Positions 1 through 64,000 of a stretch of DNA of 64,000 nucleotides are shown in pieces. The translations under genes and the position numbers were made by a program. The stretch is from positions 2,108,001 through 2,172,000 of the forward strand of contig OZ251230.1 in NCBI GenBank assembly GCA_965240325.2. Direction: 5' to 3'. Position 1 is the stretch's first letter; every line of letters begins with the position of its first letter. This stretch comes from Rebecca billardiae RCC1528. Its lineage: Eukaryota > Protista > Haptophyta. The notes beneath the pieces are model-generated. The model did no database searches, was not told the DNA's origin, and saw only the letters and a program-made list of their open reading frames with translations.

Positions 1-1363
1 CGCCGGCGGCGGCGCCGGCGGCGGCGGCCGCGGCTGCGCGCTCCAGCGTGTGTGCGCCCGCGGCTGCCGAGGTCGGAGCCGGGTACGGCTGCTCGGAGGC
101 GGCGCTGCGCGGCGAGGAGCGCGCGCCGATCGACCTGCGCGGCAAGCTCTACCTCGCGCCGCTCACCACGGTGGGCAACCTGCCCTTCCGCCGGCTGTGC
201 GTGTCGGCGGGCGCGGACGTGACGTGCTCGGAGATGGCGCTCGCGACCAAGCTGCTGCAGGGCGAGCAGTCCGAGTGGGCGCTGCTGCGGCGGCACGAGA
301 GCGAGACGCTGTTCGGCGCGCAGCTCGCCGCGGCGCACTCGGACACGCTCGCGCGCGCGTGCGAGGCCGTCGCGACCCACACGGACGTGCGCTTTGTCGA
401 CATCAACATGGGGTGCCCGATCGACCCGGTGTGCAACAAGGGGATGGGCAGCGTGCTGGTCGCACGGCCCGCGCGCGTCGCTGAGCTCGTGCGCTCGGCG
501 AGCGCGACGCTGCGCCCGTGGGGCGTGGGGCTGACGGTGAAGCTGCGGATGGGCGTGGAGGACAAGAGCCCGGTCGCGCACCGTCTGGTGCCGCACCTCA
601 AGCACTGGGGCGCGGCCGCGTGCACGCTCCACGGCCGCTCGCGCCAGCAGCGCTACTCGCGCGCCGCCGACTGGGACTACGTGGAGCGCTGCGCGCGCGA
701 GGCTTCGGTGCCGCTGATCGGCAACGGCGACATGTTCACGCACGAGGACCTGGCGGCCGCGCTCGGCCGGCCGGCGATCGCGTCGGTGATGGTGGCGCGC
801 GGCGCGCTCGTCAAGCCGTGGATCTTCACCGAGCTCAAGGAGCGCCGGCTGTGGGACATCTCCGCGCCCGAGCGGCTGCAGCTGATGCAGGACTTTGTGC
901 ACCACGGCCTCGAGCACTGGGGCTCGGTGTGCGCAGCGGACGGGAGGGGGCGGGGGCGCGGCAGGGCGGTCGGAGAGGGGGGCGGCGCGGGGCGGCGCGG
1001 GAGGGCCGCACGGCGCGCCGCCGCCGCGCTCACCCGCGAGCCGCGCGCCCCCGCCCCGCGCCGCCGCCGGCTGTGCAGGACGATCTGGGCGTGGCGCGCA
1101 CGCGCCACTTCCTGCTCGAGTGGCTCTCCTTCTCGTGCAGGTACGTGCCCGTGGGGCTGCTCGAGCGGCTGCCGCCGCGCATCCAGGACTGCGCGCCGCC
1201 GTTCGTCGGGCGCTCCGACCTGGAGACCCTGCTCGGCTCGAGCAGCGCGCACGACTGGGTGCGCCTCTCCGAGATGGTGCTCGGGCCGGTGCCGCCCGAG
1301 TTCCGCTTCACGCCCAAGCACAAGGCGAACGCGCAGGCAGGGCCGATGGTCGCGGAGGGGTAG
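1..1363 (+). CDS. DUS3: tRNA-dihydrouridine(47) synthase DUS3-like, 5' truncated; exons <1-926 and 1079-1363
   Basis: Motifs [44 protein letters not shown](927)-AG(1078) intron joins HWGS to [18 protein letters not shown], the DUS3 C-terminal signature. Confidence 0.93.
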
Positions 1364-1715
1364 GCTGCGCCGCGCGCGGCGGCGGGCGCCACGGGGCGGG
1401 GCCCACCGCCCGGCGCCGCTGCCGTGCCCGTGCATGGCGCGACGAGCGGCATGGATGGCCTCGCGCCTCGGCACTGGCAGGCCGCCGACCGCGCCTGGGC
1501 TCGATCCCGTGGCAACGTGTCCGACTTTGGGCGGACGGGGTCTACTGCGTCGGACGTCACGTTGAATCACCCCGATACGTTTGATGCACCCGGTACGGCG
1601 GCGCGGCCCGTGCCCTCGTACTCGTAAGCTGCCGTAGTGCCCTGACTACTGAGGACGCGCGGAGTCAATAAACGGCGGAGAATCGTCATCGTCACAATCT
1701 GTCCATCGATCAGCA

Positions 1716-1784
1716 TACAGTTTACTAAGAATAAGAGACGCACACAGCTCAGGCAGGCGAGATTGACGCCCGCCAACTGTCACC
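1716..1784 (+). mobile_element. Solo terminal-repeat copy of the TA-CAGTTTACTAAG MITE family
   Basis: TACAGTTTACTAAGAATAAGAGACGCACACAGCTCAGGCAGGCGAGATTGACGCCCGCCAACTGTCACC is identical to the left arm at 35692. Confidence 0.8.
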
Positions 1785-1854
1785 CAGTATCGAAACAAGG
1801 CCGGATGAACCTAAAAAATGCGCGGAGGGGAACGCCGCCAAACCGGCAAGCAAG

Positions 1855-2451
1855 ATGGCGGACTCGTCGCGCCCTCCGCCTGACCGAGAGCGCGATTACG
1901 ATCGCAATGATGAGGCGGGCGCGAGCGGCCGAGGCGCGGCAGCCGACAGCCGCCGAAAGCCTGCTCCCGCGCAGCCAAAGCAGAATGCCAACTACGAGAC
2001 CAGCGGGCTGCTTGCCAAGGAGACCAACACGTTCAACGGCGTCGTGCTCAAGTGGAACGAGCCCGCGGACGCCAAGGTGCCGACGGAGAAGTGGCGGCTG
2101 TACGTCTTCAAGGACGACAAGCCGCTTGACGAGCCGTTTCACGTCCACCGGCAGAGCGCCTATCTGCTCGGCCGAGAGCGCCGGGTCGCGGACATCCCGC
2201 TCGACCACCCCTCGTGCTCCAGCCAGCACGCGGTGCTGCAGTTCCGCCTCACCGAGAAGGCGGAGGACGGGGTGAAGAGGCGACGCGTCCGGCCGTACCT
2301 GATGGACCTGAACTCGACCAACGGGAGCTACCTCAACGGCGAGCAGATCGAGCCGCAGCGCTACGTCGAGCTCTTCGAGCAGGACGTGCTCAAGTTTGCG
2401 TACAGCGCGCGCGAGTACGTGCTGCTGCACGACAAGTCAGCCGACGACTGA
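1855..2451 (+). CDS. SNIP1: FHA-domain protein SNIP1/DDL/Pml1 (RES complex splicing factor)
   Basis: SGLLAKETN, WRLYVFK, YLLGRER, DHPSCSSQHAVLQFR, PYLMDLNSTNGSYLNG, RYVELFEQDVLKF: typical SNIP1 FHA motifs. Confidence 0.92.
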   Translation: MADSSRPPPDRERDYDRNDEAGASGRGAAADSRRKPAPAQPKQNANYETSGLLAKETNTFNGVVLKWNEPADAKVPTEKWRLYVFKDDKPLDEPFHVHRQSAYLLGRERRVADIPLDHPSCSSQHAVLQFRLTEKAEDGVKRRRVRPYLMDLNSTNGSYLNGEQIEPQRYVELFEQDVLKFAYSAREYVLLHDKSADD

Positions 2452-2685
2452 CGCCCGCCCGGCGGGGCGGCGGATGGGCGTCCAGCGCGGGAGGTCAACA
2501 CGCGCGCGGGGCAAGCCGGCAGGCTGTTACGGCGGCGACGGGCGGGCCGTGCTGGGGACGCCGCCCGTGCATTACGATGACCCGCCGGGGGGCTGCGGGT
2601 CGCGTACTTGATGATTCGCCTGATTCGGTAATATCCGTCTATCCGTAATGCGATGTATCATGCGCCATACTCTCGATCTACGCGC

Positions 2686-2832
2686 GCTCTCTCTCTCTCA
2701 GTCTCAGCGATCTCTCTCTCGTCTCTTTCTCTCTCTCTCTCTCCACTCTTCACTCTCTCTCTCGTCTCTATATGATAATAACGGTCGTCGCATATATATA
2801 TACATATATATATGTATATATATATACATACA
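2686..2832. repeat. Degenerate (CT)n followed by (TA)n microsatellite
   Basis: Visible dinucleotide runs. Confidence 0.8.
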
Positions 2833-2919
2833 TAGAAATAAAGAAATATAAAAGAAATAATAGCGCGCGAGCTTATACGCCTACGGCGGAGGCGGAGCTG
2901 GCGCCATCGCTGCCTGCTG

Positions 2920-5900
2920 CTAGTCCTCGTCGGGGCTCGAAGCCGCTGACGAGTGCGCCCCGACGAGCGCGTCGGGGACAGGCGCCGGCGCCGCGGCAGC
3001 TGGCGCTGCCCGGGGCGAGGTAGCGCTTGGCGAAGCCGCCCCCCCCTGGGCCTGTGCCTGAGGCTGCACCATGCCGGCCGCCGGAGCTGCGGACGCGGGT
3101 GCCTCGCCGTCGGCTACCGTTGCGTGCGCCGGTGCGAGCATCAGCGCCGCCGCCGACTGGCTGCCGTTGCGCTCCAGCAAGGCTCGCTCAGCTGAGAGCG
3201 ACGCGCCCGACGCCAGCGAGCGCTCGCTCCCCGCGCGGGAGACGGCGGCCACCGCCTCCGCGGGCGGGCTGCGCCAGTGGGCGGCTTCGGCCGGGAGCTC
3301 CGCCGGCGCCGGGGCTGCGGCCACGACAGCGGCTGCGGGCGGCGGCGTTGCTGGCGCTGGCGGCGGCGCGCTCTCACGCGGCGTGGGTGCGCGTGAGTCG
3401 TGGGCTGGGGACTGCGTGCCTTCCGACGTCGGGGCGGGCGGGTGGCCCGCCGTCGCCCCAGCCGGTGCATGCAGGGCTGTCGCCGCACTCGTTGGGCCTG
3501 CGGAAGCCGCGTCCGTCGCGTCGGCCCGCGCGGCCGAAGCAGCCAGCGGTGCGCGCTCAGCGCTGCGCCGCTCCTCGCGCGCACCCGCCGGCGCGCACGC
3601 GGCCGTGCGGCCGTGCGAGGGCGGGGTGGCCGAGGCCAACGAGCCCTCCGACGGCGCGCGCCCCACCGGCCGGTCGAGCGCCTCGCCGCCGTCGCGCGGC
3701 GCGGCCCACGCGCCGCCCGTGTGCGCGAGGCTGAGCGCCGCGTGCACCGCCTGCGCGGCGCGCGCCTCCTCGCGCGCCTGCCTCAGCTGCACCTCGCGCG
3801 AGCGCAGCAGCCCGCGCAGCAGGCCCTCGCGCGCGAGCGCGTCAAGGGAGGCGGCGTCGGCGCCGGCGGCGGGGAGCAGCGCGCTGCCGGCGAGGCCGGG
3901 CGCGCTGCGCGGCGGCAGGCTCGACGCGTCGGCCGCCCCGCCGCCGCCTGTGAGCACGGCTGCGCGCGCGCGCCGGGCCGAGGCGTGTGGCGCGCGCGTG
4001 AGGACTGCTGCGCGCGCGCGCACGGCTGCGCGCGCGAGCGCGCGCGCGCGCTCACCCTCGAGGTAGGCGCTGAAGTCGCGCTCGGCGCGCAGCTCGTCTG
4101 CGAGCGCCTGGTTGGAGACGCGCAGCCGCTCGCTCGCCTCCGCCGTGCCCTGCGCGGCGCGGTGTGGCGGCGGCGCGCGTCAGTCGGCGCGCGCGCGCGC
4201 GCGGCGCAGCAGGCGGGCTCGCGCGGCCGCCGCGCGTCCTTGGCGCGCACCTGCGCGCGCAGCTCCTCGAGCTCGTCGCGCAGCCCCCGCAGCCGCGCGC
4301 CAAAGTCTGCGGCCGGGCCGGCGGGTCCGCCCGCGCTGCCGGCGACCGCGCTGATCGCGTCGGCGCGCGCGCGCTCGGCGCCGAGCGCACGGTGCGCGGC
4401 GCCGAGCTGTGCGCGCGCCTCCGCCAGCTCGGCCTCCTTGGAGACGAGCACGCCGCCGAGGAAGTCGGCGGCCGCGCGCCTGTCCTCCTCCTCGCCCGCC
4501 GATGCGCCCGCCGCGCTGTGCCGCGCGACGCGGCGCAGCGCGGCCGCGAGCTGCTCCCTCAGAGACGCCAGCTCGGCGGCGGCCGCGGCGCGCTCGGCGG
4601 CCGCCGCCTGCTCGGCAGCGTCGAGCTGCGCGCGCAGGACGGCTGCCTCCTCGCGCAGCGCGCTCCACGCGCGCTCCGAGCGGTGCGCGCCGGCGCGCGC
4701 GCCGGCGAGCTCCTCGCGAAGCGCGTGCAACTCGGCGGCGTGCGACGCGGCCACGCGCTGCGCGGCGGCCGCGCCCTCGGCACCCGCCACGCCCGCGCGC
4801 AGCGCTCGCTGCAGCCCGGCCGCCTCCGCCTCGCACACGCACAGCGCGCGCCGCGCCGCCGCGGCCTCGGCCTCGGCGGCGGCGAGCGCGCGCGGGCAGC
4901 GCTCCGCCGCGCGCCGCCCGAGCTCGTGCTCCGCGCGCGCGAGCAGCGCCCTCAGCTCCGCGTTGTGCCCGTGCAGCCCGCGCACCAGCTCGGCGAGAGC
5001 GGCCTCGCGCGACGCGGCGTCGGCCGTGTCGCCGCGCGGGAGCGGCGGGCCCGCGCCGCCGTCGGCGCCGAGCAGCTGCAGCAGCTCGAGGCAGCGCGCA
5101 GACGTGCCGTGCAGCCGCGCCGCGCTCGCCTCCTCCGCGTACCGCGCGTCCGCCCACGCGGCCGCGCCGTCGGGCGGCGCGGCCGTGGCCTCGAGCGCGG
5201 CCGCGCTCGCGCGGCGCAGCGCGCCGTCGTCGGCGGTGCCGCGCGCGCCGAGGGAGCGCAGCAGCGCGCGCTCGAGCGCGGCGAGATTCGCCTCGGCGGC
5301 GCGCAGCACGCCACCCACGCCCGCGGCCGGCGCGCGCGGCGCGTGCGCCCACGTGGCGAAGCCGCCCGGCGCGGCCGGCGCCAGCCCTTCGGCCGCTTCG
5401 AGCGGCGTGGCGGCTGGCGCGTCGGCGGCCGGCCGCGAGCGCGGCTCAGGCGCTGCGAGGCTGGGCGGCGGCTCGGGGCTGTCCGGCCGGCCCGCGCCGT
5501 GCTCGGCCGTCTCGAGCGCCGCGCGCAGCTCAGGCGCGCTGCGCGCCGCCGCCGCCGAGCGCACGCCGTCCTCGTCGTCGGGCACGCCCGCCCAGGCGGC
5601 GCGCCGCGGCGCCGACTCGGCGGCAGCGGCGGCGCGGTGCGCTCGGATCTCGAGCGCGCTGCTGCTGCGCGCGCGGCCGAGCGCGCTCGCCTGGGTGCTC
5701 GCGCGGCGGCTGGGCGCGGCCGACGCCGGCCGGCCAAGCCCGCTCGCCTGGGTACTCGCCCGCCGGCTGGGCGAGCCCGCCGGCTGCCGCGCGCGCGTCG
5801 AGCCCGCCGGCGGGCGCTCGGGCGCGCGCGGCGGCGGGTGCGCGTCCGGCTCGGCGCCGCGCTCGCCCTCGGACGGGTCGAAGACGAGGCGGGCGGGGGC

Positions 5901-6590
5901 GGGCGGGTGGGGCTCGCGCGGCGCGAGGGCGGGCGGCGGCGAGCGCATCCGGACGGGGCTCGAGCTGCCCCGCCGCGAGCGCGCGCCGCGCGCCGCCGCG
6001 CCGTTGGCGTGCGGGTTGAAGCGCAGCAGCTGCTCGGAGGTCGGCCCGAAGAAGCCCGCATTCGGCTTGCCCGCGTGCGGCAGCTCGGGCGGCGGCTTGG
6101 TGGGCGAGACGTTCTCGGACATGGCCGCGCCCTCGTGCGAGAAGATCCAGCCGTTCCCGTCCGGGGCGGGGCTGTGCAGGCCCGCCGCATGCGTCGGCTT
6201 GCGAGGCTCGGCCGCGGCGTCGGCCGCGTGCGGCGCGTCGTCGGCCGGCGGCGGCTCCTCGCGCGAGTGCATGAGGACCCACGTCGACTTGTCGAAGCCG
6301 AAGCGCAGGCGGTCGCCGTGCGAGAGCCGCTCCTCGCGGCCGTGCACGCGCAGCTCGTTCAGGAAGCAGCCGTTGCGCGAGTTGACGTCGCGCAGCGTCG
6401 CGCCGCCCTCGGCCGTGCCGCTCACGCGGATCTGCGCGTGCGCGCCCGAGACGGAGCGGTCCTCGAGGACGAGGCGGTTGCGCGCGGGGTCGCGGCCGAT
6501 CGTGTACAGCTGGCCGAGCTCGAGCGCGACGACGCGCTGCCGATTGCGCAGGAACGCCCACGGTGGCGCCGCCGCCTCCTCGGCGGGCAT
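2920..6590 (-). CDS. N-terminal FHA domain plus long coiled-coil protein; exons 6590-4251, 4149-4056, 3947-2920
   Basis: FHA motifs TIGRD, SVSGAHAQI, DVNSRNGCFLN, LSHGDRLRFG, then Ala/Glu/Arg heptad-rich helices. GT-AG introns 4250-4150 and 4055-3948 join the three reading frames. Confidence 0.75.
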
Positions 6591-6920
6591 GCCGGCGCGC
6601 AACAGCCCGCGTCGACCGTTGCTTGGGTGTTGAGCAACCAGCAGGATGCCGGCCGGGGCAACTGCCCACTGACCACTGTCGACCAACGACCGGAAGACTA
6701 CGCCGGTCTGTTTTGTGGCGGTGTCTTTGTGCAGTGTTGGATGGCGTCAATCAACGCCTTACTGTAACCAAGTGTGCACGTTAAAACATAGTAAACTGTA
6801 TGGGGGTACGCGAGATTTGAAAATATGTTTTAATTGTTTTTCACTGCCAGCACCCAGAATTAATGGGCAAATGGTTGCTCAGCAGCGAGAGCCGAAGACG
6901 CGCGTCGTTCGGAAAAAGGC

Positions 6921-7592
6921 ATGGCGGCCCGCGTTCACGTCCGCCTGGGCTTGATGGGGGCAAGGGCAGGGCAGCTTCTAGCCAGCTGGGCAGCCCGCGC
7001 GGGGCGTCAGAGGTACCATGCGCTTCTGGCCGCATCGAGTGGCTCTATCGCCGCCGCGCTCTTCCCGTGGCAGGGGGCGTGTGGCACCCTGTGCGAGCCT
7101 GCGCCATCCACATCGTCCGCTCGCAGCGTGTGCGGCGTGTGGGTGCAGGACCAGGCGCAACGCGAGTCCTTGTGCCCGTTCATTGGCGGCCTAGGCATGC
7201 CCGCCGCTCCTTTCGTGTGCCGGCTCGTCGACCGCGTCACCATCACGCTCCGCATCTCGGTTGAGCCCAGCCCAGACGGGCCGGTGCTGCAGGTGGTGGA
7301 CAAGTCCATCTTCGGGCGCAACGTGACGCGCGCGGTGCTCGGTGGCGCCGAGGCAGAGCAGGCCACTCGTGGAGGCCGCAAGAAGTACATGCTTTCGGCG
7401 TGGCGAGGCGAGCATGACGCGGTCTTCATCCGCTGCCGCCTCTTCCAGCGCGGGCCAGGCTGGGAGACGCTGATGGAGCGCCGCGTGCAGCCGGATGGCA
7501 GCCTGGTCGAGATCAACACCCTCCGTTCGCCGGGTGAGGACGACGTCGTCGTGCGGCGCTACTTTGTCCGGACGCCGGAGGTGCTTTCGTGA
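6921..7592 (+). CDS. Hypothetical protein, probable FABP/lipocalin-like beta-barrel after an N-terminal extension
   Basis: GxW motif (CGVWVQ) followed by ESLCPFIGGLGM, alternating beta-strand pattern, and C-terminal VVRRYFVR resembling FABP termini. Confidence 0.55.
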   Translation: MAARVHVRLGLMGARAGQLLASWAARAGRQRYHALLAASSGSIAAALFPWQGACGTLCEPAPSTSSARSVCGVWVQDQAQRESLCPFIGGLGMPAAPFVCRLVDRVTITLRISVEPSPDGPVLQVVDKSIFGRNVTRAVLGGAEAEQATRGGRKKYMLSAWRGEHDAVFIRCRLFQRGPGWETLMERRVQPDGSLVEINTLRSPGEDDVVVRRYFVRTPEVLS

Positions 7593-8379
7593 CGCGGTTG
7601 GTGTGTCAGACCTCCGTGACTGAACAGCGCCGCAGTGTCATGATACTATTCAGACGTGGAACGGTACTCCGAGCTGTCCGGCTGGATCCAGACTGAGACA
7701 GTATCGGCCACGTGGCACGTCTGACTGAATTATCACTCATATCAGCAATCATCATGACACTGCCGACTGCGGCGGTCACAGTGTCAGTCAATGCTGTCAA
7801 GTGTCAGCGAGGGACCTCCCGCCACGCCAGGCTCGGCTGTACTATGGGTATTTAATTTGACCTTAATTCGATATCATCAGACAATTAAATAATCACTACG
7901 ACTCTAACTCATGCTACTGACGACAAACTCACAAAGTTCAAACCCGCCGCGCTGCGGCTCATAAGCCATATCCCGGTCCGTGACCGTTATAGTAAGAGAG
8001 AGTGACGACGGGGCCTGCGAGCAGCGAGGACTGGCTCCGGTTCATTAGTAAGGCTACCTGGTCAATTAATGAAATTATTTAATATAATATGTGAAAGTAC
8101 TCACTGTGTCTCTACAATCGGCCGCGGCGCCGCTGTCGCATGGCCGGTCGGCGCCCAGTGCGCCCACGGTCCGGCCTGCTGCTCCGGCCACGGCCGGAGT
8201 GAGTAACTGTCAACTGAGTTAGTGCGGCCGTGCGGCGGACAGACTGAGACGACTGTTGTCTGTTCAGCCATAGACTCATAGTAGTCCGATAGTACGGTAA
8301 CGGTAGAGAGTGATTAGTCGGTCGGTTCGGCGAGTGAATCAGACGGTGACAGTTGCGGAAGGGCTGGGGCAGTCTGAAG

Positions 8380-8755
8380 GCCACGACGGGCGGAGTGGCG
8401 CAGGCGCGCCGCGAGGCCGGAGGCGGGCGTCAGCCCCGGGGTCATCCGCATCGGCAGGCCTCGCAGGCGGACGGCTGACGGCGCTACCATCGGCGACGGC
8501 TTCATGGCGGTGACAGTTGGCGGGCGTCAATCTCGCCTGCGGGCCTGCCTGAGCTGTGTCCGTGTGTGCGTCTCTTATTCTTGTACATGATACATCACAA
8601 ACTGTACCGGTACGTACAGTTTACTAAGAATAAGTTATAAGAGACGCACACAGCTCAGGCAGGCGAGATCGACGCCCGCCAACTGTCACCGCCCATGAAG
8701 CCGTCGTCGCCGATGGCTGCGCCGCCGGAAAATTCGTTCAGCCGTCCGCCTGCGA
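8380..8755. mobile_element. Two abutting, oppositely oriented degenerate copies of the TA-CAGT MITE arm (- strand 8380-8606, + strand 8615-8755)
   Basis: Both align to the 35692 copy with short insertions; the termini AAACTGTA and TACAGTTT are 8 bp apart. Confidence 0.75.
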
Positions 8756-9623
8756 ACAGTACTCAAGAATTGGTCCGGACGACCGCGAGATGATGCGTGT
8801 ACACGTACAGGTACTGAGTTTCGATTCCGCATCGAACCGACGGTTCTACTCAGTATGAGCTCGGCTGTGAGATAAATTACTTTATTATAATGGCCCGCGG
8901 TGCAGGGCGGAGCGCGCAGCGTGGAGCCCGCACCAGCGGGCCCGAACAACGTTTCAAAAAGATCTTTGATCAAGAAAAAAGGGACGGGGGACGATTTTCA
9001 GGGCTGGAGGAGACCGAGTTTCGAATTTTGAGACCCTCTCTAATAACATGCATCACGGCCGAAAAAGGTCGCGCCCACGGCAAGTTCATATTGGAGTGAC
9101 GCCCGTCCAAAAAACTTCACGCCCTTTAGGATCCATAACGTAACGAACCGTTACAAGCGATTTTTTCCAGCCAATGAGATTGCCGCAAGGTCATCAAGGA
9201 GCGATGACGACGTATCTAGATAGCCAGCCGGCACCGCGGGCCATTCGTTCATTACTTGTGTGCTGGACTGCGCTTGTTATTAATTCATTACTTGTGTGCT
9301 GGACTGCCGCTAGCTTTTGCGGGTTCTGATCATCAATCACCCAGGGCCCGGTCTGGTCATAAATGAGCCGCCTGCCGTTTATGACGACCCATTCATGTAC
9401 ATGTATGAACAATGGGTCATTAGACCGCGTCGTATCTTAAAAAAAACCGCTTCACGTTGCACCGCGTCGTATCAATGCTCGTAAATGAAATTCTATTCTA
9501 CCGCTTCACGTAGTAACCCTGAGATGATCATAGATTATTGAAGATGCTCGCGTCAAGTCGTCGCGGCCCCGTCACCGACGCAAAACAACAGAGGTGGGCC
9601 CGATCGCACGTGGGTGGGGGGCG

Positions 9624-9925
9624 ATGGCAAGCAGCACCTCGACCGGCGACGCCGACCAGGACTACGTTCGCCGCGTATTGAACGCGCTGCTCGACTCGAG
9701 GACGGTGACGCGGGTGAACAACACCACGTTCCAGAGCACCGCTGCCGCCATCTCCGTCGCCAGGCACAAGCAGACCATCCCCGGCGCCGCGAGCGAGTAC
9801 GGCGTGTCAACAAAAGCGATCAAGCAGCTCCTTGGCCAGGTCCGCAAGGTGCTGGCGGCGGAGGGCGCACTCGGCAGCGGTGGCGCTGCGCGGTTGATCA
9901 CCGACTTTCGTTCGTGCCCCGCAGG
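9624..9925 (+). pseudogene. HTH (pipsqueak/CENP-B-like) coding fragment, possibly a transposase remnant
   Basis: AAAISVARHKQTIPGAASEYGVSTKAIKQLL resembles the HTH_psq pattern. Short direct repeats lie upstream (9248-9307, 9424-9512). No DDE domain follows. Confidence 0.35.
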
Positions 9926-11377
9926 CGTTCGTCACTCGAGGAGCAGCGCGCAAGGGCGAGCCGAGTCCGGAGCACGCGAGCTCGTCGCTCGCCGCCCGGA
10001 GCAGAGCGCGCCGCTGCGAGCGAGCGGGCGCGGCAGAGCTGATGAGCCGGATGCGCCCGGAGCTCGCGCGGCTGAAGGGCGAGCTCGAGCACGCGAGCTC
10101 GCGCCTCGACGCCGAGCGCGAGCTCCTCCTCAACTCGGTCGACGGCGGCGCGGAGGTGCAGCAGCGTGAGGACGAGCAGGAGCATCAGTGAAACGCGCGC
10201 CGGTTCCGGGTCGCGCAGCGGTGCCCAGCTGCCTGCCACGCGAGCGGCGGCCACGTGGCGCGAGGAGCTGCGTGGGGAAATCGCCGCGCGCGTCGACGCG
10301 GCGATCACCGGGCTGCAGGCCTCGGCAATCGACGCGGTGCGCACCCTCGCCGCCAGCCGCGACGACTCCGCCGTCGAGCTGCAGCAGCTGCGCGCGCAGA
10401 TGCCAGAAGTGCCGATGGGCGGCGGCGTATCAGCAGGCTGACGTGCACGAGCACGTGACACGCGGAGGCGCTAGGCGCCAAGCTGGCGAAGTGCGGCGCC
10501 GAGCTCGACGAGCTGAGCGACGCGGCAACGGACGCGCTGGGCGCCCGCGCCGCCATCGTCGCGGCGCCCTCCAGCAGCTCGAGCAGCTGTGGATAGTTGG
10601 CCGTCGAGGCGACCGCGGGTGTGACTCACAGTGTGAGTGAGCCGGCGCGCGGCTCAGCCTGCCGCTGGCAGCCGCCGTCTTCGAGGCCGACGCGGCGGAG
10701 GAGGCGGCGGGCGAGCACGGCGGCGCGGTGGAGCAGGCGCGCACGCGCGGCGGCAGGCGCGACGCGCCGCTCGCCTCGTTCCACCGCCCCGAGCTCCGCT
10801 CGGTCGGTCTCGGTGCGAGGCTGCGCAGCCGGCAGGCCGGGGCCAGCAGTGGCGCGCGCTCTCGCTCTGCCGGCACGAGCGACCAGCGGCCCGTCGTCGA
10901 GCGCATGGCGCAGGGCGAGTACCTCAAGCAGGTGCGCCCGCTCGCGCGCACGCGCCGGCTCGCGCCGCGCCAGCGCCTCTCGTCCTGCCTGCGCGCGCGC
11001 GCCGGCCGCTAGTCCCCGCGGCGGCCCGCGGACCCGCGGCGACAGTCCTCGGCCCGCCGGCCCGGTGGGCGGCAGTGGCTGAGTTGGCGGTGGCAGCTCA
11101 GGCGAACTGTTACACATGTCAGACTGACACAGCAGCCGACGGAGGGTGCGCCGCGGGCCCCGAACTACGTTCGTTCTACGGAAAAAGACCGCGGAACGCG
11201 GTCATAATAAAGCCCGCCATTATTAATGAAACGTGATTTCGACTACGATTTACCTACCGAAGATTCGGCGAAGTTGCCCCGCGAGGACGAGCGAACGAGT
11301 GAAGCGACCCACCAAACAAATGCGAGCTTCGCGGCTGTGCTCGCGACGAGCGCGATTCGGCGCATTCACCGCGATCC

Positions 11378-14300
11378 ATGAGCGACCAGCGTGCCGCTCG
11401 AGCCACGAGTCGCGACGACGTGGGCGCCGGGGTGGAGGTTCCGTTGCGCGCGGAAAGCAGCGAGCCCAGTGAGGCGCAACATCCAGGCCCGAACGACGAG
11501 CCGCTGCATCCCGTACCCCCGCCCGCTGGCGAGCTGCGCGCGAGCCGCCGCAAGGTGCACCTGCTCCCACGATGCGCACAGTGCAACTCGATGCACTTTG
11601 TGCACGCGGAGACCGGACTGTGCGCCCACTGCGACACGATACGCCTCAAGCGTGATGGCACGATGACGACGGCTACATCCACGGTCAATGTGGACGCAGC
11701 AAGGGCAGCCTCCGCTGAGGAGAGCAACCATACACCTGCTGCTAGCGCCGGCGGCGGAGGAGAAGGAGGCGGCGGCGGCGCGGCGGCCGGAGCGGCTGGT
11801 GCGGACAAGGAGGAGGGCAGCCTCGTACCGGGCACGGCCGCGATCGCGCCGCCCGACGAGCGCAGGCACAGCTTTGGCTGGCTGTTTGACTGCGTGTGCG
11901 GCGTGTCCTTCAGCCAGCGCGACCGATACCAGGGCGCCTGGAAGTCGATGCATCACCTTGCAGCATCACTCGCGCAGGAGCCCGACACGGGCGTGCCCGG
12001 CGGCGAGGGCGAGCGCGAACGCTGGCTCGCGCACTGCGAGCGCTGCGACGCGTGCCTTCATGCATGCTGCGATCTGGAGTACAACCCGACGATGACGGTG
12101 ACGCTGTGCGCGCACTGCTCACCCGAGCCGCCCGCTCAGCGCAAAGCGCCGCTCCTCACGAGGCCAGCGCCGCCGGCCGACACAACCGGCTCCTTGTGTG
12201 GCGGCGCCTGCGTCATCTGCAGAGCGCCCGGGGCCTTCGGAACGCGATCGTGCCTTTTTCGGCCTGACGGCGCGTACGTGCAGCAGCAGGTGCTCGTTGC
12301 GCGCTCGCGAGCCGCGCCGCTTCGCACGGCGGCCGACGTCCGCGCCGCGGTGAGTGGCATGGCCGCGATCGGCACCGCACCAAGCGACGACAACAACAAC
12401 AACAGCAGGACCAAGGCCGAGCGCGTATACATGCGGCTTGCACGTGGGGGAACCGCAGCGCTGCGCGGCGTCGTGCACGCCGTGCGCGGCACGAGGGGCG
12501 GGTTGAGCGCACGCGTCCATCTCGACAACGGCCTTCTCGTCTGGCTCGACGAGCCTGAGCTGCTCGCATGCATGTTCCCCACCAGCGGCGGGTACTCGTT
12601 TGGCGATGCGCCTTCCAAGCAGAAGTGCCGGCTGCCCGCAAAGCAGGCGGCAGAACTGAGCGAGAGCAGGGCATCCTGGCTCGGCGTGCTCTTCAAGAGC
12701 TTCGCCACGGGCGGCACGGGCGACGCGCGGCTGCGCGTGAGCCCGGTCACCAAGCCCGTCTTCTCGACGCCCGGCGTGCTGGAGAACGTGCAGCAGCTCG
12801 GCGTATTTGCGGTCGCAGACGAGCCAGCAGCAGCAGCCGTCGGCGCTACTGAGGATGAGCAGAGCGCGCACGCGCGTCGCTCGATCGCCGGGGATGACGG
12901 GGCGATCGGCGCCGAGGAGAGCATGCGTGCGCACCCGTCGTACCACGACCCGGATGCGAAAGCGATGCCTCTCCAGCGCGGGGATGTGATCGAGGCCTGT
13001 GATCGCGATGGCGAGTGGTACACGGCTTGTGTCATCGGCGTCGCGGGCGGGCGGGCCCTCATCCACTTCTTCGGGTGGGACAAAATGTGCGCGCGCGCAT
13101 GCACCGTGCCATCGTAGGCTCGCGCGGCGTGCTCGGCGTGCCACGGTTGATGCCGTGCCCGCACTCGCTCCGCCCTTTTGATCGCCACGCCGGGCGCGCC
13201 CGACTTAATTCGCCGCGCGGCGCTCGCTCAGGTACGACGAATGGCATGTGATAGGTGGACCCTCGATGCGCCCCGATGCCGGCTTGAACCGTTACGGGCC
13301 GTGCAACGGGCCCGAGGAGCACCGCGCGCACGTGCACGCAGCTCGCGACCGCGTGCGCCCGCGCGTCGCATGCCCGTGGTACGTCGGGCAGCGCGTCCAG
13401 TCAAAAGACTTCTGCGGGCAGTGGTACGCGGCCCGCATCGCCGCAATCGACCACGACCAGATCCTCTTGTGAGCGCGCACGCGCGAGCTGCGCCGGCGCG
13501 CGCCATGATGCGAGCGCGTTGTGCGTCGCGCGTCATGCTTGCGGCGTCGCGACGCGCCCTGCGGCTGACGATCCGCCATCTCACGCGCGCCGGTGATTTA
13601 CCATCATCAATCAACAGGCATTACGAGGGGTGGTCGGACGAGTGCGCGCCGCGCGCGCCGACGTGGTGGCCGCGAATCAGGCCGTGTTTCCGGTTAGAAT
13701 GCGCGCCGTGCGTACTGCGGCTCATGCATACCGCCTCCCGCGCGCGCGCCGTCGCCTGCAGATTCGACGAGTGGAAGCGAAGTAACACGAGCTCGGTCCG
13801 CAAGCTGAAAGGCGCCCCGCGCTTCGGGCCGGCCGGCAGCGAAGCGAACGCGGCCTGGTGGCAGAAGAAGGACGACGGGAGCGTCCCGTACGCGTCGCAC
13901 ACCCCAGCTGAGCGCGAGCCCGAGGCGCGCAGGCTCTCCTCGTCATCGCGCGCGCAGCAGCAGCAGGACAACTCGCGCGCGAGCTCGGAGTGCGATGACC
14001 AGCATCATGCCCCAGCATTCCAGCGCGGCGAGCTCGTCGGAATGTACGGGGGCGCGGTACGCCTGCGCTCGTCTATCGAAGGGGGCAGCGGCGAGCCGCT
14101 CATCAATCCGTGCTACATCTTCGACATCACATCGGACCTGTGCGTCGATGGAGCAGATGGTGGCAATCTGACCAGATACATGTGCGTGCTGTCCCGCCTG
14201 CGCGCGCGCGTGCGCGCTCCTCCAAGCGAGCTGAGCTGCGCGTGCTTGCGATGGGCGCCAGCGTGCCGGCCTGACGCTCGCGCGCCCGTGGCCTGCCTCC

Positions 14301-16403
14301 CCGTCGCGCCACCACAGGAACCACGCCAACACCGAGGCCGAAGCGAACGTCGAGCCCGTCTGCGTCGAGTGGTGCGGCGAGGCGATCATCCTGTTCAGAA
14401 CCACGCGACACATTCTGCACGGCGAGGAGCTCTGCTACCGCTATGCCGACTTCTCCTTCCTCGACGAGACGCACCTGCAGCACTCGCACGGCTCCAAGGC
14501 GCCGGCGCGAGAGCACGTCCACCACGTGCGCATGGCCATGCGCGACGTGCACTTGCAGCACCTCGACTGGCTCAAGTGCACCGGCGACCGCGACGGCTTT
14601 CGGGTGCTCTTCAACCTGGTCGCACCCATCGTCGACGACGCGGTTGCCGAGTCACCGGTGCCATACGCCTGTGCACCTCAAGCACTGATCGTCGAGCCAG
14701 CCGGCGCCGCTCGTGAACGCGCTCAGACGCCGCCCGCCGATCGCGCACCCATCACCAACGGCGACCAGCAGCCGAGTGAGCCGTCCCCAGCACAGCCGCA
14801 CAGCGTGCGCCCTGCAGAGGGCTCTCGCGCTGTGTCGCAGCAGCTGTCCAAGTTCGCGAGCATGCCCAGTCTGAGTGCCGCTGTCGCCGCGGCGCCGGAC
14901 AGGCGCACCGCGGCGAAGGTTGGTGCCGTGCTCGACGATCTCGTGCGCCGCGTGGATCTCGTCACAGGGCGAGTGCCGCCTTCCCATCGGCTGCCACCAC
15001 GAGCACCTGCGCACCCACTACTCACCAAGCGGAGCAGCGCACCCGACCAGCCCGCTCGTTTGCCGCGTCGGGGCGACTCTGCGGACGCCCCGCCGCCCGC
15101 GAAGCAAGCCAAGCACGCTATCGCATCCGCACCGCGCGCAGTGCGCGATTGCGTCAATCACCTCGTGCGCGCCGCGGTCAACGCTGAGGCGGCCATGCAG
15201 GACAAGATACTGTACGTGGACGAAGCGATGAGCAATCTCGAGGGCGCAATCTTGATGCGCTATGAGCAAGAAGCCTCGGACCTCGCGGGTTTCATCGAAG
15301 ACGCCTTCTTTACCGTCGAGTCGCTCTGCCTGCAGCCCGCGAACAAGGTGGAAGTACGATCGAGGTGGAGCAGCTGGCTCGAGCGTCGGCTCGTGCTGCT
15401 GCGCGCGCGCGTCGACTCTACGCTGAGCACCCTCGCGGAGACTCAGGCTGCATGGCAAGCCGTCGCGCGGAGGCGGCCAGGCGAGGTTCCTGGGCCGCTC
15501 GAGCTGCCTGAGCTTGCTCGGCGGATGGCGGCGTGGCGCGTGGGATGGGACGGTCGCATGAGCGAGTACGCGCTCGCACACGATAGGTACCTGCGATGCA
15601 TGCGCGAGCATCTCGAGAGCTGGACTTCGGCGCAGCACAGCCAGCGCGCGGCGACGACAGGCGCGCGTGCGCAGGTGAAGGAGTGCCTGGACTTCGTGGT
15701 GTCCGCCGTCGAGCACCTCGTGACAGCGGACGCGATACAGATCGGCGCACCGGCGGCGACGGCGCTCGCACCGCGGGTGCTGCCGCCCAACATGGACGCA
15801 CAGCAACAGCAGCCTCTCATCCCGACGCAAGCCACGGCGCAGACGCCCTCCGCCGCGGAGCTTCTCCGAGAGCTGGCCCACACAAATCAGCAGCTCGTGC
15901 TGCAGCTCCAACTGCAGGAGGCTCGACTGCAGTCGCACCTCTGCTCGGCGGCAGTGGCAGCAGGGCCGTCGTTGAGCGCGCTTGCACAGATGATGCTGCA
16001 TGCACAGCAGCTCCAGGTGGGGCATCAGCTGGGGATGCAGATGCAGGCAGCAGCCTGTGCACAGCCCGTCCATCCCGTGCACCCGGGACTCTTCGGCAGC
16101 GCCTTTCGCCTGCCGCATGCGCCAGCAGACCATTCAACCCCGCCCATTTCCGCGCAGCCGCGTGCTCTGCTGGGTGCGCAGGCGCAGGCTGCGCAGCCCA
16201 TGCTGCGCGCAGCTCACCATCACCTCATCGCCGGCAGTGCGCCGGCACCGCTGTCAGCCGCTGCCAGCGGCTCAGTCGACGCTCACGCTGCCGTCGATGC
16301 GCATGGTTGGGCGAGTGACAGTGCAGGGCAAGCGTCGCCGCCGCCGCTACTGGCGCCGCTGCCATTGCTCCCGGGGGGCCGGGTCTATTCTCGTCGTTGG
16401 TAG
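11378..16403 (+). CDS. PHD + tandem Tudor/Agenet-like + SET domain chromatin protein (~1491 aa); exons 11378-13086, 13232-13468, 13618-13641, 13762-14181, 14318-16403
   Basis: PHD-type C4HC3 (CVC...CERCDACLHACC...CAHC). Two Tudor-like repeats (GDVIEACD..GEWY..HFFGWDKMYDEW and GQRVQSKD..GQWY..HYEGWSDEFDEW). SET motifs LGVFA, GELVGMYGG, YIFD, GNLTRYMNHA, GEELCYRY. Four phase-2 GT-AG introns keep the frame. Confidence 0.82.
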
Positions 16404-16753
16404 CCGCGCCTTTAAATTGCAGGCACGGAGCCGCGCTGCTGAGCAGTGTCAGTACAGAGCTGAGTGCCCCCGCCCGCGCGGAGCGCCCACCCGCGTCAGC
16501 ACCGGGCACCCGTCGGCGCACGCCGTTCCGCGCGCCCGGCCGCCCCGATCGAGTGCATGCACGCGTGATCGGTAGCAGTAGCTGCTGCGCGACATCATCG
16601 ATCATGCATCATATATCACTACTGCTACGCGTCATTCATCGATCTGATCGCGATATGATGATGACTGATGATGCTGATATGATCGGCTACGCCGATCTTC
16701 GGGTAGCAAACAACGAAGTTGAGGGCGCACGGCCCTGGTAGTTGTCGCTTTCT

Positions 16754-17170
16754 TCACCGAATCACGATGCGCGCGCCCGTCGCGTCGCCGTAGTGCAGGA
16801 GGCGCGGGCGCAAGTAATCAACGCGATCGACGGCCTTGGGGGGCTGCGCCGTGTCGAACTCGACGCGCAGCAGCCGCAGCGCCTCCGCCCGGTGCGCTTC
16901 GGGCAGCCCTGCTGTGGCCGCGCGCAGCGCGGAGATCGCGCTCGGCAGCTCGCCCGTCTCAGCCTCGCACAGCCTCGCGCGCTCGGCGGGATCGGCGCAG
17001 CGTCGGATGAATGAGCTCGCAGCTCGTCGTCGGCGGCGGCGGGGAAGAGCGTCGCGAGCAGCCGCGGCTCGAGCCTGTCTACGACCTCCCGCAGCCGCAG
17101 CAGCCGCTCCTTGCACGCCCTCGGCGTCTTCCCCTCGAATGCGGCGGGCACAATGTGCTCCCCACGGCAC
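16754..17170 (-). pseudogene. Possible degraded coding fragment with Myb/SANT-like motif
   Basis: AFEGKTPRACKERL resembles a Myb third helix; coding-like stretches occur in two frames with no clean gene model. Confidence 0.2.
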
Positions 17171-18588
17171 GTGACACCCTGGATTGCGACCTTTGTCTGT
17201 CAGCCTCGCCGCCGCGTCGACGATGCAGTGCGAGGGCCGCTGTGCGCGTCAGCGTTGCCGCGGGTGCTGTCGGCCGACGGCCTGGAGCGCGAGGGCGACT
17301 GCGAGCACGGGCAAGAGGGGAGCACGGCGTCGCCCGTAGCATATGCCACCTCGCCATCGTCGCGGACTCGCCGCTCGCAGATCTAAGCCCAGCCTCGTCG
17401 CGAGCAAAACAGATGTCCGAGCTCGGCCTCGTGCTGCGAGGACTCGCCCGCCAGCCTCGTCGCCCGCAGATCTGCGCGCGCTGCTTGCCGCGCCGTCATG
17501 CGCAGCCAGAGAGAGGCTCACGGTCAGCACGCCGCACGCGGAGCCATCACAGCGCGGCCATGGTCATGGACGGCGCGAGCGTGAGGGCTTGGGCGAGCGA
17601 CTTCCGAACATGCCGAGAGTTCAGCTGCGCGGGCGTGCGGCGTGGCGCGCGCAGGCGCGCGCATCGCCATGATTCAGCACGCGCACTGCTAAGACGGCGA
17701 CCGTACAGTACGTACTACTCCTGAGGCGCTGCTCGCAGGATGCCGTGCACTATCAAGAAGTAGTATCATGTCGTAGTCACTATCGGCTTTATGCTACGAC
17801 AATTAGCCGCGCAGTAAATAATGAGCTGCTGGCGGTCAGTCCCTCTATTTCTTACGTACTTAGCGGAGTCGCGTACCCCTGTCATCGACTATAACCGCGA
17901 CGGTATCATTACGTCGGACGTCATCTAAATTCTACTGCTATACTGTATATATATATATATATATATTATAGGATATTTTACTCAGCAGTCGTCACTCACT
18001 GAGGCTGAACTCGATCGGCCGCGACTCGGCGACTGACGGCCAAGCTAGTCTAGGCGCTACTGATTGATTGACCCAGACTCGTCCGCGCGTCGGGCCCGGA
18101 TCACGCACCGAGACTCGATCATGTCCATGAGACGACCAGCGCTTCATCATAATTCCGTTACATCGCGTCATCAATGAACTACGACGATAACGACGACATC
18201 AAACGACGACTCGATCGTTATATATATATATATATACCAGCAAATAATATATGCGCGCCACGCGGGCGGCGCCGCGCGCCACCGTGAGGGCCACCGTCGC
18301 TGCCGTCGCGGGCGTCCGGCCGGCCCAAAGGCCAGGACGCCCGCCTGGCCGGCGTGCGCGGTGCGGTCTGTCAGTGTCAGGCGGGCAGGCGCGGCGCGGC
18401 CGTGGCCCCGCCGCACCGACGCACCGTCACGACTACTCAGAGTCAGTTGACCGGCGCTAGTCGTTACTTATAATAATAATAATAGCCGCGATAATTTATT
18501 AATAATCGAAGAGAAGCGCTACTGCTGCTACGCGACGACAACATATGGCATCGTCATCAGCAGATGTCTTGCGCCGGCCGAGGCCGCC

Positions 18589-19611
18589 TCAATCGAGCAA
18601 GCCGCCGCCGCCGCCGCCGCCCGCTGGTCGATGGGCTCGGCCGCCTTGACGGCCAAAGCCAAGCCCGCCGAGTCGCAAGCCGCCTCCACCCCTGACGAAC
18701 TCCCAGATGGCCCAGCGCACGTCCTCCCATGCGCCGATCGCGTGGAGGCGGTGGACAACGATGGCGACGAAGAGTGGGATGGCGCACACCAAGAGGCGAC
18801 GGTGGCGCAAGCGCCACCGTTGCGCTGCACGCCAGCTGGCGGCGACTGCGAATGGCAGCACCAGCAGCAGCTGGTCGATGGCGATCGCCCTGCGGCCATG
18901 GTCGAGATTTCGGAGCGCGTCGTGCAGCATGGAGCGTGCCCCGCACGCCTCCAGCGCGGCGCCGAGTCCGTGCGTCGGGGATCTCGCCACCTGCCAGTCG
19001 AGCAGCAGCGGGCGCTCGGCGCGCACAAAGGGCAGGTCGTCGGGGATGCCGCCGCTCGGGTCAGGCAGCCGGATCACAAAATGATCGGCGTCCTCGACGA
19101 TCAGCGAGCACGGCCCCCACCGAGGGGTGAATGCCCCAGCAAACTCTGAGTACTGCACCGCACAGCTATCTTCAGAAGCCTCCCAGGTCGTGCGGCCGGA
19201 CTTAACGAACGCATTGCCCGTGAGCTTGACGGCGACGAGCCGTGTTCCGTCTGAGCTGCGCGCAGCCTTGGACGTGCTGTCGACGCGGACCTCGACGAGC
19301 TCGAGCCCGCCGTACGGGTAGAGCGCGAGCCACGTGCCCTGCAATGTGAGCAGCGAAGAGGTGCTGCCGCGTGGCCTCGTGACCTGCGGCCTCGAGATGT
19401 GGGCGTAACAACGCTCGGAGACGAACGCGTGCACGGCCTCCGCACAAGCACGCGGGCATTCTCGCGCATCTGCCGACTCCGCGCACTCACGCGTCACGCG
19501 AGTCACCGCAGGGCCTTCGAGCAGACGCAGGACCTCCGCATGCGTGCACGCGTCCCCGCCCCAAAACCCGGCGATCGCCGGGAGCAGCCACGCTGCAGCG
19601 ATCGTCGCCAT
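18589..19611 (-). CDS. Signal-peptide protein with DUF3506/cyclin D1-binding (EXECUTER/FBXO31-type) domain and C-terminal hydrophobic segments
   Basis: Hydrophobic N-terminus MATIAAAWLLPAIAG. LQGTWLALYPYGGLELVEV...LVAVKLTGNAFVKSGRTTWEA matches the GxWxxxYxxxGxE / AVKLTGDxxVPxG pattern. Confidence 0.6.
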   Translation of the reverse strand: MATIAAAWLLPAIAGFWGGDACTHAEVLRLLEGPAVTRVTRECAESADARECPRACAEAVHAFVSERCYAHISRPQVTRPRGSTSSLLTLQGTWLALYPYGGLELVEVRVDSTSKAARSSDGTRLVAVKLTGNAFVKSGRTTWEASEDSCAVQYSEFAGAFTPRWGPCSLIVEDADHFVIRLPDPSGGIPDDLPFVRAERPLLLDWQVARSPTHGLGAALEACGARSMLHDALRNLDHGRRAIAIDQLLLVLPFAVAASWRAAQRWRLRHRRLLVCAIPLFVAIVVHRLHAIGAWEDVRWAIWEFVRGGGGLRLGGLGFGRQGGRAHRPAGGGGGGGLLD

Positions 19612-19691
19612 CGTTTCTAGCTCCAAGCTCGGGAGCCGGGAAGGAACAAAGCCCTCCTCGTTATTCGTTGGCAGCGGTGGTGACGTGCACA

Positions 19692-21638
19692 ATGGCGGCG
19701 TCGGAAAGCGACGCGTGCGGGGTGGAGACGGGCTGGTGGAGGCATCCGACGCGCGTGCTCGAGGTTGTGCGCGCGCTGCTGGACCTCCTGTGGCTTCTCG
19801 TGTGCATTCGGCTGAAGAGCACGAGCGTGCGCACCGGCAGCTGGAGCGCCGTCGACTTCTTTGCCGAGCGCACGCAGCAGACGCCCGACGCGCACGCGCT
19901 CGTCAGCACTGCGTCCGGCGAGGTTCTCACGTTTCGCGGCCTGGACGAGCTGTCCAATCAGATGGCGCACTGGCTCATGAGCCGAGGCGTCCGGGCGGGC
20001 GACGTGGTCGTGCTCGCCCTCGCGGCGTGCCCATCCTACGTCGCGCTCTGGCTGGGCGTGGCCAAGGCTGGCGCGACGGCCGCGCTCGTGAACGTGCAGC
20101 TGCGCGGCGCGTCCCTGGCCCACGCGGTGCGCACGGCCCTCAGCACGACGCCCGTCGCGCGCCACATCGTCGTCTGCGACGGCAGCGCGCATGCCGAGCT
20201 CGTGCTCGCCGACGCCCTCGGCGAGAGCGTCACGGTCGCCGTGTGCGGTGCCGCCGCTCCGGGCTCGGCAGCGGTGCGGGCGGCGGCGCTCGCGCTCGAG
20301 CGCGAGCTCGACGCGCGGCCGCGCTCCGCCGTGGACGGCGCCGCGCGCGAGGGTGTGCGGTGGAGCAGCCCGCTGTGCCTCATCTACACCTCCGGCACAA
20401 CGGGTCTGCCCAAGGCGAGCCGCTTCAACCACCTGCGCTTCTGGATGGCGGGCAAGGCGATGCACGTGCTGTGCCGGCTGCGCGCGGCCGACCGCATCTA
20501 CTGCGCGCTGCCGCTGCACCACGCGTCGGGCGGGATGATGGGCGTGAGCGCCGCGGTGCACGCAGGCTGCGCGCTCCTCGTGCCCCCGCGCTTCTCTGCG
20601 CGCGCCTTCCGCGCCGACTGCGCCGCGCACGGCGCGAGTGTCGTGCAGTACATCGGCGAGATGGCGCGGTACATCGTCGCGGCGCACGGCCCGGCCGAGC
20701 CGCGGCAGCGCAGCACGGACGAGCCGCCGCTGCGCCTGCGCGTCGCCTTCGGCAACGGGCTGCGCCCCGAGGTGTGGCGGCCGTTCCAACGCGCGCTCGG
20801 CATCCGCCGCGTCGTCGAGTTCTACGCCTCGACCGAGGGCAACGTGAACCTCTTCAACAACACGGGCGTGGTGGGCGCGGTGGGCGTGGTGCCGTGCTTT
20901 GCCGCTCGGCTCTACCCGCTCGTGCTCGCGCGCGTGGCGCGCGGCGGCGGGGACGGCCTCGTGCTCGAGCGCGACGGGTCGACCGGGCGGTGCGTGCCCT
21001 GCGCGCCGGGCGAGCCGGGGCAGCTCCTCGGCCTGATCAGCGAGCACGACCCGACGCGCCGCTTCGACGGGTACACGGACACGGACGCGAGCGCGTCCAA
21101 GGTGGTGGACGGCGTGGCCGCGCCCGGCGACCGCTACTTTGCGAGCGGCGACCTGCTGTGGCGCGACTGGTTCGGCTTCTACTACTGGAGCGACCGCGCG
21201 GGCGACACGTACCGCTGGAAGGGCGAGAACGTGAGCACTGCGCAGGTCGCCACCGTCCTCACCGCCGACGGCTCGGGCGTGCTCGACGCGTGCGTGTACG
21301 GCGTGCGCGTGCCGCACTGCGACGGGCGCGCGGGCATGGCGGCGCTCCTGCTGCGCGAGACCGGCGCCGGGCTCGACGCGGCCGAGCTGTACCGTCGGTG
21401 CGCGTCGCAGCTCCCGTCCTTCGCGCTGCCGCTCTTCGTGCGGCTCGTGCGCTCGGCCGAGACCCTGCGCGTCACCGCCACCTTCAAGCACCAGAAGGCC
21501 GAGCTGCAGCGCGACGGCTTCGACCCGCAGGCCGTGGGCGACGACGCGCTCTTCATGCGCGACGACAAGCGGCGGACGTACGTGCCGCTGAGCGCGGAGC
21601 ACGTGCGCGACATCGAGTGCGGCGCGATGCGGCTGTAG
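19692..21638 (+). CDS. SLC27A: Long-chain fatty acid transport protein / very-long-chain acyl-CoA synthetase (FATP/SLC27 family)
   Basis: AMP-binding IYTSGTTGLPKA, QYIGEMARY, GNGLRP, EFYASTEGN, FATP signature DRAGDTYRWKGENVST, TATFKHQK. Confidence 0.93.
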   Translation: MAASESDACGVETGWWRHPTRVLEVVRALLDLLWLLVCIRLKSTSVRTGSWSAVDFFAERTQQTPDAHALVSTASGEVLTFRGLDELSNQMAHWLMSRGVRAGDVVVLALAACPSYVALWLGVAKAGATAALVNVQLRGASLAHAVRTALSTTPVARHIVVCDGSAHAELVLADALGESVTVAVCGAAAPGSAAVRAAALALERELDARPRSAVDGAAREGVRWSSPLCLIYTSGTTGLPKASRFNHLRFWMAGKAMHVLCRLRAADRIYCALPLHHASGGMMGVSAAVHAGCALLVPPRFSARAFRADCAAHGASVVQYIGEMARYIVAAHGPAEPRQRSTDEPPLRLRVAFGNGLRPEVWRPFQRALGIRRVVEFYASTEGNVNLFNNTGVVGAVGVVPCFAARLYPLVLARVARGGGDGLVLERDGSTGRCVPCAPGEPGQLLGLISEHDPTRRFDGYTDTDASASKVVDGVAAPGDRYFASGDLLWRDWFGFYYWSDRAGDTYRWKGENVSTAQVATVLTADGSGVLDACVYGVRVPHCDGRAGMAALLLRETGAGLDAAELYRRCASQLPSFALPLFVRLVRSAETLRVTATFKHQKAELQRDGFDPQAVGDDALFMRDDKRRTYVPLSAEHVRDIECGAMRL

Positions 21639-21803
21639 CCAGCACGCACGGCACTCGTGCCTTGCAGCGGCGCGCGCCGGCAGGCCGAGGGCTGTGAGTC
21701 AGACCCGCGCCCCGTCGGACTGCGGAGGCAGCGGAGGCGGAGACGTCAGAGATGGGCTGCGGCCTGCTGTTACTTGTTAGTCGTAGTGTTACGATCTAGG
21801 CTT

Positions 21804-21839
21804 GGCTCCGGCTTCGGTCCACCCCCCCCAGTCCGGTCA
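21804..21839 (+). mobile_element. Degenerate solo TIR of the GGCTCC family (see 50450)
   Basis: GGCTCCGGCTTCGGT..ACCCC..CCAGTCCGGTCA matches 50450-50485. Confidence 0.6.
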
Positions 21840-22468
21840 GTGGAGCGTTACATAATACATCTTGACACTGCAAGCGGCGGGCAGATCGCCGCCTCTGATG
21901 AGACTACTCTACATCAAAAGCTCCTATCTAGCCCCGGCACCCCAGGCGGTCCCTTGGACGCGATATTATTACGGCCAGAGCCCAGATCACAGATGGCAGC
22001 AGATGCCAGATGATCACGTGCCAACACGTCAGTAGTTTAATTCCGATATACTACGCTATATTCGTCGTCATCGTCTCATTCTTAATCAGATGCAGCAGCA
22101 TCTATTTCTCTGTTCAATGATGAAGAGCAGACGTTCGTCGGCCATAAGCCACTCGTGCGCAAGTCGACAGTCGTGGCCGACGCGGGCAATTCAATTCGCC
22201 ATCGGTCGGAGGTCCAGGACGGCAGCGTCCGAACCGCGGCGCGTCAGATACGTCGTGAGCGAGTCGCGGGAGGTCCCTGCCTGCGGAGCGGCCCACGCGC
22301 TCGTCGCTGCCCATGCTCAGGTGGCAATGGGCCCCTGCGCCTTTCGGCGCATCGGTGTTCCGGGAGGGTCGGCGGAGCTCCAGGCGGTGACCCACCTGGC
22401 GGCTCCGCGCGCAGCGGCAGCAGCAGCCTGCGCCAGCACCCCGCCCCGAGCGAGTGCGCACGGCGCGC

Positions 22469-23941
22469 TCACTCGCCCTTTGCCTTGGAGAAGAGAAGCG
22501 AGTCCTGCGTCACCTCCATGTTGTAGAGCGCGCACGAGCCGACGAGCAGCGCGACGCCGAGCAGGATCGACGACCAGAGCGTCACCTGGAAGAGCTCGAG
22601 CTGGTCGGACGTGTACTGCGCCTCGCCCAGCGGCAGCGTCGCGTTTGCCTCCTGCAGCCGGCGCGCGTGGCGCTGGACAAAGCAGTGCGCGGTGACCGCC
22701 GAGCCCTCGACGGCCTCGCCGAAGCGCTCGCATGCGGTCACGTCGTCCTCGCGCGATGGGCTGGCCGCGCGGAAGACGTGCGCGCCGAGCACGGTCCAGC
22801 CGGCGAGCGAGGGCGGTGCGCTCACCGCCGGCAGGCGCTCAGGCGGGGTGAGCACCAGGCCGGCGCGCGCGCGCTGGCCCCACGCGGCCGTGAACTGGGC
22901 GATGATCTCGGGCACGACGGCGTCGACGAGGCGCATCGCGGCGGCGTTCTCCTTCAGCGCCGCCGGCGCGGCGAGGTCGATCGCGACGAGGTCCGCCACG
23001 CCGTCCGCGAGCAGCGCCGCGAGCGCGGCGTCCGCGGCGACGCGGCCGAGCACGACGAGCGGCGCGCCGAGCTCGGCGACGAGCGCGGCCTCCGCGGGCG
23101 AGGTGGTGTCGAGGGCGGCGAGCTGGTCCGGCGCGACGCGGCGGAGCGCGGCGAGCGCGTCGTCGAAGCTCACGGTGAACGTCGGCGCCGCCAGCGCGCC
23201 GCCGATCTGCGCGGGCTTGGTCGTGCGGCTCTCGCTGTCGTACGAGAGGACGGCCGCGGGCCACGAGGCCGCGCTGCCGCGCGCGAGCGACGGGTGGGCG
23301 CCGGCGGCGGCGGCCACCTGGGTGTCAGACGAGAGCGAGAGCAGGAGGGCGCGGCCCTGCGACGACTGGCCGATCACGTCGGCGAGGCCCGCGACGCGCG
23401 CCGCCGCCTCGTCGCGGCCGGCGGCGAACGCGCGCACGACCTCGCCCGTCTTGGCGTCGAGCCATGCCTTGGTCGCGATGCCGTGGTCGGCGGGGGTGGT
23501 GCCCGTGACGCGCGAGACGGCGACCGAGACGCGGTCGCGGGGCATGAACGACGGCTCGAGCTCGACGGCGTGGCTCTGCGCCACCAGCGCCGCGAGCTTG
23601 GGGTACGCCGCCGCCTCGACCTCGGCGAGCGTCAGCCCCTCGACGGTGAGGAGCAGCACCGCCTCGGCGGGCGCGAGCAGCGCGGGCTTGACCTCGGGCA
23701 TCGGGGCTGGGAAGGCGGTCGCGAGCGCACCCGCGACGTGCGCCACCAGCGGCGCGATGCTCGTCTCTGACATGGCCGACGGGCCCGCCGCCTCGCCCGC
23801 GCCAACGAGCACGAGGTGCGCGGCATCGGCCACGCGCTCGGCGCCAGTGAGGACAATGTCGCCGCTGCGGCCGGGGAAGAAGGCGTGCTCGACGGGGTTC
23901 ACCACGGCACCCGCCACCAGCGTGGCCACGACGAACAGCAT
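22469..23941 (-). CDS. ATP6AP2: V-ATPase accessory protein, ATP6AP2/(pro)renin-receptor-like type I membrane protein
   Basis: Signal peptide MLFVVATLVAGA; single C-terminal TM followed by FQVTLW...ALYNMEVTQDSLLFSK, the ATP6AP2-type tail. Confidence 0.7.
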   Translation of the reverse strand: MLFVVATLVAGAVVNPVEHAFFPGRSGDIVLTGAERVADAAHLVLVGAGEAAGPSAMSETSIAPLVAHVAGALATAFPAPMPEVKPALLAPAEAVLLLTVEGLTLAEVEAAAYPKLAALVAQSHAVELEPSFMPRDRVSVAVSRVTGTTPADHGIATKAWLDAKTGEVVRAFAAGRDEAAARVAGLADVIGQSSQGRALLLSLSSDTQVAAAAGAHPSLARGSAASWPAAVLSYDSESRTTKPAQIGGALAAPTFTVSFDDALAALRRVAPDQLAALDTTSPAEAALVAELGAPLVVLGRVAADAALAALLADGVADLVAIDLAAPAALKENAAAMRLVDAVVPEIIAQFTAAWGQRARAGLVLTPPERLPAVSAPPSLAGWTVLGAHVFRAASPSREDDVTACERFGEAVEGSAVTAHCFVQRHARRLQEANATLPLGEAQYTSDQLELFQVTLWSSILLGVALLVGSCALYNMEVTQDSLLFSKAKGE

Positions 23942-24483
23942 CTCTTCGCCTGCACGACAAGCCGCGGGGTGCGCGCGGCAATCTCGGGGCCTTCGGGGAG
24001 AGGCGGTGCAGCCAGGGATGACACAAGGCAGAGGCACTCGGCTCCCCGAGGCCCGGGCCAGTCGGCGGCCTCGCATCAAGCCCGGCCCAGGCGCTGCGGG
24101 CTCCGGGCGCGCTGATTGCAGGAACGAGAGAGTCCGGGAGGCCCGGACAGAACCGACGAGAATGATGTGCGCTTGTGCGGTTCGTCAAGAGCTTTGTCAA
24201 TGATCGAAATTGGCGGCAAATTGGCGAAATTGCGCGGGCGAAACATCGTTTCGCTCACGGGGTTCATATGATCATGTCCGCTCAACTGTTAAGCGGCGAT
24301 TTTTGCTCATGTGCAGTCATCATAGAAGTGTCGTGTACGCACGCCTGTACGGTACCCGCGGCCGATCGGGGCAGCCGAGCCGGCCGCCGAGCCGGTGGGT
24401 GGACTGCAAGGTCTGCAGCCATCGGAGGCTGGCTGCAGTGGGCAGGCCCAACCCTCCCCGTCACACCAGCTGGCCTGCGCGCG

Positions 24484-27400
24484 ATGAGCGAGGCGACGTC
24501 GCCTCCGCGCGCGCTACGGCCGATTCGGCGCAGAGTGTCGCACGCGGGCGACCTGCGCCGCACGCTCCTGGCGCCCGGCGTCGAGGCTGCGCGCGAGGCG
24601 CCCCGGCGGGACGACCCTGACGAGCACGTGCCTCTCCACGAGCGCGGCTCGGCGGAGGAGATGGCTGTCGCCGTCGCCGAGCGTCGAGAGCTCATGCGAT
24701 CACCTGCCGTGCTGACTGCGATCGGTCGCTTCTGGTTCGCGGCGGGCCTCCAGCCCGACGAGCTCATGGACGTGTCCACGTACTGCGCGCTCTACGCGCG
24801 CATCGCGCGCGCGCTCGGCTCATCGCGCGCCGACGAGCCCGCCGCCGTCACGCGCGCACTAGCCCTGGCGGACTGGCGCAACGATCGCGCCCTCGCCGCC
24901 GTCCGCGGTTATGACGACGCGCGGGACGACGGGCTCTCCCTCGCCGCCTTCTCCGCCGGCCTCTTTGAGCTGACGGACGTCTGGACGGTCGGCTACTCAG
25001 AGGCCGAGTACGTCGGCTTCTTGCACAACCTGCTCGCGCGGATCACGCGTGTCGATGACGTGCGTGCCACGCTGGCCGACGCAGCCACCGATCTGCGAGC
25101 CATGCGCGCGGCGCAGCCAGGCGGCGACAGCCCGTGGCGGATGCTCGAGCGCAGGCTCGAGGTTGTCGAGCGACTGGCAGCCGCCAGCCGTTCGCTCGCA
25201 CCGCTGCGGAGCGTGCGCGGGCCGCACGAGGAGGCTGACGCGCATGCATCCGCAGGGTCCATTACGAGCACGCCCGCACCCGATGCGGGCGTCGGGGCCC
25301 AAGGGAGCGCAGCGGCACGCGAGGCCGAGCATGCGCAGGCGGAGGCAGCGCAGGAGGCGGAGATAGCCGAGGCGGAACTCGGTGGCGAGCCAGCGCATGG
25401 CGCGCTCGTCGACGGTGAGACTGCGCCCGAGGTCGAGACGCACACTGAGCGCGAGAGGCGTGACGAGGAGGCATACGCGCCAACCTGGCCGCCGGCAGGC
25501 ACTGAGCCTGCGCCGGCGGCCGCGCCCATCGAGCCAGGGGCTGAGGTCCACGCTGATGGTGCACTCGCCGTTGACAGTGTCTCGCACGCTCCGGCCGAGG
25601 CCGACGCTCCCGCGGCAGAGGCACCTGCCGTTGCGCCTTCGCTCTTCATCCCATCGCGAGAAGACATGCTCGCGCTGTTAGACGATGCCATGGCGCCGGC
25701 CGCGGAAGACGACACGAGCGCAACACCGCCGTCAGGCGCGCGCCGGGCGTGGGCTATCGCCGCCCACCGCACGGCGCACGCTCGCAGCGTCGTCAGCTCG
25801 CTGCAGATGCGCCGGCGCTGGGCGCTCGCTGCTCGGAGTGATCTGCGAGCGGCCATCAACCGTGCGCGCCGCCTTCTTGGGCAAGCCCCGTCTGCAGCGA
25901 TCGACGACGACGACGACGACGATGAGGATGGCGCGTCTCGCAGTGGCTCGACCGCACCGCTCGGCCCAGTGCACTCGATGCCGCCAGTCCCGAGCGAGGA
26001 CGCACACGACGCAGCGGCGGGCACGACAAGTGCCGAGCGGAGTGCCCGAGTCGCGCCAAACTACGATGACGGCGTTGCTCATGACGGCTCACACCCGCAG
26101 GGTCTCGCTCGGTCGGATGGCCGCTCTGTGGCGACGCGTGGCAAACATGCCGGCGCTGCTGCTTCCGGTGGTCAGCTGGCGGCAGCCACGAGCAGCGGCG
26201 ATCCTTGCCGGGTCGACCTGGTCGAGGACCTCGGCGAGAGCCCCGGCGCCAACGTGCACGCCAATCCCGAGTCATCGGGAGACATCAGCTCAACATTCAC
26301 CGCTGCGCAGCGCGAGGGGATGGGCCAGCACTCCGCCGGCCTATCGAACCTGCCTGACCACGGCGGCATCTCGCACCAGCATGTGTCTGACGAGCTGATG
26401 GACGCGCTCAGCCTCGTAGTCGAGGCGAGCGCAGACCAGGGCGGAGCCGGCGACGCCGACGTGAGCGAGGGCATTGACCTCTTGACCCATGTGCTGGCGC
26501 ACGAGTGCCTGGCGGTGGCGAGCAGGCACTCGGCCGATGGCGTGGAGGCCGCCAGCTTGGGCGCCATGGCCGTGGCAGGCGAAGCCTCTGCCGGTGGGTG
26601 CGCGAGGGCAGAGATGAACAGCAGCGACCCAGAGAGCGGCTGCAAGGCGCCCGCTCATACGCGTGACGGCTCACAGGGCCAGGGCAGCAGCGATGGTGCA
26701 CGCACTCGACGCGATCTGGTTCAGCGCGCGAGCAGGGTCGCGGATCGCGTTGGCCTCACGCGCCGCATCGACAGCGATCGCCCATCTCCATCGCACCTTG
26801 CACGGGGGCCGACGCCGAGCGGCGCTCGGGCGCGCCGCCGGTCCTGGCACGGCAAGCTGCCTGCAAGCGCAGGCTCTGCGCACGTACGGCGACCCAGCCC
26901 GGAGAAGCTCCCCGTGCAGGCTCATGGCGCAAGCGCCCGGCGGCCCAGTCTGCCGCAGCAGATGCCCTCCAGGGATGCCGCAGGCTCACGGCGGCACAGT
27001 CTGCAGCAGCTGCCTGTGAGCAGCGCTGCAAGCCGGCGGCACAGTCTGAGCGAGCAGCGGCCCACGCGGAGCGCGTCGAGCTGCCGGAGACCGAGCTCGG
27101 AGCTCTCTGCTGTGCAGCGCGACGATGCACGAGGTCTGCGGCCACAAGAACCCGGCAACGAACAGGCACAATCGCCCGGAGGAAGGGCTCAGCAGCTCGC
27201 CGGAGAATGCCGATGCACAGCCTCGGAGGTCTGTGACACCGCGATCACGAACGAGGGCCCTTGCCACACCTCATCGGGAAGGGTGGAGGAACCGCCGCGG
27301 CGAGAGGCGGGAAACATCGGCGGAGTGGTGGAAATCGAACGCGGTGATCATGCGTCCGACGCACCGCATGACGCGCCGCACAGCGCACCTGGAGTGGAAA

Positions 27401-28464
27401 CACCTGCGCACACGTCGTCGAGCAGCGCCGTCGAAGCGTGTGCCTGGCCGAGTGACGCGGTTGCGAATCACGCTGTTGAGGCGAGCCCCCACGGCCCGGC
27501 TGCGTTGGCTCCGCCCATCTGTCGGACGCGCAGGCACTCCATGCCTACGCACCTACCGCACTACAGCGCCGGCGTGCACGCTGGCATCGCGAGCTCAATA
27601 TCGCCCACGTCGCCCGGAGCTGAGAGGCATTATTACCCTGCCGTGCTCGGCGGACCCCCCGGGTATCAAGGGGCGATGGGCATGCGTGATCACGAGGGGC
27701 CGAGCCGCCCACGCATGCGCCCGCAGACAGCTACGCCAGTGCACGTGAATGCCGGAGGCTGGGGCGGCCCAACGAGCTGCGGAGGCGGCGTGCACCTGCG
27801 AGCAAGCCTGCAGTCTGCAAATGCAGGATCGCCGACGCGTACAAGGCGTGCATCAGCCGAGTCTGCAGTGCGCTTGGGTGGTGACGTGCGAGCGTTGCGA
27901 GCGCACGTCTTTGAGCCGCTCCTGCCGCAGGCCCAAGCACCGACTCACGTGCCTTGGATGCACTGCCCGCAGCATCCTTCGCGCCCCGCAACGGCAGGCC
28001 CTTTCCATCACAGGGCACTTGCCAGCCTCCACGCACCCCGGCACGCACACGCAGGGGCACACGATGGGATCCGGCACCACGTGCCACATGCTGCACATCT
28101 GGCTAGTGCTGCGGTCACGCAGACGGCCTCGTCAAGCATCTCACGCGTCCTCAATGGCCAGAGCGAGCTGGCCACGAGTGCGGCAGTCTGCGCGTCGCTC
28201 ATGCAGCGGCACGTGCCGCCAGCTATGGCCGGGCATCCACACGAGCCACAGGAACATCGCATTCCGCAACGGCCGAAATCGCCCATCAGGACACACGGCG
28301 CGACGCCCTCAAGATCGCCGCGGCACATCGCGCCGTCTCGCACGACGCCTAGTCCAGCTCTGCCGCAGGTAGTGGGGGCCGACCCTCCCCTTTCTTCTCA
28401 GCGCTTTCCGCCGCACATATCACCTCGGCCACGAGCGGCTTACGAGCCCGGGCGTGCTGGATGA
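24484..28464 (+). CDS. Large hypothetical protein: N-terminal degenerate EF-hand-like helical domain, long disordered C-terminus
   Basis: 1326-codon ORF from ATG 24484; globular segment ADWRND...LSLAAFSAGLFELTDVWT...EYVGFLHNLLARIT; the rest is low complexity. Confidence 0.6.
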   Translation: MSEATSPPRALRPIRRRVSHAGDLRRTLLAPGVEAAREAPRRDDPDEHVPLHERGSAEEMAVAVAERRELMRSPAVLTAIGRFWFAAGLQPDELMDVSTYCALYARIARALGSSRADEPAAVTRALALADWRNDRALAAVRGYDDARDDGLSLAAFSAGLFELTDVWTVGYSEAEYVGFLHNLLARITRVDDVRATLADAATDLRAMRAAQPGGDSPWRMLERRLEVVERLAAASRSLAPLRSVRGPHEEADAHASAGSITSTPAPDAGVGAQGSAAAREAEHAQAEAAQEAEIAEAELGGEPAHGALVDGETAPEVETHTERERRDEEAYAPTWPPAGTEPAPAAAPIEPGAEVHADGALAVDSVSHAPAEADAPAAEAPAVAPSLFIPSREDMLALLDDAMAPAAEDDTSATPPSGARRAWAIAAHRTAHARSVVSSLQMRRRWALAARSDLRAAINRARRLLGQAPSAAIDDDDDDDEDGASRSGSTAPLGPVHSMPPVPSEDAHDAAAGTTSAERSARVAPNYDDGVAHDGSHPQGLARSDGRSVATRGKHAGAAASGGQLAAATSSGDPCRVDLVEDLGESPGANVHANPESSGDISSTFTAAQREGMGQHSAGLSNLPDHGGISHQHVSDELMDALSLVVEASADQGGAGDADVSEGIDLLTHVLAHECLAVASRHSADGVEAASLGAMAVAGEASAGGCARAEMNSSDPESGCKAPAHTRDGSQGQGSSDGARTRRDLVQRASRVADRVGLTRRIDSDRPSPSHLARGPTPSGARARRRSWHGKLPASAGSAHVRRPSPEKLPVQAHGASARRPSLPQQMPSRDAAGSRRHSLQQLPVSSAASRRHSLSEQRPTRSASSCRRPSSELSAVQRDDARGLRPQEPGNEQAQSPGGRAQQLAGECRCTASEVCDTAITNEGPCHTSSGRVEEPPRREAGNIGGVVEIERGDHASDAPHDAPHSAPGVETPAHTSSSSAVEACAWPSDAVANHAVEASPHGPAALAPPICRTRRHSMPTHLPHYSAGVHAGIASSISPTSPGAERHYYPAVLGGPPGYQGAMGMRDHEGPSRPRMRPQTATPVHVNAGGWGGPTSCGGGVHLRASLQSANAGSPTRTRRASAESAVRLGGDVRALRAHVFEPLLPQAQAPTHVPWMHCPQHPSRPATAGPFHHRALASLHAPRHAHAGAHDGIRHHVPHAAHLASAAVTQTASSSISRVLNGQSELATSAAVCASLMQRHVPPAMAGHPHEPQEHRIPQRPKSPIRTHGATPSRSPRHIAPSRTTPSPALPQVVGADPPLSSQRFPPHISPRPRAAYEPGRAG

Positions 28465-28878
28465 CCCCGAGTCTTCTGTGGTGCGCACGGGCGCGCTCAC
28501 CGACGCGAGTCGTCGGACAAACGCCGGGTGTATGGAGACCGCACCCCCATGTGTACTATTGTACGCGCCTTGCCCCGTGCGATGGTTCGAATTTCTCGTT
28601 AGTTAGCAGCCTCGGCGAGCGTGGGCGTGCGACACACGCGCCAGGTCCCGGGGGTGCTCTTTGCGCAGGCGATACACGTGGCGCGGTGAGTCTGGCGTGG
28701 CTGCCGATACAGGCCAAATGCAAGCGCAATGTAGCAGCCGCTGCCGCTGTCGGCGCTGCTTAGCGCTGGGCTGGCTGCAGCGCACCTTCTCCGCCATCGC
28801 CAACGCCCGATTGGCAGAGGAACAGGACGACGGACTTTTCGACCTGCCTGCCGTCTGCACGTCGACGGTAACCTAGAC

Positions 28879-28964
28879 TGGTAAGATGACGAAGCGTTTT
28901 ACCGCTGCGCCACCAGAGTCGACTCTGGTGGCGCAGCGGTGTAAAACGCTTCGTCATCTTACCA
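28879..28964. repeat. Near-perfect loopless palindrome (42-bp arms plus a 2-nt bulge)
   Basis: TGGTAAGATGACGAAGCGTTTTACCGCTGCGCCACCAGAGTC|GACTCTGGTGGCGCAGCGGTGTAAAACGCTTCGTCATCTTACCA. Confidence 0.95.
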
Positions 28965-29897
28965 ATCTCCTCAGCCGGCGTCCCGCTCCCACTCACGTTC
29001 TCATTCCCTGTCTCGCCCTCCGTCTCCGGCACCACACGCTGTCGGCGCGGCGGCATCCTCACGTGCAGAAATGGCTGCTACGATCGAGTCACAAGTAAGG
29101 CAGGCGAAGGTCTGATCAGCGCTGACGAAATTGCCAACGACCGCGGAGCCAAATCTGTTCGCGCCTTCGATACATACGCAACAGTTGGACGACGTGGTCG
29201 TTCGCGCCTTCGCGTGCCCAAATCCCAATAATATCTCCGTAGGGGGGTCATAACGGTATAGTACCAAAACGCCCGCCAAAACACCGAGCTGCGAGAATCT
29301 CGAGTCCGGGAGTGAATCCAGGGCTGCTCTGACGTCATCCCAGTACCCATCTCCGGACTCGGAGTCACAAACTGCGGCTCGATGGTACGGATTGATGAAA
29401 TGCATCGATGAAATGTCTTCCCATAGCCCGTGGTAAATCATGGAAATAAATAGGCACAAATCAGCATGGAGTCGCCATTAAATCGGCCAACTTACCATAG
29501 ACACGTGTTTCTACACAGACAGCCCTCTAGAGCCAGTGATTGATGATAGAGGGGGCCTGGCCTGTCTGATAACATAGAACCACGGATTGGATGGCCACCA
29601 GAGATCCGAATGACATAGGATCGATCAGCAACCTGCGCCAACCCCAGCCAGGGTACGGGGGCAGAAGTGTTCCGATGCGAGGGTGGCACCGGCATCTGCA
29701 CGATCCGTACGCGGCCATCCCTCTCTGGTAAAGGCCGGTCGATCATCCATCGAAGCTGGCGTGCCTGGCCGGCCACACAAGCCCTCGCGGGACCGTGCGA
29801 CACACACGAAATCGTCACGCGGGCTAGGGGCAGCCACCAGGAGGGCGTCCGCGCGGCGGCAGGCTGGCCGTCGACATCCTCCACAATGCAGAGGGCA

Positions 29898-31718
29898 TCA
29901 GGGCAGGGGCGGCCAAAGTCGCCGCATGCTCGCAGCAAGCCTGTGCGCCACGCTGTGATGACGGCCGCTTAGCCTGTGTCCTCGTCGATCGGAGCCCGAG
30001 GGCAGATTGCTCGTCCACGCACAGTAGACGCCGCGGTCACGCAGAATGGCGAAGCGTGTGCCATACGAGCCCTGCCACCCGAACCAGTCGGCCGCCATAC
30101 AGCCGTCCGCGCTGTTCGTCGGGCCGTCGTGTGCACACCAACCGAGTCCGAAGCCAAAGGATGACATCCCCATGCAGACGGTCTGGGGCCGTGCGCGGCT
30201 CGTCATCGGCGGCGCCGGCTGCATTGGCCACTGGCCGTATGCGGCGTTGCGGGCCGACTGGAAGAGCAGATCGACCGATGCCTTCGAGAGGACTCGGACG
30301 CCGTCGAGCTCGCCGTCGCGCAGGAGCAGCTGCGCGAGCCGCGAGACATCCTCCACCGAGCCCATCAGCGCATTGCTGACCTGCACCGGTGAAAATGGCC
30401 CAGGTGGTCGCAGGGCCCACGCACCGAGCGGCGAGCGTAGCGTCGTTGCGTCGTAGCAGGGCACGTCCGCATTGGCCGCAGCAAGCTCGCCATCGGCGAG
30501 GCCGCTGCACACGAGCGCGCTCACCATGCGAAGCGGCGAGAGCAGCAGCCGACCAACCCAGTGCAGCACGCTCTTCCCGGTTGCACGCATCACGACTGCG
30601 TCGAGCAGCGTGTACGACCAATTGTCGTACACGCACGACGTGGTGCAACCCGGCCGGTGCGTGAGGACCTTGCGCACGGAGTGTCTCGGTTGGTCCCCGT
30701 CGCGCGCGAATGAGTGCCGAAATTCAGGGGACATGGGGCTGTGATCGCCTGCGTCTGTGGAGGGCGCGTCCGTGTCGGCATCGTCCGCGCACACCCCGCA
30801 CGCTCTCCGGCAGCGTGCGCGCATGAACGCCGGGTTGATGTCGCACTCGCCCGCAGCGGCCCACGTCCTGCAGTCTGCCATCGAGTCGGCGCACGCTGGC
30901 ACGCAGCTGGCATCGGGGTCGCACATGCCGCACGCGGACGGGCACGTCAGGAGCATGTAGGCTGCATTCCGGCTGCACTCGCCATTTTTCGCCCACTGGC
31001 AACAGCCACCATGACGGTCAACGCACGAGAGGTCCGGCGCATCGGTGGCGATGCGCGAGAGGGCATGTGCGAGGCGTCGGGCGCGCGCGCGATGCGTGCG
31101 TCGGAGGCCGATGCCAGCGCAATCGGGTCTCCGCTCGAGGACTGGCAGAACGATCTCGCGCACGCACGAGTCGCCGTCCAGTTCGATGCTGGCCAAGCCG
31201 TCTGGCGAGTCACAGACGGTCGGTAGACCGTTGTGGTCGGCACGATGCGAGATGTTGCGCCATGCGGCGTTCACGCTGTCGTCGAATGGGCCACCCATCG
31301 AGAGTAGGTGCGCGACAGAAGCCGTGCGCCAGCTTGCCGCAGGCGACGCGTCGCCCCTCGCGCCGAAAGCGCAACGCGCTGCGCCGTCGTCGCCCAAGAG
31401 CTCGCCCGCTGTCGTTGCAAGCGTGAGCTGGTGACCCAGCTCGGCACGTTGCTCCACGAGGGCCAAGATAGTCACCGCGACGAACGTCTTCGAGACCGAG
31501 CGCAGCGGCACCGCTGCTCTCGGCCCGGCCGGTGGCCATGGTCCGAACGCCCGAGAGATGAACGGACGGGGCTCGTCGCGCGCCCCGCACTGCATCATCG
31601 TGGGACCGAGCGCATGCTTGTCGGCTAGGAAAGACAGGGTGCTGTTCGTGGTCGATGGGCGCAGCAGCACATCGAGCTCCTCGTCCAACTGCGAGGCGAG
31701 CGTTCCGACGTGCGGCAT
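29898..31718 (-). CDS. Serine beta-lactamase/AmpC-fold hydrolase with two inserted ShKT domains (start uncertain)
   Basis: SVSK (SxxK), SVAHLLSM, YDN (YxN), GSVEDVSRL, FGLGW, GWQGSYG. Two ShKT units: CVDRHGGCCQWAKNGECSRNAAYMLLTCPSACGMC and CADSMADCRTWAAAGECDINPAFMRARCRRACGVC. Confidence 0.8.
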   Translation of the reverse strand: MPHVGTLASQLDEELDVLLRPSTTNSTLSFLADKHALGPTMMQCGARDEPRPFISRAFGPWPPAGPRAAVPLRSVSKTFVAVTILALVEQRAELGHQLTLATTAGELLGDDGAARCAFGARGDASPAASWRTASVAHLLSMGGPFDDSVNAAWRNISHRADHNGLPTVCDSPDGLASIELDGDSCVREIVLPVLERRPDCAGIGLRRTHRARARRLAHALSRIATDAPDLSCVDRHGGCCQWAKNGECSRNAAYMLLTCPSACGMCDPDASCVPACADSMADCRTWAAAGECDINPAFMRARCRRACGVCADDADTDAPSTDAGDHSPMSPEFRHSFARDGDQPRHSVRKVLTHRPGCTTSCVYDNWSYTLLDAVVMRATGKSVLHWVGRLLLSPLRMVSALVCSGLADGELAAANADVPCYDATTLRSPLGAWALRPPGPFSPVQVSNALMGSVEDVSRLAQLLLRDGELDGVRVLSKASVDLLFQSARNAAYGQWPMQPAPPMTSRARPQTVCMGMSSFGFGLGWCAHDGPTNSADGCMAADWFGWQGSYGTRFAILRDRGVYCAWTSNLPSGSDRRGHRLSGRHHSVAHRLAASMRRLWPPLP

Positions 31719-31888
31719 ACACTCGGCTTGCGCGTGGCGCGGCCTCGTCGGCCGTCCGCGTGCGCTCGACGGCCGACGCGGTGGCGGCCAGAGTCCGGCT
31801 GACGAGTAGTGAGTGCAGGCGCTTCGCCGCTTCCGGGAGTTCAAAGCCGTGAGCAAGCGTGAGGATGGCGAAAAACGCCAGTCCCGGC

Positions 31889-32815
31889 ATGGCGCTTGGC
31901 ACGCAAGCAGAGCAGTGGTCTTGCGTGGTGTGTTTCGACCAGACGCAGCGCAAGCTCTGCGCGACCGCGTGTGGTCACGTCTTCCACCGCGAGTGCCTGG
32001 AGCGATGGCTAGACACGGCTCAGCGGCACGGCATGGGCAAGTGCCCCGTGTGCATGCAGAAGCTCCTGCGCGCGGAGCATGTGCGGCGGATCATGCCACT
32101 CAGCGTGGCGGATGCGCTGCCCGCACTGGTCGAGGCAAGCAAGTGCGCTTCTGTCGAGCAATCTGAACAGCCGCTGCTGGCGCTGCCGACGCAGCACGAT
32201 GAGCCCTCGCTCACCCTCAAGACGCATGAGCTGTGCCGCACCATCGCCGCATCCCGCGATGAGCGTGCGCGCCTGCAGCACGAGCTTGCGACCATTGAGC
32301 GGCGACGCCAGCTGCGTACAGAGGAGCGCAGGCACGCTGAGAGCCGTCTGCTCAAGGCACAGGCTGATCAGCGCAGTCACAAGCGAAGGCGCAGGCAGGT
32401 CGACGATCACGACCTCGAGCTGGTGCCAGAGTCGGACGCCGCTTGTGATCAGCCTGTGGCGTCCAGCGCGAGTGCTCTGCAGGCGCAGCTCCAGGCCATC
32501 CACAGCCAGTGTGCTCGCCTCGGGCAGCTCGAGCACGAGCTTGCCCAAACGGGGCGCAAAACGGAGGAGGTGAGCACGCGCATCGCCAAGCTCGAGCCCA
32601 AGGTGCGCGTCCTGGAGGAGTCCAACTCGGCTCAGCAACAAGCAGCTGCCAAGCCGGGCCTGCCTGCCACTGCAGCCGTGGAGATGCGAAGCCTCCTGGG
32701 GCCTCCACAGCCAGGCGTGATTGATGATCTCAGCGATCAGCGACGGCGTGCTGACAGCCGTGACAGCGGGACAGCAACAGCCACGACGAAAATAATGGCG
32801 GGCCGCCGTTATTGA
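31889..32815 (+). CDS. RING-H2 finger plus coiled-coil E3 ubiquitin ligase (TRAIP-like architecture)
   Basis: CVVC...CGHVFHRECLERW...CPVC at the N-terminus, followed by heptad-rich helices; alternative ATG at 31865. Confidence 0.8.
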   Translation: MALGTQAEQWSCVVCFDQTQRKLCATACGHVFHRECLERWLDTAQRHGMGKCPVCMQKLLRAEHVRRIMPLSVADALPALVEASKCASVEQSEQPLLALPTQHDEPSLTLKTHELCRTIAASRDERARLQHELATIERRRQLRTEERRHAESRLLKAQADQRSHKRRRRQVDDHDLELVPESDAACDQPVASSASALQAQLQAIHSQCARLGQLEHELAQTGRKTEEVSTRIAKLEPKVRVLEESNSAQQQAAAKPGLPATAAVEMRSLLGPPQPGVIDDLSDQRRRADSRDSGTATATTKIMAGRRY

Positions 32816-32973
32816 TTTTCCAAAATACTATATATACGTACTTTCGTTTTTACAAAAAATAAATAGGTTTCCGCCCCCGCCTGACGCTGGCGGAGTGCTG
32901 GCCCGGCTTTTCATTTTTCAACGGTTGTGCGCCGGAGCCCAGCCAGGGCGGCGGCCCTCACCTGTGTTCCCCC

Positions 32974-33555
32974 ATGGGGCAAACTTTCTCTGCAGTGCGC
33001 CCTCCGCGCGTGCTCGTCCTCGGGCTGGACGGCAGCGGCAAGACTAGCCTCCTGCGTCGTCTGGTGCAGCAGGATGCTGCGCTCTTGCCCCCGTCGCATG
33101 GCTACCAGGTCACGCGCGTCCTGTACGACGGTGTGCAGTGCGAGCTGCTCGATGTCGGCGGCAGCGAGGAGCTGCGACGATACTGGAGGATGTACTTCGA
33201 CGGATTGAGCGGCGTTGTGTTCGTGATCGATAGCGCTGACAAGCGCAGGCTAGAGGAGACGGGGTTAGAGCTGCACAGGCTGCTGCAGAGCCCCACACTC
33301 AGCGGCATCCCCCTCCTGATCCTGGCGAACAAGCAGGACATGATCGATGCGCTACCCAGCCAGAAGGTGGTGCTGGGACTCAACCTCGGCGCTGTACGGG
33401 ACCGTGACTGGCACGTGCAAGCCTGCTCCGCGCGTGACAGGCGAGGCGTGGAGGAGGGCTTCGCGTGGGTGCTGAGCCAGGCGACCAAGGCCGCAAAGAG
33501 GCAGCAAACGCGCACCTGGCAGCTGCCCACCGGCACTGCAAGGCGTCCGACCTGA
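32974..33555 (+). CDS. ARF-like small GTPase, ARL3/ARL2-like
   Basis: MGQTFS myristoylation motif, GLDGSGKT, DVGG, FVIDSADKRRLEETG, ANKQD, CSA. Confidence 0.88.
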   Translation: MGQTFSAVRPPRVLVLGLDGSGKTSLLRRLVQQDAALLPPSHGYQVTRVLYDGVQCELLDVGGSEELRRYWRMYFDGLSGVVFVIDSADKRRLEETGLELHRLLQSPTLSGIPLLILANKQDMIDALPSQKVVLGLNLGAVRDRDWHVQACSARDRRGVEEGFAWVLSQATKAAKRQQTRTWQLPTGTARRPT

Positions 33556-34174
33556 TGGCGCAAGCCGTGGGACGGCGCGGCGGGGTTGGGTGCCACGTCA
33601 CCAGCGCGCTCCTCTACTCGCTTCGCCTGGTGAGTCCAACGCGAGCCATGGGGACACGATCGATCGCAGGGCTGCCAGATGCGCGCGCTCCTGAAATGCT
33701 CGCACGCTGGGCCTCACGTGCGCAGTGCAGGCAAGCCCAATCATGGTTCGATTCGATCCACGGGCATGCCGTGCTGCCCGGCACCTGAATTCTGTCCAGC
33801 GGCGGCGGCAGCTGCATTGCGCGCAAGTGAACGGGAGCGCCGTGTCCTTCAGACCTTGCTCTTGACGCGCGGTCCGTGGCACCGTGCAGTGTCAGCAGGC
33901 CCGTGCCATGCTGCCGCCACTTAATTGTAACGGCGGTCAGGGCAGCGTCGCCGTCGACGCCAGTCACACTCACAGAGCAATAATAAGGGAGATAGCCGTA
34001 AACGAGGGGCGGGCAAGCCAAGTGACAGTGTCGGTCGCGAGGGCTGCTAGACTCGGACTCTCGCCCTCCGCGGGCGGAGACCGGAGTCGGCGGCCTCGGC
34101 GCCGCCGCGGCCGCCGGGGCGCCGGGGTCGGCGCGCCAGACGGCGCCGGTCCGACGCCGCATCGCGATCACCAT

Positions 34175-34179
<5 letters not shown>

Positions 34180-34222
<43 letters not shown>
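34180..34222. repeat. (TA)n microsatellite
   Basis: Visible run. Confidence 0.95.
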
Positions 34223-34224
<2 letters not shown>

Positions 34225-34925
34225 CGGATAATAACGGTTACGGACCATCTGACCGTGCGTCTGAGGACCAGATCTGCGTCGACCGCCTGATGCATGAGAT
34301 TGACACCTGACCGGCCGGGCAGGCAGCCTACCGGACGCCGACTCGGCTGATCAGAGCAGTGCCATCAGAAATCATCCTTATTATTATTATAATATATTGA
34401 TGATACGCCGCGGGACCGCGTCGTCGCAGACAGACGTCGACGACGCACGGTCGAGCGGATCGAGACGGTACTCTCTGATTTGTATAGTGATGATATCTGC
34501 CAATTCTGCCACCGACTGCCTGACGGGACCGGCGGTCCGGCACCGACTCTGATTCATCAGTAGACAGTACGGAGCCCAGTATACCAGTACTGGTGTCTCA
34601 GTAGACTGCGTTGACGACGATCGAATTGTTCTCCGTCGACTGTACAGCTAGACGATATACGATCGCTGCTGACCCTTCTATTATTTGTAACAGTTCTAAG
34701 ACGACGAACAGACCTCAGAGACGGACGACGTTCACTCGCGACTCACGACTGCATGCGCCGCTACGAGTACGGACTCGGGACTCATTCTATGATTTAACGA
34801 CACAGGTAGGACTGGCAGAGACTATTCGCCACTATCGAATTATAATCTACTGCTGCTGATGATCCATCGGACGCGAGATGACATGTTACACTGCGACGAG
34901 CGTCAGCATCACTGACGATGAGGCG

Positions 34926-35522
34926 TCAGGCTGAAGACAGGAGTTCCGCCTTAGCCATTGCCAGGTCTAACACCACGCCCTCGAGTTCACGCTCAGTCGC
35001 GTCGAGGGTCTCTTGCGTCTCGTCCTCAATTCGCTGCATCGCCGCGAGCTGGTTTTGCAGCTCCAAAAGCCGCAGCGAGGCACGCCGATGCTCTGCGTGT
35101 AGCGCGCTGCTGTCGTCGTCCGTGGCCTGAGCATTGCCCGCTGGTAACGTTGCAGCCTCTGCGCACGTGTCGAGCACGATCGTTGCAGACTTGGCTGAAT
35201 TCGGCTTCTCACAGAGCACGCTCGTGGTGTCGACATAGGCAAGCTTGCGCGAAGCCTTAATGGGCGGCTCGCAGCCGGCTTTGTCGATGTGAATTGGCGT
35301 CGCCTGCCCAGCAGCTGCATGCCGCGCCTTGCCGTCGCCGCCTCGCGGACTCACTGACCTGGAAGTCACATTGCTGCTCGACGGCGTGGAATTGCGGGTG
35401 GTCGGATGCAAGGGTGCCGAGGAGCCCCCCCTTGCGCGTGATGACGCCGTCGCGCGCATGAGCCGACTCGAAGGCGGCACCGATGCGCGGCGTTGCTGCG
35501 TTGCAGGTGCGCTGGCTGGCAT
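34926..35522 (-). CDS. Hypothetical protein with C-terminal coiled coil
   Basis: 198-aa ATG ORF between AT-rich spacers; heptad-like LRLLELQNQLAAMQRIEDETQETLDATERELE. Confidence 0.4.
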   Translation of the reverse strand: MPASAPATQQRRASVPPSSRLMRATASSRARGGSSAPLHPTTRNSTPSSSNVTSRSVSPRGGDGKARHAAAGQATPIHIDKAGCEPPIKASRKLAYVDTTSVLCEKPNSAKSATIVLDTCAEAATLPAGNAQATDDDSSALHAEHRRASLRLLELQNQLAAMQRIEDETQETLDATERELEGVVLDLAMAKAELLSSA

Positions 35523-35691
35523 TGCTCACGCGAGGCGGGAAGGGCGGACGCCTCACGCCACGTCTTCCTTGAAGGGGTCAGCCGTGTACTCTACTTAGAA
35601 CTTGTACCCTTGAGTAAACGGTTTATGGCGCGATGAAGTTTCCTAGATCGTCCGGCAGTGCTTCCGGCTCGGCCCCCGGCCGGAACCTATA

Positions 35692-36010
35692 TACAGTTTA
35701 CTAAGAATAAGAGACGCACACAGCTCAGGCAGGCGAGATTGACGCCCGCCAACTGTCACCGCCCATGAAGCCGTCGCCGATGGTAGCGCCGCTGGAAAAA
35801 TTCGTTCAGCCGTCCGCCTGCGAGGCCTGGATGAGGGCTGCGGCCGCCTCGCGGCGCGCCAGCGCCCGTCGTCCTCGCCCCACCGTCGTCCACGGCAAAA
35901 CGACAGTAGGGCGTCAATCTCGCCTGCCTGCAGGAGCTGTCAGGGAACTATGTGAATGCGTCTCTACTCTCTTATTCGGGGGCTATTCCGTTAGTAGTTA
36001 GTAAACTGTA
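35692..36010 (+). mobile_element. Complete MITE, Tc1/mariner/pogo-type ends (TA TSD, CAGTTTACTAA termini)
   Basis: Left TA|CAGTTTACTAAGAATAAGAGACGCA...GATTGACGCCC; right arm GGGCGTCAATCTCGCCTGCCTG...TTAGTAAACTG|TA is the inverted copy with insertions; no coding capacity. Confidence 0.85.
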
Positions 36011-36313
36011 GTTGCGGCTTCGGACCGAACATTGATATTAGTTCATAGTTGATGTCACTCCGGCCTAAGTACTCGGAGTACTGTTCGAACCGTTAATACT
36101 TATATATATATACTTATATGATGTATATATATCTAGATAGATAGATAGATAGAACTCTGCCAGGTGCTGTCACCGGTGTACATCACTCGCGCCGAGATAG
36201 CAGCCTACTAGCACTTAGCAGTGCGATATGCGTTACCGCGCGTAAGCGTTACATCGGTCGATCGTGTGTAATTGTATATTGGAACAAGTGCGTGCGGAGC
36301 CCGGTGGCAGGCC

Positions 36314-38192
36314 TCATCCCCAGTCCCCGCGCGCTGCTGCGATGGGACTCTCTTGGCTGCCGCCGTCGGCTGCAGCACAGCGCGCGCGCTTCACCGGCGT
36401 GTTGCCGATTGGGCTGGCGCACTTGCGCGACTTGGCGAAGCTGTTGAGCGCCTCCATGGCCACCCCGAGCTTGCTCGCGTCGCGCACAAACACGCGCACC
36501 TTCTTGTCCTGGAAGTGGCGCGGCAGCATCGAGGACACGTTGCGCAGCGGGTCGAGTGGCTGCGCGACAACGGAGTCGAGGTGCTCGAAGAACTCGACGT
36601 TGCGCACCGGGTCCTTGGACTGCGAGCGCAGCCGCGCCGCGCGCGCGCGAGCGAGAGCGGTGTGTGAGTGGGGCAGGGCGGCGCGCACGCGGGGCGATGC
36701 GGCCACCCCCGCGCGCACCTTCATGGAGTAGTTGATCTCCTTGTTGTCGACGATCACGTCCTCCTCGCGCAGGCCGGAGCCCAAGGGCGCGAGGTCGACA
36801 ATGTCGCGCGCCGTGACGCGCGACCAGCTGGGGTGCATGTGGTCGGGCACGTTGGCCTCGCCCGCGTACTTGTACAGGTCGCGCACGCTGCACGCGCCGC
36901 GCCAACGCGCCCGCCCGCACGCGCGCAGGCGCGTGAGCGCGCGCGGCGCGCGGCGCGCGGCTTGCGCAGGAGGGCGCGCGCGCGGTCCGGGCCGCGCACC
37001 GGAGGCGGCGCACGATGGCGCGAGCAGCCTCGAGCTCAGGCTCGGCCGACCACTCGATGCGCTTCAGGATCGTGTCGTCCAGCGTCTTGAACGTGCGCGG
37101 CTCCCAGATGAGCTCCTGGAACCTGAAGTGCGCGTCCGCGGCGACGAGCGCGTCCGTGACCATGTACTCGATCGCCTTGGCCTTGGCGTGCGTGTACACG
37201 ACCTGGTGCATGTTGGCGCGCGTGTGGAAGAGGTTGTACAGCGTGTTCACCTCGCTCGTCTTGAAGCACACGCGCCCGTTGATCACCTTGCTCAGCTGGA
37301 TCAGCCGCGAGTGGTCGAAAGACGTGCGCACGTTGCACGCCGCGCCGTCGCGGAGCAGGTAGTCGAACTTGTCGATGTCCACCGAGTTCCGCCCGTTCGC
37401 CACGATCTCGTAGAGGAACATCTTGCCGCCGAGCGAGAGCTGCGGCCGCTTCGAGTGCGCGCCCGTGTACTGCCCCGACGAGTCGTAGTCCTTCTTGTCG
37501 ATCGAGATGAGCTCCTTCACGGCGCGCAGGTCGTCGCGCTGCAGCCCGTCGCGCGTGTCCACGCCGATCGTGTCCTCCATGTCGTTCACGTCGTACAGGT
37601 GCTGCAGCATCTCGCACGACATGGCCTCGTGCGACCACTCGCGGTGCGCGTCGATGCGGCCCAGCTCGCGCAGCCGCGGCAGCACCTCGTTGTCAAAGAG
37701 GTGCGAGAAGGGGCCGTGGCCGAGGTCGTGGCAGAGCCCGGCGATGGCCACGAGCTTCACCTCCTTGTTCGTCACGCCCAAGTCGGGCTGACACAGCTGG
37801 AAGTGCTGCGCCCACCGCTCGGCCAGGTGGTAGGTGCCGAGCGAGTGCTCAAAGCGCGTGTGCGACGCGGCGGGGTACACGTACGAGGAGAGACCGAGCT
37901 GCTTGAGCTCACGGAGCCGCTGGAACTCTGGCGTGTCGATTATTGCGACCGCGTCGGGCGCGATCCGGAACAACCCGTGGATCGCGTCGTTCACCAGCTT
38001 GCCATGCTTCCGCGTGCTGCGCGCGGCTGGAACCATGTGCTCGAGCTGCGCGGTGGTGTTGTCCAACTGCACGTGCGAGCTCCCGTCGCGCTGGTGCATG
38101 ACGAACGCATCCGGATGCTTATTCACTTGCGCCTGCTGCGAGAAGGGCAACGGCTCATCGTCGTCGCTCTCTTCCGCGACAGCGGGCAGCAT
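36314..38192 (-). CDS. SAMHD1: HD-domain dNTP triphosphohydrolase, SAMHD1-like; exons 38192-37000, 36887-36719, 36619-36314
   Basis: NDAIHG, IIDTPEFQRLRELKQLG, HTRFEHSLG, GLCHDLGHGPFSH, DIDKFDYLLRD, RDLYK; GT-AG introns 36999-36888 and 36718-36620. Confidence 0.92.
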
Positions 38193-38672
38193 GGCGCGCG
38201 CAGTCGGGTCGATGCGCGCGAATCAGGCCGCCCGCCAGGCCCCGTGTTGGAGCTCTTAGTATGGGGGTACTATGCACGTTAAAACATAGTAAACTGTATT
38301 GTATGGCAGAGGCACCGGACGATTGTCAGTAGTTTTCAGTTTGTCACTGGCTCGGAGCTCTTCAGCTCGGTGGCTCCGTTGAAAGCGTCTTGACTGAATT
38401 CCTTCGGTGATTTGGTCAGACTCTGGGTTGGACCCTGCGTCACCGGCGCGCGTCGCCCTGTGCCCTGAGTCCGTGGTGACACGGCGACGGTAGCTACTAC
38501 TGTAGCTTACTCGGCGGTACTCGGGACCTCGGTAGCCAGGCGGGCCACTGGGAGAGAGTCCCGCCGCGGACCGACTCGCCCACTCGCCGCACGCCGACGG
38601 GCTCGCCCACGGGCTGGTGGCCATGGGATGCGCTCTGGCGTACGCTGGCCCTGTCTCCGCGCGGGGGAGCGG

Positions 38673-38849
38673 TCACCATCCGTGCAGCAGCCCGCCTTGC
38701 GGCAGCACCAACGGCGTCGCGCTCGAGTCGTCGTCGTCGCTGCCCGAGTGCGCGCGGTGCAGCGGCGCCGCAGCCGGCGCGGCCGCCGCGCTCGCATGGC
38801 CGGCGGCATGGCCGGCTTTCTTCGCGCTCCGCGCCTGCGTGGCGGCTTC

Positions 38850-38883
<34 letters not shown>

Positions 38884-40046
38884 TTCGCCTCGGCCATGGC
38901 GTCCGTCAGCACCTGCTCCGGCAGCGGGAAGCGCAGCGTGGCCGCCACGCCCGTCATCTGCTTCAGCTGCTCGCCTGAGACGTGCATCGACGAGAAGACG
39001 TGCACGCCGGCGCCCGCGGTGCGCACGTCGTCGACCAGGCGCGTGTACTGCCTCCTCGTCGCGATGGACGCCGAGCGGAACAGCTCGTCCGTCAGTAGCA
39101 GATCGGCGATCGCGCCGATGTCGCACGCGGCGCGCACGTGTGCGTAGCCGTACACCGCGCGGCCGCTGCCGTCGCCCTCAGTCTGCGCGAGCGCCTTGAG
39201 GAAGGCCTCGAGAGCGGCGACCTCGGTCGTGGCCTGCGCGCCGGCGAGCTGCTGCGCTACCTCCGAGTCGGCGAGCACTTCGCGCACCGAGTGCTTGAAG
39301 CCGCTCGACGCGCGGCAGCGCACCACCTTGGCGCGGTGCGCGCCCAGCGGCGCCGCATCCTCGCGCTTGACGGCCTGCTCCCACACGTACGCGATGAACT
39401 CGTCGGCGAGGAAGCCGGGCGAGCCGACGAAGAGCGCCTTGACGGCGGTGAAGTCCACGTGCCTGATCACCGCCTGCAGCATCGCCTCGAAGAACTTGAG
39501 CATCGACCGGTCCGCCTGCCCCGCGTCGCGCCGGTTCTTGCGGCCGATCGGCACCACAATCTTGGCGCGGACGAGCGTCAGGCTGCGCGTGATCAGGCAG
39601 AGGTGGGCGACGCCGGGCTGCGCGACGAGCACGGCCACGTCGGCGTTGCGCGTGGTATCCGTCGCGGCCTCGAGCCGCTCGATCGCCACCGCGTCCCACT
39701 CGGCCTTGGTCAGCTCGACCGTGCGCTGCAGCGCGATGTCGAGCGTGTGGTGCGCGCCCAGCTGCACGTACTCGTTCTTCTCGGCGTTGCGCCCAGAGAG
39801 GCGGAGGAGCGGCGCCTCCGCGTCGAAGTCGACGGAGTCGACGGTCACGGTGAGGTTGAGCTTGATGCGCGAGCTGCTCGTCGACCCAGATGCGAGCTCC
39901 TTGTGGACCTTGCGCTCAGTCGTCGTGCGCACACGGTCGCCGGGCACCACAAGGTTGAACAGGTGCCACAAGTCGTCGGTCTGCTCGACGCGCAAGGTGG
40001 CGGCGCCCCCGTCAGGACCGAGCGCGTCCTTCTTGATGAGCTGCAT
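38673..40046 (-). CDS. PELO: Pelota/Dom34 ribosome rescue factor
   Basis: DDLWHLFNLV, TTERKV, LRLSGRN..NEYVQLGAHHTL, GSPGF, SSGFKHS, AVYG, VFSSMHVSGEQL..TGVAATLRFP. Confidence 0.96.
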
Positions 40047-40271
40047 GCCGCCTCGTGTCGCCGGCCTCCGGCCGAGCCCCTGCCACAACGCGGTGCAGGG
40101 GCTTCCGAGCGGTCGCGGCGTGCGGGAGAGCGGCGAGCCGTGACGGATGGCGGAGCCGGCTCCCGGCCAAGCCGGAGGGCTTGTCCGGCGAGCGCGCGGC
40201 CACCTTTGCGGGCAGCATGGCGGCCGCGGCTTCCGCGTGAGAAGCACTTGTGCAGCCCTATTGACACGAGC

Positions 40272-42028
40272 ATGTCGGTCCTGCTCGAGACCTCGAAGGG
40301 CGACCTCGTCATCGATCTGCACTACCAGCAGGCCCCGCAGGCGTGCGTCAACTTCCTGAAGCTGTGCAAGATCAAGTACTACAACCACTCGCTCATCCAC
40401 CTTGTGCAGCGCTCGCGCCTCATCCAGACGGGCGACCCGCTGGGCACGGGCGCGGGCGGCTCGTCGGTGTGGGGGTTGATCGAGGGTGAAAGCCGGCGCT
40501 TCTTCCCCGACGAGTTCTCAAAGGCATTGCGCCACGACAAGGTGGGCACCGTCTCAATGGCTAACACCGGCCCGGACACGAACGCATCTCAGTTCATCAT
40601 CACGACCGGGCCGGCGATGCACCATCTCGATGACGTGCACGTGGTCTTTGGTGAGGTCGCCGAGGGGCTGGACACGCTCGCCGCCATCGATGGCGCCTAC
40701 TGCGACGCCGACGGCCGCCCCTACCAGAACATCCGCATTCGGCACACCATCATCCTCCACGACCCGTTTGACGACCCGCCCGGCCTGCGCGTGCCGGACC
40801 GCTCGCCGTCGCCCACCGCCGAGCAGATCCGGCAGGACCGCGAGCGGCTGGCGGACGACGAGGCGCTCGATGGGATGGACGGGAAGACGGCCGAGGAGGT
40901 GCAGGAGGCGCTCGCCGCGCAGGCCGCCAAGTCTCACGCCGAGGTGCTCGAGATGCTCGGTGACCTGCCCGACGCAGACATTGCGCCGCCAGAGAATGTG
41001 CTCTTCGTGTGCAAGCTCAACCCTGTCACGCAGGACGACGACCTCGAGATCATCTTCTCTCGCTTCGGTGACATCAAGAAGTGCGAGGTGATCCGCGACT
41101 TCAAGACGGGCGAGTCGCTGAACTACGCCTTCATTGAGTACGCCGCCAAAGAGCAGTGTGAGACGGTGCGCGCGCGCGGCATGGCTGTAGGTGCATGGCG
41201 CCTGCCCCAACAGCGTGCGCGCCCACGTCCGTGCGTCGGCGCGCTCTGCAGGCGTACCTGAAGATGGATGGCGTGCTGATCGACGATCGTCGCATCCGCG
41301 TCGATTTCTCGCAGTCCGTCGCCAAGACGTGGAACCGCTATCGGCGCAAGGAGCGCATGGACGCGCTGCCGGAGGACGATCAGGGCGGTGGAGGCGGCTC
41401 GCGCGGGCGCGGCGGCGGCTTGCGAGGTGGACCCGGGCGCGGACGCGGAGGCGGGGGCCGCGGCGGGGGCATCTTGCTCGGTGGTCCGCGCCCGCCGAGC
41501 GGGACGGCTCCGCCTGGACTCACGCTGCGCCCAGGACTGCAGCCGCAGCAGCCGCACGGTGGCCCTCCGCTGGTGTTTGACCTGCCGCACCAGCCAGGAG
41601 CGCCGGCGCTCGGGCCAGCTCAGCTTCCTCCGCCGCCGCCTCCGCCCCAGGCGGGCGCGGGCGCGCAGCGTGTGGGCGCTGAGCGGGACTCGCGCGACCG
41701 GGCTGGGCGCCATACCGACCGCTGGGAAGGCGGCTACCACAGCGCGCACCACGAGGTGCGGAATGTCCGCCACGACGACGAGCGCCACGGGCGTGATGAT
41801 GGCGGAGGCGGGAAGCACGACAAGCATGACAAGCACGACAAGCACAGCAAGCATGGCAAGCACGGCAAGCACGACAAGCACGATAAGCATGAGAAGCGCA
41901 AGCATCACGACAAGCACGACAAGAAGCAGCACTCACACAAGCACCATCGCTCACGCTCACGCTCGCGCTCGCGATCTCCGAACAAGCGACGCCGGGCATC
42001 AGACTCAGAGCGAGAGCAGCAGCAATGA
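40272..42028 (+). CDS. PPIL4: Cyclophilin-RRM protein PPIL4/CYP59; exons 40272-41165, 41252-42028
   Basis: [84 protein letters not shown]; HDK repeats and RS tail. Confidence 0.95.
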
Positions 42029-42122
42029 GACGGTACACTGCGGGTACTCGGTAGACCGACTGACCGTGTTGAGCGTCTTATTATTTATGAGAGCGAATAC
42101 GCATTTATCGTAGAATAACGTG

Positions 42123-42270
<148 letters not shown>

Positions 42271-42916
42271 TAGCCGTCCTCGAAGCGCCTGCGCCATCCA
42301 GATCGGCAGCGAGGAGGCGAGGCACACGCCGGGCAGGGCGGAGCCACGCGGCGAGATACCAGACTTTATACATTGCTGTATCATATGGCAGATTTTGTTC
42401 CTCGGAAACAAAGTGCGAGCGGCAGCCAGCGCTCGGGCCGAGCGCGCGGCAGGACTGGCCGCTCGACGCAGCTTGGAAGGCGCAGCTCGAGAGCCGCCAA
42501 GCCGCACGAGAGCAAGGCACGAAGCACCATCGTGCAGAGGGCATCGCGAAGATGCGGGCCGGGAACAGCTGCAGCCATCATGCCAGTGGGCACTTCCGAA
42601 GGGCGTTCGCTGCGAGTGAGCGAGAGGCACTGGACTGCGTCGGTTCGCTCGGCGCCTGATGAAAAAGAAGAAGAAAAAAAAACCAGTTCACCAATTGGCC
42701 GCCCTGTGCCGTTGCCAACCTTGCCTATTTGCCTAAGGCCCAGGAGCATCACAGCGAGTAGGTTGTTCGGGGTCGTTGTGCGAGCGCACAGAGCAGGCTC
42801 GAAAGTCCTTCGTGGCACGAGAAGAGGGTGGCCAAGATGGCAGCCGGACTTGAGCTCGGCCGCCTGGCTCGGGCCGAATGGCAGGCAGGTGTTGATACGG
42901 CGCATTGCGCTCCCAC

Positions 42917-42960
42917 CGTCCTCTTAGACAATCAGTTATTGTGCCAATAACCCCACATAT
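42917..42960 (+). repeat. Dispersed ~45-bp motif abutting a microsatellite; inverted copy at 45297-45346
   Basis: CGTCCTCTTA(AAA)GACAATCAGTTAYTGTRCCAATAACCCC(GC)ACATAT-like sequence shared by both copies. Confidence 0.75.
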
Positions 42961-42993
42961 ATATATATACTCCCTCTTACTCTCGAGATCTCT

Positions 42994-43030
<37 letters not shown>

Positions 43031-43578
43031 GTTACAGAGTCGTGTCACTGGCGGCAGACACTGAGTCAGGGGGTAGACCGCAGCAGGACCGTAGTTACGG
43101 ACTGTTATAACTACCGATACGGTGAGCCGTAAGTGTAAGTGACGGCCGACGAGCGTGCATCCGACGTGACGACCATAATTATAATATTATTTATTACATA
43201 ATAATATCATCGTCGATCTGCACTGTATACAGTAGTAGCTTAGTCGGAGCAGTGCATGCTGCTTCGTCTAATTGTGAAGATCAGGACAGCCGGACGCGAC
43301 GTAACGCGGTTATTTAAACGACGCGTGATGAGTCACTCGGGACTGCGCGGATTGTTATATATAATACGATGATGATGTATCAGCGCGCTGACGATGATGA
43401 TACAGGAGCGTAGTAGCGTCACTCTCTCGCCATCAGCTGCAGCCCGCCTTGCGTTCAGCAGCCGCAGTGCACGCGGATCCCATCCGCGGTCGAGCTGAGC
43501 CGGCGCGGTCTTAGTTCGCCGGCACTTCGGGGCGGGAAGGCGGTGTTGGGCCTGTTGGGGCCCATGCCATGAGGCATA

Positions 43579-44080
43579 TCACTTGTACTTCGGGCCGTAG
43601 TCGATCACAGGGCCACCCTCGCAGAGGTAATTGAACCTGGGGAGCGCAGCGGGAAGCACGGGGGTGCGGCTGTCAAGCAGGGCATGAGCACGATAATGCA
43701 GGCCGCGACTACCGCGAATGCGCAGGCCCGCACCACTCGACGCCTGCCGTCTTCCCAGTCTTGACGTACTTGGCACCTGGGCAGATGGGAGTACCCTCAG
43801 GAATCGCGGTGCCATCGCCATAGGAGGGATACACAGAGCTGTCGTTCGTGCCGAAGCAGCTCGAGCCGATGTGGACGCCATGCTTCTCAGCCGCGTGGAT
43901 CACGCCCTTCGGCAGACAAACCATCGAGCACGTGTTCTCCAGCGTGCCCTTCTGCAGTGACCCTTCGGGCAAGCCTGCGGGGGCGAGGGAGTACGCGTCG
44001 AAGATCGTCGTGCCCGGCCGCGGAGCACACGACACGTCGCCAGGCCACACGGGCGCGTCGCCGTCATCCGAGGTGAACAT
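43579..44080 (-). CDS. Small Cys-containing hypothetical protein (~134 aa); exons 44080-43734, 43636-43579
   Basis: Coding-like codon usage; a GT(43733)-AG(43637) intron joins GVEW to FNYLCEGGPVIDYGPKYK*. The start may be further upstream. Confidence 0.5.
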
Positions 44081-45111
44081 TGCGGCGAAGGACGATGGGG
44101 ACGCGCCTGTGTTGTCGGACGTGATTGCCGCGCTCCGCCGCTTTAGTATTCGGCAGCCGTTGCGATCGGTCCGATGCGCACCCGCTTGCTTCTTGAATCT
44201 TGATTCCAGTTCCACGTCACCGAATGTCATCGTATCCATACTACTGCGCGGTACAATTGTTGATTCAATGATTCTCCACGTGGCCAGCGCGACAGTCAGA
44301 TATTGAGGGAGATTGCGAGCGGCAGATGTAGTAGCAGTTTTCCGCCAGCAAACGAATTCCCGCGGTCCTGGATTGGCCGTCCTGGATTGTAAGCACCCCG
44401 ACGTCGTCTGCCCACGGACGGAGTTACGTCCATCGACACGAACGGCGGCTTGCGCGTCGGGGCTGGGCGCCACTCGCGGCCCGGCTCTGTCATACGTCAT
44501 CAGACACGCGTACGACTGCACCGCTGGAGTGCGGAACGGCCCGCAGAGTTGTCTGCCGTTCACAACCGTAGTTAAGGTACAGACAAGTCACGTAGGGGGA
44601 CACTTCCGGTACGGTGCGTCGCGATTCGGCGGGGGGCGGGCAGTGCAGATAGCAAGCGGCCGTACTGGACAGAGGGGTTGGGGCGGTGCAGCTCTGTGAT
44701 CCGAACCAGGAGTTCGGTGGAGGGTGCACGGCGTGATCCCGGGTGTGCCCTCTGGCCAACTCTTCGCGCCTGCGTCACGAGGCCGACACCCACGCTCACG
44801 CTGAATGGCGTTCGAAGCCATCGAGGTGCCCCATTTGTGATGGTGAGTAACGTCCTGTCACAGGCGGTGCCGCTGCTGGCCGGATCGGAAGCACAACAGT
44901 TAGAGCCAGGACCAGCTGGCGGCAGCTGTTGCGTGCGGCGCCACTTAACTAAGTGACTAATTGTCAACTGCGCGCACAAGCAACTTAAGGTTTAGCCAGC
45001 CTGTGACTGAATCATGCTGTATTGATTGAATGGCACATGGCAGTGTTCGAACGCCACGATACTGTAGTGATGATCAGACGACATCTGAGCAGTCAAAGTC
45101 GCGTGGACATG

Positions 45112-45112
<1 letters not shown>

Positions 45113-45151
<39 letters not shown>

Positions 45152-45167
45152 CACACACACGTACACA

Positions 45168-45209
<42 letters not shown>

Positions 45210-45213
45210 CACA

Positions 45214-45280
<67 letters not shown>
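45113..45280. repeat. (CA)n microsatellite
   Basis: Visible run. Confidence 0.97.
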
Positions 45281-45281
<1 letters not shown>

Positions 45282-45769
45282 TGCATACACACATTCATAT
45301 GTGGCGGGGTTATTGGTACAGTAACTGATTGTCTTTTAAGAGGACGACGACAAGAACGCCGGGCGCCAGGAGGCAGGAGTGGCCGCCAGCGCAGCACATC
45401 AGCTCCATATATCGCCCTCTACCGGACCATTGCCTCATTCATTTAGACATCAAAGAGCTGCTCCCTGACAAACAGTCCGCCCGGGTTCATTCTGTCTGCC
45501 GGAAAGATCTCCGGGGCCCGGGCCGCATCATCGGCTTCTCGCCCGCCGTCTCGGATAGATTATATTTGACGATGGCCATCATCCAGCCAAGTGCGACGTG
45601 TCCTGCGGCTACGGCTCACGCATGCGGGCCTGGCGCGTCGAGTGCTGACGATCGACCACGACCACGACAACTACGACTGATGATTATCGTCGTCGTCACC
45701 GCCAGCGCACATATTAATATCTTATTATTATTATTTTGGCTGACGACTCACGACACTACGACTGTCGTA

Positions 45770-45949
<180 letters not shown>

Positions 45950-46055
45950 ATGATATATATATGGTAACATTATCTTAATAATCGCCAGGTACTCGGCGCG
46001 CATATATATATTATTCAATGATGGGCTGATGCCTGCCGATGGCGGTCGACAATGG

Positions 46056-46278
46056 TATAGTTTACTAAGAACAAGAGACGCACTACACATCAGCTCAGGC
46101 AGGCGAGATTGACGCCCGCCAACTGTCACCGCGGCCCATGAAGCCGTCGGCCGATTCAGGTAGCGCCGCCGGAAAAAGTCGTTCAGCCGTAGTCCGCCTG
46201 CGGGGCCTGGATGAGGGCTGCGGCCGCCTCGCGGCGCGCCAGCGCCCGTCGTCCTCGCCCCACCGTCGTCCACAAAAC
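46056..46278 (+). mobile_element. Degenerate left arm of the TA-CAGT MITE family
   Basis: Aligns to 35692-35900 over ~200 bp with several 1-3 nt insertions. Confidence 0.8.
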
Positions 46279-46579
46279 GTCGTCGTCCGAACTCGCCGAC
46301 TGGGCGCCGATGCGACCGTCAGTAGTTACGCGTAGTAATCTATCGATATATATATATGTGTGTGTGTGTGTATAATTAATAATTCGGTGACGAGCGCGAA
46401 TAATTCTGCTGAGGACGAGTATTCTGTGACTGCGGATGTGTATATGATGTTAGTGACTGCAAGCGGCGGCGACTGATTCGCAGTCATTATAATTGGCACA
46501 GTAGCGCGCCTGACGATGAGTGATGGCGCCCAAGCGGTAAGCTCGCAGACTCCGCATCGCGGGCCATTGGTCGCACAGT

Positions 46580-48304
46580 TCAGCCGCTGCTGTTGATCTC
46601 TCCCATGCGGCGAGTGTAAGGCGCGAAGAGCAGAGACGTGGCGATGCCGACAGTCGCGCAGCAGCTCGCGACAGCGAAGACGCGCCGGAAGCACTGCGGC
46701 CCAACGCAGTCATCGGAGCCCTCCTCGGTCACGGCCTCGTAGAGCAGAGCGCCTGTCGAATTGTACGCTAGCCCAGCCATGCCAGCCGTGACCGCAATCA
46801 GCCCGAACATCGTGCCGAAGTTCTCGATCGGGTAGTTCTCCGCAAGGATGGCCTGCGCTGCGACCCATGTCGTGCCGTAGGCCATCGACGAGACGAGCAC
46901 GAGCGTGTACACGGGCCACAGCTTCGGCTCGCCGTCTAGCCCACGAAGGCCGTACGTGGCTGAGGCGCAGGCGTACACAAGCGCAAAGAGGAGCAGCGCA
47001 TACGTCAGCCAGTGGCCGCGGCGAGCGAGCGGAAACTTGTTGCTGAGCAGTCCGAAGATGAAGCGGCCGCCGGCGTTCCCGATCGGGAAGAGCGACGTGA
47101 CGATCGACGCTTCCGTCACCGTGCCACCCGCGCTGGCCACAAACGCGCTCGTCGAGTTGATCACGAAGAGGCCTGAGCCGAACGCGACAAAGAGCGTGAG
47201 CTCGAGCAGCCAGAAGTCCGCGTGCATGCACACGTTCGCGAGGTGTGCGAGGGATGTCAGCTCATCGCGCAGTGCCACGGCGATCGGCACGTCGTGCTCG
47301 TCGTCATCGTGCTCCGCCTGTGCGTCCACAAAGTGCGTGTGCGAATCATCCGCCGCCTCCACGCTCGCGCCTGCCTCGGGAGCCGCTCCGGCGGCCGGCA
47401 GACCTCGAGCAAACGAGCTGGTCTGGCTGCCTTCACGCGAGTGGCTCCGCGAAGGCGTAAGGGACGCCTGCGGCGTGTGTTCGAGCGGCGAGGCCACGTC
47501 CTCAAAGTGCTCGCGGTGATAGTCCTCGATGAGGTGGCCGGGGTGTGGGTTTCCACCCGCGCGCGACATGAGGACCATGCCGCCGGTCCCCACGACGACC
47601 ATCCCGATGACCGCCCACGTGAAGAAGAAGTGGCTCAACACGCGGCCATCGTGCGACAACCCCGGGTACGTAGACGCGACGAGCAGCGAGCTCAGGCCGA
47701 AGCAGGTCGAGTGCGCGGCGATCACGCGTGCGCGGTTGACGAGCTTAGAGCGCTTCACGTTGGTGCCAAACGCACCGACGTTGATGAACGAGGCGGCCAT
47801 CCCTGTCACAAAGAAGCACACGGCGAGTATCGCCTCCGACGAGGTGTTCGAATCGGACCCCGCGTCGCGCAGACGGTTGTGCCCCTCCACGTGCAACATG
47901 GTCACTGCGACGGCACCGTTGCCCACGGCGACGAAGATTGTTGCCATGATGATTGTCAGCGGTGTGCCGAACGTGTCAAAGAAGGTGCCGGAGACCGGCT
48001 GCGCAAGGTACAGGCCAAAGTCATACGCGACGCCAAGAAGAGCCATTCTCGTCTGCGACAGGCCAAGCGTGTGCTTCAGGTCCTCCGCATACACACCAAA
48101 CGCGTACGGCGCGCCCGCGATCAGTGACATGCACATGCCCGCAAGCAACCCGATGAGCGGCACGCCCTGGATGTTGTGCTCGTGGTGATGCGCGTGCTCG
48201 GCGCCTGGTTCGACGCCGTTATCGCTTGGGCGCTCATGCCGTGGACGCAGGGCCGCACGGTCGTCCTCGGCGGCGGGCGCCGCAGCGCCTTCCGCCGTGG
48301 CCAT
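46580..48304 (-). CDS. MFS transporter, nodulin-like/NFD4/Mch1 type
   Basis: About 12 hydrophobic segments in two halves with a central loop; GAPYAFGVY..DLK..LGLSQT, ADFWLL, GNAGGRFIFGLLS, FGTMFG, CVGPQCFR. Confidence 0.88.
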   Translation of the reverse strand: MATAEGAAAPAAEDDRAALRPRHERPSDNGVEPGAEHAHHHEHNIQGVPLIGLLAGMCMSLIAGAPYAFGVYAEDLKHTLGLSQTRMALLGVAYDFGLYLAQPVSGTFFDTFGTPLTIIMATIFVAVGNGAVAVTMLHVEGHNRLRDAGSDSNTSSEAILAVCFFVTGMAASFINVGAFGTNVKRSKLVNRARVIAAHSTCFGLSSLLVASTYPGLSHDGRVLSHFFFTWAVIGMVVVGTGGMVLMSRAGGNPHPGHLIEDYHREHFEDVASPLEHTPQASLTPSRSHSREGSQTSSFARGLPAAGAAPEAGASVEAADDSHTHFVDAQAEHDDDEHDVPIAVALRDELTSLAHLANVCMHADFWLLELTLFVAFGSGLFVINSTSAFVASAGGTVTEASIVTSLFPIGNAGGRFIFGLLSNKFPLARRGHWLTYALLLFALVYACASATYGLRGLDGEPKLWPVYTLVLVSSMAYGTTWVAAQAILAENYPIENFGTMFGLIAVTAGMAGLAYNSTGALLYEAVTEEGSDDCVGPQCFRRVFAVASCCATVGIATSLLFAPYTRRMGEINSSG

Positions 48305-49263
48305 GCCTGCTGTCGGGTTTTCGGCGGCAAGGAGCCTCGCGCGGTCGCGCCTCCGCCGTCCTCGTGCTTGAGTCTGAACCGTCGAACCGACTTCGAACTC
48401 ACCCGCACGGGCACGGCCGCCACCGGCGACGAGGCCGCGCGCGGCTCGCGCCGCGCACGTTGCCCGGCGTCGTTGCCAGGCTCGTTGGCCCCGGCCCGGC
48501 GGCACGCAGCTTCTAATTGTAGATAGTCTGCTCGTACAACTTATAATAGCTCTGCGCTTGATCACTGATGCTGCATCAGAGCTGGTCACCGTCACCGATT
48601 TCATCGGCCGAGAATGAGCAACTCACTCATCAGACTCATCAGCAAAGGGCGCCGTACGGACTACGCCGTCGGAGTACGCGGGCAGCAGTCACCGGGCTGG
48701 CGCCACCGCGCCATGCGGCTGATGCGGCAGCCGGCATGCCGCGGGCCGGGCCCGGGAGTGCCACTGAGACCATCACGGACATTACGCGGTCCGACCCGGG
48801 TCGGACGGTTAAGTGGCCGGATCAGCGGCGGCATAAATCGCGGCGGTCATAGTAATTAGTATATATCATCAGTATACTTCCGAGTAGACCGACCGTTGGT
48901 GACTCACTGTCGTAGTGCCAAGTCACTGCACCTAAGTCGGCTCCGGGAGTCGGAGTCGGAGACTGGAGAGCGCCCGCGTGATATTAGACGCGCGCGGTCC
49001 AACCACTCCTGACTCCAACCTGAACTCCGCTCACCGCTGTCACGGATTGATTGGTTGCAGCCAGCTGCCGGGTATCCGACCTGAAGGATCTCAAGACGTC
49101 GAAGCCCCTCACTCACCACAGCGACTTGACTGCTGCGCGTGTCCGAACGGAAGACGGGAAGTGAACCACGCCATCTCCGCCGTTGCTTCCGAGACGCGCG
49201 CGCGCTCAAGGCCCTCGTCCTCACTCGTCCTCAATCAGCCTCGAGGGGGCCTCGGCCGAGGTG

Positions 49264-49461
49264 ATGATGTTTGAGGACCCCAAGAACCCACCGTCTCGCG
49301 CTCGCTCACCCAGGAGGAGTCCCTCGAGCGCATCGCTCAACTCCAAGTTGAACATCATATTTGATATCAACGAATCCATTTTTGGCACGCCCTCGCGGAC
49401 GCGCGCGCGGCGTGGCCTGGATTTCGAGCCGGCTTCCGCCATCGGCACGCCCAAGAAGTAG
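49264..49461 (+). CDS. Putative small protein (or last exon) with CDK-site and RxL-like motifs
   Basis: 65-aa ATG ORF containing SPRR, TPSR, RRGLDF and terminal TPKK. Confidence 0.35.
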   Translation: MMFEDPKNPPSRARSPRRSPSSASLNSKLNIIFDINESIFGTPSRTRARRGLDFEPASAIGTPKK

Positions 49462-49528
49462 GAACCAATCATTCCACTCCCCTCTTTCCCCTCTCCCTTC
49501 CCCCTTCCCCTTCCCCCTTCCCTTCCCG

Positions 49529-50230
49529 TCATCCGGCGGCCGGCAGCCCGAGCTTCGCGGCCTCCGCCTCCCGTAGGTCTGCCATCGGCGCCAACTTGGT
49601 GTACTCCTCGACAAGCGTCTCGATGCGCGTGGACAGCTCCAACGCCTTGTCCTTGTCCCCGCGCTTGGCGGCCTTGTCGATGCCCTTGAATGTTTGGAGC
49701 ACGTCGTCAGCGAGCGCCTCGGCCTTCGGAGCGTTCGCGCCGAGCCGCGGCGCAAGAGGCTGTAGCACGTCCTTGCGCAGGAAGGTGTCGTACAGGCGCG
49801 CCATGTTCTCCACCTCCTGCCAACGCTCGGCTTGGATCATCCCACGCAGCAGCGTGATGCTCTCGCCTCCAATCTCAGCGCGCAGTATGCGAAAAATGGC
49901 CTGAATCTCTCGAGGTCCCGCCATCTTTACGTACATCACATTGATCTTCTGGTCGCTGGCGGCGTGCGCGGCGCGTGGTGACATGACGAGCGTCTGCACT
50001 AGCGCCGCCGCCATCGGCACGCATGCCGTATACGCGCCCTGCAGCACTTCACGCCGCTTCCCCACAGATGCGAACGCCGTGGGCACCCGGCCGATACTAG
50101 TGGACGGAGTGCGATGCGGTGGGCTCGCCTGGATGCCACTGGCTAGTGCGGTCAGGACAGCCACGGCGTATGACCGACGGCTTCGACTTGAGCCTGGCTT
50201 GCAAGTGGGCGCGAACGCCATCGTCGTCAT
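49529..50230 (-). CDS. PsbQ-like thylakoid lumen protein
   Basis: Hydrophobic signal, then twin-Arg (KRREVL) and hydrophobic stretch ending AHA-A; four-helix domain ERWQEV...AEALADDVLQTFKGIDKAAKRGD typical of the PsbQ family. Confidence 0.7.
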   Translation of the reverse strand: MTTMAFAPTCKPGSSRSRRSYAVAVLTALASGIQASPPHRTPSTSIGRVPTAFASVGKRREVLQGAYTACVPMAAALVQTLVMSPRAAHAASDQKINVMYVKMAGPREIQAIFRILRAEIGGESITLLRGMIQAERWQEVENMARLYDTFLRKDVLQPLAPRLGANAPKAEALADDVLQTFKGIDKAAKRGDKDKALELSTRIETLVEEYTKLAPMADLREAEAAKLGLPAAG

Positions 50231-50449
50231 CGGCCGATGCCCGAAGTAAAACAAATAAACTGTATGGATACGCGATGTACAATGTATCATGATACATCGC
50301 GTACGGTTCGTGACGATGGTGATGAGTTAGACGACAATTACACTGGCGCCGAGTGGGGTATTTCCGAGACTGGCAGCTCAATGCTATTGTAGAGGCTTCG
50401 GATCGAGCGGTGCGACTGAGTATCAGTAAGTTAGTCGTCTAGCATTGAC

Positions 50450-51725
50450 GGCTCCGGCTTCGGTTGACCCCTGCCAGTCCGGTCATAGAAACCGGGCGTA
50501 CCGAAAATGAAAACGACCTTCGCGAGGTCGCACGGAGGCGGTCGAAGGCTTGCTGGACTCGGGTTGGCGAGCTGAGCGCGAATCCGCACCGTTTGCCGCG
50601 ATCGCTTGTTTTTACACGGCGCCAGAGCCCGATTTTCACCATTTCTACTGGGAGTCCGGGTACTTTTTTATTGGCCTTTTGCCCACTATGGTGGTGCGGG
50701 CGCGGGTCGCGTTGGACGTGCCCATCGTGTTCGACACCGACGTCTCGGACGAACAGCTGGGAGGTAATCTTGGCGACCGCGATGCCGAGCACCTCTTTGC
50801 GGTCGCGCGTGACCTGGAGATCGTGCACACGGTGTCTGACACGACCTCGTCAGTGCACCACGGTCGGTGCAAGCCTCTCTGCACGTTGCGCCGTCTCCGG
50901 ACCTCTGCAATCAGATCAAGGTGAACATGTCGAGGACGCACAACACGATGGAGCGGATGCTTTTCCATCTCGTCGTCGATATGCTCAGGCCTCTCTGTCT
51001 GGACGAGTACTTTGTGATCCTTACGCGCTCGACACTGCAAGTCGCGACGAGGGCGACTCACGAGCCCGAGACAAGCAGCAAGCGGCAGAAGGAGGCGGAC
51101 GGGCAGTGGTGGACGATGGGGGGGCGAGTCTGATTTCAAGCGATACGCGCGCATGGATCTTGACCGGCGCTCGCGCGAGCTGGGCACCGGCGAGATCGAG
51201 AGCGACACGATCGTCCGCGGCGTTGTCGTGCTCACGCCCGTGCAACCGATCACGCCTGACTTTCAGCGGCGCCCCAGCACGCGGCACGAGGCGGAGGCAC
51301 GCGGCAGCGGCGGCGGAGCGGCCGCGTCTGGCGGTGTACCAGCTGAGAGAAGAGCGCGGCACAATGCTATGCGCGCGCAGCTGACCAACCAGAGCGCGCT
51401 CGCAAGTGCGGGGCGGTGAGCTGCCGTGAGGCGTGACATGGTCATGGCGTGCGTATCACGTCGATGCATGAATGGAATACAAGTTCCGTCAGAAATACCC
51501 GCGTCAATATGCATTTACCCATGTTTCGGATTTCGGTCAGATTTCTGTATGTGTCACTTATAAAAATTGAGCCTGAAACATATTGGGAGGTGGGTGTATG
51601 CTCAATGTCGCTTTGAAGTCATCAATCCGGGGTCGGGAGGGACCCGGCTATATGGTCCGCTCGAGTGACTTCGACTCGGTTCTCAGAATGCCCGCCACTG
51701 GCAGGGGTCAACCGAATCCGGAGCC
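50450..51725 (+). mobile_element. 1276-bp TIR DNA element, 29-bp TIRs, TGAC 4-bp TSD
   Basis: Left GGCTCCGGCTTCGGTTGACCCCTGCCAGT; right ACTGGCAGGGGTCAACCGAATCCGGAGCC (1 mismatch); TGAC on both flanks (50446-50449, 51726-51729). Confidence 0.88.
50688..51419 (+). CDS. Unknown gene inside the TIR element; intron 50832-50914; apparent frameshift at G7 run 51118-51124
   Basis: Three coding-like frames joined by one GT-AG intron and by removal of one G in the homopolymer. Confidence 0.45.
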
Positions 51726-52230
51726 TGACACGGTCGATCAGAAGCTCGCGCGCGCAAAATATATGTACCGGCGACACTCGACGTTGAGCACCGACGAGTC
51801 CTCCCGAGCCCGGTGAGAGCGACAACCACAGTGGCGCGCGCCGCAGCATCTAGCTCGCTCGCCGAGTAGGGCGCACGTAAACACAGTGCGGCGCGTGGAC
51901 GAGCCACGAGGCGCGCGCGTCCCTCGTTGGGACGTGCAGATGGCGCGAGCCTCTCGCGCCTCAGCCAGATCCGAGCAGCACCGTGCCGCACGCCGCCGTC
52001 GATGGCTGGCAGCCGGCGGGCGGGTGGAAGTCAGCGGTGCCGCCCGGGTGGCCGCGGCGCTGGCCCATGCCTGCGCCTGCTGCCACTTCTGTCACAGGGT
52101 GTGCTGGGTGCATCTGTGCTCGCCAGGTGACGCCGTTAGCCTGTTGCACGCTCCTTCGATCGGGCGCACCTCCGTTGGCTGTGCGCCGTAGCGTGTAGTG
52201 AGAACCACGAGGACGAGCGCCGTCACCAGC

Positions 52231-53448
52231 TTACTCGAAGTAGAGCTGGTTGATGAGCACGGCGGTCGCGAGGAAGACGGCGGTCATCTCGTGTGACACC
52301 TTGGTCGGCATCAGCAGCTTGAACGTCTCCGCGTCCGTCATCGCGTCCATGCCCGGGTCCGGGAAGAACCGCTCGATCGATCCGAGCTTGTCGTCCTTGC
52401 CGTCCTTGTAGATGTTGAACGGCACCTCGCACCCGATAATGCAGCACTGCGTCGCCGTGCACGCGCACGGGCAGCACTTGAGGCTGCCCGAGCAGCAGTT
52501 GGGCACGGTGCCGCAGCAGCACGTCGGCTGCAATGCGCCGCGCCGGGCCGAGGCGGGCGGAGGGAGCGGAGGGGGCGTGAGCGGCGCACTCGTGGGGTCG
52601 CGCGCGTGCCGCCCACCCTCGCGCTCGCGCGCGTTCGCTCCACGCCGCGCGCGTGCGTGCCGCGCACCATCGAGATCTCGTATTCCACCTTGTCCTCCGC
52701 GTTGTACAGGTTGAAGTTGGGCGCGAGGCAGTAGCAGGACTCCTTCGCGCTGCCGAGCTTCACCTCGTTCTGCACGTCCTCGACGATCACCTCCTGCCGG
52801 CAGCAGCACTTGCAGCAGCCTGCCGGCATGCGGAACGGGCGGCGCACGTTCATGATCGCCGCGCCCCCTGGCTCCGCGCCCCAGTAGAAGGTCGTGTTCC
52901 ACGGCCGCGAGCCGCAGCAGAGCCTGTGGGGGCGCGGCGGCGGGGCGCGAGGCAGGGAGCGGCAGGCGCACGGCGCGAGCGATGAGCCGTCGCGCGCAGA
53001 GAGGTGGCGTGTGTGATATACCTCGCGCGGCACGCCAACCGTACGCGCGCGCTGCAGACTGGCCCACGAGGCGAGCGCGCGTGCGCAGGCGGCAGTTGTG
53101 CTCGCCCAGCATCGTGCTCGTCTTTTGCCGCGCGCGCGCACAGGGCGTGCACGTCGAGCACCGCGCGCGCGCGAGCGCGTACAGGCGAGCGATGCAGTTA
53201 GAGTCCTCCTGCACGTGCAGGAAGTTGCCGGAGTCCGCCACCTCCATGGACACCTTGAACTCCGACTCCGCCTCGCACAGGAAGCAGTCCTGCACGCAGT
53301 TCTTCTTCGCCTGCTTCAGGTAGAGCTCGTCCTGCTTCTCGAACACGCGGATCATCTCCTTCGGGTCGACGTCGGCGTCCGCGCCCGAGTTCTTGGCCTT
53401 GTCGGCGAGCAGCTCGCCCTCAGTCGGCATACCGCAAATGTTCCCCAT
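52231..53448 (-). CDS. Cys-rich phospholipid scramblase-like protein, paralogue 1; exons 53448-53183, 52923-52668, 52527-52231
   Basis: MGNICG (myristoyl/palmitoyl), EDSNCIARLLCC..RPW, RPFR..CCKCCC.QE, PTCCCG, DAETFKL, AVFLATAVLINQLYFE C-terminus. Confidence 0.85.
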   Translation of the reverse strand: MGNICGMPTEGELLADKAKNSGADADVDPKEMIRVFEKQDELYLKQAKKNCVQDCFLCEAESEFKVSMEVADSGNFLHVQEDSNCIARLYALARARCSTCTPCARARQKTSTMLGEHNCRLRTRARLVGQSAARAYGWRAARGISHTPPLCARRLIARAVRLPLPASRPAAAPPQALLRLAAVEHDLLLGRGARGRGDHERAPPVPHAGRLLQVLLPAGGDRRGRAERGEARQREGVLLLPRAQLQPVQRGGQGGIRDLDGARHARARRGANAREREGGRHARDPTSAPLTPPPLPPPASARRGALQPTCCCGTVPNCCSGSLKCCPCACTATQCCIIGCEVPFNIYKDGKDDKLGSIERFFPDPGMDAMTDAETFKLLMPTKVSHEMTAVFLATAVLINQLYFE

Positions 53449-56100
53449 CGCGCAACAGCCAAAGGAGAGAAGCTGCAGCGGCGGTGTGGCGGTAGGTGCC
53501 CGAAATGTGGGGAGCGTGCCGACGCGCAGCTTGCCCGCCGCCTTTTGAGCGCTGCGCTGACGAGATTCTCGAGCCGGAAACAGGGGCGCAGGACCCCAGC
53601 ACGCGAGCGCCCGGCGACGACGGGGCCCGACTCGAAACTGAAGGTTCGAGTGCATAAGAATCTGCGGCAGCAGCCAATCAGCTTGCGCGCCTGGCTGCGT
53701 CGGCACGCCCGGGAATAATTACGAGTGGCAAAAAATAGCAGCGCGCTGCTACATGATATGAGTACCCATGATGACGTGGTCTGATGGTTGGCGCCTGCCC
53801 GGGCCCGACCGGGGTAGGACACCTGGATACTTGTTGCAGCCTGCCGCTCAGCTTGTTATTCAGGCGGTATTGCGCGCGTGCCCACGCCTTTTGAGCATTC
53901 AGGCGGAAATACTAGTCTCGTCACATCCCTTCAAGGGCGCGGGCCGCGGGGCCACGCGGCCGGACCGGTCCGATCGCGGCCGAATCTGCGTGATCGTATG
54001 GAACGTCCGCGTCGCCGCGGCACGGTCTCAACAGCGGGACCGGCAAGATGCCCGGCTGTGGAGTGCGGGCGTGGCGGCAGTAGCGACTGTCGCAACTTAC
54101 ACGCCTGTGGAAGGACGCGGCAGCGGCAGCGTCTTGTTCCCGGCGGCAGCCGCGAAAACAGCGTCTTGACGTTCCCGTTCCCGGCAGCAGATGTTCCCGG
54201 CGGGCATGACATAAGGTCTGGGAGAAAGCAGCAGTCAGCGTCGTTGCACATGCAGGCAAGAGTACACACGGTGCGAGCCTTCGCAAGCCTGGTTATCAGT
54301 GACCCCACCCACCCACCCACCCGCCCACCCACCCCCTATTAATGGCGCCCTATGCACCCTTCCTGCACCACCACCCCCCCCTTCCTGTTTGCCGATGGCC
54401 GCGCCCGTTGAATCGGCCGAACGATAGCACGCGGCCTGCGCCTCGGGTAGTCTACGCAACGCAGTGCGTAGTGCACGTAATAGGTGGGCTGGGCTAGGGG
54501 TAAGGGGAATACAGTCTGCGCGCCCCCATAGCACAAACTAGCCTATGCGCCATCTGCTGCGTATTCGCCTCTCAAGTCTCGATTCTCGACTGGCCCGGAA
54601 GTCTCGGCGACCCGACCGCCACAGACCGATCTGTGTCTCGATGTCACGCTCACACTGCCATGGGCACTGGCACTGGCGGGCTGATGCAGCTGGCCGGTGC
54701 CGATCACCTAGACACCGGCGCCCTAGGCTTGACGAATAATGCCGAGCCAAACTCCGGGGCTAGCTACGCAATGCATCACCGCGCAGTCAATATTCTTCTG
54801 GCTAAATCTTCTGCTTGGCAGTATGCCTACTGTCTTAACTATAACGTGACCGCGCCAGAGGGCCACGCGAGCCCCGTGACCCGCGCCGACTGTACTCGAT
54901 GTGACTGGGTCAGTGGCTAATTTACCATCGAATGCAAGCGGGGCGGGTGCGGGGTGGCGGCGGGTGGCGCGGCAGGCTCAGCCTGACTAAATGCCTAATT
55001 CATCCGGATTCAATCATGACCTCCGACGGGCATGGCGATACATTGTTTATTACATGTATATCTAGTATTAGTTACGACCTCACCCTCATCCAAGTGCTCC
55101 GGACCGGGCGCTCGGCCGCGGCGGCACTCTGCCGTCGCCGCCGCGTGCCCCATTCCCAGGCCGAGGCGGTGCTCCATCCCGGCCGGCCGCTCCCATGGCC
55201 ATGTTACATGTAGCGGCGGCATGAGCATCCGCCTTCCGCTGCATCCGGCATCGTGATCGACGGTGATCGTAGCTTGATCGTCAATAATCAGCGCAGAATA
55301 TATATTTATAATCGGATGCCGTAGCGTCGCATGGCTAGTGAGTCGGGCACTCGCTGCGCCTGCTGTTCGGCGGCACTCGGCCAGTCATCGCCATCGGGCT
55401 CGGCCCGGCGACTCGGCGGGCCGCGCGCGGGACCGCAGTCAGGCACGTAACGACCGGGTCCGGGGCCCCGCGGGCCCGCGGGCTCCGCGACGGTGCCGGC
55501 ACTCGGCAGTCGACATTATTGTCCGGGCCGCGCGTAACTCGTAAGGATGCTGATGACTGCTATATATTATTGATATTCGTCAGTGACTGCTCAGCATGCA
55601 CTCCTGCTGACTACCGTGAACCTCAAGCTCCTCAGCGACGGACTGAGTCGTGTCAGTGTCCGCTGAGCAACTCAGCAAGGCCAAGCAGTGGCCTCGGAAT
55701 CCGATATTGACGGCATTCATAATTGCGGACCCGCGGGACTGAGTACAGTAGCTGCTCGGAGTAGCTCAGTAGTGATGCCGCCGTAGTACGTCCGTAATAA
55801 AGTTCTCTGCTAAGAGTACTCGGGCCGAGTGCCAATAAGTCGGCAAAATATCTCATATTATACTTATAATATATATATTAATACTAGATCCGGAATCATC
55901 ATCAGTGATTGCAGAGTGAACTTCGGGCCGTACTGGGCTCGGACGCTGCCGCCGCGCTGGCCGTCTGCCCGAGGCTGCCGCGCCTCCCGGTGGCATCCTG
56001 TCCCACGCCAATGGCTCGGTACTCGGTACCGGATCAGTCTAGCCTAACTACGGTAGTAGTTTGAACTTGAGTGAGCTGCCGGACTCTCTCTCTCTCTCTC

Positions 56101-57106
56101 TCGTCCGGTGGATTTGCATTTGGCACCTTTTTGTCTGCGCTGCCGCTGCCCATGTATGATGTAACCTCGGCAACGCGGTTCGAGGTGGTCGAGCGAGACC
56201 TAAGCTGAGCTTGGAGCTCGGGGAAACAATTCGCGTCTCGATATCTGCTCCCGTTCGGTAGTTATAAGTTATGGCCGAAAACATGGTGCCTTGTCATTTT
56301 TGGGCCCGCCTGTTCACCCAGTGGTTTCACTGTGAAATGGCGGAGGTCATATCTCACGAACCACAGACCGTAGCACTAGCAAGCTCGGGATTGTTTCAGT
56401 GCCGCGCGTTCCTACCAGGCGAGCTTAGAAGAAGCACGAACAAGTTTGAGCCCGTATCAATACTTGCGCTCGGTGACGGTCGCGGCGGCCAGCATTAGTA
56501 AGCAAGAGCCAACAGACTAGCTGCGTCGGGCTAAATATTAATCGTCATTATAATAATAACTATATATATAGATATATACACGGCGTGGCGCGCGCGCCTC
56601 AGCGCGCCCTCGCGCCCCGCCGCCGCCGAGCGCGCGCTGCTCGGCACCATGCGGCGCGAGCTGGGCATGCGCTGCCTGCGTGGCCAGGCCAAGATGCTCA
56701 TCGCCCGCGCGCGCATGGCGCACGTGCGCCCGGGGGCACGCGCCCACGGGGGCGCTGCATACGACGACTACTTCGAGACGACGGCTGACGACGCGTGGCA
56801 CCGCGACCACCGCGGTGGCGCGCGCGCGTCGACGCCAGACGGTGCGTCGAGCTTCCGCTCGGCGATGGAGTGATGGGCGACTACGAGGGGGGGGGGGACG
56901 ACGGCGAGGAGCGCTGATCCTGGTGTTTGTCTCTGCTGCTCGATCTGCTGCTACAGCTTGCTGACTCTGACGCCTGCCCGTTGCCAAGTACCACGTCGTT
57001 AATAATATATATGGCCCGCCATATACTTAAGCAGCCCGACGAAGTACTAAGAAGGCGGTCCTAGTGCTCTGTGAGAGCCAGGTGTGCCAAATGCAAATCC
57101 ACCGGA

Positions 57107-57109
<3 letters not shown>
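56101..57109. mobile_element. ~1-kb non-autonomous TIR element between (CT)n and (TA)n tracts
   Basis: Perfect 26-bp inverted repeats: TCGTCCGGTGGATTTGCATTTGGCAC at 56101-56126 and its reverse complement at 57084-57109. Confidence 0.82.
56583..56873 (+). mobile_element. Possible 5'-truncated non-LTR retrotransposon C-terminal fragment nested in the TIR element
   Basis: GC-rich island starting right after a TA tract; peptide TMRRELGMRCLRGQAKMLIAR resembles the RLSxxxQRGNA C-terminal motif of RLE (CRE-type) elements. Confidence 0.3.

Positions 57110-57166
<57 letters not shown>
57109..57166. repeat. (TA)n microsatellite
   Basis: Visible run. Confidence 0.95.
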
Positions 57167-57171
<5 letters not shown>

Positions 57172-57763
57172 CCGCATGGTTACATTCAGAGTCAGCTGGC
57201 GGTGCAACGACTTCTGCTCAGACAATATATCTTGAAAGGGCTTTCGTCCACGGGATCCGATGACGACGATGACGCCGGGATCCTGCCGTGGTCTGGTCAC
57301 CTGGTCTGGCGGTGACGGCTGACGCCATGGCCATGGGCCCGACACCGGACACGCTCCCGCGCCGGGCGCCTCGGGCTCGGACGGCTCGGTCTCGGACCGC
57401 GCGAAAGCCGAATGCCCCCGGCCCCTGGGGGGGGCATTGCTACCGGACTGGCGCGGGCCGTAATCAAATGTACCCGCTTGAAATAGAGGAAGCCAATTTC
57501 AAATAGGAATGTGGTTCGATTTGGCGTATGACCAGTGCGGGGAACGCCCCTGACGAGTCCGCCGGCGGCGACGCCGCGCAGTCCGCGGACGGACCAGCCG
57601 GGCAGCAGGCCGTCCGGCGCCCCGACGGGCAAGCCTGCCGCCGTCAGTTCAGGCATGCCCAGAGAGTCGCACTCGCGCTCGTCGCGTGTGCCCTCGGCGC
57701 TCAGTCACGTCCATTGCCAGCGACACACGCGCCGAAGCAGGCGAGGCGTGAGCGGTGAGGCCT

Positions 57764-58852
57764 CTACTCGCCCTCCTCGCCCTTCTCGCCACCCTTGGCG
57801 AAGTCAGACTCAAAGTAGAGCTGGTTGATAAGAACAGCAGCCGCGAGGAAGACTGACGTGTTGGCGTAGTTGACGCCTGGCGGCATGTCGAGCTTGAAGA
57901 TGTCCGCGTCGCCCGGCACGTCGAAGGGCTGTCGCGGTCGCCGGCGCGGGTGCAGGTGGAGGGTGTGAGCGTGAGCGCACGACTTTTCACAGCATATGCT
58001 CGCGCGCGGGGGCGGAGACGCGGGAGGGCCGGGTGGGGGGATGCTGCGAAGGGGTGGACGGACGCGGGGGCTCGCACCAAGGTGGGGAAATACTTGGTGA
58101 TCTCGCCCAGCTTGTCGTTGTCGCCCGCGAGGTAGATGTGGAACGGGGTGCGGCCGCAGCAGCCGGCGCCCGCGCAGCAGTTCACGCATGTGCCACAGCA
58201 GCACGTGGGCTGGTGGATGTCGTAGAGCTTGCGGTCGTTGGTGTCGAAGACGCCATAGGTGGGCACGCAGCAGTAGCACGTCTCGCGCACATAGCCCATC
58301 TCCTTGTCGTTCTGCACGTCCTCCACCCACACCACCTGGTAGCAGCACAGCTTGCATGGTGCTGGCATGGGACGCAGCGGGCGCCGCATCTTGAGGATCT
58401 CCGTGCCGCCCTTGTCCGCACCCCAGTGCGCGGTCGTCGTCCACGAGCGCTGGTTGCCGCAGCAGCTGCGTGCGGCGCGCGTTTCGCAAGCACCGCGGGC
58501 AACGCATCGTGTCAACACAAGGCACGCGCTGCATGGGCGCGGCGAGGGACATTCGAACTGTCACGCGGGCGCCGCGCGCGCACAAGCGGACGAACGGGTT
58601 GGAATCCTCCTTGATGTAGAGGTAGTCTTTGCTGCTGCCAATGCCCGTGCCCAGCCGGAACTCGGACTCGGCCGCGCAGCAGCCGCAGCACCACTCCTGG
58701 CAGCAGCCCCTGCGCGTCTGCTTGAGCCACATCTTGTCCTGCTTCTCAAAGACGCGGATCATCTCGTTGGGGCTCGCGTCCGCATCGTTGCCCGAGCGGG
58801 CCTTGTCGGCGAGCAGCTCGCCCTCGGTCGAAGCGCCGCAGATGTTTCCCAT
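57764..58852 (-). CDS. Cys-rich phospholipid scramblase-like protein, paralogue 2; exons 58852-58584, 58465-58078, 57928-57764
   Basis: Shares MGNICG..EGELLADKA, EMIRVFEKQD, PTCCCG and FLAAAVLINQLYFE with paralogue 1. Confidence 0.85.
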   Translation of the reverse strand: MGNICGASTEGELLADKARSGNDADASPNEMIRVFEKQDKMWLKQTRRGCCQEWCCGCCAAESEFRLGTGIGSSKDYLYIKEDSNPFVRLCARGARVTVRMSLAAPMQRVPCVDTMRCPRCLRNARRTQLLRQPALVDDDRALGCGQGRHGDPQDAAPAASHASTMQAVLLPGGVGGGRAERQGDGLCARDVLLLRAHLWRLRHQRPQALRHPPAHVLLWHMRELLRGRRLLRPHPVPHLPRGRQRQAGRDHQVFPHLGASPRVRPPLRSIPPPGPPASPPPRASICCEKSCAHAHTLHLHPRRRPRQPFDVPGDADIFKLDMPPGVNYANTSVFLAAAVLINQLYFESDFAKGGEKGEEGE

Positions 58853-59605
58853 CGCTGCCGAGTCGCGCGGCCAATATCGAGCGCGGCGCGGCGCTGTCCG
58901 AAATGGACCTGGTTGTCGGCTCTCCTTGCAAAGCAAAGCGGTGCACCGACGTGCCGAAGCCTGTTGCGAGTCGCAGCGCAGGGTTCCCAGGACAACTTCG
59001 AACGCGAGGTCGACTGGGGTCGTAGTTGGGGCGAACGGCGAGTCACGACCGCTTCTTGCCTGCTTCCTCACTTCAAGGCCACGATACGGCCCTTGCCCCG
59101 ACAGTTCCGACGCGGCGAAGCCCAGTTTTGACTAACGCGAGAAATGCGAGCGGCTCGCAAAATACGAGCGCACCCATTTTCGGTGGGGCGGGTAACGACG
59201 CCTGTAACCGTCGTGATGACGACGACGGTCGTGACTCGTGACCGCCACGCCGTGACAGGACCATGAGCACAGCGTGAGCTGCTGGAGCGAGATCCACCTG
59301 CAAAGGCGGAGTGCCGGGATTTGACAGCCGGCTCTCGCAGCATCATCGCGCTGCACTGCGCCTGCGGCGGCGCACGGGCCCGCCGCGCATCGTCAGCCAG
59401 CCCCGGGCAGCCGGCCACCGGCCCGCACCCGCACCGCTCGGGCGCTGACCGTCCGCTCACTCCGCAGGCGGCGGCTTGGTGCCGTTACGGCCCCGGTACC
59501 GGGCTGAACCGGACCGAACGGCTGGGGTGTTTGCGGGCTGTTTCGGTGTCCCAAAGTAACGTACTGGCACCCATACGCCAGGGCCTGGCATCACAACATC
59601 GGCCA

Positions 59606-61633
59606 TCATCGGGCATCAGGCGCGGATCGGCTCCTGCTGTCAGAATCGACGGGCTCACTTTCCGCATCAGGCTTGATCATGTCGCCTGAGGCGTGCACTG
59701 CTGCGCCGAGGCCGCCTTCGGGGCCGGGCGCCGCGTCAGTCTCATCCTCGTCGTCCTCGTCGTCGTCCTCGTCGTCGTCGTCCCACTCCTCGTCCTCCTC
59801 GCCGTCCTCGTCGAATCCCTGCCCGTCTTCGTCCTCGTCGTCCTCGTCGCTGTCGAGCGCGAGCAGCGCCTCCGCCTCCGCTCGCGCTTTGCCACGGACG
59901 AGACAGGTCCACTCCGGCTGGTTGACGTCGAGCTTGCCCATGTTGAGGCACCACAGGTCGTCAAGCGTCACCTCCGCCGCGCCCTGCTCGTACAGCCCGC
60001 CGTACAGGTAGAGCATGGTGCCGCGCGTGGCGCACAGCGCGTTCATGCGCGCGCACGGCGGCTCGAGGCCGGGCGCGGGCGCGCCGGCGCCGCCCGCGCT
60101 GTCCTCGGGCTCAGCGCCATCGTCCTCGTTCAGGCGGCGCTCTCGCCGCCCGCGCCTGCCGCCCGTGTCCATGAGGAGATCACCGAGCTGCTCGGAGAGC
60201 TCCTCGTCCTTCGCGGAGGCAGCGCCATCCGCGCGCGCCCCGCTCGCTCCGGCGGCCAGTGCGGCCGCGCCGTTGGTGCCGCTGGTGCCGCCCTGCCCAG
60301 GCGCCTCGTGCTCGCGCGTCGCGCCGCTGCCCGCCTTCTCCGACGGGCCGAACCAGCGGCCGCTCTCGAGCGAGTACACGTGCAGGTCGTTGAAGAAGTG
60401 CGAGCTGAGCGCCTCCGAGTCCGTCGCCTCCTCGTCGTGCACGCCGCCGAAGCAAATGAGCCGCTGCCGCGCCGCATCGAGCGCCATCGCAAAGCCCGAG
60501 CGCTGCGAGGGCGGTCGGCCGGACCGCTTGGCCGTCTGCCACGCGCCCCGCGCAGAGTCGAAGACCCACATGTCCTTGAACTCGTGGCCCACCTCGAGCC
60601 CGTCGTCGTCGGCCGCGCTCGCGCTCGCGCTCGCGCCGCCCCCGCCCTTGGGCGCGTGCTGGTTGAACTGGCGCATCACCGCCTTCTTCTTGAAGTAGCC
60701 GCCAAACACAATCAGCGCGTCGCCGCACGTGACCAGCTGGTGGCCCGAGCGCGGCTGCGGCACGCTCGAGCCGGGCTCGACGGGCACCTTCGACCACTTG
60801 TACAGCGAGAGGTCGAAGAGGTGTAGGTCGTTGTAGTACTTCACGTCGCGCAGGTTGTCGAAGAAGCCGCCGAACACGGCGAGCTTGTCGCGCAGCAGCG
60901 CCATGCGGTGGCCGGAGCGCGCGGACGGGCCGCCCTTGGCGTCCACCTGCCACGCGGCGCGGCGGCGGGCAGCGCGCGCCGGCGCGGCCGGTGGTGAGCC
61001 GAGCCCCCGGCGACCGGTGCCAGCGAGCACGTGCGCCCGCCCGCTGCGCGCGCGCGCGCCGAGGGGCGCGCGCGCATCCGGCGCGTGCGCGCCGGCGCGC
61101 ACCTTGGCCCACTCCATGCTGGTGAGGTCGAGCTGCCACAGGTCCTTGTAGTGGTAGAACTGCGACTGCGTGGGCGAGGAGTACTCGCCGCCGAAGACAA
61201 AGACGGACGGGGGGTCGCTCGCCACGGCGACGGCCTGGTGCGACGCCCGGGGCGGCGGGCACGGGCTCGAGATGACCAGCCGCCACTCCAGCCGCTTCAG
61301 GTTGAAGCGGTACAGCTCGTCGAAGAGCGTCGCGCGCTTGCCGTCAAAGATCTCGCCGCCAAACAGCAGCAGCTCGTCCTTCGTCGGGTGCGCGGTGAGC
61401 GAGGCGTTGCACCGCGCGGACGGCGGCTCCACCACCTCCTCGCGCACCTCGGCCTTCGGCTTGGACGCGTAGCGCTCGATCAGCGTGCTGAGCTCCTCCT
61501 CCTCCGCGCGGTCTGCGCGCCGCCGCTCTTCCTTGGACGCGTTCTTCTGCGACTTGGCCGCTGTCTTGACGGCGCCCTTGCCTCGGCGCTCCTCGCGCTT
61601 GGCCTTCGCGGCCTTGGTGTCGCGCTTGCCCAT
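59606..61633 (-). CDS. KLHDC4: Kelch-domain protein KLHDC4-like; exons 61633-61103, 60946-59606
   Basis: MGK..K-rich N-terminus, PPSARCNASL, ELLLFGGE, FGGEYSSPTQSQFYHYKDLW, PSARSGHRM, acidic C-terminal tract; in-frame 156-nt intron 61102-60947. Confidence 0.92.
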   Translation of the reverse strand: MGKRDTKAAKAKREERRGKGAVKTAAKSQKNASKEERRRADRAEEEELSTLIERYASKPKAEVREEVVEPPSARCNASLTAHPTKDELLLFGGEIFDGKRATLFDELYRFNLKRLEWRLVISSPCPPPRASHQAVAVASDPPSVFVFGGEYSSPTQSQFYHYKDLWQLDLTSMEWAKVRAGAHAPDARAPLGARARSGRAHVLAGTGRRGLGSPPAAPARAARRRAAWQVDAKGGPSARSGHRMALLRDKLAVFGGFFDNLRDVKYYNDLHLFDLSLYKWSKVPVEPGSSVPQPRSGHQLVTCGDALIVFGGYFKKKAVMRQFNQHAPKGGGGASASASAADDDGLEVGHEFKDMWVFDSARGAWQTAKRSGRPPSQRSGFAMALDAARQRLICFGGVHDEEATDSEALSSHFFNDLHVYSLESGRWFGPSEKAGSGATREHEAPGQGGTSGTNGAAALAAGASGARADGAASAKDEELSEQLGDLLMDTGGRRGRRERRLNEDDGAEPEDSAGGAGAPAPGLEPPCARMNALCATRGTMLYLYGGLYEQGAAEVTLDDLWCLNMGKLDVNQPEWTCLVRGKARAEAEALLALDSDEDDEDEDGQGFDEDGEEDEEWDDDDEDDDEDDEDETDAAPGPEGGLGAAVHASGDMIKPDAESEPVDSDSRSRSAPDAR

Positions 61634-61875
61634 CGGCGTGCGCTCGGGTACCCCGGTCACCCCGAGCCACGCGCGTCGCCAGCGCGGCCCCCGCTCCCCG
61701 AGGTCCGCGTGGCCGTGATGATCTCGCGCGCGGATGCAGCACGCCAATGCACGATGGCGCCCTCCGTGACGCCCACCGGAAAGTCAGCAAAGCCGGCAAA
61801 GCTCACAAACTCGCGGCCGCTTGTAGTAATATTCGCGCGCGCTCGTCGCGCGAGTGGCACGCCCGCGCCGACCTG

Positions 61876-63277
61876 ATGGCGGCTACGCGGTGTTGCCGCC
61901 TGGCTTGGTGCCTCAGCAACGACCCTTGTGGGCTCGTCTGCGCGTTCATGACGCATGGTCTGGTCCGTTTGCGCCACATGCGACACGCCGGGCGTGGCGC
62001 GCCCACAGCCCGCGCCGCGATCCCGTGTGACGCACGCGCGCGCCTGCGTGTTCCGCGCCCGTGCAGATTGTGTACGCCAACTTTGCGATTCTATATGGCG
62101 TGCTCTTGCCCTGGTACAGCTGGACGGCGCCTGCCGTGCTGCACTACACCATCTTCGCGATCATATCCGCCTTGGCCATGCTCTCGCACCTGCGCGCCAT
62201 GACGACAAACCCCGGCGCGGTGCCGCTCCAGTGCCCGCTGCCCCCGCACGTGGTGCGCACGCGCCCGCGGCTGGGGTGGCGCGCACGCGCGCGCTTGCGG
62301 CGGCGACTGGGCGGCGGCCTCGCTCGTCGCACAGCCCCCAACCGCCCTCCCCGCCCTCCACCGTCGCCCCTCTCACAGGACGAGAGCCGGAGTCACGTGC
62401 CCATGTGCCACCGATGCGACGGCTACAAGCCGCCGCGCGCACACCACTGCTCGCAGTGCAATCGGTGCATCTTCAAGATGGACCACCACTGCCCATGGGT
62501 GAACAACTGCGTCGGACACAACAACCAGAAGCACTTCATCCTCTTCCTGTGCTACACGCTCACGCTCTCGGCGTACGCGCTCACGCTGCTCGCGATGCGC
62601 GCCGCCTCGTCGATGTCGCAGCTCGAGTCCGCCACGCGCACGCGCAATCGGCCAGCCGCGCTGCTCAGGCCAGCGCACGGCTCGGGAGGGGGGTCGCGCG
62701 CGGCGGGCGATGACGCGGCAGCCGTCTTCATGAATTGTATGCTCTTCTTCGAGGTGCGCGCGCGCGCGCGCGCGCGCGCGCGCGCGCGCGCCGAGCCCAG
62801 CCGCGCTGAGGACGGCGCGAGCGCCGCGCCGCGCCGCGCGCGTCGTGCGCGCAGGCCATCCTGTTTGGCCTCTTCACGGCGGCCATGCTCACCGACCAGC
62901 TCACGTCGATCCTCAACGACACGACGGCGATCGAGCGCCTGAAGAAGGAGGACCGCGACCGCGTGCCGCACGCCTCGTGCCTGTACGCCCTCTCGGAGAC
63001 CTTCGGCCGGCCGTGCTCGCTGCTCTGGCTGGTGCCCACGTCCGTCAAGTTCAACGGCCTCACGTACGAGCAGCTGAGCGCGCCGGAGATGGGCGCGGGC
63101 TACTACGAGTTCCTCAGCGACGCCGGGCACGTCGCGCCCATGGGGCACGACTCGGATGGAGGCAGGAGCGACGACTACTCGTGCGCCGATGAGCGAGACG
63201 CGGAGCTCCTGCACGTCACAGATGCGCTCTCGCCCCGACATGCTGCGCAGTTCGCAGCAAACGACGTGATGTCCTGA
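61876..63277 (+). CDS. DHHC palmitoyltransferase (ZDHHC3/7-like); exons 61876-61962, 62067-62252, 62379-62753, 62855-63277
   Basis: [71 protein letters not shown]. Confidence 0.93.
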
Positions 63278-63798
63278 CAGATGCCGTGCCGCGTGGTCAC
63301 GCACGCCTTGACGGCCAGATCCGCCGCGCACAGCGCCTCACCCAGCGGCAGACGCGAGCCCGGCCGAGCATTGGCAACGTGCGTTCTGGCCTGACTCGGA
63401 CAAGGCCCGCACCGCTCGTCCCCGAGCGAACCGAGCGGCATCGTTACTTGTCACGCACTCGACTGCGCTGGCGTTCCAACGGAAACCGGAGTCGGCCCGA
63501 GGCCGGACCCGCCGCACCGGCACGGACAGACGGTCCGGATCCGGTCCCGGAGTCCGTCGTCAAGCGCACGACTATGGTCGCGAGGACGTACGTTTGGCTC
63601 AGCAGGACGACGGTCGCCTCATACGGCGATATACAGATCAGATGCCGTAATACGCTTACACACGATGACGCGCGCGCTAGCATACCATCCACGGATTGCG
63701 GCCGCTCTCTCCTGTCTCCACTCTCCACGGACCACGCGGACGTCACCGGGGGCAGAGAGTCTGCCAATGGACGAAGGATACGTACTGTACGGTCCGCG

Positions 63799-64000
63799 TC
63801 ACTGCCCATTCAGTGTGTTGACGAGCCAGTCGAGCCCATCGTACAGCCCGTCGCCCTTGATGGCCGACGTCTTGAAGATAGCCCACTGCCGGTTTTTCAG
63901 TCCGGCGAGCCCGAGCTGCTCAGCGATCTCTTCTTGCTTGAGGGCATTTGGCAGGTCCTGCTTGTTGGCAAAGACGACCAGCGCAGTGTCCTTGAGCTCC
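63799..64000 (-). CDS. ARL1: ARF-like GTPase ARL1, 3' end only (runs off the window)
   Basis: Reverse-strand translation ELKDTALVVFANKQDLPNALKQEEIAEQLGLAGLKNRQWAIFKTSAIKGDGLYDGLDWLVNTLNGQ*. Confidence 0.85.
   Translation of the reverse strand, partial: ELKDTALVVFANKQDLPNALKQEEIAEQLGLAGLKNRQWAIFKTSAIKGDGLYDGLDWLVNTLNGQ

Follow-up and report, generated by a model that had tools for sequence, protein, structure and literature searches.

The locus holds one predicted gene on the forward strand of the 64,000-nt window, the whole stretch of DNA that was analysed, within which all coordinates are given. Removal of four introns in silico from 11378-16403 yields a single open reading frame encoding a protein of 1491 aa. 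The features, all on the + strand, are as follows.

11378-16403, + strand: whole gene; five exons, stop included in exon 5, 1491-aa product
11378-13086, 13232-13468, 13618-13641, 13762-14181 and 14318-16403, + strand: exons 1 to 5 of the splice model
11891-12121, + strand: PHD-like C4HC3 zinc-finger pattern with a long first loop, aa 172-248, from its ligand pattern
12194-12565, + strand: family-specific module, a Cys cluster with CL(F/W)RPDG(A/D)Y and then ARVH(L/F)DNGxxVWL, from similarity to P0006 and collinearity with the homologue L001/P0010 (see below)
12731-12820, + strand: putative N-terminal SET strands (SET-N), strand 1 LRVSPV at 12731-12748 and strand 2 LGVFAVAD at 12797-12820, from the canonical SET profile
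12821-14017, + strand: insert, aa 482-742, 261 aa between LGVFAVAD and FQRGELV; the span includes introns 1-3
12956-13274, + strand: Royal-family reader unit 1, aa 527-584, from a profile match; interrupted by intron 1 after GWDKM
13087-13231, + strand: intron 1, 145 nt, phase 2, GTGCGC..CAG
13356-13816, + strand: Royal-family reader unit 2, aa 612-675, from a profile match; split by introns 2 and 3 and holding a 24-nt micro-exon
13469-13617, + strand: intron 2, 149 nt, GTGAGC..CAG
13642-13761, + strand: intron 3, 120 nt, phase 2, in frame and without a stop
14018-14444, + strand: SET core and SET-C, aa 743-839, with FQRGELVGMYGG, DITSDLCVDG, NLTRYM/NHA and GEELCYRY, from profiles; split by intron 4
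14182-14317, + strand: intron 4, 136 nt, GTGCGT..CAG, between RYM and NHA

The initial annotation had placed both halves of a SET domain and the readers in a single gene, and the in silico splicing agrees, since they fall in one frame once the four introns, all GT..AG and 120-149 nt long, are taken out. At each of the four junctions conserved motifs are rejoined without a gap (GWDKM/YDEW, ILL/HYEGWSDE/FDEW and RYM/NHA, the slash marking the junction), exon 3 (13618-13641) being the 24-nt micro-exon. Introns 1 and 3 occupy an identical position and phase within their respective reader units. All five exons have a GC3 of 0.77-0.86. The source genome is that of a GC-rich alga.

The SET domain and its N-terminal strands

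The first SET strands had been annotated at about 12730-12820, some 260 aa ahead of the next SET motif, and both the position and the separation are borne out by the features listed above. The strands were placed with a canonical SET profile, built independently from SET domains of bacteria and archaea (81 in all). With the insert deleted, QQLGVFAVAD joined to FQRGELVGMYGG aligns gap-free to the profile's ihGrGvfAtrrIkkgtriieyvG, and the insert-deleted protein gives a one-piece alignment running from the GrGvfA positions through ELtYdY. Against this profile the score is 27.5 bits without the 41 aa that end in the SET-N strands and 36.6 bits with them. The junction comes first among the 702 control junctions (median 26.8 bits) and lies about 10 standard deviations above their mean. 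A (G)xG-hydrophobic-F-A motif is then found directly before hxxGE with its first Gly replaced, the degenerate GxG reading QLG, and there are 14 extra residues between strands 1 and 2. The SET-N pattern, which was defined post hoc, occurs once per homologue and in 0.01% of shuffles. Two other candidates were rejected. With AVGATEDE as the GxG strand the alternative junction scores 26.8 bits, with no gain, and the linker immediately 5' of FQRGELV, where a local SET-N might lie, is polar and of low complexity, without a strand-like segment. The assignment of LRVSPV...LGVFAVAD as the first SET strands, split from the SET core by 261 aa, is thus supported in silico.

The core itself follows at once, with FQRGELVGMYGG at 14018-14053, NLTRYM/NHA at 14165-14327, spanning intron 4, and GEELCYRY at 14421-14444. 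The canonical SET profile gives it 27-36 bits, and it keeps YGG (as MYGG), NH (in RYMNHA) and EELCYRY at the corresponding profile positions. A joint profile with the homologue L001 finds the MLL1 SET domain in the PDB at an E-value of 1.4e-6, the profile matches comprising MLL1, LegAS4, ATXR5, EZH2, G9a and SET8, and exons 4 and 5 match adjacent parts of the uninterrupted SET domain of L001 (pairwise E 2e-12 and 0.002). Run on separate exon pieces, the Pfam SET entry (PF00856) reaches at best 16.1 bits, short of its cut-off of 22.4, the exon-5 piece having an E-value of 0.016. RYMNHA and GEELCYRY are intact in the spliced frame and aligned to the SET profile, as originally noted; equally, direct reading of the spliced translation reveals no CxCx4C post-SET 3' of the domain. 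After the NH pair, the SCxPN stretch is replaced by a segment 7 aa longer. Known active enzymes that lack a zinc post-SET include SET7/9, SET8 and ATXR5/6. On its retained motifs, the domain is probably an active lysine methyltransferase.

The insert and its reader units

The insert consists of a 45-aa linker, reader unit 1, a 27-aa spacer, reader unit 2 and a 67-aa linker, the 45-aa and 67-aa linkers being of low complexity. Against a profile built from 16 related repeats, the two units, each of about 60 aa, score 57.7 and 48.4 bits, and the alignment is gap-free over three splice junctions, one in unit 1 and two in unit 2. The same profile matches L3MBTL3 (E 1e-22), PHF20L1 (2e-13) and the SETDB1 Tudor (about 1e-5) in the PDB, as well as SFMBT, SCML2 and EAF3/MRG15, while the exon-1 part of unit 1 alone finds the PHF20 Tudor and L3MBTL1 at E-values of 0.0024 and 0.03. 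The nearest solved relatives of both units are the PHF20 Tudor and the L3MBTL MBT domains; in Pfam, relatives of the units match MBT, Tudor-knot, MSL3_chromo-like and Agenet. Unit 1 reads ACD...HFFGWDKMYDEW and unit 2 SKD...HYEGWSDEFDEW, and both match the repeats of L3MBTL3 in register at an Asp and at the F/Y, W and Y/F positions. These conserved positions we take to be the methyl-lysine cage, from the known structure of L3MBTL1. In related domains, the Asp and three aromatics form a cage preferring mono- or dimethyl-lysine.

The initial description of two Tudor/Agenet-like repeats with cage residues therefore stands as regards the two units and their conserved cage positions, but they lie nearer to the PHF20 Tudor/MBT core than to Agenet. 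Nor do we class them as MBT repeats, because they are about 60 aa long with a 27-aa spacer and their PDB matches cover the barrel core only, the MBT repeat proper having about 100 aa and an N-terminal arm packed against the adjacent repeat. The further statement that the readers are built into the catalytic fold was too strong. The units are topologically nested, but they are flanked by low-complexity linkers, in a loop that measures about 28 aa even in the homologue, and they probably form a separate module that folds and moves on its own.

N-terminal modules and the homologous gene

The finger near the N-terminus was originally called a PHD finger. The C4HC3 ligand pattern is indeed present, with all eight ligands invariant between the 1491-aa protein and its homologue P0010, but no Pfam entry matches it by exon pieces at E-values up to 1, and a profile search of the PDB gives best matches at 0.2-9 that are not consistently PHD; its identity as a PHD finger is unconfirmed for this reason. 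Exon 1, searched against 1.84 billion representatives, returned its own ORF, one homologous cluster (P0006/P0010) and otherwise unrelated proteins sharing only the reader repeat, the match of P0006 to the family-specific module having an E-value of 3.4e-5.

One homologous gene was found, on the metagenome contig L001 (P0010 plus a downstream exon). Its modules follow in the same order, namely C4HC3 finger, Cys cluster, VWL module and homologous SET core, and the spacing from VWL module to SET-N is alike in the two proteins, 55 aa in the 1491-aa protein against 53 in L001. At the insertion site L001 has only about 28 aa, and no reader unit is present anywhere on the contig. Comparison with L001, the one homologue found, shows the insert as a gain relative to it at the sequence level. 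The uninterrupted SET domain of L001 passes the Pfam cut-off at 28.6 bits and lacks the NH and Tyr residues, so that non-catalytic members of the family would seem to exist; an AlphaFold2 model of it from single-sequence input was poor (pLDDT 40). At its N-terminus L001 also carries a chromodomain of HP1 type (Pfam E 6e-11). A corresponding upstream exon was sought here with the L001 N-terminus by tblastn, which found nothing in the window.

Other searches yielded no further relatives. As queries in word-indexed protein searches, exon 4, the L001 SET domain and a four-row alignment gave no match; two metagenome and two viral scans gave no confirmed relative, tblastn of the L001 SET domain against plasmids no match, and an ESM Atlas search with exon 1 no usable match. 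The best explanation is that the protein belongs to a rare, lineage-specific family whose scaffold comprises the C4HC3 finger, the Cys cluster, the VH(L/F)DNG..VWL module, the SET domain and a long tail.

Possible function and comparison with known systems

Three other readings of the locus bear on any function. The readers could stand in series with the SET domain, LRVSPV...LGVFAVAD belonging to the upstream module or being a chance match, to give two Tudors followed by a SET domain without canonical N-terminal strands and therefore with an unusual N-lobe or inactive. Taken alone, SET-N is indeed not significantly similar to that of L001 (BLASTP E 14), the canonical SET profile could not place the L001 strand, and MAFFT and phmmer favoured another GxG candidate (GVGAV) in L001; moreover, the first Gly of GxG is missing, and gains of up to 5-7 bits occur in some control windows. 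However, an alternative of the GVGAV type brings no gain in the 1491-aa protein, the SET-N element keeps the same distance from the module before it in the two proteins, the linker before FQRGELV offers no strand-like segment, and the insert-deletion junction outranks its controls by the wide margin given above. We regard the serial arrangement as quite unlikely. Only slightly less probable is a wrong or incomplete gene model, in which the locus forms two transcription units or its main isoform lacks the reader exons. Exons 2 and 3 (261 nt) can be skipped in frame to leave one hybrid reader unit scoring 59 bits, and intron 3 is stop-free and in frame, but the exact spacing of the motifs restored at all four junctions and the uniformly high GC3 argue for the model as drawn. 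In addition, no alternative start or stop lies between the parts, and even the form skipping exons 2 and 3 still has a reader nested within the SET domain.

Of somewhat greater weight, though still improbable, is that the nesting is real and the enzyme is not: the split SET domain would fold as a binding or scaffold pseudo-enzyme, and the protein would be a multivalent chromatin reader. The probably non-catalytic L001 homologue, without NH and the C-terminal Tyr residues, is consistent with this, as are the degenerate GxG, the missing post-SET and the longer segment in place of SCxPN. Against this, the Tyr of YGG, the NH pair and the two tyrosines of ELCYRY have all been retained here, unlike in L001, and SET7/9, SET8 and ATXR5/6 are active although they have no zinc post-SET.

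We therefore favour, with somewhat more confidence than doubt, a nuclear chromatin protein in which a SET methyltransferase carries two nested Royal-family readers that would dock it to methyl-lysine. Between strands 2 (GVFAVAD) and 3 (FQRGELV) of SET-N, a surface turn of about 28 aa would have grown to 261 aa, gaining two domains of PHF20-Tudor/MBT type on flexible linkers. The reader pair may then dock the enzyme on nucleosomes or proteins already bearing methyl-lysine, which would raise the local concentration of substrate for the SET domain and might result in spreading of its own product or in cross-talk with another mark. From the sequence alone, we infer that the gene would be expressed, that the split SET domain would fold and be catalytic, and that methyl-lysine binding would be coupled to writing. 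A more far-reaching idea is that the nesting is itself functional: because the two readers are attached at the turn beside the cofactor-binding SET-N strand, engagement of a methylated tail might pull or order that strand and activate the enzyme, a product-stimulated allostery like that of EED/EZH2 in one polypeptide, with skipping of exons 2 and 3 tuning two readers to one. This we consider very unlikely.

Interrupted SET domains are known from SMYD and SETDB1, and fusions of writers with readers are common. As in SMYD, where the SET domain still assembles around it, a folded domain would be nested in the N-terminal part of the SET domain, but the SMYD domain is a MYND zinc finger rather than a methyl-lysine reader. 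MYND enters SMYD after the strand of the xxGE motif, later than the insertion here. SMYD proteins further possess a post-SET and, C-terminally, a TPR-like domain, both absent from the 1491-aa protein, in which no exon matches MYND in Pfam and no Cys cluster lies 3' of the SET domain. SETDB1/ESET likewise combines Tudor-type readers and an interrupted SET domain in one protein. Its triple Tudor, however, lies far N-terminal to the SET domain, whereas the readers here lie between SET-N strands 2 and 3; its SET domain is interrupted midway by a long segment that is largely unstructured, and it has the MBD, pre-SET and post-SET that the 1491-aa protein lacks. G9a/GLP, SUV39/Clr4 and PRC2 share the principle proposed here, a methyl-lysine reader coupled to a SET writer, and in them the coupling has been demonstrated experimentally; their readers, whether ankyrin repeats, a chromodomain or the separate subunit EED, are all outside the SET domain. 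PHF20/PHF20L1 Tudor and L3MBTL MBT domains provide the best matches to the units, with the Asp and three aromatics of HF.GW...YD.W conserved, but belong to stand-alone readers of other complexes, and a true MBT repeat has about 100 aa and an extra arm, against about 60 aa for the units here.

The initial annotation did not recognise the architecture as a known one, and we likewise found no published description of the layout, nor any report of methyl-lysine readers inside a SET domain; its component domains appear familiar and their arrangement unusual. If expressed and active, the protein would offer a natural test of the size of insertion that the SET-N lobe tolerates, and of whether a reader tethered beside the cofactor pocket alters activity. 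The single scaffold bearing an N-terminal chromodomain in L001 and nested Tudor-like units here suggests that algae may swap reader modules, in both type and position, on a fixed writer scaffold.

Gene model and surrounding locus

The SET/reader gene lies on the forward strand among unrelated neighbours, as listed below. Exon junctions were placed by reading the three forward frames of the window.

Features of the locus (window coordinates; exons are predicted)
48-1562, dihydrouridine synthase
11378-13086, + strand, exon 1 of the SET/reader gene
13232-13468, + strand, exon 2
13618-13641, + strand, exon 3
13762-14181, + strand, exon 4
14318-16403, + strand, exon 5
18592-19692, - strand, Cyclin_D1_bind-like ORF
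36252-38192, - strand, HD-domain protein
46583-48604, - strand, MFS/Nodulin-like transporter

The four introns, of 145, 149, 120 and 136 nt respectively, share the 5' end GTG(C/A)G and the 3' end CAG; in the predicted model the five joined exons form a single frame of 1491 codons. GC3 is 0.77-0.86 across all five exons, in a window where GC ranges from 0.54 to 0.84 (2-kb bins). Junctions 1, 2 and 3 restore the motifs GWDKM/YDEW and ILL/HYEGWSDE/FDEW (slashes mark the splice points), and a 16-unit repeat profile (see below) spans them without gaps. Junction 4 restores RYM/NHA, and the exon-4 and exon-5 pieces match adjoining residues, 59-112 and 118-151, of the uninterrupted SET domain encoded by metagenome contig Ga0400246_002534, here called L001 (pairwise E 2e-12 and 0.002). 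Elsewhere in the window, a 2-kb block at 4001-6000 reaches 84% GC; long ORFs of up to 1077 aa overlap there on the two strands, and only two short tandem arrays were detected in it.

A SET domain interrupted between strands 2 and 3

Pfam detects only the last third of the SET domain, in the piece encoded by exon 5 (E 0.016), because intron 4 and the insert interrupt it. A profile made from the exon-4 and exon-5 pieces and the L001 SET matches the SET domains of MLL1 (E 1.4e-6), LegAS4, ATXR5, EZH2, G9a and SET8. The core contains the motifs MYGG, RYMNHA and EELCYRY, and no Cys cluster was found before or after the SET domain in the predicted protein. This agrees with the initial annotation, which had described the latter two motifs as intact and a post-SET as lacking; the cluster is in fact absent on either side.

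The likeness of the putative N-terminal strands (SET-N, LRVSPV...LGVFAVAD) to those of the homologue is weak (BLASTP E 14), and an independent SET profile test was therefore built. Bacterial and archaeal sequence was screened with a degenerate DNA pattern encoding RF.NHSC.PN, which yielded 120 loci; the 81 SET domains among them that extend 90 residues or more upstream of this motif gave a canonical profile of 181 positions. The SET core alone scores 27.5 bits against it, and the core joined to the 41 aa ending at LGVFAVAD scores 36.6 bits, in a one-piece alignment running from ihGrGvfAtrrIkkgtriieyvG (here VQQLGVFAVADFQRGELVGMYGG) through ELtYdY. As a control, all 702 possible upstream 41-aa windows were joined to the core and scored: the true junction ranks first of the 702, with a control median of 26.8 bits (sd 0.97) and 32.6 bits for the top unrelated window. 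An alternative junction, after AVGATEDE, gave no gain (26.8 bits). A two-strand pattern formulated post hoc has a single match per homologue and is seen in 0.01% of shuffled sequences.

Since the fused SET-N and core align to the canonical profile with this ranking, the insert is placed, from sequence, at the canonical FAxxD to IxxGE transition, which corresponds to the turn joining strand 2 to strand 3. The first SET strands had been proposed to be split from the downstream SET motif, and the profile junction upholds this, with 261 aa in between.

Composition of the insert (residues of the predicted protein)
aa 482-526, Ala/Asp/Glu-rich linker, 45 aa
aa 527-584, reader unit 1, 58 aa
aa 585-611, spacer, 27 aa
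aa 612-675, reader unit 2, 64 aa
aa 676-742, polar Ser/Gln/Arg-rich linker, 67 aa

A homologue with an uninterrupted SET domain was also found. The representative search gave one homologous cluster, P0006 (E 3.4e-5), whose longer member, P0010 (845 aa), is present on ten metagenome and Logan contigs. On L001, its ORF is followed by one GTGCGC..CAG intron and then by a stop-free stretch (2828-5395) containing a SET domain that exceeds the Pfam cut-off (28.6 bits). The two proteins are collinear in the order C4HC3 finger, whose eight ligands are the same in both; Cys cluster with CL(F/W)RPDG(A/D)Y; ARVH(L/F)DNGxxVWL, lying 55 or 53 aa from SET-N; SET-N; E.AAA.VGA stretch; and SET core. They differ in the distance from SET-N to core, which is about 28 aa in L001 but 261 aa here, and in the Tudor-like units, of which the whole L001 contig has none. 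Conversely, L001 encodes an N-terminal HP1-type chromodomain (Pfam E 6e-11), a domain absent from the gene under study. The Cys cluster, at window 12194-12271, reads CGGACVIC...C (CGVCSGC in the homologue) before CL(F/W)RPDG; it recalls one CGxCxxC element of the CXXC fingers and has no Pfam match.

The L001 SET has neither NH pair nor C-terminal tyrosines, and its sequence suggests that the protein is probably a non-catalytic relative. The domain has degenerated so far that the canonical profile does not locate its SET-N strand, and a single-sequence AlphaFold2 model of it was poor (pLDDT 40). Around GN(L/V)TRY(I/M), L001:3110-3200 weakly resembles (E about 1) the Legionella effector LegAS4/RomA (PDB 5czy/8sr6); both lack the usual NHS, and the likeness may be convergent. 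The tail of the L001 gene (215-5395) terminates in long Ala/Ser repeats.

The reader units

Exon 1 was searched exhaustively against 1.84 billion representatives, which recovered proteins sharing only residues of about 510-568. These bear from two to several units of around 60 aa with the signature WY...HY.GW...WDEW, and their Pfam matches (MBT, Tudor-knot, MSL3 chromo-like, Agenet and SAWADEE) all belong to the Royal superfamily. A local profile was built from 16 related repeat units. It detects just two units in the predicted product, at aa 527-584 (57.7 bits) and 612-675 (48.4 bits), and no others in the rest of the window.

PDB matches of the reader-unit profile
L3MBTL3 / L3MBTL1 MBT repeats, three stretches, E 1e-22 to 1e-18
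PHF20L1 / PHF20 Tudor, full length, E 2e-13 to 6e-12
SFMBT, SCML2, EAF3/MRG15, FXR, ARID4A and SETDB1 Tudor, E 4e-11 to 5e-5

Even a truncated unit 1 by itself matches PHF20 (E 0.0024) and L3MBTL1 (E about 0.03). The two Tudor-like repeats noted originally in the insert are both recovered by the profile; since they are too short for full MBT repeats, they are classed as PHF20-type Tudor / MBT-core Royal domains. In the register of L3MBTL3 HFDGW..YDYW, unit 1 reads HFFGWDKMYDEW and unit 2 HYEGWSDEFDEW, and each retains the first-loop Asp (in ACD and SKD, respectively). Where L3MBTL1 has been solved, the mono-/dimethyl-lysine pocket is formed by an Asp and three aromatics at these positions, and by analogy we infer the same role for them here.

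Introns 1 (13087-13231) and 3 (13642-13761) occupy identical positions in the two units, after GWxxx and in phase 2. Skipping exons 2 and 3 (261 nt) preserves the frame and yields one hybrid reader unit scoring 59 bits, so that the predicted gene leaves room for a one-reader isoform. Intron placement and hybrid unit are both consistent with the pair having arisen when a unit that already held an intron was duplicated; the two introns are no more similar in sequence than other intron pairs within the gene. Intron 3 is itself stop-free and in frame.

Possible function and relatives

The likeliest reading, which we favour with some reserve, is of a SET methyltransferase that is active and would be tethered, through the two readers nested in it, to substrates already carrying mono- or dimethyl-lysine. 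Binding of such substrates by the readers would hold the enzyme there, and might lead to spreading of its own mark or to cross-talk with another. The readers, nested in the chain, need not contact the catalytic domain because their linkers are long; to call them ‘built into the catalytic fold’, as was done earlier, thus exceeds the evidence.

A folded but non-catalytic SET is considerably less probable; the probable inactivity of the L001 homologue speaks for it, the motifs kept in the core against it. It is unlikely that the readers simply stand in series with a SET lacking its N-terminal strands: the poor direct match of those strands to the homologue speaks for this reading, their behaviour in the profile control against it. 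An incorrect or incomplete gene model is given a slightly smaller chance again; the predicted model is constrained by homology at all four junctions.

Apart from this putative methyltransferase, no nested example emerged from protein, metagenome and viral searches. Within the literature covered, a full-text search for split SET domains with a Tudor or other reader insertion returned only SETDB1, SMYD-type proteins and general reviews, which is no proof of absence. In the passages available from a survey of eukaryotic chromatin proteins (10.1101/2021.11.30.470311), reader-writer co-occurrence is described, mostly involving PHD, Chromo and Bromo domains, and those passages contain no reader nested in a SET.

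Among proteins from the exon-1 search, P0005 (1738 aa) has, by Pfam, an N6_N4 DNA methylase domain and a PHD-like zf-HC5HC2H finger in addition to several Tudor/MBT-like units; it may thereby link chromatin reading to DNA methylation at adenine or cytosine-N4. Three others (P0002, P0007 and P0008) have two or three copies of the Tudor/Agenet-like unit after a hydrophobic, signal-peptide-like N-terminus, where a fold of chromatin readers is unexpected.
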